A program made the position numbers and the translations under genes. The notes beneath the pieces were generated by a model. That model was not told where the DNA came from. It did not search any database and saw only the letters and a list, made by a program, of their open reading frames with translations. A stretch of DNA of 58,160 nucleotides, filler included, from Basidiobolus ranarum (lineage: Eukaryota), in NCBI GenBank assembly GCA_040143965.1. It is 6 parts of 6 records of this genome, joined end to end, with 100 filler letters (N's around TTAATTAATTAA, not from the genome) between each part and the next. Parts side by side here need not be neighbours in the genome. Positions count along the whole stretch, not along the records: positions 38,872 to 48,470 come from JASJQH010007678.1; 5 more parts are not named here. One strand, 5' to 3'. Position 1 is the stretch's first letter; every line of letters begins with the position of its first letter. Positions 1 to 58,160 of the stretch are shown piece after piece.

Positions 1-173
1 CCCACTTATCTATTATATCTTATTACACAAACTCCTGAATATCTCAAACAATTGATTTACTTTTCTACTATATAAGTCACCATATACTCTTAAGAATAAA
101 CAAACTAAAACTCACTATCATAAGTTGCTTCTAATACTCAAAGTCTACCCCATTATGTCAAGATCCTCCAACA
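1..173 (+). repeat. Probable 3' part of an unrelated LTR nested in the integrase region of Copia copy A
   Basis: Similarity between copy A and copy B (8011 onward) stops abruptly at about 174. Bases 1-173 contain TATAA and AATAAA, end in ...CTCCAACA (LTR-type CA terminus) and lack CpG. Confidence 0.4.
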
Positions 174-2042
174 ATACTGTGCCAAGTTAGACTGACTTCT
201 AGTAAAACATCTATTCTTTATATATACTGCTTTAGTAACAGATATCACCCAAATACTATGAGATAATATTTGCATCTCAATCATGGATCTTGCCATTTCT
301 ATCATAGTCCCATTAGCTCTTTTGGCAACTCTATTTTGTTGAGGTGAATTGGAGGCAGTAGCTTCTTGGTTAGTTCCATCAACTTAGCAGAAGTGAGTTA
401 ATAGTGTTGAAATATATCCTCCACTATCATTAGTGTATATTTTCTTGATTTTAGTTTCTGTTTCAGTCTCCACAAGTGATGTAAAATCTCTAAAGATAGA
501 GTGAGTTTTTTTTTCCAGAAAGTGGACACAAATCTTGTTTAATCATCAATATGTTTACGTTAATATTATTTTCCACTCAAAGATAAACTTTGCATAGGTC
601 CACAAAAATATGAATGAATTAGATCCAGTTTGGTGACATATTGGATTAAACCTGAGCTCTTGAATGGTTGCCAGGCTTATTTTTCATTTACAACCCTCAC
701 AAATTTCAACTTTGGTAGAGGATAATTTGCATTGCAGAAATTAGGCAATTGTTGATCATTTTGCTCAAATAATCAAATCCAATAGGGCAAAATCTCCTAT
801 ACCAGAATTGAATAGTTTCTTGATTGCAAGAACTTATATTCACAAATAAACATCCTGGATTGTATGTAAGCTTAAGTAAGTTTCAATCCTTTTCTCCCAA
901 AGCTAAATCATACCCATTTTGATCAGTGATGGTGTATCCTTATTTACCAAAATTGAAATTTAGCCCTTCTGAGGTGGCCTTGCATATATATATTAAATTC
1001 TTGAGAATATTGGGAATATGAAGTACATACTTAATCTTCAGAGGTTCTAGTTAAATTGCCTGGAATTGTTCCCATTCAAATGGCATTCATTGTTTGGTCA
1101 TCTACTATGAAGACCATCTAATTGGGATTTCTTCATAATCCACAATTCAATGTTTTTCATTTGTGAAATATTTAGAGACTCTAGACTCAATGTACCACAC
1201 CTGAGAATCCTTGTTAGTAGTTATAGAAAGAGCATATATGAACAAGTGACCTTCAATTTTAACTATTTTTCCAGATGCAGTATGTTTTTCTTCCTATGCA
1301 ATTCCTTCAAGTCAATCTTTGCTTAAATGGCCAATTCTTTGCAGTAATCATAGAATGTGTTACCTTTCTTCTTAAAGTACTTTTGATCATTATAGGAACA
1401 TTTCTAATATTGTATTATAGCTTTTTCTTAATTCTTTTGATTGGATCCTAATTTGCATGAATCTTCATCCAGAAGTTTGCCAAATACATAATTTAAGGTT
1501 AAATCTTCAGTTATTAATTCTAGAGCCATTGTAAGCTCCAAAACCTGTGTAGCAGGCTATTCAGGACTGTAGCCCTGATATCTTGATCAGTAGTAGATAC
1601 TCCAATGCCTTCCATTTCAGACTTTAAATGAGTAACTTTATTAATCAGTGATATAATATCTTCTCCTGGCTTCATCTTTAGGATAAAGAATTATCTTCTA
1701 CAGATATCTTGTTGGCATCAGAACATGTTTGCTAGGTATCTTTTGAGGCTTTCTATATCTTCTTGGGAGTTTTGGCTCTTGAACATTGAATTAGTAATTT
1801 GTCTTTAACATTGATACAAATTGTGTTAAAGGCACTTGGTTCTTTTTTACCTTGGAGTAAAACTTTGGTTTCAAATAGTTTTGCATTGTTTTCTTCTCCT
1901 ACAACAGTGTCCCAAAGTCCTTTTTCTTGCAGCAGCATTGTCATTTTAATTTTCCAAACTTGAAAATTGGTTCCATCCAATTTTTCAGAAGAGGGAAAGT
2001 TCCCTAAACTTGAGAAGTAGACATTACAGAGAGTACAAGCTT

Positions 2043-2055
2043 GGGGCTTGTAACC
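2043..2055 (-). promoter_or_regulatory. Primer-binding site, half-tRNA(iMet) type as in copia/Ty5
   Basis: Minus strand reads GGTTACAAGCCCC directly after the LTR end, resembling the GGTTATGRGCCC PBS of copia and Ty5. The gag ATG is about 20 nt downstream at 2024. Confidence 0.6.
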
Positions 2056-2296
2056 TGCTGAAGTATTTGGGAGCCTGTTGGAAGTGGTTTGGAGAATTAG
2101 AGAAATTGGTGATTCTCACTTATTGGTTTATTGAGTATTCAGTTGACATTCATAGTTTTGCCAAGATGTAGACGAACCAACATGTAGGAAGGTCCCAGAA
2201 ACATGTGTGCAAAGTTTGGAGCTTCAAGCACAAGTTTGAAAAATCTATATATCTTCAAACTTCTAAGTAAATTCCGATATGGTTGGCTTATCAACA
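2056..2296 (-). repeat. 5' LTR of Copia copy A (241-bp short variant)
   Basis: Bounded by TGCTGA...TCAACA on +. Aligns with 5595-5942 and, inverted, with 49581-49929. Confidence 0.85.
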
Positions 2297-2946
2297 CTCT
2301 GCAGCAACTAGTTCATCCAATTTATCCAGACCTGACATAAAGTATTTGTTAAAATGTTTCTCCTCTGCCAAGCATGAACGTTTGATGTGTTGAGCAACTA
2401 AATACAAAGATCTACCAAAGTTTCTTGCTACTTGCTAAACTCTTTAGTTATCTAATCAGATTAGTAAAAGGCGCAAAGAACTATGCTTGGTTTTTGGGTT
2501 GCTATATGGATGAGATTCGGAAACTCGGAATCAGCCCAGGCCATTTTCCCCGGTGCTGAGATTTCGTAACAGTAACTAAGTCAAACTCTCATTACTAATC
2601 CTCTTACGATATATTTAGGACTGCGGAGGCATATCTATATCACTAAATAAGGAAATAGTATAGCAAACCGCTTATTGGATCATTCAATGCTTTGTAATGA
2701 TTGAGAAATTTGGTAAGTAGAATATGCACTTCGATAACACGTGTCTGAAACTATCATTTACATTGTCGGGTGGTAGAATACAAGTGGAATCCATTGAAAA
2801 TTCACTGATTCTACCATTTATGCTCCGCAAGCATGACGCATGAATCGCTGGTGAATATAAAATGCTGATTTTCACTCTGGCCTTATTACATCCACTGTTC
2901 TTCAAGTGCTACAACTTTTCTCCGTTTTCAAAATCTACTTTAATCA

Positions 2947-4448
<1,502 letters not shown>

Positions 4449-5594
4449 ACGGGGCTCTTTAAAGTTCAAATAAACCACCAATTTAATTTCTTATGCTAAT
4501 GAGTGTCTTTTATGCTTTTTACCCATATACTTTCCATTTTCTCACAAATATCGGTAATTGGATTGGCTCCATGATGTCTCAGAATCATAAACAAGATGAA
4601 CTTCCAACCCAGCTGAGAATCACCTCATTCTTGATGAAGCTGGCACAGGGTTAATAGCTATAGTAGATGTGCTGACTGAGAGAGAAAGTCACCTGACCTT
4701 GTTCTCGAGTAAAGGGAAATTCACTCCGGTTCTTCTTGGCTCAACCTGATAAGATTAGCAAAAAGGTGCCACATGAAACACTCATTCGAACTAAGCTTCA
4801 TTCAGGAAGTGGAGCATATGAAGCAACTTAATACGGAATTTATCACTTAAGGGAATCATAGTGCAATTAATTGTGTGATCCTTGAATATTACATTATTTT
4901 GGTAGAATCCGTTGCATTATGAACTTGATGTCTATTTGTAAGCCATAAGGATCTAAAATTCTAGATTCGAATCTGCGACAATGCGATATCATCATGATTA
5001 AAAGTGGCCATGGTGAAGAAACCCACATATTATTTATTAGTGCTACATTTTTAAAATGGGATTCTTTGATGAAAATAGAACCTGCAAGTACAGTGAGAAG
5101 AATAAGTTTTGTAAATTGTGTCTTGTGACATTTTAAGTGAGTTTCATCTTGGTACCATTCATTTAATGAATACTGGGAATGCATTGAAGCATCGTACTTA
5201 AATACAATTTAAAAATACTTAGGCAATTAACTTCTTCAATGCTTCTTTACTTGATGTACATCAGGTTGAAATCAAACATCATAATGTGCAAATAGTAAAT
5301 TAGATCAAATCTTCATTCGCAGTTAATCCTTATTGTTTATCTTGGTGCCTTAAGTATAAAAGTTTATAATAATTTTCCTATATTTAGAATATAATTATTA
5401 TTGAGGTATATGGTCTTTGTAATTATTGTTAGCTCCATCTTTATTCATCTAACAATAGTTTATATCAAATCCATAAGAAATAATCAATAGGTAGCAGCAA
5501 TATGATATACTAGTTATGTGCATATAGAGATATCCTCAATTAGAGCATACAGTATATAGATACAAGGCTGTCATGCTTCTACTATATGCAATAC

Positions 5595-5942
5595 TGTTAA
5601 AGTATTTGGGAGCTTGTTGGAAGTGGTTTGAAGAATCAAAGAAATTGGTGGTTTTCACTTGTTGATTGATTGAGTATTTAGTTGCAATTTATAGTTTTGT
5701 CTAGATGTAAGCAAACTAACATGTAGAATGTGTTAAGGAAGGTCCCAGAAACATGTGTGCCAAGTCCAGGGCTTCTAGCACAAGTTTGAAAAATCTATAT
5801 ATCTGAGAACTTTCAAGTTGGTAAAAATATTTCAAGTAAATTCCTTATGAGAAGAATGGATAATATCTTAGCAAAATATGAGATAACTAAGCACTAAGCT
5901 ATATATTAATATATAAGTGTTTAGGCAATGCTAATTTCAATA
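5595..5942 (-). repeat. 3' LTR of Copia copy B (about 348 bp)
   Basis: Starts TGTTAA on + and aligns with 2056-2296 and 49581-49929. It abuts a polypurine tract. Confidence 0.88.
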
Positions 5943-5954
5943 CTCTCCTTCAAC
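5943..5954 (-). promoter_or_regulatory. Polypurine tract of Copia copy B
   Basis: Minus strand GTTGAAGGAGAG immediately precedes the 3' LTR. Confidence 0.7.
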
Positions 5955-8900
5955 TAAATAGTCATATAAACTAATCCTAAGGAAGGCCTTTATTTCTCAA
6001 ATTTTGATTTAGTTAATGGTTTGGTTAATATATTGGCAATCATGTCTGCTATAGAACAATAAGTTAAATCAATAAACTATTCACTATAGTCTTGCTAATG
6101 AAGTGATATCTAATATTTATAAGTTTGCTTCTATTATGATACATATAATTTTTAGCTATTTGGTACAACTTTAATCATATTGAAATATTGTAGTTGGCAA
6201 ATTTTGAGAATAACCTAAATCTGTTGAGAGTTTTCTTAACATATTACTTCTTTTGTTGCTTCACAGGTAGGCATGTATCCTGCTTATGTTATTGAAAGAG
6301 CTATGGTAGGTTGTTTCTTAGAATTCCCAGAAATAGCTCCATTACTGCACAGAAATAGGTATCCTTTTGTGGATCTTCTGTCTTCAATAGCACTTCCCTA
6401 ATTTGCATCTGAATATCCTATCAGATCAAAGTTTGATCCAGAATATGTGTATTTTAAGCACAGATCCAAAGTACATTTCAAATACCTGAAAACCATTTAA
6501 CTGCTGTGATTTGATCAGATCTGTAATTTTGAAGGTATTGGCACACAACTCCCACAGAGTATATAGTTTTTGGCCATGTTCCTGTCATGATATATATCAA
6601 ACTACCAGCTATAGATTGATAACAAAACTTCTGGCTTTCATTTGCATCAAAGAACATCTGATTTGAGTCATGTTTGGTCAAGTTAGGATTTGTCTCCATT
6701 GGGGTAGGTACTGGGTTACATTTTTCCATTTTAAACTTCTTTAGTATATTAAGGATATACTTAGAATGGTTTAAAGCTATTGTTTTAGTAGCTCTATCCA
6801 TCCTAATTTGGATTCTAAGATAGTATATCAGTTCACTAAGATCAGTGATTTTGAATTTGGCAGATGAGCTGGATTTGGTTTTCTCCAAAGTCTATAAGTC
6901 ATTGGTAACTATAATAAGGTTATCTACATACAAGGCTAGTAGAACTGGGCCTGTCTCATCTGGCCTGAGGTACACACTTCAGTTGGCATTACTCTTGTGG
7001 AATTTGAATGTTTACAAAAAAGTATCAATCCTGCTGTTGAGAGCTCTCAGAGATTGCTTTAAGCTATAGAGTGTTTTCCAAAGTCTGCAAACCTTTTTAG
7101 GGTCTTCTGGGTCCACAAATCCATCTGTCTGGTCCATATTGATCTCCTCAGCAAGCTTACTATACAAAAAAGCAGCTTTAACATCCACTTGATGTGCAAG
7201 GAACTGATATTTAGGTGAAATTTCTAAAAACAGTCTAACTGAATTAAACTTGGATACATAAGCAAAAGTTTCATTATAATCTTTTCTTAGTATTTGAGAA
7301 TAGCCTTTGGCTACTAGTCTAGCCTTGTACCTTTCTATATTGCCATCAGAGTTGTATTTTACTTCATATACCCATTGGCAGCCAATTGATTTTCTATCAA
7401 CAGGCTAGTTGGTTAAAATCCAAATTTGCTCATATATCAAAGCCTGGTGCTTATCAGCCATTGCAGATCTCCAAGATTTTGTGTGAGGGTTATTCAAGGC
7501 CTGTTTTACAGTCTGGAATTCATGTATTTGAGCTGTGCAGGCATAGGCCCAATTTTAGGACCCATTCATATTGTAATCAAGGCTATTTCTGATCTGATTT
7601 GATATCCTGGTTTTGGATAAAGGTACTGCAACATCTAGCATTGAATTGGGCACTTCAGTAGGTATAACCTTGGTTGAAGGGTCCACAGGTATGCTATTTT
7701 CTTCATTGTTTTTGTTTGAATCAAGTTGAATGATTGGATCAGGAGAAAATTAATTTTTATCATCTTCTGAGGTAATTTTGAATGCAAATGTTGCATTTTC
7801 ATTACACAAAACATCTCTGGACTTGATTAACTTTAAAACTTTAGTAACATAGAGTCTGTATGCCTTAGTTAGAGTACAATAACCCAGCAATATGTGTTGG
7901 TTACTTTTTGGATCAAACCTAGACTGATTTTTGATCATTATTTTGAAGTAAGCACTATATCCAAAGATCCTCAAATGTATTACATCAGGTTTAACTCCAA
8001 GCCAAGCTTGATATTATGTAAAGTTAGACAGACTTCTAATAAAACTTCTATTCTTGATATATATAGCTGTAGCAACAGATTCACCCAAAAATTATGAGAT
8101 AAATTTTATGTATTTGTGATAGATCTTGCCATATCTACTATAGTCCTGTTGGCTCTTTCACCAACTCCATTTTGTTGAGGTGAATAGGATATCATAGTTT
8201 CTTGCTTAATTCCATGAACTTTGCAAAAGTGATTAAATAGTGTTGAAGTATATTCTCCACCATTATCAGTACTGTTTTCTTGATTTTAGTTGCAGTTTAA
8301 GTCTCCACAAGTGTTTTAAAGTCTCTAAGGATAGAGAGAGCTTCTTTTCTTTCCATAAAGTAGACCCAAGTGTATCTTGTATAATCATCAATAAATGTGA
8401 TTAAATATCTTTTTTCACCTAAAGATACATTTTGCACAGGTCCACACAAATCTGAACAAATTAGATCCAAATTTTTGACAGATTTGATTAAACTAGAGCT
8501 CTTGAACAGTTGCCTGGCTTATTTTCCATATTTATTACCTTCACAAATTTCCATATTGGTTAGGAGATTAATTTAAATTGCAGAAATTAGGTGATTTTTG
8601 ATCATTTTTCACAAATGATCATATCCAATATGGCCAAATCTCTTGTGACATAATTGAATAGTTGCTTGATTAGAATAACTTAGATTTACACATAAACCTC
8701 TTGGATTATTAGTAGGTTTATATATGTTCCAATACTTTTCTCCTAGAGCTAAATAAATCCCATTTTGATCAGTGATAGTGCCTCCTAACTTATCAAAATT
8801 GAATTGCAGCCCTTCTGAGATGGCCTTGCATACAGATATTAAATTCTTGGCAATATCTGGAACATATAGTACGTCCTCAAAGTATACACTCTCTCTTCAG

Positions 8901-9235
8901 AAGCTCCAGTTAAAATGACCAGAATTGTTCCCATTCCAATGGCATCCAATGTATGGTCATCTCACATGAAAACCTTTCTAGTTGGGATTTCTTCATAATG
9001 CACAAACCAATGTTTTTCATTTGTGAAATGTGGGGAGGCTCCAGAATCAATATACCATGTCTGAGAATCACTGTGGGTAGTCATAGATAGAGCAGATATG
9101 AATAAGTGATCTTTTGTTATAACCACATTTCCAGATTCAGTTTGTTTTTCTTCTTTTATAATTCTTTTAAAGCAATCTTTGCTTAAATGGCCAGTTCTTT
9201 TATAGTAATCACAGAATGTGTTATTCTTAAGCTTT

Positions 9236-9627
9236 TTTTATCACTTTTTTCTTGGACACAATGCATTTGCACATTAAATATAGAGGGTATATGAAGGTAT
9301 TTTGCAAAGTCCCAAGGATATATTACATACTTGAACTTTGGGAGTATTGGGAAAATATGGGCTGTTTGGAGGAACTTTAGAAAAGTGGCATTGTGGATAG
9401 CTTTGTGAGATAATTATTTATTGTCCAGAAATAGAGCATTTATACATTTTGATGGAAATACAGAAAACTAACACTGGGGTTGTGTTCAGAACATTTGTGG
9501 GAGTAAAATGAGCTATCTTTGGGGTAATTTGGACAAGTTTGAAATTTCCAATATGGAATTGCTAATTCTCACATTGTTCACATATATATATAATATATGT
9601 TCCAATTTTCAGCTAAGTGATATTTGA
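9236..9627. repeat. Unclassified CpG-free repeat-like sequence truncating copy B within gag
   Basis: Similarity to copy A ends just after the zinc knuckle. The following 390 bp have no CpG and no ORF. Confidence 0.3.
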
Positions 9628-9727
9628 NNNNNNNNNNNNNNNNNNNNNNNNNNNNNNNNNNNNNNNNNNNNTTAATTAATTAANNNNNNNNNNNNNNNNN
9701 NNNNNNNNNNNNNNNNNNNNNNNNNNN
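9628..9727. other. Artificial contig linker (N44-TTAATTAATTAA-N44)
   Basis: Identical 100-bp spacer with stops in all frames, present five times. Confidence 0.99.
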
Positions 9728-11872
9728 ACAGGGCCAACCAAAGCCCGTTGAGACCCATATCGAATTGGAAAGCAAGAACACCGCCAAGAGGGACGGCGAT
9801 GACATAATAGCCCATAAGGTTGAAAAATGCTCCTATGGAAGGGCGACCTTGTCCGCGTAAAATTCCTCCAGCAATATTACCAACAACATCACACATCTAT
9901 TCCAAAAAGTAGTGTTATTAAGATTCGTTCAATAAATGATTAGATTAATATCCTATGATTTAACTTACCGGACAAGCAGCATGGATTGGTGTTATAGCAG
10001 CTACCATTTGGATGACTTTGCTGTCATTAATGAATATATAAGCCCATTGATTTCTAAACATAAGTAACAGGAGGGCGTTGGATAGACCCATTACAATACT
10101 GATGTATGTGGCAGCGTGAGCAGCACGTTTAGCATGTAATGGCTGGTTTCCACCAAGGTAATGTCCAACACGAATACTAGCAGCGACGCCCCAACCTAAA
10201 AGAGACAAGGTTAGATGGACGAACGACCGAATCAGCAAATAAATGAATCCTTACCAAGTGTGATTTGATAAAGACAAGCATCAGTCGTAACCAGGACAGA
10301 TTGCGCAGCGAGAGCAGTAATTCCGAAAAATGTGGTTGCTAAAGTGACCAATTCCCATGCGCAAAACTCAGCAGAAATAACAATGATACTCGGCATAGCT
10401 GATGAAGCATTAATTTGAGTACGAGTAAACTAAAGTAAGCCTATGATATTACGATATTTAAGAATATAACCACGCATCTTACCTAAGCGAATAAAGGTGC
10501 CCCAATCTTCAAGGCACTTATGAGACCATCCTCCCCAAGCCTCACTACCATTGATATAACGGACATATCCTATGATCATCAAAAACACCAGAGTGTAAGA
10601 GATGGAGTAAGCGATGGGGGCTCCGATAAATCCAATAGCAGTAGGTGGCCAAAACACCAAAAGGTAAGTGAGCAAAAAGGTGAATGGTGTTACAATACTC
10701 AGAATGATAGTACTGGCATGCATGATTCCTATTTGTTGGAATGTATATATTAGCACAAGATCTATCATTATATATGGTTTAGTCAATAATTACCCTGTGC
10801 TTGCAAGTAACGCTTAATACTTTCAAATAGTAAAACCGGTAACATTCCAGGCCACAACCATCGAAGGTAAACAGATGCTAGCATGGCCAAATGAGGCTCT
10901 TGGCGTAAAACATGGATGAATATCCATTCAGCATTAAACCAAACAAATCCAAGAGCTCCCCATAAAGTGACCATGAACAAAATAGCGCGTTGCAGATATA
11001 CACCAATTATTGTCACATCGTGGGCACCAGTGTAAGCTTGACTACATAGTGTATCTAGTGCGGTAGCCAGACCAATCCCAGGACTGAATGCTGTTAAAGT
11101 AGAAAACATGCTGGCTAACGTGGCGGCGCCAAGCTCTGAAAAAAAGGTTACATTTTGAAACTCTACTAAAATTCAATGATATGAGATAGAAGTTACCTTC
11201 AGCGCCCATTCTACCCAATATCATTACGCCAGCTAAATTTATAATGTACTGTAATAGATATGAGGATACTAGCGGCATTGCCATCTTGACTAATTCCACT
11301 GCTTCTTCTTTAATACTAAGTAAGGGCTGAATTTTTATTTCATGAGCCGCTTCAAGATGATGATCAGCGAAACGTACTCTTCCCTCTGATCGAGTTTCTC
11401 TACCTAAATTTGAGGGCAAAGCCAATAGGCAATCCTCTTCTTGTTTACCCGCGCTTGGTAAGCGATCAGTTTCGTCTTTCTCCCAATCAACGTTGGTACC
11501 ACCATAATTTCTCCTCGTATTTATAGCCATTGGGTCATATGTGTAAATCTTTCCTTCAGCCTGAAGGGACGTGTGCTTTTGAGACATGTTGTCATTATCG
11601 GAGGGGTTTGGTTTATCATATAGTTTGGAACGTTTAGGTATTGTATGATCGACTACCAGCGAGTCTCTTTGAATTAATGGGGGTACAACCTTAGGGTTAC
11701 TTCGTAATGGGCGAGCGGCTGCTCTTGAGGTCGTAGTGCCTAATGGAGGGGCTGGCGGTGGAGCTGGGGATGACTCTCTTCTCTTGAGAACAGGGAGCCT
11801 GCCTTCGCCACGTCGAGTATGCTTTCTATGGGGAGCATTACTTTTAGAATCGGTAGTCTTTTGTGTTGACAT
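9728..11872 (-). CDS. MATE family multidrug/toxin efflux transporter (multi-exon, 3' end cut by contig edge)
   Basis: GIGLATALDTLCSQAYTG, GVYLQRA, FESIKRYLQAQG, WGGWS...WGTFIRL, AASIRVGHYLGGNQP, GILRGQGRPSIGAFFNLMGYYVIAVPLG. Long hydrophilic N-terminus. Confidence 0.93.
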
Positions 11873-12926
11873 TGTTCAGCTGTAGTAGTATTGAATAGTA
11901 GCTGTTTTGCCAATAAAGATTTCGAGCTTGATTCTCCAATAAATAAACACAGGTGTATTTATCTAGTAAAATAAAGAGGCCATTGACTCCCCACCAATGG
12001 GAACTCTTCTGCACGTTTAACTTTAAGACTCCGTGATTGGTCCATTGATTGGTAATAAGAAACCTACTTTACAAAGTATCCCAAATAGGAGCATATTCCA
12101 GAAGAACATCCCAGTCACCCTTTCCGCTTTGGGGAATATTACGCCCCTTTTGTTACAATAATTAACGTAACAATTGTGACGCTCCGACAATTTCAATCTT
12201 CGGCTTGGCAAAGAATAATATCAAGATCTTTACGACAAACAAGCAACGGATTCATTCCGCTACCATCGAGGGAGTAGACGATCGGTATTCCAGAAAATTC
12301 ACCATGGTCTTTCTTGTTGTAGTTCCAAGGGATATATTACCTTGTCAAAATGCTACGCGCTCTCTAAAGATTGCCAGGTAAGTGATGTATGCGGTCAATA
12401 GAAGCCACCAGGCGCTAATCTGGAATATACAGGAATGAAATGAATGTCTACTGCGGAATGTAGCACAGACATATTCTTTCCACAATTCTGATTCTTCTAT
12501 TCTTCTGTGCTTGACGTCAAGTTGTATTCCCATAATGGTAGTTTTTCTTTGGAAGCATTATTTGCTTTTAAGCCCGTATTCCATTAAGAAGCTCACACCA
12601 TTCAGGAATGGCCATGCCCCAGATTTTGTAAGTAACCAAAAGGGTTATTTTAAAAAGCATCGACATTCTTTTATTCATTCTATTTTCTAGAATTACAATA
12701 GAATAGCTTGTTGAGATATGCTTAAATTACCAATACTTGGCTAAGACTTATGTTATCTATTCAAAGTTAACAGACATAACTGCGTCTCTAGAGGGTTGTT
12801 CCGTTGATGGAGGCTAGTTGGCCAACATCGCTTCTACAGTCGGATGGAATGTGTATGGAATCCACTATGTCAGAATTGGTGATGATATAGGAATATCAGT
12901 TACCACCAGAGATATCAACAATAAGA

Positions 12927-15294
12927 TCACTGATTTTCTGGTAGATTATGGTCAATCGGTTCATGATGAAGCGTAGCCAATGGTTCTAACAAATTTGTAA
13001 ATAGGGTTGTGTTTGGTTTCAGAGTCTGAAACTCTTGTTCCACCTCTTTGTCGTTTACAGACTCTTCTTCTACTAGAATCATATCAGGTGGGCACAAGAT
13101 CTTGGAAGTAGAAAGCGCTCTTTCAACTTCGCCATTGGCATGAACGAAGTAAAATGGAAATTCGGAATTACCAGCATAGGTCGAGAATTCCAACTTTATG
13201 TCTACCAGGGCTTTGACCCCCGAAAAATCAATTCTATTAACGGCAGAGAGATCTAAAACAATTCCGCAAAGGGTGGGCATTCTACTTCTGTTTACCCGAT
13301 TCAACATGGCTCTTTTGCCGACATACTCTGACCAACTTTTGTGTTCTGGTTTTATGACATTGAAGGGTCGTGTATTCTCGTAGGTAACTTTTCGGAGTTT
13401 GTCTTTGAAGTATTCCGCATTGGTGAATAAGATGGACTCTTTCCATCTGAAAATAATCACTCCAGGAGGGGGTTTAAACTCCCCTATATCCAGGCGGTTT
13501 TTCACTGTTTCTTTCTCCTCAACATCGAATGTCTCCCACTTGGGGCGCGCTATACGAAGCATCATGGTTAATACCGTGAATGCCGCTGGAACAATGATCC
13601 CTATCTATTGAGTAGCAGATTATACATTTAGTTGAGTAATCTGGAATATTGCCTACCACTATCTGATGATTAACTTACCTTCATTCCAAAACATATAGTT
13701 ATCACCAAAGCCAATAAGGAGGCAATACAGTCAGTTTCTGTAAGAAACATGTAAGAATGATATGTTGGGTCGAATTGTGTTGATCTCTATAAAAAAGAGA
13801 AACCAGTTCACTTACTTTGAATTTTCCAAAATTCAAGATACACTTTGGGCCCTTTGAACGCTTCCAAAATATTCACCCCGATGATTGCGGAAATGGTCGC
13901 GTTAGGGGTGAACTTGAATGCAGGTGGTAGAACGTATGAACCACCTATCACTATCAATGCAGCAAATGTACTCATCAATGGCGTTTTAGAACCAGATTGG
14001 GAGCTTATCATTGCCCTGGTTAAGCCACTAGACGTAATATAGCCATTAAAGAATGACCCTAGAAAGTTGCTGAAACCTAGAGCGATAAACTCCTGATTAC
14101 CATCAGCAGTATATCCATTTTTCGGACCTGGAGATGAAACGATTCAAGTTAGACGTGATATCAAGGGGGGTTTTACTATGAATTAGGATAAATCCAAGAA
14201 AATTCCAATACCTAGAGTTTTACACATTCCTATGTGCTCCATTACCGCTAATAAGCTCATCACTACAACTGAAGCGAATAGTTTCGAGTAGAGCGCCAGA
14301 TCAAGCGGAGGTGATTTTGGGGGAGGTAGCCCATTTGGAATGTTATCCACTACAGTAACGGGGATTGAGCCAGTCACGATGTGCACTATGTAGAAAATAA
14401 GGGTCGCGAAAAATATCAATAAAGTATTTCGGCCCATCCCCAAGTACTTTGCCCATATGGAGCGTGCATGATATCTTTGATAAATCTGAGACATCCCAAT
14501 AAGGAAGATACTAGAGGCAATCCCAACCATAGCATCTGACACCCGTGCCTTTGGGAGAGAGCTTAGCACCGTTGCAATTTTCTCATATGGTTGTAAGTGA
14601 TGGATTTCTATCTCTATGCCTAACATCGATGGAAGCTAGAGCCTAAGATTAGTAAAACAATACGTAGGAGAAATCATATCGATCACATGGATTCTTACTT
14701 GAAGAAAGAATGTATACACGGCCGCACCGGACGTATATCCAATTATGACCGGAGCTGATATGAAACTCAACACAATTCCCAAGCGGAAAATCCCCAAGCC
14801 CATTATGATGAAACTGCTCAGAAACCCGGCTGTAATAGCAATCTCGGTAGGTGTGAAGGTATTATCCGGATAACCTGTTATTTCATTGATTGTCTGTCTG
14901 GTAAGAAGGGACCCTACTGAAGTAGGACCAATAAGAGCATCTTTTGATGTTCCAAATATCGAGTAGGCCATGGTACCAAAGGTGGAAGAGTAGAGGCCAT
15001 GTTGTACAGGGATTCCCGCTACTTGGGCAATAGCTATACTCTACAGAATGTTCGATGTTGAGTACCCTAGAATATGACTAAAGGAACACCGCGAACAAAA
15101 CCTACCTGAGGTAATACAGCGACTCCGACAGCAATCCCAGAGATAAGATCTCCGATTAACCATGATCTGTTGTATTTAGGAAGCCATTGCAGGATTGGAA
15201 CGGTATTTTTGAGTTGAGTGGCGAACTTTCGGATGGGGATCTTGGAAAGGATCTTTGAAGATTTTCTAGTACTGGAAGTGGTACTTATTGACAT
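12927..15294 (-). CDS. SulP/SLC26 sulfate or anion permease with C-terminal STAS domain (multi-exon)
   Basis: PILQWLPKYNRSWLIGDLISGIAVGVAVLPQ, GLYSSTFG...FGTSKDALIGPT, FISAPVIIGYTSGAA, NQEFIALG, STAS motif LDLSAVNRIDFSGVKAL. Confidence 0.93.
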
Positions 15295-16924
15295 TTCATG
15301 CACTATAGTATATATATAGCATTAGAGAAAGTATGAATTTGAGGTAGACAAACTATGCGATAGTAAACAAGGATTGCAGAAGGAATCTAAAGCAAAAGCG
15401 GGGGAAAGAGATAATGCTTTCCCTCTGATCTTGTAAAAACCGAGATTTGTATCTTTCAAAAGTACCTTTTCCTGGGTAATTATAAGAAAGCGAGGTGAAA
15501 CGAGTCCTTTACTCTGTTGAGAATGTGTATCAAGCTGCAAGCGTAATTGAATCTGAGATAGACGTATAAGATCTAGTCGTAATCGGCTGGTCAGAAAACC
15601 TTAACTATGAGCGAATAGCGCAGGATTTGCAAGTAGATCTATGAAAATAGAATAAGATATCGAATAAACACAACATTCTTGACGTGACTTCAGATATCTT
15701 TTATATTCCCTACTCTCTCGATGTTTCCAAATGTGAGGGCATCCCCATCGCCAACATTTTAGTGACATCACCAATCCTCGCTCTTCACATTCCATTTCAA
15801 ACCGTTCAAACATTTTACTTTTACAGTGGGATTTTCAAACATCCCCAGCCATGTACTGAGTCCATGTCGATCGTAGTCTACTCAAGTACCGCTGCACACC
15901 TGACTGACTTGTACTGCTCTATCCGGCAGGCTTCATTCCTCACTGTCAATTGTTCAACATCTACATCCGCTGATAGAGGGCTCAAGCCCCAAAAACTCTA
16001 AGACCGGGCCGCACTATGTAGAAACTGACATGCTTGTAGACATTGATTTCAAATAGACTTGCATCATACACCATTTAATTTTAGACGATGAGCAAGAGAT
16101 ACTCTATCTAAAACCTAAGCGTACGTTGACGAATGAAAGATACCGGTGCTATCTATTTAATTCTACACTCTCTGCATATTGGCTCCTACTCGATATGACT
16201 CCATGATTGAGTAAAAATATCTCTATCCTATACGTCTTGGTTATATATAATCTTGCGGAACATTCGGTTGACTTTTTTGGAATGAATATACTCTCCAAGC
16301 TCAGCTTCGGTTCGTTAGAGAGCGCCATAATGCGGTAATAAAATGCCAAGTGAGATAGAGAAGGAAGGGAAGCAATACGATTTGCAACTACCAGAATGAT
16401 ATCATTGAGGGCATCTCATGCCATCTATCCTAATCACGTTTACTTTAAAACCGATAAGCACTGGCCCAAGCAAGTCACCTTTAGCCTAATGAAAAACTCA
16501 TGCAAATCATTCCATGAAATGAGGTGCTTATTTATGATTGAACGATAGTCTCAAGGAATCTTCTCAATCGCAACGTTCGAAGTATTATCATGAAACATGT
16601 ATCAAGATCGTAGATACATACCTGCTCATCAAATAGCACACAAACTTTCCATCAGATATGCTCATGCATGAATATTCGCTCAGTATTCTGAATCCAAACT
16701 AGGAAGCCACGTTAGTTGTGATATGTAACCATTAATAACTTTGACCACATTCAGTGGTGAATACGCTTATGAACTATGTTTATTAATATTTGAAAATAAA
16801 TCAAGTGTATGGGCCATATGATAACAACTAATTTACAACTAAGTAGCCTTTCAAAAGTATTGATTTCATGAAGAGGTGAAGGTCAGAATATATAGTGATG
16901 AGTGGGAATAATAAACCAGGTCCC

Positions 16925-17290
16925 TTAATTAATACGGTTAGAGTTACGTAGCAAGTCACTGGGTATCCAACGCTGACTTCTACAACTTCTTTTTGCTGCA
17001 TCGCCATTCGAGGCTGTCTGAGAGAGGCAATCTTCGTCCTCATCTGTCTCTTCACGAGAACGTTTCGGCCTCGAAAAGGATTCGACAGGGAGGATTTTAG
17101 GAGTAGGTGGTGTCACTGTCAACTCCGGTGTATGTGGATATATCTCTGGAAGTATATGTATATCTTGATACAGCGATTCCATCTCCTTCCAAAAATTATC
17201 ACTCTCTTCAGGCAAGATAGCCTTTTTACAAGTTCGACGAAGATTCTCCTCCCTAGTTTGTTGAGTTGACAGGTCGATTTCGACAGACAT
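16925..17290 (-). CDS. Hypothetical 121-aa hydrophilic protein
   Basis: ATG-started single-exon ORF with protein-like composition, an acidic patch and basic clusters. No family recognised. Confidence 0.5.
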   Translation of the reverse strand: MSVEIDLSTQQTREENLRRTCKKAILPEESDNFWKEMESLYQDIHILPEIYPHTPELTVTPPTPKILPVESFSRPKRSREETDEDEDCLSQTASNGDAAKRSCRSQRWIPSDLLRNSNRIN

Positions 17291-19347
17291 TTTAGAAGAA
17301 ATAGCCTAGTTAATTAGAGATAACACTACGTGTATACAAGACCACTGAAGTCTTGGATACGCGTAGTGTTCCGATTTTTTTGTTTAGATTATTGCATGGG
17401 CCTCGCGAAGCCATGTAATAACAATCAAGCAACAACACGTAGATTGCGGCATAGATAGGAAATTTGGACCATTCAAGGGATAAGTATTAGAGATTTTCCG
17501 GCCAATCTAGGGTTTGATTGTAGAATTATCTAGTAGCTATCTATGGAATTCCACCAATTATAGGGCGCTGTTTAGATCTGGGTCATACGAAGCTCGCCAA
17601 AACATTGTGAGGTATCTTTTTATATATTTCTAATTATAGATTAAACTATAAGACATTTGATGTTCAAGTGTATCTTGGATGTTGAACTTTATGAGTCAAC
17701 AAGTTAATATATGATGCAACAAAGAAGGAAATGTATTAGTGGGATAGCCTTATCTTTGAGCACCTGAAGCAAATTAAACTTGGTTGGGTTCCGACGAATT
17801 TGGCACGATAGTTGATGATGCCACTGAGGCCCAATGTACATTGTGTGTCTGGCCTTGTTTCAGAGATGCCCGCAACAAATCCACCTTTTGGCTAATCATT
17901 GGTGTGGTAGAGAGTTTGCTCTCTACTTTAGATCTCAATGACATGGTGATTTAAAATATGCATCTGAGACGCTAAATCTGTTTATTGCGCAGGTGAGGAG
18001 GCTTCACAAGGCATCTTAATTCTATTTCATGGGTATGTGTAACATGTAATAACATGCTGTGATGGCCGCAGGTGCCATTGTGTATATGCTTGTAACAACG
18101 GCTCTGAGTGTTCATTTCTTGGATGAGATAATGTAATGAGGTGCATGACTGATAGGTTGTGGAGACTTACCATTTGGGTGGGGTACCGGCTTTTTGCACA
18201 TGGTTAATCATGTTCTATCAATCAGGTTCTTTTCTTTGATTTGTTTATGTTCGAACATTTGCGGGCAGATTATGGTGATGGGCCAATTGGGCCAGTCTAA
18301 GTCGTATGCGATGATGCTGGCATTAGTTAGAACTACATACTGATAACTTGGGTATAATGCTAGTGCAACTGCCAGGAAACTGAACAATCTCAATAAAGTT
18401 AGATGTTCTACGGTATGTCGCTTTTCAGGTGTTGTTGAAACCACCATGGCCTTTTAGGCATGGTCCAAGAGTGGTTGCAGGATTTGGCAAGTGGTTCAGC
18501 CATAAATGTGCCGAATGAGCTTATGTACTGTGTTTACATAGTTGAGAGTCACTAGAACTCTCCAGGTTGAAACTATTTTAGTGTTTTTCTTGCACGATAC
18601 ATCCTCCTGCGCAGGGTTCCCTCTAATTTTGTAAGATAAACCTAGTGCTGCCTTTCATGGCATAGGCAACGTTCATATCGAAGACATGGTCAGAATATCC
18701 CGTGACAATAATACCAATAGAGTCAGAAACAATATATATAGAGTATCATTGAAGTAAAACCTCGCGAAATTAGTGCTAATTAGGAAAAAAAGGGTCTACA
18801 TCATACTGGCAGTTGTTTACCATTTTCAAGGCTTTGTTTCACGCTGGACAGAGCCTATTTACATTTGTCTTGCGGTCAGGAATATGTGCAATTCACAGAA
18901 TTCGCTTACTTCTGATCGATTACCTGATATTTACCATTAGATCAAATGCAAGATTGCAAACCTCCACCAAACGCAGCCTGCACATTCAGCCACGCAGGCT
19001 CCGTGAAAAAGAGCTGTCACTTATGTGTACTAACTTATGGTTTGCTGGTTTGGTAGAGGCATCTTAACCAGCACCTCTCATTACTATCATTGGTCATAGA
19101 GTCAGTGATCAATCAGGAGCTTCTCTGTATCGCAGCATCCAAGGGACAGGCTAATAATACTCCTATTGAGGGCTAGTCTGAAGTATGGACTGTATCTACA
19201 GGCCCGATAAGCTCAAGAATTTCGAGAGAACAGACTTGGGATATTGCCCGAATAAGTAGTAGAATAGGAGGGTACTGTAAGCACTGCTTCATCGCGTCTG
19301 GATTCAACTGATGCACGTGAGACCATTCTGCTGGAGTCGATCACTTG

Positions 19348-19447
19348 NNNNNNNNNNNNNNNNNNNNNNNNNNNNNNNNNNNNNNNNNNNNTTAATTAAT
19401 TAANNNNNNNNNNNNNNNNNNNNNNNNNNNNNNNNNNNNNNNNNNNN
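19348..19447. other. Artificial contig linker
   Basis: N44-TTAATTAATTAA-N44. Confidence 0.99.
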
Positions 19448-22400
19448 CTGGTGGGTGCTGCGATGTTAATTTTTGTGAGACAAGATAATATCTCCAAAAT
19501 TCGAAATATCCAAGTCTCCACGAAAAAGGTAGAGTTTATATGAAATGACTTCATGTGGATTGGTCACTAATCTGTTTACCTTACAACATGAAGACCGGTT
19601 TGAAAGGAATGGCTGGCAACAAAGGTGGAATCGGGATAAGATTTGATTTTGATGATACAAGTATCTGTCTTGTAACAGCACATTTAGCTGCAGGTATGTT
19701 GATGTCTATTAAAGTGAGTATTTCAGATTCTTACAGTCTACACCGACCATCATAAGGATCGTCTAATTTCCAGGAAAGAAACGAAGACTACGCGACTATA
19801 ACCAACGGGATTCGCTTTGCCAAGGGTCGTAGTATCGATAATCACGAGTAAGTGATTGTTAGTAATTAGAACTTCATCAAGTACTTACTTACTTCGAATT
19901 AGCTATATCATTTGGTTTGGTGACTTTAATTACCGTATCAACCTGGAATACGATGATGTAAGGACATTGTGATTCTGACGTTTTGGGTGGCTCTAACTTA
20001 TTTCATTCAAGGTTATGGATTGCATCTACAATAAGCAGCTGTCTGAGCTTCTGATGTACGATCAGGTAAGATACATCCTGATCATACTTGAATGAACCCT
20101 CGACCAATTGTATTTTTGATCATAGCTCAATCAACAAATTCAAGAGGGAAGAGCCTTTGAAGGATTCCAGGAAGGCATCATAGCCTTTGATCCTACATAC
20201 AAATACGATAATGGAACTGACACATATGACACCAGGTAAAGATACTCAACTAAACATTGCAAAATAACAACAGAGTTAACAGTCATGTAAATCAGTGAGA
20301 AGCAACGACGCCCTGCCTGGACCGGTAAGTTTTCGAATCTCCTCTGTAACCATCTCGAGTATTCTGGCTTTCTAATCACAATTGCTCTCCTCAGATCGGA
20401 TTCTTTATCGTGGAAAGAAGGTAAACTTTGTTGGATATTTAAGCATACACTTGAAGACAATGAGAGCTCAAAGGTTTTCCGATTCATAGATGTCCTTGCT
20501 TAAATACATCAATTCTAGCGTGATTCGAGTTTCTGATCATAAGCCTGGTAAATACCACTTAGAAACAAATTTACATTCATATTGCTAAACTGATTAATCT
20601 CTCTAGTAATGGGATTGTTTGAACTGGAGGTAGTTTTCCATTGGATTATCCGTTGATTAGTTTTCGTTTTAAAGTTCCGGCATTTTACTTGATAGATTGT
20701 GAAAGTAGATCACAAAGTTCGAGATCAGATCTCGCATCAGTTGTATAGTATTAAGAAGAAGGAGGTTGATCTGAATCCACGTATTGCAAATGTTGCGTTT
20801 AAACATAGCCAAGGTACCTCTCATATTGCTATGGACCCTAGTGCCCTACTAACTCTTGTGACATTAGACGAAAAGCAATACAAAGAGGAGTCTCTATTAA
20901 ACATCTCTAACGATGGTACGTTTGGGTTATCTCTTGTATCTTCGTAGATAGATACTAAATTTCATGAAATTTTAGAGACTCTGCTTGCATCTTCTGAGGA
21001 GTATGATTTAAGGAGTGGTACAGTCCTTACCTCACCTGGCTGTTCTGTCAACATCTATTTATTTGTTTTGCATAGGGAGGAGTCGCGGTGTTGCTCCTGT
21101 ATCTCGCAGTACTGACGAAAGCAGATCCAATCATTTAATGGATAGTGATAATGCTACGGAGAGATCTGGCTTGCTTCAGAAACCCAATGGTCAGTATTAA
21201 CCGGGAGAATTCAGTAATAGTTCATACACTAACTGAATGGTACACCTTTAGAATTGAAATCGATTCGTGCTGCCTCCAGTGATAATGTTAGCCTCCTTGA
21301 TCGGGATGCGTTCCTAGGAAAACCACAGTTGATCGAAATTTCCCCAGGTTATAGTTTATGTTTATATGGGAATTTTATGCAGAGATTAACGTTATTTTAG
21401 ATGAGTTAGAGACATCATGGATTCCATTGAAGCCTAAAAGTTCTTAAATTCTCTATTGATATTGGGTATGTTCTTGAAGATTGACCGCTTTATTTTAATA
21501 TTTTCTAGGTTCCACTCCTTCGGGATATCTATCACCTGTGAATATTGCCAAATCCAAGTAAGATCCAATTTATTTGCTCATCTAATTTTATACAATAATA
21601 TCTACATATTTACAAATTATCTCTAGGTCTGATAGTCAACTACTTGGACAAGTAGCTAATCCTTACACATCCACTCCTACAAATAACTCGCTCTACTCAA
21701 TGAAATATGATTCACCTAGCTTGACACCAACGCAAAATACTGAAGGTAGCTTTGGTAAATCAAGCCCCCCCGTTCCAGTGAAGAAATCCACTTCTACTTC
21801 ACCCAAGCTTGATCGTGATACATTAGCTAAGCCACTTATCCCCGAAAGAAAGTTCAAATCACCCTCAGCTTTTGCAGTGATGAAGCCATTGATCCCAGAA
21901 CGTAATGCTAAGCCTTCTGGTTCAGTTGGTGAAGAAGGACCACAAAAACCACCCCTTCCTAGTAGAAGTCCTTCTATCAGTTCTAAAGTCAGCTCCGTAG
22001 AACCTATGGTTCCAGTAAGAAGGAATGTTTCTCAAAAAACCTCCATTCTCTCCAGAAGTTCTTCAACCTCTTCCAACAATATCACTTCGGAACCCGAAAA
22101 TCTTCCCACTTTACCGCAAAGAACCAACTCGTTGAATGAAAGTGAAAAGAATGAGAGTAATTCAGTAGAAGAAAATGAAGAACATAATTCTACTACCGAT
22201 ACTGATAGTGAAGAAGAAATTTCTAAACCCGAAACAACCGATTCTAACCATTTAGAAGATTTTAATACTACTAAATGGAAACCATTAATCCCGGAAAGAA
22301 GTTCTGGTACCTCTGGTGCCTCCGGTTTATCAGATAAAGAGAATCTAAAGAAACCTTTACCTCCTACTAGAAAACCAAGAAGTCCACTCATCGGTAGTGC

Positions 22401-25014
22401 TATGTTGGAATCTAGAAATAGTGCTCAGCCAACTACTAATCTAAGGAGAACTCGTACATTAAATGATGGCAATATCAACTCTTCAAGTCAATCAGCAGAT
22501 GTAACATTAGAATCATCGATACATGGAGTTAAATCTACCCTAAAAAGAACCCCTCCACCAATCCCGGTTAGAGCTAGTGGAACTGAACTTCGAAGGGCTC
22601 GCACTATTTCCGAAGGAAATACCATGAGATCAGAGTCAGTGAAACAGCCCCTTACTGATATCTCACAAACAGAGGAAAATGTACAAGTTACAGATACTAT
22701 TCCAGACATTAGTATACCTAAGTCAACCTTGAATGTTGAGAATAAGGAGGAATTATCCAAGTCCAATCTTGAACAAGAAAAAGAAAAAGTCGATGATAAA
22801 TCACCAAATGTAGACGAAAAAAGTACTGATTTAACCGAGATCTCACCCCCCGTTAGTATCAAAGATAGAATGGCACATCTTCCTTTCAAAGGTATCAGTA
22901 ATCCATTGGGAACTTCTCGTACACCAAGTGAATCAGTGAAAGTACCTTTGGAACTCGGAAAGAAGGGAAGTACTGCCTTGAAGTCGGAGAATGAAACCTT
23001 GAATTCATCTAAATCTATTAGCTCTAACCATGGTGGCATTACTCCTAGCTCGATAGGCTCTTCATCGGTTACCAAGCTTAAAGAGCAAATGAAAAATCAA
23101 ATAGTCATGAATCCGAATCTGAATCCAAAACCATCTTTGGGAAAACCATCGACTAAAAGTATAACCACTGGACAAACCCACACCCTCGAAAAATCCAATG
23201 ATCCTCCAAAGAGTAGCGTAAAAGATAGATTAGCACAATTTTCAAGTATCAATTCTGAAAATTCCGAAAAACCCAAACCTATCATTCCATTAAGAAAACC
23301 ACGTGGAGTCAACGCACATCTGGAATCTAAGGATAAAGAAGGCAAATTGATGGATGAAAAAGTATCCAAGGAAAAAACTGATTCAGTTTCTGAATCATCT
23401 CATAGTATCGATGGTCCAACATCCCCTAAGATAATCTCGAATATTTCCAAAATATCTAAGCGAATGGAAGGTTCTTCTACTCCTTTGGTAACATCGAGTG
23501 TTAAAACTCGCATAGCTCAACTTCCAATCTCAGCTAAAGATACGAACTCGGCCTCCATCGTAGGCTCTAACAAACCATTAGGGAAAAGGTTAACCTCTGA
23601 TTCAAGCATAAAAACTACAACCGATACTACTCATGAGAAGAGTGATAACTCCAAAGTGATCCCTCAATTAAAGAAATCTACTTCGGAGCCACTTCCAGAT
23701 GGTCCAAATGTCGCACCTTCTGTTCGAAACCTTCGTGCAAAACTAGTCAATATTCCCATGGGACCTGGACTTGTCAAAAAACCTCTCGATCTACCACCCA
23801 GTAGCACCAAATCATCTCCAAGTCAAGATGAACAATCAAGTCACAATGAACCTATGAAGAATATTAACGAGCGTACAGCACCCATCCCAATGTCTAGCTT
23901 AGATATGCATAAAAAGAGACCACACCCTCGTAAAACAGCAAGAAAGAAAACCATTGTTAAACCATCAACGGATTCTAATACGAGTAGTACACATGAAACC
24001 AAATCTGAAGCTGTAGATACCTCGAAATCCATCACTCCAAATGTTACAGAACCATCAGTGAATGATGAAGCAAAGAAAAAGATAGCCAGTACTGCAGAAA
24101 GGAAATCACAACTTCAATCAATTAAGATTGATAAAGTGGATCACTCTAAACGTACAATAGATCATCTACCGAGAAAATCTCCTGAAATCGTAGCATCTTC
24201 TTCTAAAGACTTACCAGAGAAAGTGTTGACTTTGGGAGAAAGGAAGGCTAAACTTGCAAATAAGGATCATTCTGACAAAAAGAGTCCTACTTCTCCTACG
24301 GTGACGAAAACTCCTCGTGGAATACGTACGCCTATTCATCATGATGCTCCATCCACTGGTGATGTTACCAGTCCCTTGGGTATCAAGGAAAGAACAGCCA
24401 AGCTCCAATCTCAAACCGAACATAAGCCTGTTCATGGTGATGATAAGTCAACACTTAATCTGAGATCTAAGGGGAACCCAATGGGCAATATTAAGGTAAC
24501 CAAGTCAGTAGAAGATAAAAGTAGTGAGAGTATCGAAGAGAAGGTTCCAAATCTCAAAGCACGAAAAAGTGTCTTCGAGACTAAAAAACCCAATTCACCC
24601 GGTAAGTTGGTAAGTAAAGATACTATAGCTAAACCGACTTCTAAAAATACCGAAATCACTCCATCCGTCGAAGAGAAATTACCAAGTGTTAGAATGCGTA
24701 AAGATATCTTCGAAACTAAGGACACTACCAACTTGAACACTGAAAAATCTAAACTTGCCCCTGCCTCTAAACTTGTATCTGAGTTAAAAGGAAAGCAAAT
24801 CAATAATCCGGTCGGAGATAAGCCATCAAGTACTCCAGCACCAAAGGATCTGTTAACTCCCACGAAAACGGAGGAAAAGGCACCACCCGCTGCTGAGATA
24901 GATGAAAAGAATGATACTGCTAACATAGAAGAAGCCTCTAACGATGACTCTAAAATCCATGGCATTCAAGCAAGGAAGGCGTTGCTATTTGGTGAAAAGA
25001 CCAGTGCTTCATAA
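19448..25014 (+). CDS. Synaptojanin/INP52-like inositol polyphosphate 5-phosphatase (5' part missing) with a very long Pro/Ser/Lys-rich C-terminal tail
   Basis: Catalytic motifs across exons: TGLKGMAGNKGG, TAHLAAG, WFGDFNYRI, FDPTYKYD, RPAWT|DRILY, SDHKPV. A chain of GT-AG-bounded exons keeps frame into the 21627-25014 terminal exon, which contains the 1104-aa ORF. Confidence 0.88.
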
Positions 25015-25311
25015 CAATGTTAGATGAATATCAACTATGGCTACGACTACAGGAATCAACCAACAATTTTGATCCACATTCACCATGTACCATGCAATTG
25101 TGATCGTAGGTATATAAAAGAGAATGGCGCAAGCGAATATTGTGTTTCTATAAATCAATAAAAAATGAAGCCAATATAGAATAATAGTATAGAATTTATT
25201 TGAAGTATTAGTAAATTTCTCTACACAGAAAATATACAGTTCCAAAAAGATGTCATTCTGGAACAGCAAAAAGCCACCAAGTCAGAGAGATGCTTAACAT
25301 GTGTAACAAAA

Positions 25312-27294
25312 TCAAGGAACGCTGACTGATACTGCCGCATTTAAAAGGCCATTTTCTTCTAATGTACCATCAATCTTATCAATAAGTTGCTGACGTAAAT
25401 AGACCAATTCAATAGGCTCTGATGCCAAATCTGGTACTGAAGCTTTGATGAATTCAAAGAGGTGTCTGACGGGATCTGTTTTCATGAAGCGTCGAATGAT
25501 ACGAGAACCATCTGATAATCAAGGTTAGCCACCATCAGGATACGACAGAGATCATAATTGAGACTTTACCAGGAAGACGAAATTGAATTCTAGTCGTATC
25601 ACTACCATTAGCTGGTTCAGATCTTTCCACTGGCTTGATACTGTCAATTACTAAAATTCTGGTCAGAAACCAAGTGAAATGTGTACAAGAATATATAGAG
25701 AGACTGAGTAACTAACCAGAAGTAGAAACATTATCGTCAGACTCGGGTTCAGAATCAATGATTTCGATTTGTTCAGGGGATTTAGGTGCGGAACTGGTGG
25801 ATGCCGCATTCATGGATGCTGCCAATGCAATGTTAAGTTGCTCTTCTTCAGATAGATCTTCGATATTCTTTAACATCGATGGGTAATCACGAACAGAATT
25901 CATATCTTGGTTTGTTTCTTCTCGCTCTTACCTTATTCCTGGGTTTCTTGGTAACCGGTGCAATAGCTGGTAACAGAGTATTACAATCGAGGAATTCAGT
26001 AACTGGTGGGGGGGGGTTGATTAGTTCAATTACAATACACATATACACACATGCTTTCTGAACATTACCATTCATTAAAAACTCAATAGGCGTCACGGGA
26101 GCATTCCACACTTTCATTCGCTCCCCTAATAATTGGAAAGAGAACTTTAAATACCATTCCAACTTGAAAGAGTGAAGCATCCTTACCAGTCCGGGGATCA
26201 ATGATAGCGATATGAGGATAGTTCTCAATGGGATAGAAAGTGAGGTATTTTTTCCCTTCTACACTATCTGAACTGAACTATGAAGACGAGTGCCGTAATG
26301 AGAGTGAGTTCTAATCGATTAAAATATCCCAAACGTACCTGAAGGAAAAGGAAGTTTTCTTTGATGATATCTTGAACAGTTTTATCACTCCACAAATCTC
26401 TATTCAAAATTTGGCATACGAATTCCGAAACCTCTTGAATATTCACCATCAACCATTTCCCTTGGGATTTAGCAGTGTTACGTGTCTGTCAAGTAGTGGA
26501 AATGTTAGGAAAATCGTTGCTATGACTTCTCTCTCTCTCATCACATACTTGTTCGAAATCTTGGTTAGACATAATATCAAATGGAGGTCTAAATAAATCA
26601 GCAAGTCTGCTTGTATGATCCGAGGAAGCTATTTTAAATGTATGAATATTCGTCACAAAGGTTCTTTTAAAATTATGTCTACACACTAACCAGAACCACG
26701 AATAGTGGCAGCCTCGGCAGCAAAATCTCGGAATGCTTCACGTGGTCTGGTATCGATCGACTCAAGTTGATTGAATATAGACTGGGGTGGGCCTATTATA
26801 AGATTAGTAAGAGTAGAGGAAAGAATGAAGATGAATACTCTGTAAACAAATTGTCCCACCTCTTCTGTTTGCTCTATAAACAGGGCTGTAGGTTTCCTCC
26901 CCATAACCGGGGGAATCTCCAATCAAAGTATCCATTCTTGAAGCGATTGGGGCTCTAACGGTATCTTGTGCAGCTAATCTTTGGGCCATTTCGGCATCAC
27001 TCTCTGTATAGTTTTGGTTAGATAGTTCTTCACGTGGTTGAGTGGTAGAATGGACTCCACTTAAGTCAGCACCACCACTTTCCAAATAGAGAGTGATTGC
27101 TTGTTCAACATTTCCTTCAGAAACCTTTTGAAATGAAACATACGGTTAACTTTTAAGGAGCACCATAAAGAAGAGTAAAATAAGCCCCAAAAGGGAGTAA
27201 CACCCACTGTTAAATAGTTGTTGGCAACTTCGGGAGTTGCGTTGGTGATTTGACAAAAGTTGGCGATAAGTTCTGGATCGAAAAAGTCCCCCAT
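25312..27294 (-). CDS. UBX-domain Cdc48/p97 adaptor, UBXN7/Ubx5-like (UBA-like, UAS, UIM, UBX)
   Basis: N-terminal LIANFCQITNATPEVANNYL, LADLFRPPFDIM, UAS motif WLMVNIQEVSEFVCQILNRDLWSD, UIM LSEEEQLNIALAASM, UBX TRIQFRLPDGSRIIRRF...LEENGLLNAAV. Confidence 0.9.
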
Positions 27295-27701
27295 GTTGAC
27301 CGAAAGGAAAAAAAGTAAGTCTAATAACGAAACGAGCTCTAACAAAAAATCATCTTTACTTGTCATAGATTAGACTACGTCATAATCAAATTGTACATGG
27401 AGCACTGGGAACAAGAATGAAGAAAAATATAGGGAATCATTGTTTGGTAGTCAATGAACAGATGTACGATTTAAATTCAAAACCACTGGGAATATTATTC
27501 ATATATATATGCTGTTTAAATTCGGTCGATATAATCAACATTTATTGATTGCAGTGCTGATGTAGAAGCACATTGAAGCAGGTTGGTAATTGGCACTATT
27601 GGTGAGCATATAAGCACCATTGATGAGCATATAGGTTGAACACGCACAGCCCTAACCCCTAGCTACACATGAAGGAAAGATCGATCTAGGTGATTGATTG
27701 T

Positions 27702-28735
27702 TTATTGTAAAAATTGTAGCCAGAATGGATGATCTAAAGGGCTATCCAATCTATTCACAATAAGTTGATTGTCCTTAGAGTAATCGAGATAATACAATTC
27801 CTTGACATTGAGTTCTCCAAGATACTCGTATAGTTTCCCATAGTGCATACCCACGTCATTAGGACCATGGCTATCGTCAGATATGGTCAATCGACCACCT
27901 TTAGCAAGGATCATCTAGTGCATGTGAATGAAAAAGGTGAGTCAATATGTGACCAAGAACAGATCTGAATCGAGTCCCACTCACCTCCACAATGTCTCTT
28001 CCAGGATAAGGATATTTCAATCCCTTTTTCCATGCTCTGGAATTCACCTCAAATAAACCACCATAGCTAATCACGTAATCGATGTTACGTATCATCTTCT
28101 CCCTGATACTATCAGTAATAAAGGTATCTGGTGCAAATATCCTTATCAAATCGAAGTGGCCAACCACTAGAGGCTGAATACTGGTTAAGAGATCTAGTTG
28201 CGCATCAAAGTACCCTTCAAAGAGTCTCTCAATACCACCCGCTTTTTGGGTGGCGATATCATACATTTCCATATCAAAATCTATTGGTGTCTCAAAAACA
28301 TGATGCAGTGAGCCGACAAAATAGTCTAACTCATATGTGGCCTTTATCGCTTTCAACTCCTCTGCGAACTCTGGATAGATAAACTCCGTTTCAGCACCAA
28401 CGATTAACTTGATCTGGGAACTGTATTTTGTTTGTAAACGACGAGCTTCTTTGACGAAACTTTCAAATTGGGATAATAAATCTGCAGGTTCAAGGTGTTG
28501 CTATAAAGATAAGCTCCAAAGTTAATCGACAAGAGGAGGACTAGTTGGGAACAATACGAAACATTTCTGAATTTACCTCCTCAGGATACAAGTCTACGGG
28601 TCTTCTACGTGGTACATGTTCTGTGAGTCCGAATACAACAAAACCTTTATTGATGGCTTCCAGAACTACTTCTTCTAATGTCCCTTTGGCGTGGTGACAA
28701 AACTGCCCCGAGTGAGTATGAAAGGAAAAAGGCAT
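27702..28735 (-). CDS. HIS2: Histidinol-phosphatase, PHP family (multi-exon)
   Basis: MPFSFHTHSGQFCHHA, GLTEHVPR, VGSLHHV, VVGHFDLIR, FEVNSRA, LTISDDSHG. Confidence 0.92.
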
Positions 28736-29061
28736 CTACGGATTCTATGTCTAGCGTGGTGTCAAGGTAATAGGTAGGATGGTTGAGTTTCTCTTTCTAT
28801 AATTTAAAGCGAGAGGTCTGATGACTAAATATGGGTCATATAAAAATGATCGATATTCCCGATTTGGATTTAGAGTAGGTATTGAGCAACCATTACATTG
28901 GATACGACTATTTATTTATTGGATTGTTTTCTTGGAATTGGATGTACAAAGAAGAATGAAGTTGTGTGGCAGATATGCTGTTAGTTCGAGTATTGATAGA
29001 TGAAAAAGGTCAGTTACTATATGATTCGGGGGGGGGGAAGAAAGGCTTAATAAGTACAGGC

Positions 29062-29161
29062 NNNNNNNNNNNNNNNNNNNNNNNNNNNNNNNNNNNNNNN
29101 NNNNNTTAATTAATTAANNNNNNNNNNNNNNNNNNNNNNNNNNNNNNNNNNNNNNNNNNNN
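29062..29161. other. Artificial contig linker
   Basis: N44-TTAATTAATTAA-N44. Confidence 0.99.
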
Positions 29162-29722
29162 CCCTGCTTTCTTTTTATACTGGGAGGACTGTGTCCCCCA
29201 GACCCCCTCTTTTCATCCTTACCCTCCCTTACCCTTACCAGAACATCTATACCCTAGAACTGGATTAAATTGGTCATCAAGTAAAGTATGGATATGATCC
29301 AGTTTTGTCACAATATCTTGGAAGATTGATATCATGATTTTCACTTTGTTTCGACTAGTATATAAGCTAAATACAGTCCACACCACCTGGTGCTCTTCAT
29401 CCCCCTACCCTAAATTTCTATAGCAATTGTCTCCTCCGTTTCCAATCAAATGGACCTATTTTGCACTTTTACCAAAAGAGTAGCGTGGGCTCATGGGTGG
29501 TAGGGCTAATAGGTAGGATAACTCCGCTCTTACCAATGGCACTCTTACTGGAATGGCTTTAACCTAACCCATTTTAACCAATCAAATGGTCTAATTTTGC
29601 ACCCTTACCGGAAAAGTATCCAAGTATAAGCAGTAGAAAAGTTGCACCTTACCGGAAAGATCATAACCCTAAATCGATTTTGACCAATCAAATCGCTATG
29701 ATTCTACACTCTTACCGTAGTG
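29162..29722. mobile_element. Probable terminus of a CACTA/En-Spm (CMC) DNA transposon with subterminal repeats
   Basis: Ends ...CTTACCGTAGTG at 29722, which reads CACTACGGTAAG on the minus strand. Three CCAATCAAAT-N10-11-CACYYTTACC units start at 29442, 29578 and 29684, with extra CACTCTTA-like copies between them. Confidence 0.6.
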
Positions 29723-30475
29723 TGAAATTCAGCAATCACGGTGACTGCTCTAGAAAACTTAAATCTTATGTAGCTATACAGGTACGTAAATTATATATAT
29801 AAATATCAGAAACTGTAGTTCTTTTGCATGTTTTGTCTTTTAGGGCACTTTGATAAAATACAAATTGATATCAACCCCTGTTTAGGAAAAACCCACAACT
29901 GCCCCGAATAAACTCAGCCGGACATTGTTTGTAAAATACTAATTCATCTTTTCGCTTTTCCACCTAGTTATTTAACATTGAGGTCAGTTAAAGTTATACG
30001 AATATATATATGCAGTAAGCTCAAATATACATATATCAGTTGTTATGGCTCTTGGTGGTTATGAATTTCAATAACATGGACCCACAATCATCGAACAAGA
30101 AGGTTTTTAATTAGCAACATCTCCCTAAGAATATTTCTACGCTACCTTCGCTCTTATCACCACTACATTGTTTTTGGCGTCAACATAAACTTCTTTTATC
30201 CTGCACTTCCCCACACTCTTGTGATATGAGATTTGACATGATTGGATCTATGGGTATCACGTCCGCACACTTTATCTTCAACAACTTTATTATTTCTACA
30301 GCCATTACCTCATATAACTGAATCATATGCACACGAATAATGTTTGGGCACAGCCCAGGCTTCACTGGCCAATAATGTCGTTGCTGTAAATGCAAATATT
30401 TCTGAATTAATGCTATGATACATATTGTATTTAACCAGCACTGAAAGGCTTATATTCACCCAGTATCTTGAGTTA

Positions 30476-31462
30476 ATGGACGGTACTATCACTTTTTGCT
30501 TTCTCTGTGGCGGAACTTCAATCGTATGCGACTTAGTACGCATAGAGGCTCTGACACTACAACCTGAAGATGTCGAATACATTCAGCATATTTACATCTT
30601 AACTCATTGCAAACCTGAGGGAGTGGACAAGTCACCTGGATGGAAAGATACTTGGAACAGGAGTGGAGCAAACGAAAACGAAGAAATAGAGTATGGTTTT
30701 ACTGCTAATGAAGAGGACTATTGGGAGAATTCCTATCGAGGGGAAGAATTCTATCGGAACATAGGTCTGGTCAATGGTGCCCTCATTCACAGTATTTGTT
30801 ACGACCTATTACACAGATTCTTGGAGACTAGAGCGCAAGAATCGTCCAATATGCAAAGCCTTCGAATGTCCGACCATGATCTATTCGAAATCTTAAAATT
30901 TGTCCAGGCGGAGAGTTTAAATGGATTGACATACTTTATGGATGACTCCATTATCATGACTATGGGTAAAGAATTTGAATATTTTTCTGGCTGCGACTGG
31001 TTAGTCCGCAATCCTATAGCAAACCTCTCTGATCTCCCTACATTGCAACTGACCCTGTTCCCTCCTCCGAGTGTTGAGAATCAGCTACTCTTTCTTCCCA
31101 CAGTTGCTCTACATGCGATCTTTGACAAGCTTGAGCTCAATCATTTGGCCAGTCTACAGAGAGTCAGTCAAACATTGAAGCTATACGTCAAGTCATCGAG
31201 AGAGTGGCAAATCAGATGTCACATACATTTATTTGTGGATCTTCTGCCGGAGTACCATACACAGATTAAATGCAGGCTGATTGATTGGAATCGTGCGATA
31301 GCTGGTAGCGAAAATCTGCGCAATCTCCGCCGCATTGGTCTTATTATTCAACGCTTACATCATTACATGCCTCAGATCATCGAAATACTGGGTAGTAATA
31401 CTTACTGTGAACTAAATCAAGAGCCTAGAAATGAATTCATATACACTCTGGTGAATGAATAA
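30476..31462 (+). CDS. Intronless fungal F-box-like protein (about 328 aa)
   Basis: N-terminal CFLCGG, F-box-like LLFLPTVALHAIFDKLELNHLASLQRVSQTL, and C-terminal IDW...NLRNLRRI typical of a fungal F-box family. The first ATG is at 30476; the ORF track starts at a TTG. Confidence 0.7.
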   Translation: MDGTITFCFLCGGTSIVCDLVRIEALTLQPEDVEYIQHIYILTHCKPEGVDKSPGWKDTWNRSGANENEEIEYGFTANEEDYWENSYRGEEFYRNIGLVNGALIHSICYDLLHRFLETRAQESSNMQSLRMSDHDLFEILKFVQAESLNGLTYFMDDSIIMTMGKEFEYFSGCDWLVRNPIANLSDLPTLQLTLFPPPSVENQLLFLPTVALHAIFDKLELNHLASLQRVSQTLKLYVKSSREWQIRCHIHLFVDLLPEYHTQIKCRLIDWNRAIAGSENLRNLRRIGLIIQRLHHYMPQIIEILGSNTYCELNQEPRNEFIYTLVNE

Positions 31463-34400
31463 GCCATACCTACCAAACTAACGATGTGGTCCGTTTGATT
31501 TAGTGGAGCCAAATCTATCTGCACTATGGTTACTAATTACGTTTCAAGCAAAAACATTGCAGTTAAAGGTATTCAGGCTTGGTTGTATATTTATTGGTGC
31601 AGCTCTCTTAACACTTGCCTTGATGTACTCTCCTTCCCACATCTTTAACATTATTATATGATGATCTATAGAATATCTGGGCAGTAGAGAATGTGTGGAA
31701 TGCGAATATCTAAAGTGTAAACAAGAAAGTAAAAGTGCTATATTTAGATTCTATTAGCCTCGATGGGGCCGGTTCTTGCTGTTTTTATCATAGTAGGATC
31801 GATACATAAGATTAACTGTTTGAATAACCAGTATTTACTAAGCTTTTCAATAGATGGATAAAAGATATCCAAATAAACATGGCACTTATTTAAGATCAAG
31901 ACACCCTAATTGCACTGCTCTTCACATAAGAGAATTGTTCATAGGAAAACACTTGATGTAGAGCATGCATATTATTGATCGTTCATGGAGGTATTAGTTA
32001 TGCCGGCATAATGTGAAAGTCTTAATATGTTACTATTTTCCAGTCACTCTTGAAGCCCTTTTCCTCAAAGTTATAAATCTTCCAGATTCTTGGGTCTAAT
32101 AACTTCCATTCGCGTCATATGCAACACTAATTTGTGCGAATGCGCAGCAGAATTCATTCAAGTAATCATCACACACCTCATCATGTCATGTTTTCTCCAA
32201 TATTACTCCACCCATACCCCGCTTCAGGAACTCCTTGTTTAGTTATTAGGCTCATTATGAGCCAACTTGATGGAGAGTGTGCCTGGCATCGGCTACCGTA
32301 AGCCTCTGATCAATAGCTAAAGCCGTACCATCCACCTTTTGACTTCCTGGGTTTCCTAAGTATTGGTTCATTTGACTAGCACTAAATCTGAAGTGTCAAG
32401 ATTGAAATCTTTCGAAACATCATTTACCCCTTATCTTTGGTCCATATCTGGTAGCATAGCTTTAATCTGAACTCTACCCCTGATATTAAATTAGTTGGGT
32501 TGCGAGAATGAGAATGGGAACCATACTTATGGAAATATTAGCTATAGATATTATGGATATGTTGGCAATGAGTTAGGGTATGATTAAAGTGAAGATTGTG
32601 AGTTAAATCATTGCACTGTTAAGTAAGGAGAGATTGTAAGGAGTGAAAGTGGTAGTAGTACTAGTATTAAGGGTAATTAACTTGACTATGAGGAATACAG
32701 ACCCATGTAATGGCAGCAATATGAGCAAGCAGTATTTTCCCTGACCTAGTGTGCTTTAAAATCTGACTAGCTTGTCTAGTCGGTCTACCTTTAAGATACT
32801 TGATGGAGTCCGAGATTAGCAGTAGGCATTCAGATACTTCTGTGGGCTAATAATTCTTGGCGATATTAAAGCCCACTACCTTGCTTAGATTCTCTAGACC
32901 AATGGCATTCGCACAGTACTAGTCCACTACTACTAGATACATTTCTGGAATATCAAACTGTACACGGTCTACTATCACAAATTTGTGCACTCTTCGGGGG
33001 GAGGAGAAGGAGTAAAACTGCATATTGCCTATGTCAGAGTAGGATATGTAGATAAAGCAACAATGAGTCAAACGCTCTGGCGGCTATCTCACTCCCTTTG
33101 CTTTCTGTGTAATGCACACTTAACAATGCCACACAGTAGTATCGATGTTAATTGAAGCTAATCAAATTTGCCGAAATTTTGTCATTAATACCAATTACTC
33201 TATTGGCAAAGACCATTTGCAGTGCTCAAAAGTAGTTGAATGCCTTTTTGTATCTAATCGGTGAATTCCCAACTCTGACATCAAAAGCATTCAAAAGTCA
33301 GGTACCGGACATAACCGAAGGAAGCGCATAAATTAATTTGTCTATTGCTCTTCGTCGGGTGCACAGTCAGAAAGGGTTAAATGGTCCGATAAGATATAAC
33401 CTTGCTACATGCATTAAAGTACATTTTATATGAAGCTACATGTCGGGTCTAATGTAGTCATGATCTTGGTAGTGCCTAATCATCACCCCATGCACCCTTA
33501 GCGATCACACTGAAAGTTTTACTAGAGGCAAATTCAAACTCGATATTTGCGTGAAGTAGCGATGATGGCATCACCGACATGTCACTCCAAACGTTGCAAA
33601 TCTTACTATGAAGTAGTCCTATTACCAAGTTACGCACCCCAGATGTACAGAACTAACAAAAAACATGTAATTGAGGCTTTTATTCTGGAAGGGCATATGG
33701 CGTACGTAAACGACATTGTGCCACAATATCTTTTACAAATGCCAGTTTTTCTGAAAGGTATGTCTTTCCTCAAAGCTAATTAGTCCAGCGAATTGCGCAA
33801 CAATAGAAGCATATCAAATGGTCTATTTGGTTGCACGCATATACTGTAGCACTTGGGAACTATGTCTCCGATACGTGATCAAGTGGATTCATCTTACCCC
33901 AGAATGCGATATGAAGTGAAGGAATGTGAATGATGGTCAGTAACAATGCTGTTGGATTTCAACTGATACGTGCATCTACTGCAAACATTGCAGTTTTCGT
34001 ACATACAATGTAAGTATCAATCCATTTGGCTTCCCAAAGCCAGGTGGCTCTACTTCTATAGAATCTGGTATTTAAATTATGTATCAGAATCTACTTAATT
34101 ATCCGAACCCTTAATGCACACCAGGGCCATACTTGATCAAGCACCCTCTGGATACATATACCAGACCACGTATAATGCACTTTAAGTGAACATACCATTC
34201 ATGATACAATAGGCTCTTGGCCCTCCGATCAACTGATCCATGCTCCGAACTCAACCCTATTTTACCATATCGAGTGCTTGAAACGAGCTCAACATGTTAG
34301 TTAGCACGGCCAACCTCTTCGATCTAGATTCGGGAGTGGGTGCAATACATCGGCACATATGAGGAGCTGATTGAAGGATCTGGTCAGACTATCTATAACA

Positions 34401-35219
34401 AATATACCCTTTTTACATCAGCAAGCAAGGGCGCGGGGACAGGAGGTCATGACGGGGTCAGGAACAACAAATGGATGACGCTTAGTGCACCATAAAAGTG
34501 ATCCTGATCGCTCAATTACAAGCTGCTAAAGGAAAGCAATTACAGTCAATATGCATTATTTCCTCATTCTTCACACCTAGTGCCCTCCACCTCTTCTGTA
34601 TTAGTCTGCATCGTTTTAATAGTTGTGCGCTTGGATTTGCTCTGGCTCACCTGCATGTGTTGGAGTTAGCGACCATTGATCAATACACACAATCATTCCG
34701 TCAAATACATTGATCTTCATAGTAAGGTTACTGTCAATTCTGAGAGTCTTCTGATTGGCATACAGTAAATACATATAGTGGAGACCTTTCTCATTCAAAC
34801 GGGTTTATCATTGTACTGCTCTACATCCTTCCTGCATATCTATATTGAGAAGTGATAATGTCAAATCGGATCCATTGCCATTATTCTCGGCCAATATTAC
34901 CTAAATCCCAACCTTATTTTCATTAACTCATCTCCACCCTGGCCACAGCCTTCGTTTCAGGATTACCCCGCATCTGTCTGATCTCAGGCTCTTCAATCCA
35001 AGGTTGAGATTTGATTAAATACCTGGCTCTTGGGCTTATTCTCCCAATCTTTTGTTTATCTCGTGATTTCTTACATCTTTCCACCATTGTCTAGTTACTT
35101 TTACATATCTGTGGTCTTACCGCACCTTTGCTTGTTATTCACATTCCTTTCGTGGGGATACCTGTAATATTCCTTCACGATCAACAGTCACTCGTTGAGT
35201 TTAGTCCCCAACCACAAAG

Positions 35220-37665
35220 ATGCGTCTTCTTTCACCTAAAGGTAACTTCAAATTCCTCGATCAATCCCAAATACCATGGAGTATTTCACGTGTGATTTTC
35301 TTACTAATATTCTCACTTGCTAGATGCAATGTATGTTACTCCCAAAACCACCAAATCCATCTTATCTCATATTGGCTCTTTTTCCGTTACAAATGATGCA
35401 GTATTTGCCATCAATGGTTTTCTTGATGAAGTCCTTTATATGTTGATTTCGTATCTTCCTAGTGAAAAGATGGATATTGCTGGTATAGAAGCGTCACTGC
35501 TGAAGCTTGTTCCTGATGGGCCATTGGCTAGAGATGCCATTTGTAGTGCCCACAATTTTTCCAAGAAAACATTACCAAGCCTGGCCACTCAGTCCAATAA
35601 CCCTCCTCCACTTATGAATCGTGTGGAGCCTATAAATCCCTCTCTTGACCCAAATAAAACTGCCCGTTATGAGCAACTAAGGCTCAAATGTTTAAGGTAC
35701 AGTACGCTGGGGACGGAGCATGTGAATCCATTACGTCTGTTACTTGGACCCCAGCATGCCGGGGAGGATTTTACAAGCATCACTGTAATCTTCATCACCG
35801 CCATATTAGAATACTTGGCAAGATTTCTCATTAATAGTATAGCAGTGATGGCTAAACAGCAACTTAGAACCAATATCGGTTTGGAGGAAGTATTCAATGG
35901 TTTGGATGTTGATGGTCATATCAAGGAACTCTTTCAGGCCATGATGTTATATTCTAAACTCCAGGTTTGTTTTACTTCATTTGAGGATAAAGTAGTCTGA
36001 ATTTCGAAACTAACATGATTGATAGACTCGCGTAGTTACTGAAGCGCTCACAAAAGGGTCAAAGAACCCGACCTTTTTAGAAAAAAAGAGAATCGCCACC
36101 ACAGGTATTTCTAGAGATACACAGGAAATCTCACTTGAAGCACAATCAAACCCAATGAGTCCTGAAGGCAGGATCAATGATTTTGCCATCCAAGCAGAGA
36201 ATTTGGTGCCTACCGAGCTTCTATTGAATGAGAACTCTTCAAAGAAGGGAAGATCATTTTCTTCCTTCCTAATGAAAGGAAAATCCAAGACAGCAAATAG
36301 CACTGGCCCTGCAGTGAATTCACCATCACCTAAAACTGGCTTATTCCGTTTCAGACCTACTATTGCTAGCGAGCAAAATTTGAGTCACCGTAGTCGGTCA
36401 GCTGAAGCACTTCGTCTTGCAAGAAAAAGTATGGAAACCACTAAAAGCATAGAAACCACCAAGAGTGAAGGAAACAATGCTACCTTGGTAACTAGTTTGG
36501 TAACACTATTAATGTAGTTTGAAATATTAATCGGTTCTATAGGATGATTCTTTTGAGGGCTTTCTCCATGCTAATGAAACAAAGAAAATGTCTCTTACAC
36601 CAAATAGATTACGAAGTATCGAGGTAAACAAGCATTAGTCAAACTAAAGGCTCGTCATCATCCACTAACCCCATCTATGCTTGGTTGCATGTGTTTTGGA
36701 AACTTTAGTTTCTCAAAAAGAATGAAAAATATCAGCCAAGAGCACCAATCAAGTTCAGCTCAAGTTTGATTATGGCCGAGGTAGAATATGGACAAACTCT
36801 TCCAGAGCAGAAAAAAGGCAATGTATCAGTAAAGAAATCTGAAACTCTGTATGAGTTTTTGAAAAGCTCACCATCCGAAACTTCCTCCAAGGTATGTATG
36901 CTCTTGTTCAAAGTCATCTATTCATATGCATTAATTTTACCATTAACAACAAAGGTATCAAAGAAATACGTGCCTCGGGCTCCAGTAATAATGAAACGTA
37001 GTATACTCCAAAGTTCAGCAATTAATTTCTCTGGTTCTGCAGAAGTATCGGGACAAGAGGGAACCAAACTTCTACCATGCAACAATATCTCTAAATCTAA
37101 AGAGAATGTTTATGTTTTTTTGAAGAATGCAAATTCCACTGCGGCAGATAAGAAATCAGGTCTCACAAATGGCTCGACTCCACCAAATCTCAATCCAACT
37201 TTGTTATATGATCACTCGATTGAAAATGAACAATATGCACGACATGGCCAAAGCTCGGTTGGCATACATGGACGACGTCGAGGGCAATCTATGTCATATG
37301 TGCCAGACTTCAAGCCAATAGGTAAACCCTTGAGGTTTGCAAATGGTTCCGAAAAATCAAGTACCTCAGTCTCACCCATGTCTGACATGCTACAGAGACG
37401 ACGCAGTCTACCTCGTCAACGATCTCTGATGAAACTATCGACTTACTTCCCTTTACCCTCCTCTAGGGGTGAGATTGCTGGATCCGATCGCTCCAAGAAT
37501 TTGAGTGTTAACTACTCTCCTGTAGATCTCTCTGCGGATAACAAACGCAAAATTAAAATATGTACACCACTGGAGTTGGCTTCAACCAGAGTTCAAAACG
37601 CGATGGATGAGGATAACAGAATATTTTACCCATTGTGCATGTGTGATAAGTGCGAGCGAATTTAA
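35220..37665 (+). CDS. Uncharacterised protein with N-terminal tandem H2B-like and H2A-like histone folds and a disordered C-terminus (6 exons)
   Basis: Spliced start MRLLSPK|DAMYV. H2B-like segment SVTNDAVFAINGFLDEVL...IEASLLKLVPDGPLARDAICSA. H2A-like segment IFITAILEYLARFLINSIAVMAKQQLRTNIGLEEVFNGLDVDGHIKELF. Downstream exons join in frame at GT-AG sites. Confidence 0.75.
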
Positions 37666-38771
37666 ATAAGCGGCCACCTTCTCGTTTAACGCTCATCCAG
37701 ATATAGATAATTCCCATACAGACCCCCGTATCCATAATTAATCGGGAGTTTATTCCTCGCTGCTTACAACACCTAATATTGAATAGAATAACTGAACTCG
37801 TCTAGCCAGCATCAACATCCGAATTCCAGTCCACTAATGCAAAGGATACCCGCAGAATCACCCACTCCTGCCTCCAAGAATACCTCTCCTGCCTATACCC
37901 ATTTCTTTTAATGCCTCAAGGCATTTCTTTGTAAATCTTTCTTATAAGGCTGTATCGCATGTTTACCGTTCTTTTCAACCGCTTATATTGGATTAATTAA
38001 AGTTTGGCAACATGAATGACATCAACTAAGATGAATTATAAGGAAAGAGTCACTTTTTACTTGACACACCCACATCACAACAGAAGTGCCAACCGGTAAC
38101 CTATAAGAATAAGCAAACACACTTTAACTCAATTGAAACTATGGACGCATCAATGTTGCAAATAGATATGATATCAGAGGCAAAAGCTCTAGATCCATTC
38201 AAAATTAGGCAGGCTGGTCACGAATATACAATCATTCGAATTAAACAGAATCTAAAACCATTAGGGCTTGGAATGGCTGACAATTCACTGCGCCTAATAT
38301 GAATGGAAATCCACATTGGCCTACACGTGACTTAGTTTTTGCAGCCTATTTAGTGAGAAACATGGTAGCTTTAGGAATACTATATAGTGCTTGTATAATT
38401 AGAAGCCGAAGGCTACCCAAAGACCAGACCATCTACTCCTAAGCACTCCCATTCTGGTATGGATGCCGCGATGGCAATATGATCTGGGCATGTGAACTTC
38501 AAACCCCCAGCTCTCCAAGCGTTCGAGAATGAACACCCCATGAGACACCTTTGTAGAATACTCTTTTAACTCACATAGCCAATGCACATGTACAGCCATT
38601 ATTGGGAGTATGGAATATACAAAGAGGTAGGAGAACCTGAATTTCGGACTAGCTTCGACTTATTCACGATATTCCAGTGGGACCATATCGACACACGAAT
38701 CTGACTGCACTCTTTTCATTTCAAAAATCGATGAAACAGAATTCTAGACTATCCAAGATCGGAACACCACA

Positions 38772-38871
38772 NNNNNNNNNNNNNNNNNNNNNNNNNNNNN
38801 NNNNNNNNNNNNNNNTTAATTAATTAANNNNNNNNNNNNNNNNNNNNNNNNNNNNNNNNNNNNNNNNNNNN
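38772..38871. other. Artificial contig linker
   Basis: N44-TTAATTAATTAA-N44. Confidence 0.99.
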
Positions 38872-39396
38872 ACCAACGAATGTTAGTGCCAACGATACAT
38901 AAGACTGCCCATCTACAGACTTTCGCTCCATGTTAACCAAAATCTGAAAATAAGTTTCAACCGACCATAGTACTATCGAAATCCATACCAGATGTGATGA
39001 TAACGATGAAAAGCTGCATTCAACAATTATAATTGTGGCAGTTAAAATTAAATATACAAAAGAAGTAAACAATTTGCGTTTTATGGGTACTAACGAATAT
39101 ATACCAAATTGTGCTAATATTAATAATTCTAAAATGGGCATATAAACGGCTCCAAATTTGCTAAATAGTGGCAAGTTAAAATTAAACACGAAAAAGGAAT
39201 TAAACAAACTGGCATAAAAGTTGCATGAAGCCCAAATAAAACTTAGACCCAATGTAGATTTTCGTTTAAAGTTTTTGACAATTTGGGGAAGAAGAACTAA
39301 TAGCCATATACAGTTGCTTACATATCCACATACATTAGCAATAATACACAACCATCTGCTTAGATTATAATCACAATTAACCTCCAGTATATCCAT
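38872..39396 (-). CDS. PQ-loop family membrane transporter (cystinosin/YPQ/PQLC-like), intronless, 3' truncated
   Basis: GYVSNCIWLLVLLPQIVKNFKRKSTLGLS and a second repeat YFQILVNMERKSVDGQS, with multiple TM helices. The first ATG is at 39396. Confidence 0.85.
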
Positions 39397-39459
39397 TTTA
39401 TACACATATCGTTTTTAGTTATTAAATATAGTTGAATGTCAATCAACTTTTGCATTTGG

Positions 39460-39705
39460 ATATTTTTAAAAGTTTTAAATCTGGTTTGTGAGAAGGTTCT
39501 AATTTAAGTTCGTAATTAGGTTTAAAATAAACTTGTTGCGAAATAATTTTAAAAAAAGTTTTAAATTAAGATTCGAATTAAAATCTAACTTAAACTTTGT
39601 TGCGACTCGAAATAAAATTTAAATTACAAAAAATTTTAAGTTAGATCCGAATCAAATCCTAAATTAAAGTTTTCCCGGAGATAAATTTAAAGTTTTTAAA
39701 ATTAA
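39460..39705. repeat. Degenerate AT-rich tandem and inverted repeat cluster in the island's divergent intergenic spacer
   Basis: Three related ~45-bp units (39497-39541, 39559-39605, 39634-39679). A perfect 12-bp inverted repeat ATCTAACTTAAA (39583-39594) / TTTAAGTTAGAT (39635-39646). AAAGTTTT(T)AAA recurs. Confidence 0.6.
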
Positions 39706-39825
39706 AATACAAATTAAGCTATGTTTAAAATTATTTATGATATAATTAAGCGTAATATTATATATACATAATATTTATCAAAATGTTCAAGAACTAGTGT
39801 TATAAATATGATAATTATAATAAAC

Positions 39826-40065
39826 ATGAATATATCTACGCAAACGTCAAGTAGTATTTTTTTACGTACTATTCCAACTGAAACTACATATAGTCAAATT
39901 ATTCTGCCGACTATAATACGAGTAGCTTTTGGTAGTACACAAAGTTTAAAGACACTTGGGACAGATGTAACAAAACCCCCAAAGCCGACGGTAAATATGG
40001 GCAACAAAAATTTCCGCAAATTATTTGTAGTATGTTGTATAATATCGTTGACACATTTATTGTGA
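39826..40065 (+). CDS. Small Thr/Ser-rich protein with a hydrophobic C-terminal tail (79 aa)
   Basis: Intronless ORF with the island's codon bias, ending RKLFVVCCIISLTHLL. Confidence 0.45.
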   Translation: MNISTQTSSSIFLRTIPTETTYSQIILPTIIRVAFGSTQSLKTLGTDVTKPPKPTVNMGNKNFRKLFVVCCIISLTHLL

Positions 40066-40117
40066 CTGTAAAGATGTACCATTTGTTTTTTAAAATTGCC
40101 ATAACGTGTATTAAAAT

Positions 40118-40999
40118 ATGATATTTGAATACCCAGTTACGATACCAATTAAAAAGGGGTATAGCAAAAAGATAATTTGTATATTAATGTTAGCATTGGC
40201 TATAATTATTATATGGACTATATTTGTACAAGGAAAAGCAAAAACGTGTGTATCAGAACCAAGTTATAATTTTTTGGGGAATGATATATGCGAACCATAT
40301 TATGTTCGAATTGGCGAAGAAATTCCAATAGAAACTCTTTCGACAGAAGAATTTTTGTTACATGGCATTATTATTGGATATAAAAATCCAATGAAGTACA
40401 AAGGTGAATTATTAACATGTAATATAACAGACGATAAGGATAAAAATAGTTTATTATCTAGGATAATATTTAAATATGTGGGAATTCAAAAATATACAGA
40501 TCAACAAAGTCCCGTTTATATATACGAACCGGACATGTTTTATCATATAGATTGTAAAAGCCCGGATAATTCATCTGAATATAATTTAATTATAACAGAT
40601 AAAACAAAAGGTTTCAAATCGGGGTTAATATCGGATTTTTCGACTTATATATCACAATGTACGTACCCGAATATTAAAGATTTGTTATGTTTATATACTA
40701 ACGATACCACAATAATTTCTGGGACATATTCCCAAGAATTAATTTATTGCAAAACTTTTGCTGATGGTTGCAAAGATTATAATAGAATTATGCAAAAAAG
40801 ACTTAAAACTATATATTTTGCAAAAGAATTTTCGTGTAAGAAATGTGAGTCTAAATGGTTAAAATTTACGGATATAATTACGAAAATAATTGTAAACGTT
40901 TTATCAATCATGTCTATAATATATGCTTTGTTAATATGGTTTACAAAAAAATATATTACTACAAAAGAAGAACTTAATAAACAAGTAGTGTCGGAATAA
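40118..40999 (+). CDS. Two-transmembrane protein with a ~210-aa Cys-rich ectodomain (293 aa), intronless
   Basis: MIFEYPVT start, TM1 IICILMLALAIIIIWTIFV, about 10 Cys and several N-X-S/T sequons, FSCKKC before TM2 IIVNVLSIMSIIYALLIWF, short basic tail. An 882-nt ORF at this AT content is very unlikely by chance. Confidence 0.85.
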   Translation: MIFEYPVTIPIKKGYSKKIICILMLALAIIIIWTIFVQGKAKTCVSEPSYNFLGNDICEPYYVRIGEEIPIETLSTEEFLLHGIIIGYKNPMKYKGELLTCNITDDKDKNSLLSRIIFKYVGIQKYTDQQSPVYIYEPDMFYHIDCKSPDNSSEYNLIITDKTKGFKSGLISDFSTYISQCTYPNIKDLLCLYTNDTTIISGTYSQELIYCKTFADGCKDYNRIMQKRLKTIYFAKEFSCKKCESKWLKFTDIITKIIVNVLSIMSIIYALLIWFTKKYITTKEELNKQVVSE

Positions 41000-43196
41000 T
41001 ATGTTTTTTCTAAATATTCATGGCATATTAGTTATATATAGCGGGTTATACATTTATATTTTTAAAAAAGTTTCGAGCATATTGGTCCAATCCTCGCTCG
41101 CATTGAAGGACTTGATTTTATTTTAATCCACATGCCCCTTGCAATCATTCGATTTGCCCCATAGCATTTCAGGTTCTGTATATTTTTGGATAGATCTGAT
41201 GCAAGAATAGGAAAGTAAATTCATAACTGTAACAATAGTCGCCGCCCTGCTATCGAAATGGGGTTTTTTATAACCAAAACGGTCATTGGCTGTGGGCTTC
41301 CACATGATTTACTCATATCTGTGTGTGAGCTGGGTATATCAGCAATGATCTAGTTTGGCCACATTGCACCCCCGAGTTTCCAAGGCCCATAAGGCTGTAA
41401 TGTAGCAGCAACACTGGTCAAGTAGAGTTAGCTCGTTGCTCTGTGGACCGTGTCATTTGTAGCCTTCCAATAAGCGTCGCCAGGCGCGGGGATGAGCTGA
41501 AGCTGGTTCACCAGGAATAGTCAAATCCTACACCAGATCTCGAAAGATAAATGAAGATTGGATAGCAGATTGGCTGCGAAGAGAACATTGGTGGCCACCA
41601 TTACTTATGGAAGTGTTCACAAAAGGACTTTAAGCCGGTTCGGAGTGGGGTTGGTGATTTCCAGACAAGAAGAGATTGCCTCTACAAAGTGGCACTTCAG
41701 ATCTGGCTGATCGTGATTCTAGCATCTAAATATCGTAGTTTTACAACTGATTGGTTGGTGGTATTTGATCAGTAATGGGATTGATACGATCTAGATAGGG
41801 TAAGCCATATGCTGAGCGAAAAGAAAACACTGTCCTGTTTCTCTTATCTTGATCTCCAAGACAACACCTGGCACTACGAGTAAATACGTCCCACACATCA
41901 TCATTTGGAAGACTTTGAGGTGCAGATCAAATACTCTGCTTCGTCAATCCGCAAGCATGTGTTATATACACCCTGAAGCAAAAGGAATATTAACTGGGAG
42001 CAGCGCTCGTTGAAGATCTCAGTTTGCTCATTACGCTCTGATTGCTACCATTGGCTTTTTAACTACTAAGGGCCTGAATGACAACACGAGATTGAAGTGC
42101 AATAACTAATATCTCTTGGCCAGTGAAAGTGTTCCATAGTAGTAGCAGTTTATCTCATATAGAAAAGTATGTACTAGTTTATGTATTATCAATTGTTGAT
42201 GATTCAGACATTGACGTTAATGCACAACTTAAAGCAGTACATAGAATACTGAGAAGCTAGCTTTAAGCCAGTACAATGCACTAAAATTCCTTCCGGGGAA
42301 ATTAGTCAACCTTGCCTTGAATATCGTAGGGATATGTCACCTAAATGCTAGTTCCATCAACAGTTTATGGATATGTGGATGGTATTGTTTATCGGGCACT
42401 TTGATGCACTTAGAGCGGGAGGGTTCAACTTATTCGTTGAAAATGGGCCTTGCTCGTAGCTCTTCCAGTACAAATAAGACGGTAAAGAATTACAACATGC
42501 AGATGATTTTCCGTCTCACAATAAATTCCTAGATTTATACAATTGGTCACGCGCCAATGTCATTTTAATAAACGGATCTGCTACCTCTAATATTGGAGGA
42601 ATATGGATCAAGGAAATGGAAAAGTTGTGATTCTTGGCGAAACTTGTCTCATTACTTGGTTGTGCAAATTAAAGTAGCAGGATCCTGATGTTACGTTGGT
42701 AAATTAATGCATCTACGAGAGGCAAATCTCTAAGCAAATACTGGCTCTTCCTGTCTTTACGGTCAAGATGGATGTACCATGAAACTAGTAGCCTTTTGCA
42801 CAAAGCTATGTATAAGAAAGAATCTCAAAGACTGCTCCACTAAAATCACGTAGTAATCCTTCTAATTTATCGGAGATAGTTGCCAAACTTGCTCATCCTC
42901 AGCACAGTATCCATACGTAAATTCATGCTTTCATTGACTTTGCAATATAATGTCCATCAATCGCATTCCATTCATGATTAACAGATTTGGTTTTCACAAA
43001 TCGATGATGATTTTGGTGCTAATTTGATCAAGCTAGTTTTATTCGGCTTATTCAAAATATATAAGTTTAGGCTTACCTGAAAAATTATCCAGATTTTTAT
43101 TTATGGTTGACTGAAAAATAAGCCTACAAATGGTTTCTTAACATTCCAATAATTAAGCATCATACTGCTGTATTACAGAGTAGAGCAAACTACACA

Positions 43197-45237
43197 ATGG
43201 AACTTCCTACATCGGATGCCATTCCCAAAAATGATACAGAATATAACCCAACTGTGTCCATACAAGAGAATAATAGTATGATTAGCGAAGATCAGGGTAC
43301 TGACGATTATCCAACACAACACGTAGATGCCATCGACGTAGAAATGGCCACTTCCGAACATAATGACCAAAACATCTCAGCCGAAGAACAATATTACCCA
43401 CAACCTTATCAATTGATAGATTACGACTTCACTCAAAAGTGTGTTTGTGTAGCAACAGCCGAAGATTTTACTCAAGGAGATATCACAATTAAAAGTGATC
43501 AAAATAATTTCTTCAAAAGTGCCAAATGGTAAAGATTAATTATTTGCTTTGTTGCTTTGTTTGTGCTATGGAATAATCCATTTTTCATACACAGGTCTCC
43601 AGACGGAAGCTGTTTTCTTACCAATTCCAACGATGATGTAGTTCGGGTTGTTGAGCTGTATCCTTTTCTAATGCCTTGAATTTACGCATTCAATTTTTTC
43701 AAAGCTCTATCCTCTTAAAGATTTCCTCTTAACTCAAAAGAAGTCCTACTGATATTATGGAAGTTACCGAGGGTTACTATCATTTAGCTATCCATTTCTT
43801 TAATTTCTGTAACAGCCGTTGATGTCTTTTGATATTTAGAGACGGGGTTAAAGTCAATTTCTCAGGTAACAGAGGCTGAGACTGTTTATGATGCTTCTTG
43901 GTATCCATTAATGAACGCTCAAGGTAATTATAGATGATTTGAGTGCTTCATTTCTTGTACAGCGATTGATGACCACTATATCTTATTAGATCCAGCAACC
44001 TGCTGTTTTGTCACCTCTTCTCGTGATCATCCGGTTCATCTGTGGGATGCCTACTCTGGACAAGTATGAACTGTACGAAACTTCTTTCAACAATATGATG
44101 TCTAAGATTCTTTCTAGCTACGTGGTTCTTACAGTATTGTGGATCATCGAGAGCAAATGATCGGTTCCAACTCCCTTTGCTTTAATCTAGATGGAACCAA
44201 GTAAGCATTAACAGTAACCAAGCAACCAACTTTAACGACACTAACGAACTACCTTCTGTGAAGACTCTACTGTGGCTTCAATAATTCAATTCATATCTTT
44301 GATACTGCTCGCCCCGGTCGAGATTGTTATAAAATGGCTACCACACCAACTCGTAAAAGTAAGAAGGGACAAAAAGGTTGGGTTACGAATGTTCATTTAT
44401 CACGAATATTCATGATTTCGATGGCTAACTTTCGATCTAAAATAGGTGTCATCTCCTGTATTTCATTTAATCCGGATCGCTCTGGCCTCTATGCTGCAGG
44501 CTCCTACTCAAAAACCATCGGATTGTACGCTGAAAATGAGAATAAATTGATTTCCTTGCTCAAAGGTCCACAAGGAGGCTTAACACAGGTTACTAGTCTA
44601 AATTGCTTGATGACTGTCAATGAAGTAATTTCTGATCCAGATCGTAATTAGGTTCAATTCTCTCCAGACGGGCGATACCTGTACTCAGTTTCGAGGAAAG
44701 ACAATGAGATATATTGCTGGGATATTCGTGATACTGGTGAAGTGTTATTCACTTTAAAGCGCTACGGAGATACGAATCAAAGGATATCGTTCGATATAGA
44801 TATGAGTGGACGCTACCTACTAAGCGGTGATCAGGTAATATATTGTGACACTCTCGATGATCATTGTCTTGCGGAGCTTCTAATGGCGAATTCTATCGTG
44901 TAGAATGGATCATTGACTACTTATGGCTTGAACCCATCTTCCTCTCAAGCAGAGCCCATTCTATCTTTCCCTGCTCATCAAGGTATTTCTACGCCGGTTC
45001 ATCTACAAATCCCTCCCTTCTCATGACTTTCTATACTTAGATCTTGTCTCTTCCGCATCTTTTCATCCTACTCTGCCTCTTCTCTTGACTAGTTCTGGAC
45101 AACGCAAATTCCAGATCGATGGAGATGACGAAGAGTTGACAATCGACAATTCTCTCAAAATATGGAAAGTCCCAGCTAGTTACAACTGGTACCTCGATGG
45201 GGCTATTTATAATCCACAGGTAGACGTCGAAGTATAA
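43197..45237 (+). CDS. WRAP53: WD40 protein WRAP53/TCAB1 (telomerase Cajal body protein 1; Swt21-like), multi-exon
   Basis: NNFFKSAKWSPDGSCFLTNSND, ETVYDASWYP, CCFVTSSRDHPVHLWDAYSG, LYCGFNNSIHIFDTARPGRD, GLYAAGSYSKTIGLY, TNQRISFDID. Confidence 0.9.
43658..43743 (+). other. U12-type (minor spliceosome) GT-AG intron in WRAP53
   Basis: 5' site GTATCCTTTT matches the U12 consensus RTATCCTTT. TTCCTCTTAAC branch-like sequence at 43723-43733. Tandem AAG AAG acceptors end at 43740 and 43743, and removal to either keeps the frame. Confidence 0.8.
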
Positions 45238-45705
45238 ACCTGCTCCTGCCAGGTACTACCAGTGCGTACATACAATAGCTATTAGACTATCTACTGTCCC
45301 TATTAATGAACCATTTATTTTCTGACTGATTCTTTAGTCAATTAGTTCTTGATTATCTCCAACCAACTCACACAGCGTATGGGAATTCATAAAAATTCAA
45401 GCCATAATCATAGAGAAGGTTTCCAATCATGATGGGTTGTATACAAACAAATAATCTTTTAAAATAAATAGAAAAACATCTCTTTGTTCTTCCAAATATA
45501 TAAGAGGCAGCCACATATACGAGTCAAAAATGGGTGCTTACTATTCAAAGTTCAAGTGATGTTAATTCTCGGATAAAGGCATAAGGATAAGTGGGATAAA
45601 GTTCTCAAAAAATAGCTTGTGAAAAGAAGAGAACAGTAGAATGTCAACGTAGAGAAGGCTGTGCTGATCTTCAGTGTTCACAAGCAGTATAGTAACTGCA
45701 ATGAA

Positions 45706-47782
45706 CTAACTTCGAAACTCTGGAAAATCTCGAGGGTCCCAATTTTCACGATCACATACCACCAAGGGCTCATATTTAGTTTCATCGCCTGTGGGATCAA
45801 TGCCTTGAATCGCACACACCCTAATGGCATAAGATTTAAAGAAGAGCCTATATTTAAGAACTCCACGGAAAGTTAGTTCATATGGATGTCGAAGGATTTG
45901 ATACCTAAATGAAACACAAGTGTTAGAACATCGCAAGGAAAAGCTTAGTCAAGAATTCTCATCACCATTTATTTTCCGCCTCATCAGCAACTCCTCCAGG
46001 GTTTCTCAGTCTAAACTGTGCGGTAACATTGTTCGGTGTTCCACTAATGCCATTTCCTCGATTAAACATGATGGGTTCATCAAGGTGATCCAAATTTCCA
46101 AGAAACTCGGCTGGGCGAGTGCCTGGCATCATAAAAGACTATCAAATCTCTGCCAAAAGTAGACTTTAAAACTAGAGACAAACCTCGTTTTTCTTGCAAG
46201 TTACTTCCCACCTCATTGATGATATCTTCACTACTACGAGCTATGCGACTTTCAGTATTGTTCTTTTTTATTGGAGTAGCAAAAATTCCCACATCCACAG
46301 TGGAAATCTCTACTGCCCAAATATTCCAGTTCTTCCCCTTCAAATGAGCATCAAAGACTAGCTCTTTTTCAGCCGCCAAAACATTTGTTACTGCTGTGAG
46401 AGATACATCTGTTAAAGGTATGGTGGAGAATGCGTAAATAAAGCAACACACAATTCCCAGAAAAACCAAAGACAGTGTTCCAATAAGAGGATTTCTCTTT
46501 TGTTGGTTTCTAAATAAACCGACAGTTCAATATTATTAAGCAAGTTGCGGGAGCATAACTCCCAAGTGAGTACAAACAAGTTACCTATTTCGCCTTCTCC
46601 TGGCTTCCGACGGGTTCATCTTCCAAAATAGGGGTAGAGTTTCATCAACATCTGATTGAACCCTGCTAGCTTGATGTGAAGGAGATGTATAGCCTTGGCC
46701 TCTGCGTGAAAACTCTTTACCAGGAGTCACACTCTTGTGACGATGATTGGGGGAGTTAAGCTGCGATTTGGCACCTCTTGCACCATTCTTCCACTTGGCT
46801 GAAAAGTAGCCATCGTCACCCTCTGAGTCAATGCTAGATCCTGAATCATAGAACTTGTTAGAGTTTCCTACTCTCTCATATTCCCCAGACTTGAAATACT
46901 CTCCATCTGAAACAAGAGGAGATGCGCTTTGTGATGGCACAGGGGTTCGTGGAGAGAAAAGCGGTGAATTGATAGGAGATCTACGATCTAGCTTGTCACA
47001 CAGAGGACCGCTTTTCTGATTGGCAAGTCTGCTTTGACTACGGTATTTAGGGTAAACAAACTCTTCATCTGATTCATCTACGAAATTTGTATCCTATCAG
47101 GATGATTCTAATCATGACTAATGAAAAAAATTCAATTAGATACATACCTCCAACATCACTGACATATACAGTCATCCGGGCTCCTAAATTACCTGGAAAT
47201 AGGGCTGATGGTTTACGCTCATCATTATTCAATGCTGGTCGTAGCTTTTTTTTCCCTCGCGTTTTAGAACTCATCGATCCAGGACTGGCCTGCTAAATAA
47301 TCCATTTGAATTGCAGTCAAGTAGAAGATAAATTGAAGAAAGGCTCTTACTACGGGATTTTTTTTACTTCTTAGAGAGCCACGCATGTTATTATCGGAAG
47401 CATCAACTCTTTCAATACTCAGTTCGCGCGGTTGCAAAGTGTTGACAGAAGGCTTTGTCTTGATGATTCCTCTCTTCTCACTAAGAAGGGGTTCACTAAA
47501 TATTCTTGATTTTGACCCGCCTTTATCGTCATAAGAGTTAGCTGCGCTCTCAGCATCACTATTTGGGTTTTGCTTTACATTGATAGCCAAAAGTTTGGAT
47601 TGTGAGGGTTGGGCAGACTGTAAGGAAGGGGTTCTGGTAATTTAAGTGGGGTAAATACAGAAATACTTTTAAGGGTATATTAGCACACATATATATAACC
47701 TCTTGGCGTTTTTGGAATGGAGAAAGAGTGCAGCCTGTTCATCTAACTCATGGTCATCCAGGTCTGTGAGACGGTCCAACAT
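45706..47782 (-). CDS. VAC7: Vacuolar segregation protein Vac7-like (Fab1 activator), multi-exon
   Basis: Disordered N-terminus (spliced start MLDRLTDLDDHE), one TM, then STIPLTDVSLTAVTNVLAAEKELVFD...NWNIWAVEISTVDVGIFA and ILRHPYELTFRGVLKY. Confidence 0.8.
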
Positions 47783-48470
47783 CGCTGTAATGTTGAATGG
47801 CGAACACGGGTGGAAATATGAGATAAAAAGACAACCTGTTGAAGGGAAGGCCTACTAGGCAACTATTGTGAAGGTTCAGGGTAAGAAAGTGGAGGGCGTA
47901 TAGGCAAAAGTTATTCACAAAGAAGTCAGCACTGGGTTGCTAGTATTCAGCAGCAATCCTATGAAAGCTGTATACAAGTGTTGGAATATATACAACCTTG
48001 GTGAAAATGCGAGACTCTGAGCTACATATATACTTATTTATATTGTATTTCAAACTGATAGTTTCTATTGATCTAAGTTGATTGACTTTACTCTTATATT
48101 AGATCCCTATACATCCGCTTGATTTAACATTATGATTTATTGCATAGATAGGAGGTCGAGACGATAAAATATGACAGTCACATCACCGTTTTAATCAATG
48201 GATTCAGTAGCCAATCCTCAAATGCAATTGGAGGGAGAGTTCAAATAGGAGTGGGCATTCTGCTTGCTTTGGTGACTAATTTAGGTATCTCAATTAATCT
48301 AGTGATAATTCAACAGCGAGTCTTAATGTGATGGCGTCATGTATATCATGCTAATGTAATGTACCTGTCCTACAAACTCCATCGTTTCTTAATACGCTGA
48401 GAACAAAGAATGCTAGACCCCAAAGCCACTTTCAACGAGATACGCTCAAAAGTCACCAAACACTGGGCAT

Positions 48471-48570
48471 NNNNNNNNNNNNNNNNNNNNNNNNNNNNNN
48501 NNNNNNNNNNNNNNTTAATTAATTAANNNNNNNNNNNNNNNNNNNNNNNNNNNNNNNNNNNNNNNNNNNN
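48471..48570. other. Artificial contig linker
   Basis: N44-TTAATTAATTAA-N44. Confidence 0.99.
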
Positions 48571-49580
48571 CCAGCCATTATTGAATGATACAAGGCAAGC
48601 GATAGATACACACAGGACAGTATAGACGGAAAACCCGGCTTGAGATGAGTCAGTTGAACCTTTTACCTCTTTGGTAGAACGACCAAACATTGTTAATAAG
48701 TATATTCGAATGAAATAGAATGTATTGAGTCAAGTTGAGTGAGAATTGTTTTATGAATGGAGTTAACTGTCAAGTGGCAAGATATTTATATTACAGTATC
48801 GCATTTGGTAGAATTCGATCAACTCATTTTAGTAAACCCATATCCGATAAATTGCGAAATCTGGATGCGACTCTTTTTTCCAGTCACTATGCAACATTGT
48901 TAATGACCGGCATTACTATATTAGTACAAAATTAACCCCGAATTCAACCCCGTATTGCTATTATTAATATGGTATTTGATGATAAAAGGTAATTTCAATG
49001 GGCCTTTCTGATTCTAAAGTGCCTATAGGTTAAACGTGCACCTTAAATAAGGGAAAAGTCACATTTATTGCTAATCGTGGAGTTAACCCGATAATTACAG
49101 ATTTGAGCTTCATCTAGACTTCACTTAGCTGCGGTATTGTAGTTCAGTGTATGTATGGAACGAGGAACACTGATGTCATAGAAAAATGACTCCGGTTATT
49201 GCCGTAGGTTAGTTTGTGATGGCAAAGTTCCCATCAGACATCCTAAGTTTCTTTTGTTTTAAGCAAAAATGGATTTCTGGTGTATGCAGAGTGATAAAAA
49301 TGTTAATATGTAGCTAAGGCGGCTAGTCCTTGATGGAGCATCTGGCGAGACAAATTCTTCTTTAGCAACAACTACTGTATTGGAGTTCATCTAAATGTAA
49401 AGCAAGTCTTCTACACCATGATATATGCTTCTGTTACAATAATCGCCAAACTGAATTGTTCTTGAATTATCTGGCCATGTAATCTTTGTATGCCTGTCAA
49501 TCAAAGAGTTGTTGTTAGCTGCCAAATAGTATCTTTCAAGATTATGAGCTATTGAGCCATAAATGAAATAGACCACTTTC

Positions 49581-49929
49581 TGCTGAAATTAGCATTGCCT
49601 AAACCCCAATATAGTCCTATATAGCTTAGTACTTAGTAATCTTAAATTTCACTAAGATATTACCCATTAATCTCAATCGGAATTTACTTAGAATATTGAA
49701 ACCAACTTACAAGTTCTCAGATATATATATTTTTCAAACTTGTGCTAGAAATCCCAAACCTTGCACTCATGTTCCTGGGACCTTCCTTAACGCATTCTAC
49801 ACGTTAGTTTGTTTACATCTTGACAAAACTATAAATGTCAACTGAATACTCAATAAATCAATAAGTGAAAACCATCAATTTCTCAAATTCTCCAAACCAC
49901 TTCCAACAGGCTCCCAAATACTTTGACCA
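49581..49929 (+). repeat. Solo LTR of the same Copia family as in contig 1
   Basis: TGCTGAAATTAGCATTGCCTAAA...CTTCCAACAGGCTCCCAAATACTTTGACCA matches the reverse complement of 5595-5942 along its length. No PBS or pol sequence adjoins it, and no clear TSD. Confidence 0.9.
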
Positions 49930-50559
49930 ATATTATAAGCACTTCCATTATAAGATAGTAATGTTCTATTCAATAGGCTAAAAAGTATTGCTTTGTGTAT
50001 GTTGTAGATATTTAGGAAATTTAGAAGAAATATGAGATTTGCATGCACTGATTTGAAAATAGGCATCTATCCTTAAGTTAGAAATGAAGAAGAAGAATAG
50101 CTTGAAAACATCCATAGGATATAAAGAAATCTAGAGAAGTTGGTATACAGTTGCAAAAATGTTTGCCAGCTTAGAAATTTTAACTTGTCTAAATGTCTCG
50201 GAGATTTATCCAAAATATGTACTAGAAATTTCCACTCCATTGTTGAGCACATCTAGTGATTTGCGAGATGAATCTGAAAGAACTAAAGGTCTTGTCCTTG
50301 GGTTGATTCCCAAAAGTTGTTTAGAGTTTCTTCCGGTTGGAATATGCTTAATCGAAAGGTTCAGTATGCCTTGCGCACCTAGGATAGATTAATATTTATC
50401 TTGGTACTTAACCACCTATTTCAAGTACCCTTTTACAAATACTTTCTTAATGACAAATCATCACTTCTATTTGAAGGAAACATGGGCAATTGTATTTAGA
50501 TTAAACAATATGAATGTTGTATGATTGAGTTTTCGGTTAAGAAAGCTTGAAACTTGTAA

Positions 50560-50641
50560 TTGGAGATTGCATTCTCATACACTTTGGTTCCTAACCACTC
50601 TTGGAGACTCCATTCTCATGTACTTTAGTTCCCAACCACTG
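50560..50641. repeat. Two-copy 41-bp imperfect tandem duplication
   Basis: TTGGAGATTGCATTCTCATACACTTTGGTTCCTAACCACTC followed by TTGGAGACTCCATTCTCATGTACTTTAGTTCCCAACCACTG. Confidence 0.8.
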
Positions 50642-51341
50642 AACTATACTTCACAATTGTAAGATGGCTTAATTAGGACATGACTTGAAAAGGTTGTGCC
50701 TTAAATGTACTTGGGGTTCATACTGATACCATTATTGGGTAAACTATCATCTGTTCCTGTCAGTTGATATTGCAATTACGTAGTTTGTATCTCTAAGTAG
50801 ACATGAGCATTCCAGGTAAACCAATCAACAAGCAATCTTGTAAAAGAATCCCGCAGTAATGTAGCTTTATTCGAAATATGTGACCAACCTTAATATCATA
50901 CACCAGCCAATCAATGGTGTTGAGTGCTTATCAAAGTTATAAATAAACATACTGATCACAAATCTTCCATAAAAAATAGAATCAATCCTCATTGAAAACG
51001 TGAACTCATCTACATGATCGGGCATCAAAGACTGGCTAGCTTGAAACGAAGGGCGTTGGTAAAAGTGAATAAAAAAAATTATGAGAATCATCGGTTACTT
51101 CAAGAATATGATGAAATATGAGATCATTTCTGTTCCTGAATCTCACAGAATGCCATATTTAAACGCCAGTGGCTGCGCAAAGTAGGTAACTGCGGTTGTA
51201 TGAAATGCCAAGGTATTTATTTATGCTTGGGATCAGCCCGCCTAGCCTACACAAAGTGTACTTGAAAATTTCTTATATAATTCACTTATTCCTGGTAGAA
51301 TATCAACATCTCTTTAAGGTATATCCCACTTATTTACAAAC

Positions 51342-53366
51342 ATGACCGAGAAAAAAGTAAAGAGTAAAGTCTTTCAAGAAGAGACTATGAGAATGGTGCA
51401 CCATTCCTATGGAGAGGAAAATAGTAACCCAATGTTCGAAGGAGACACTCTCAACACTATTTGGTCTCCTTTTACCTCGCTATTTACAAGTGACCAAGTG
51501 AATATCTTATTGATGGCCTGGCTTCCTTCTATGATAGCCACTTCGGGGCATATAGCTGTGGATATGTTTTTAATTTCAGCACTGGTTGCAGGCCTCGTGG
51601 CACTTTTGAAATTTGCTGGTCACATTTCAGCGAACTTACTCAATTTCAAAGGCAAAAAGAAAGCCGACTCTATCAGTATTCAAGTAGAACCGGAGTTTAT
51701 GGGTCTATACGAGGAATTTGAAATCAACACTCATCATAAGTCCTTATCTTGGCTTGTCTCTGAACAAAGCAAATTTCTACTGAAAGGAAGCTTTTTAATG
51801 GTTCCCGAGACGGAGAATTATCGCGGTGACGACGACGACGACGAAGTACATGTCCCCGAGTTTAACGTTCTCCCACAAGACAATGAGAACCTTTTCATCT
51901 CCTTTAATGACGACATATTCAAAGTGTATTTCAAGGAGTCCTCCGAGCAAGAGAATCAACCAAAGGAGGAGAATAACAACAAAAATATTTTTGACGACGG
52001 AAAGGTTAAAAGAAAAGCTAAGGTCCTTCCATCAATTGTAGTCGAGTACTGTCCCAATTTTGTGTATCCAGACGGAACAAAGCCAAAAAGTCGCAAGCAA
52101 GATGTAACCAACGAAAAACAAGAATTGAACAAGAAATCCCTGAATGACCCTGATGTTGCCATGAATAAGGTGATTGCTTTCATCCAAGCCACAACAAGAG
52201 CACATTTGATAGAGCAGAAGGATGATCGCGTTCGTTCTAGATATGAAAGAGCAAGCTATGGATGGGAAGTTGTACAAACACTCAGTCTGACCCGAGGTCT
52301 CAGCACGGTTTGTCTGGATAGAAGCAATGAAGTGTTATTAAAGCATGATTTGGATACCTTCTTGTCTGATAAAGATTTCTACCAACGAATTGGACTTCCA
52401 TACCGTCGAGGAATCTTACTGTATGGCAAGCCCGGTACTGGAAAGACCTCTCTTATCAACGCTATCTCCAGTGAGCTGAATCGCGACTTGTATTTTATCA
52501 ATTTAAAGGAGATAGACAGTGATTCTGCTTTAAATACCGCGTTCAACTCTGTTCCTGCAAATCAAATTATCGTGCTTGAGGATTGTGATACTCAAAGTAA
52601 AGTTTTGCATGCTCGTAAACACGTTTCATCCACGGATGAGTTTATGAAGATACTAGGACCTGGAATCGGATTCGGAAGTGGAGAATCATCGAATAAAGTT
52701 GGAGGGGCCGAAGGATTCTTCAGGCCGTTCTCCCTGTCCACTTTCTTAGCAAATTTGGATGGACATTCCCTCTCTGATGGTAATATCATCATCATGACCA
52801 CCAATCACCCAGAGCTACTTGATCCTGCTGTGATTAGACCTGGCCGTATGGATTTAAAGATTGAGTTGGGCTACTGTTCGCACTATCAAATTCAAAACAT
52901 GTACTCCTCCGTATTGGAAAATCCCGAAGCAAAACTGGACGAAAAATTACTCAAGGAAAAGGTTCCTGAAAGACTACTGCCACCTTGTGAAGTCATGACA
53001 TGTATGGTCTTGTATCGCCGTACCCCGGAAATTATACCAGATAAACTACTGGAATTGGTAGAGAAATTCCAGAAAGGTGCCAAGTCCATTATTGAAGAGG
53101 AATTGGAGCGTAGAGCCCAAGAGGAGTTGGAAAATAAGATCTTCGAGGAAATCAAGGCCAAGCAAGAAAATGGAACTTCTGAGGAAGCTGCAGAAGAAGA
53201 GGAGCAAGCGGGAACGGAAGAACAAGCGGAAACGGAAGAGCAAGTGAAAGTGGAAGAACCAACGGACGACGACAATAACGTTGAACAAACTCCTGAGATC
53301 AAGGTTAATGACAAAACCCCTACCGATTCGGATTATGGGTCGGATACCGAGCGAGTTGTCGGTTAA
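51342..53366 (+). CDS. BCS1-like AAA+ ATPase, intronless (674 aa), N-terminal TM region and acidic tail
   Basis: FYQRIGLPYRRGILLYGKPGTGKTS (Walker A), IIVLEDCD (Walker B), SLSTFLANLDG, IMTTNHPELLDPAVIRPGRMD (SRH). Confidence 0.92.
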   Translation: MTEKKVKSKVFQEETMRMVHHSYGEENSNPMFEGDTLNTIWSPFTSLFTSDQVNILLMAWLPSMIATSGHIAVDMFLISALVAGLVALLKFAGHISANLLNFKGKKKADSISIQVEPEFMGLYEEFEINTHHKSLSWLVSEQSKFLLKGSFLMVPETENYRGDDDDDEVHVPEFNVLPQDNENLFISFNDDIFKVYFKESSEQENQPKEENNNKNIFDDGKVKRKAKVLPSIVVEYCPNFVYPDGTKPKSRKQDVTNEKQELNKKSLNDPDVAMNKVIAFIQATTRAHLIEQKDDRVRSRYERASYGWEVVQTLSLTRGLSTVCLDRSNEVLLKHDLDTFLSDKDFYQRIGLPYRRGILLYGKPGTGKTSLINAISSELNRDLYFINLKEIDSDSALNTAFNSVPANQIIVLEDCDTQSKVLHARKHVSSTDEFMKILGPGIGFGSGESSNKVGGAEGFFRPFSLSTFLANLDGHSLSDGNIIIMTTNHPELLDPAVIRPGRMDLKIELGYCSHYQIQNMYSSVLENPEAKLDEKLLKEKVPERLLPPCEVMTCMVLYRRTPEIIPDKLLELVEKFQKGAKSIIEEELERRAQEELENKIFEEIKAKQENGTSEEAAEEEEQAGTEEQAETEEQVKVEEPTDDDNNVEQTPEIKVNDKTPTDSDYGSDTERVVG

Positions 53367-53614
53367 TCTTGGAAATACTACCACTGGTACCACTGGCGTA
53401 GCTACTAGCGCCTAATTGTATTTAATAGTAGAGCATTTCAGTCAATTAAATAAGCATAATTCATTGTACGGACTTTGCTAGTCACTAATGAAACATCTCA
53501 TCCCAAATAAAGAATACTGGTCTTCATTAATAACACTTTTAGCAATGTCGAGCTTACTGTTTGATATTAATAAATAAAGAAGTTTATTGATGTTTACGAA
53601 GGATACAAATATAT

Positions 53615-54274
53615 TTACTCTTCAATCAAGTCTTCAACTATGACATCGTCCATGTTAGTAAATGTACTCATGCCAGAGGGATCGTGTAACACCCAAGTCC
53701 AAGGTTCGGCGACATCTAAAAGAGCATTAAGACTGCTTATACAATCCACAGTTTTGTCTTTCTGGTCTTCTGATAAATGAGACATTTCAACGTGAGTAGC
53801 CAAGTTAAACACGGCGGAGGCAACGTAGTTGTAGATAGTATCTATTCTGGTACGACGATCCAAACCAAATTCGAATTCAAGTTCGGGGATCTCAGCACGA
53901 GCATAAGGAGATTTTAAGCAAACGTTCCATAATTGAGGAATACTGGTGATTTTTACGGAAAATTTCTTGGGCTTCCATTCTTCCCTGGGAAGTTCGGGCT
54001 TGAATTTGAATTGGGAGAAACCTCTTTCATTCTGACTGATTTCTACATTAGGTAGAGCCTCTAAGAATTGGATGAAAGATCCGTTCAAAGCGTCCTCAAA
54101 CTCATCTCTATCTTCGTAACCAAGCTCTGCGCACATCAACTTCTCTACTACTTCTGTAGCCAACCATTCAGCAGGAGTTTCAGCGTATAATTTTTCCAAT
54201 TCTTCTATAAGTCTATCGACTTCTTGGTGACCAAAGTTGATACGGTAGGGAGATTGTGTGGTGGTTGACTCCAT
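53615..54274 (-). CDS. ZPR1 A/B-domain-like protein lacking the zinc finger, intronless (219 aa)
   Basis: CLKSPYARAEIPELEFEF...RIDTIYNYV...WTWVLHDPSGMS parallels the ZPR1 motifs VVKS...IPELELEI...TTVEG...FTLILDDPxGNS. No CxxC pairs are present. Confidence 0.7.
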   Translation of the reverse strand: MESTTTQSPYRINFGHQEVDRLIEELEKLYAETPAEWLATEVVEKLMCAELGYEDRDEFEDALNGSFIQFLEALPNVEISQNERGFSQFKFKPELPREEWKPKKFSVKITSIPQLWNVCLKSPYARAEIPELEFEFGLDRRTRIDTIYNYVASAVFNLATHVEMSHLSEDQKDKTVDCISSLNALLDVAEPWTWVLHDPSGMSTFTNMDDVIVEDLIEE

Positions 54275-54766
54275 TGTAAAGTAATTCCTTGAATCAGTAA
54301 AAGGTGAGCAAACCGAAGTGGTAAAAGATATACTTGAATTTTTAATTAATAATGTTGATAATTGGTTGGGATTTTTTTCGATTTTTTTCCAATGAACGCC
54401 GTAGTGAACTTCGAGCTCCCTATCATTTCACTATAATGGCATTGCTGACATATTGATTTTTAGTCAACTTTCTACCAAGTTCTCGAATGTTGAAAAATAA
54501 TGGTTGCTTATATTAATGAAATTGTGGATTAAATTGCTAACTAAAATATGAGTTATTTACGCAAAATATCAATACCAAACAGTACACAAGTTAGTTTGTG
54601 CATGCATACTCGATCGGTTTCTGATTGAAATGTCAGGAGTGCTTATAACAAACATACAGTTGATCTTGGAAGTTGCCATGAGCACACACATATATATAGA
54701 AGCCTCGAATTGGTCCTACACATATACACTTCTGTCTTATACTTCACACACACATAGATACCAGCG

Positions 54767-55474
54767 ATGACTAAAAATGATACCTGCTGTTGTTGTATTA
54801 GTTTACGCATTGGATGCCTAATATTGACTGGATTTGAGATGGTACATTTCCCTTTCTGAAATCAAAGGTTTATTTCATGCTGTAACACTTCATCTCATTT
54901 AGCTTGTTGGTTTTTTGTTTACCATCCTGATTACTCTGAATTGGGGTGGTGTAACCAATTCATCTTTCGGAGTAAATAATAATTACTCCCGCTCGAGTCC
55001 CACTCTTCAAGTTGGTCGGATAGGATTGTTCATTTTATTCACCGCATTTATTATTACACTTCTTACTGGTATCCTTGGTTTGGTGGGGACTGTAAAGGTG
55101 GGATTAGCAATCAGAGGCAATATTGGAATTTTACTAACCGGAGGTTCAGTGTAAATCCTGGATGTTACTAGTTTATTTAGGAATGACCTCAATTTTGATG
55201 TTAGGCGAATTTATTGGAATGGTTCTTGCTTTTGTTAATCAAGAATGGTATAATGGAGTGTTAGCACTGATAGCGGTAAGTGCAATTGGAATACAAGTAA
55301 ATTAACTGAGCGAACATTAATTCATTCATTAAGCTATCACTGCAAGCCTTCTTTACTTGGAATATCTCACGCTACAGGCATGTGATTATTGCCGCCCAAC
55401 ATGCGCAAAATTATTCTGGTGTATACGTTCCTGAAAAAGGTAGCCGGGAATACAATGCGAATCCAGATTTATAA
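54767..55474 (+). CDS. Small 4-TM membrane protein with N-terminal Cys cluster (LAPTM/tetraspan-like), 4 exons
   Basis: Spliced MTKNDTCCCCISLRIGCLILTGFEM|LVGFLF...GLVGTVK|CKSWMLLVYLGM...VLALIA|LSLQAFFTW...NPDL*, all at GT-AG boundaries. Confidence 0.75.
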
Positions 55475-55782
55475 TCTTCCACCGCAAAGTTTATATATAA
55501 AATGATCGTAGAGACCGATATATAGAGCAGCTTTCACAAACTAATCTGCTAATAAATGAGCTTTATTCGATGAATATCAGAAAGAGCTATGAAACAATGA
55601 ATATTATAGAATGGATGAAGAGTACGAGTAATATACAAGAATGAAAAGCCATGTGTGTGATTCAGACCTCGCCGAATAAATTAGTTGGCCATGTAATATG
55701 TATGTGTATATGAGGGATATGCCACTTGCTATTAGAGTGTATAGGCGGAGGAACCAAAGGGATGGTGGGCTGCCGATATAGT

Positions 55783-56672
55783 TCAGTACCTCAAAGATGA
55801 TTCTTTTAGAGCTACTTGCCAATCTTTGGGTAATCCCTAAGAATTCATTCCGTAAGTATCAGGGTTTTCTCTATACTGTACTATAGTTAAATCTCACTTA
55901 CGATATATTCACCGGCAGTGGAGATACTAACATGTGTGATATGGATAGGATTCAGTGGGGCTGAAATTTTCTCCCGCTTTTGGAAAAATAACTTAATGAA
56001 TATCATCACGCTTGTAAAATTCATGTGGACATAGACATACCTCCACTTCCATACTTTTGACGGATTGGATTTTTGGACTGGTAAAGCTAGGTTTGTTGAG
56101 TGGCTGTTGGGTGGGAATGCTCATGATGGCCTCTAAATTATCTCCAGGTATGTGCTCATTGAAGGTGTTGGCAAAGCTCTATATAAAAAATATTGATATT
56201 TAACAATGATGCACATTACTCTTATAATTCCAGTATATATGCTTACATTGAATTCACCAGTCTCAGAGTCGATACCAGCGTGACCGAAATGGATACAATT
56301 CGATGGACCAGAGATACGAATTCTCTTATTTACATTCGTGGAAGTGGGTTTGAAATAACCTATTGAAAGAGTTAATATCGTCACAGAAGATAGAGGTCAA
56401 GTTACAAAATATTAATCTATTTACCAGTCACTGATTTTAGCAAAGTTGTGAAAGTAGACTTGAGGTTGCTAGGCTTATTATCAAGATATAGACTTTGTCC
56501 ATAACTAGCCTCATTGGTAGAAGCACGAGGGTGCTTTCGTGGCAGTTGACCCTCTAAGCTTTCAGCTTTGCTAGAGGTTCTTGAGAAGATGCCTACAGAA
56601 GAAATATGGTTTGAGTTTGTACTCGAAGGAATTAGTCATAGATATCTAAAGGGTACCTTTATCGGATAACAT
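55783..56672 (-). CDS. Small (~190 aa) protein with two PAK-type CRIB/PBD motifs and no kinase domain, 6 exons
   Basis: Exon 56359-56247 encodes IRISGPSNCIHFGHAGIDSETGEFN. Exon 55976-55902 plus the last exon encode KISAPLNPIHITHVSISTAGEYI|GLPKDWQVALKES. All joins are GT-AG and in frame. Confidence 0.78.
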
Positions 56673-57626
56673 GTTGATGAAAATAATCTAAGCGGTGTAA
56701 AAAAAAGATATTGGGGAAGGAGCAAAGTCAGAAAATGTGTGTTGAGCAGCGGCAGACAACATGTTTATACATTTTATGAATGACGAGAAGCAAGTTTTCA
56801 AACCAGAAATACAGGTAATACAAGGACTGCCACTGGGTATGGGTACTATGATAATTAATTGAATGCTTGCAAAATACATCCAGTATTAAATGAGTGTAAC
56901 CTGATTGGTCTTTTTTGAGGCTATGCAAGCGGCATTAATCTACTACAGCATCTTCACTTGATTTGGTAATAGGGGTTACATGATGGATCTAAGGGCTCAC
57001 TCGTTCAAAGCCCACGTTAATCCGGCGGGCTAAGCAGGAATGGTGCAATGGTGATTTAGTCGGGCGATTCATGTGAACGAGATTGTGGATAGGGGATGTG
57101 CGAACTATGAGCTAAATGGAATGAATGGTCTTTGACATTCCGGTTCTAATCCTCACGAGGAACAATGACTCCATTGGCTAATAAGCGAGAAATCAAAAAG
57201 TAAACAAAGCAAACGTAACAATCACATTTGTGATGTAATCTTGACAACAAAGACCAACACTTCTGATGAACTAAATGACATGCCTAGTGCGAGTCTATAG
57301 CCCTGATGCAACCTCAAACGTAAACCTGAAACGCATTCGAAACCAAATCAATTGAAAATTTTATTCCAAGTTTTAATTAAAGCGACTCTACTGGGAATGT
57401 TTGTATCTCTAAAAAATACGAGTATCACGTGATCGAACGAATTCATGTGCCTAAATAATTATGTTCCAGAAAAGGATGCTATGCCATCCCGAGGCAAGCA
57501 GTAGGTAGATTCTAGTGTACAATGGCGTTATATTCACAAAGGTCAATACCTATACGATGCGAAGAAAACGAAAAGTGATTTAAAAGTGAGAATATAGGTG
57601 ACAACTTTGAACTGTAGAAAGATCAT

Positions 57627-58160
57627 TTAATCTTCATCGTCCACAACGAAAGCTCGACCTCTCCTTGGACGTCTTGGCGTGCTTTCATTTAAGTCATCAT
57701 TGCCTGTATGAGGATTAACAGAGTCGAACTCGAAATCCTGAATTTCACTCTCATCTACACTAGTGGCTTGTCCTCTCTTTGATCTAGTATTACGCCGCTC
57801 ATTTCCACGTTGGCGAACATTGAGAGACGCTTCTTGATATTCATCATCGCTGTCAGACATTACTTGATTTCTTTTTTTGCGCTTGGGAGGAGTCTGCCCG
57901 TTTTGCTTTTGTTTTTTGCGCCCCTTTTGACGGGATATGAGTTTACGCTTGTTGCTATATAATGAAAGTGGAGTCAGTTAATATTTTAATTAGAACATCA
58001 TATCATGTCAAGCCTACCGAGTGAATGAAGGGTCTTCTTCCGCGTCGTAGTTGAGATCTTCTTCATCCTGAAACTCGACTTCTTCAGGAAGTTCTTGATC
58101 CGCAAGCTCCTCTTCCTCATCTTCATCATGATACTCATCCTCAGAGTCATCATCTGAGTA
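57627..58160 (-). CDS. 3' end of an acidic and basic low-complexity, probably nuclear protein (partial)
   Basis: D/E-rich exon, an intron at about 57955-58017, then NKRKLISRQKGRKKQK...PPKRKKR...AFVVDDED*. The 5' part lies beyond the window. Confidence 0.7.

Follow-up and report, generated by a model that had tools for sequence, protein, structure and literature searches.

The contig JASJQH010007678.1 of Basidiobolus ranarum starts with 2.2 kb of AT-rich DNA holding intronless open reading frames (ORFs) and continues with ordinary host genes, which raises the question of where this block originated. The original prediction took it for the edge of an endogenised giant or other large DNA virus. 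The window, i.e. the whole stretch of DNA that was analysed (58,160 nucleotides, filler included), consists of six contig pieces of 9590–9627 bp each, separated by five identical N44-TTAATTAATTAA-N44 linkers, and the AT-rich island (positions 38872–41076) forms the first 2.2 kb of the short contig 38872–48470. Since the stretch is composed of joined separate contigs, position 38872 is a contig end and not a biological edge; its use as the starting boundary of the island is an artefact, as a linker precedes it and the contig simply begins there. The features of the contig and of its left border are as follows.

38772–38871, no strand: artificial linker (N44-TTAATTAATTAA-N44) between two separate contigs, not genomic
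38872–39396, minus strand: intronless PQ-loop (SLC66-like) gene, PF04193; 5' part, residues 1–175 of about 278, cut by the contig end
39397–40117, no strand: AT-rich divergent spacer with low-complexity A/T repeats and overlapping small candidate ORFs; 24.5% GC, CpG observed/expected (o/e) 1.75
39808–40065, plus strand: candidate small ORF of 85 aa, unproven, without Pfam match
39894–40082, minus strand: candidate small ORF of 62 aa with one hydrophobic stretch, unproven, without Pfam match
40118–40999, plus strand: intronless gene of a 293-aa two-TM Cys-rich protein, identified by an open-frame test and a Mortierella homologue
41000–41100, no strand: 3' flank of the 293-aa gene and composition switch; GC rises from about 25% to about 40% within about 150 bp
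41101–43121, no strand: host-like DNA with few ORFs; 40% GC, CpG o/e 0.64
43122–45237, plus strand: TCAB1/WRAP53 homologue (WD40), exons with introns, pieces in different frames
46080–47641, minus strand: VAC7 homologue, exons; Pfam PF12751 (Vac7), E 3e-12

The presence of WRAP53 and VAC7 on the same contig as the island is borne out by the match of the former to Telomerase Cajal body protein 1 (PDB 7bgb_K, E 4.5e-17) and of the latter to its Pfam family; the Vac7 exon retrieves only generic fungal Vac7 clusters from the ESM Atlas. Of six host ORFs looked up by exact match, two are present in the protein collection, both as singletons at 90% identity. Closer to the island, no open frame of at least 70 aa is present between 41031 and 42245, and the segment 41101–43121 has no Rfam match, no tRNA and no significant Pfam match. 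Neither Rfam matches nor tRNAs turned up in the scans covering the contig or the whole stretch. The composition switch starts at an A/T run at about 41055–41070, just past the stop codon of the 293-aa gene, and examination of this boundary revealed no repeat or terminal structure.

The island contains two real genes, divergently oriented and each consisting of a single ORF. The product of the first one matches PF04193 in two stretches (E 2.1e-19, 69.5 bits at a cut-off of 22), contains the motif LLPQIVKN and is colinear with the M. alpina protein P0002 from residue 6/7. Its full-length relative P0008 (278 aa) has the same two PQ-loop repeats and is 94% identical to it. The "near" search gave 50 matches among 136 candidates, including 20 proteins named as Mortierellaceae at 53–59% identity and one from Cunninghamella at 57%; two more Mortierellaceae PQ-loop proteins were added by the "longer" search. 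The organism-named relatives are hence 22 proteins of Mortierellaceae and one of Cunninghamella, the sole non-fungal one being a coral record at 46% identity. A quick maximum-likelihood tree of 55 rows was built, with P0001, P0006 and P0007 left out as they are not PQ-loop proteins, and with two fused gene models trimmed, P0002 to residues 1–300 and P0003 to residues 1–215. In this tree the island protein and P0008 (SH-aLRT 100) are placed outside the Mortierellaceae clade (99), and Cunninghamella lies further out. By pairwise identity, the island protein, P0029, and the Cunninghamella and Mortierella proteins are approximately equidistant (50–61%), and the divergence of the island protein may reflect nothing more than that of its host lineage.

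The island PQ-loop protein resembles the PQ-loop/SLC66 family in its two PF04193 repeats, with cystinosin as the nearest solved structure, to which it is only remotely similar (E 3e-4). It is set apart by its subfamily, which is uncharacterised and has a conserved NCD motif at the N-terminus; members occur in Mortierellaceae, in Cunninghamella and in a clade that includes coral (P0004 and ENA records). Judging from family membership, the gene most likely encodes a putative seven-helix solute carrier of an organelle, namely the vacuole, lysosome or Golgi.

The second gene, whose product is annotated in the public record (NCBI/UniRef) on a 9599-bp contig, encodes a protein with a short N-terminus, a TM helix, a Cys-rich and beta-rich middle domain of about 210 aa, a CxxC motif and a second TM helix. 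Its open frame of 294 codons was reached in none of 1000 Markov resamples (maximum 182). An exhaustive phmmer search over 1.84 billion representatives yielded three matches: the protein itself, a Lodderomyces repeat protein and P0007, a hypothetical protein of Mortierella antarctica/alpina (KAF9931172.1 / KAF9980945.1). The Lodderomyces protein (P0006) was rejected as a compositional match, being a T/S/E-rich repeat protein aligned in 14 stretches at 19% identity. P0007 is the sole credible homologue, with E 8.8e-7 over the whole library and E 4e-13 in a full-length pairwise comparison, where the alignment runs from end to end. The two proteins are alike in length (316 aa in P0007) and have in common an N-terminal YP..P..K.Y motif, the first TM helix, the Cys positions, a C.KC motif before the second TM helix and a short tail. 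They differ in sequence, with 22–26% identity, and in the FYMINK fraction, which is 0.288 in P0007 and 0.437 in the island protein, the latter being richer in AT-coded residues; in seven host ORFs this fraction is 0.23–0.33.

The Pfam scan matched no family to either the 293-aa protein or P0007. The AlphaFold2 model of the island protein, based on a two-sequence alignment, has helices at residues 15–38 and 246–292 at low confidence (mean pLDDT 39). For the same protein the ESM Atlas gave no usable feature match and structural matches with TM of at most 0.27, and the PDB sequence search returned only chance-level matches, to the TM region of CCR6. The 293-aa protein founds a small orphan family that it shares with Mortierella. 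The family members are putative two-TM proteins with a presumed Cys-rich luminal or extracellular domain, and are probably secretory-pathway or surface glycoproteins.

The island had been described as three closely packed membrane-protein ORFs. Two of these are the solid genes above, whereas the third one, a small tail-anchored gene in the spacer, is unproven. The overlapping spacer candidates have 85 (plus strand), 62 (minus) and 63 (minus) aa, and the 62-aa frame runs open for 52 more codons beyond its single TGA. None of the candidates matched Pfam, the 62-aa frame being scanned both as normally read and with TGA read as Trp, and 16 of 1000 resamples contained an open frame at least as long as the longest one of the spacer (97 codons). 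The spacer repeats are short, imperfect A/T repeats only, and no repeats common to this contig and the other parts of the stretch were found.

The lack of introns had been taken as a further foreign sign. Both solid genes are indeed single ORFs, but a Mortierella-like PQ-loop orthologue on the metagenome locus L001 is likewise a single uninterrupted ORF of 876 nt, so that for this gene intronlessness is not a foreign trait. The adjacency of the PQ-loop and 293-aa genes is not conserved, because P0007 and the PQ-loop orthologue P0022 are located on different contigs of M. alpina strain BGZ67. On the eight metagenome loci L001–L008, tblastn gave no match to P0001, to P0007 or to any open frame of at least 50 aa from 41100–48470. 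The same loci were not matched by 209 open frames of the whole stretch, and the PQ-loop frame, which carries N-derived X, was compared separately. The pattern that the original prediction had named as contrary to its own reading, i.e. nesting of the proteins among intron-containing and syntenic fungal orthologues, is found in part: the proteins do nest among fungal orthologues, but these are neither intron-containing nor syntenic. As a description of the DNA, the prediction holds in the composition, the two ORFs and the neighbouring genes, and fails in the left edge, the third gene and the meaning given to the intronless PQ-loop gene.

The compositional island is real and is an outlier beyond GC content alone. 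It is foreign to the host flank in GC, dinucleotides, CpG, codon usage and amino-acid make-up. The GC content is 27.1% in the island, as claimed low, versus 39.6% in the rest of the same contig, and ranges within the island from 19.5% to 34% in 200-bp segments. The four 2-kb segments with the lowest GC in the whole stretch all fall in the island (26.3–29.2%), the next lowest being a host segment with 30.8%. The delta* value to the pooled host is 0.219 for the island, compared to a mean of 0.065 (SD 0.024, maximum 0.130) in 171 host segments of the same size, and the island dinucleotide signature lies about 6 SD beyond these segments. CpG is retained in the island (o/e 1.34; host segments average 0.61 and do not exceed 0.90), unlike in the old repeats of the host, as had been noted: the AT-rich repeats on the first contig have CpG o/e of 0.02–0.29, a trend opposite to that of the island.

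Codon usage follows the same division, with the reservation that the island samples are small (2.2 kb, 468 codons). At fourfold sites the island prefers bases in the order A>T>G>=C, as opposed to T>A>C>G for the host (3557 codons); TCG accounts for 11 of 41 Ser codons in the island versus 30 of 321 in the host, and ATC for 1 of 60 Ile codons versus 75 of 240. Taken alone, the PQ-loop ORF deviates only slightly, with a GC3 of 0.29 compared to 0.26–0.59 in the other open frames of at least 120 codons; its CpG o/e of 0.81 is within or near the host range, and its fourfold-site usage falls inside the per-gene host range. Therefore, the spacer and the 293-aa gene contribute much of the alien signal.

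We infer that the block is of foreign origin. The reading that we prefer, and to which we assign an even chance, is that of a cellular block of fungal DNA, alien to its flank, which stems from another AT-rich Mucoromycota-grade genome and was joined to the host DNA in vivo or by mis-assembly. Such a block would have evolved in another fungus of this grade, with an AT-rich genome that does not deplete CpG. The joining to the host DNA would have come next, in vivo through lateral acquisition or an insertion, or else in silico through co-assembly of a second organism; in the latter version a chimeric join could be situated at the A/T run near 41055–41070. Against this reading, the visible DNA shows no second end of the island and no hallmarks of insertion, and no donor came to light. 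If the join is real, a small piece of recently arrived foreign DNA of fungal type, with intact genes, resides inside an early-diverging fungus, and it would be a useful marker of lateral transfer or of an unseen mobile element, such events being poorly documented in this group. If the join is a chimera, the assembly contains a second AT-rich organism, and the public annotation credits the 293-aa protein to the wrong organism.

A serious rival, which we nevertheless consider somewhat unlikely, is that nothing was transferred, and that both genes were vertically inherited and form a native pair in a locally AT-rich, unmethylated stretch. This could be, for example, a region of low recombination or special chromatin, or a pair of fast-evolving lineage-specific genes drifting towards non-coding composition. 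Vertical inheritance agrees with the fungal relatives of both genes and with the PQ-loop protein being as far from Mortierella as Cunninghamella is, as expected of a separate Mucoromycota-grade lineage; the intronless PQ-loop orthologue on a Mortierella-like contig and the near-host GC3 and CpG o/e of the PQ-loop ORF also fit, as do the public annotation of the 293-aa protein on this contig and the ordinary host genes that it carries. The supposed local AT-richness is harder to reconcile with the rest of the window, as in the remaining 56 kb no 2.2-kb stretch approaches the delta* or the CpG o/e of the island, and AT-richness elsewhere in the host accompanies CpG loss, not CpG excess. In addition, the switch follows closely upon a stop codon and takes only about 150 bp, and the codon choice, in particular the TCG excess, goes beyond what AT pressure alone explains.

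In the viral reading, which we regard as improbable, an endogenised giant virus (Nucleocytoviricota) or a different large DNA mobile element, with fungal membrane-protein genes captured long ago, would have its margin here. This reading would account for an AT-rich, intronless and CpG-undepleted block with very AT-rich spacers and a sharp host boundary. The island also runs off the contig end, and therefore most of the putative element would be out of view. Insertions of giant viruses have been reported in fungi, namely a giant endogenous viral element in a 1.5-Mb region of Rhizophagus irregularis (PMC10640383) and giant-virus insertions (Mycodnaviridae) in zoosporic fungi (PMC13533422). The island is similar to these fungal elements in its compositional contrast to the host, its lack of introns and its boundary with ordinary host genes, and differs from them in having no hallmark gene or viral relative, 2.2 kb of visible sequence and a lower coding density.

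In composition, introns and gene density the island is unlike the host, as would be expected of elements of this type, yet these properties are not virus-specific. The ORFs scanned contained neither hallmark genes of viruses nor virus-specific ones: among the island ORFs and 14 other open frames, with 2.2 kb of the block visible, the Pfam scan detected no major capsid protein, PolB, A32 ATPase, D5 primase-helicase or VLTF3. Four pattern-based scans of the IMG/VR viral contigs, of a kind that finds only fairly close relatives, gave no relative of either solid gene, and tblastn against phage records found no relative. All organism-named relatives are cellular, and all are fungal except the coral record. 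The coding density of the island is 64–72%, with a spacer of about 720 bp. Typical giant-virus coding density is higher than this. The boundary, too, is free of repeats or terminal structures. Because the relatives of both genes are only fungal, we see no sign of a giant virus. The original prediction thus stands as to the compositional foreignness of the block and is unsupported as to the viral edge. Whether the join is real or chimeric, the label "giant virus edge" should not be propagated. A related reading, which we find slightly more doubtful still, is that the block could be the margin of a large AT-rich viral or mobile element specific to a Mucoromycota-grade fungal lineage, with fungal membrane-protein genes captured in the distant past, P0008 as a second copy in another dataset and the hallmark genes beyond the contig end.

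A bacterial source is highly improbable and close to refuted. Mollicutes-related endobacteria of fungi are AT-rich and carry fungal-derived genes, and the low GC, the lack of introns and the small candidate ORF that is open through TGA could be explained by co-assembled or inserted DNA of such a bacterium. Against this, all eight Trp codons of the two solid genes are TGG (8/8) with no in-frame TGA, no bacterial relatives are present among the matches, and the spacer of about 720 bp and the eukaryote-type PQ-loop protein with its putative seven helices fit a nuclear gene better.

Repeat-induced point mutation (RIP) produces AT-rich isochores in Dikarya, and we know of no established case outside this group. 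The island is similar to such isochores in being a sharp AT-rich block with the gene of a small Cys-rich protein and in the direction of two shifts, TpA/ApT (0.97; 0.80 in the host) and (CpA+TpG)/(ApC+GpT) (1.01; 1.31 in the host). It differs from them in the lack of repeated sequence that would trigger RIP, and the repeats of the host itself decay by CpG loss. A RIP-type isochore was rejected, as the island has no repeat common to the rest of the stretch and its ORFs of 175 or more and 293 codons are intact.

The window consists of six pieces (9590-9627 bp each) separated by five identical linkers, as follows.

9628-9727, 19348-19447, 29062-29161, 38772-38871, 48471-48570: linkers, N44-TTAATTAATTAA-N44

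Since the pieces are separate contigs of about 9.6 kb, no feature can be read across the linker points, and five of the pieces serve only as composition samples from the assembly that also yielded the contig of interest, 38872-48470 (9599 bp). The record of the protein encoded at 40118-40996 gives its contig exactly this length. The original prediction placed the start of an AT-rich island (38872-41076) at base 38872. This base directly follows a linker, so the island is the initial 2.2 kb of a short contig, bounded on the left by the end of the assembled sequence and not by anything biological. The TCAB1 (WRAP53) and VAC7 genes were both found on the island's contig, as stated originally.

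The composition anomaly of the island is real, and both the reported drop in GC and the retention of CpG were confirmed. The GC content is 27.1%, compared to 39.6% in the rest of the contig and 34.7-40.7% in the other contigs; the four lowest-GC 2-kb windows of the whole stretch all fall within the island. The dinucleotide-signature distance (delta*) between the island and the pooled host, i.e. the remaining DNA of the window, is 0.219, outside the range of 171 host windows of equal size (0.065 +/- 0.024, maximum 0.130). The CpG observed-to-expected ratio is 1.34, whereas the host averages 0.61 and reaches at most 0.90. Where the host itself is AT-rich, the DNA consists of diverged, CpG-poor repeats on contig 1 (ratio 0.02-0.29); AT-richness is thus normally paired with CpG loss in this genome, and the island shows the reverse. 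The order of bases at fourfold sites is A>T>G>=C in the island and T>A>C>G in the host (3557 host codons). ATC accounts for 1/60 isoleucine codons in the island versus 75/240 in the host, and TCG for 11/41 versus 30/321 serine codons. AT-coded residues are enriched in the island-encoded proteins.

Two of the three intronless membrane-protein ORFs proposed for the island are solid, and the third, a "small tail-anchored" gene, is not established.

38872-39396, minus strand: PQ-loop protein, residues 1-175 (PF04193, E 2.1e-19), running off the contig end
39742-40082, minus strand: small candidate ORF of 62 codons, open for 52 more past a single in-frame TGA
40118-40999, plus strand: gene of the 293-aa protein, open frame beyond the Markov-resample maximum

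For the PQ-loop protein, the family predicts an organellar solute carrier with seven helices; cystinosin is the closest solved relative, with only remote similarity (E 3e-4). In a search with the fragment, 50 of 136 candidates similar in length proved to be relatives, including 20 named proteins from eight Mortierellaceae genera (53-59% identity) and one from Cunninghamella blakesleeana (57%). A search of longer proteins added two Mortierellaceae and one coral relative. No match in either search bears a viral name. One relative, P0008 (278 aa), is 94% identical to the fragment. A quick maximum likelihood tree was built from 55 rows after removal of three non-PQ proteins and trimming of two fused models. 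The window protein and P0008 group together (SH-aLRT 100) outside the Mortierellaceae clade (SH-aLRT 99), in a polytomy with another relative, P0029, and with Cunninghamella one node further out. Pairwise identities of 50-61% make the window protein, P0029, Cunninghamella and Mortierella about equidistant, so the gene falls in a deep, separate lineage of fungi, Mucoromycota in grade.

The lack of introns had been taken as a mark of foreign origin. A Mortierella-like PQ-loop orthologue on a metagenome contig of 49% GC (L001) is one uninterrupted 876-nt ORF, so intronlessness is a trait of the family and does not mark foreign DNA. The L001 orthologue adjoins a tandem pair of paralogues, each about 900 aa long (2850-5558 and 6027-8753), and a third, partial copy lies at the contig start.

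An open frame as long as the 293-aa gene occurred in 0/1000 Markov resamples of the island (maximum 182 codons). An exhaustive phmmer search of 1.84 billion representatives returned only three matches: the protein itself, a Lodderomyces repeat protein, rejected as a compositional match, and P0007. The latter, a hypothetical protein (316 aa) from Mortierella antarctica and M. alpina, aligns over its whole length and has the same layout. Together with the PQ-loop relatives, this match indicates a single region of the fungal tree for both genes. The low-confidence AF2 model (pLDDT 39) has helices 15-38 and 246-292 flanking a strand-rich middle, where the sequence contains ten cysteines and three N-x-S/T sites. 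Judging by the sequence pattern, the protein should be a membrane hairpin whose two ends are cytosolic, with a disulfide-rich luminal or extracellular domain, probably glycosylated. No conserved synteny was seen: homologues of the 293-aa protein, TCAB1 and VAC7 were not found on eight metagenome loci (L001-L008), and in M. alpina strain BGZ67 separate contigs carry the PQ-loop orthologue and P0007.

For the small third gene there are three overlapping candidates, none with a Pfam match, and the longest open frame of the spacer is only marginally unusual (reached in 16/1000 resamples). Reading 39742-40082 through the TGA gives two hydrophobic stretches. The solid genes use TGG for every tryptophan (8/8), hence a code with TGA as tryptophan is unlikely. 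This ORF may have arisen by chance, or be a small membrane-protein gene that has decayed or is mis-read.

These data fit fungal, cellular genes under a mutational regime unlike that of the flanking DNA. We favour, with about half of our confidence, an origin from a different AT-rich fungal-type genome, whose DNA would have been joined to the contig either through genuine lateral acquisition or because a second organism was co-assembled. GC rises from ~25% to ~40% across roughly 150 bp, beginning at an A/T run about 60-70 bp past the 293-aa gene stop codon, and a chimeric join could form at this low-complexity run. A serious rival, though less likely, is a native gene pair within an unusual AT-rich, unmethylated stretch: the PQ-loop ORF by itself is only mildly deviant (GC3 0.29, CpG ratio 0.81), and its divergence from Mortierella may equal the host lineage's own.

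The original prediction saw here a candidate edge of an endogenised giant or large DNA virus. Giant-virus insertions in fungi are reported in two publications (PMC10640383, PMC13533422). The idea is reasonable, composition being the sole argument for it here. Pattern-based scans of IMG/VR with four queries (the 293-aa protein, the alignment of this protein with P0007, the PQ-loop alignment and P0008) found no relative; scans of this kind would overlook viral homologues that are distant. A tblastn search of phage records gave no match, and every scanned ORF lacked a viral hallmark domain. The coding density amounts to 64-72%, and the spacer measures 720 bp. There is no support for the viral label, and a giant virus or large mobile element keeps a small residual probability because most of such an element would fall outside the contig. 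The consistent use of TGG all but excludes an origin from endobacteria.

About 2 kb of host-like DNA (41101-43121, 40% GC, CpG ratio 0.64) separates the TCAB1 gene from the island and is poor in open frames, with only 42245-42532 (95 codons) reaching 70 aa. Rfam, tRNA and Pfam scans of this region gave no Rfam or tRNA match and no significant Pfam match; it may be a degraded element. An uninterrupted ORF at 21700-25014 (plus strand) has no Pfam domain, and its exact sequence is absent from the protein collection; the 1104-aa product, rich in Ser, Thr, Pro and Lys, looks disordered. Direct copies of about 1.2 kb (184-1362 and 8021-9223; 78.6% identical, about 7.8 kb apart) look like decayed LTRs of an old, heavily CpG-depleted retroelement, the CpG ratio being 0.02 in 7600-9627, which spans the second copy. 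An AT-rich repeat of roughly 340 bp, found at 5594-5939 and 2055-2268 on contig 1 and 49584-49927 on contig 6 (81-85% identity), is a dispersed host repeat.
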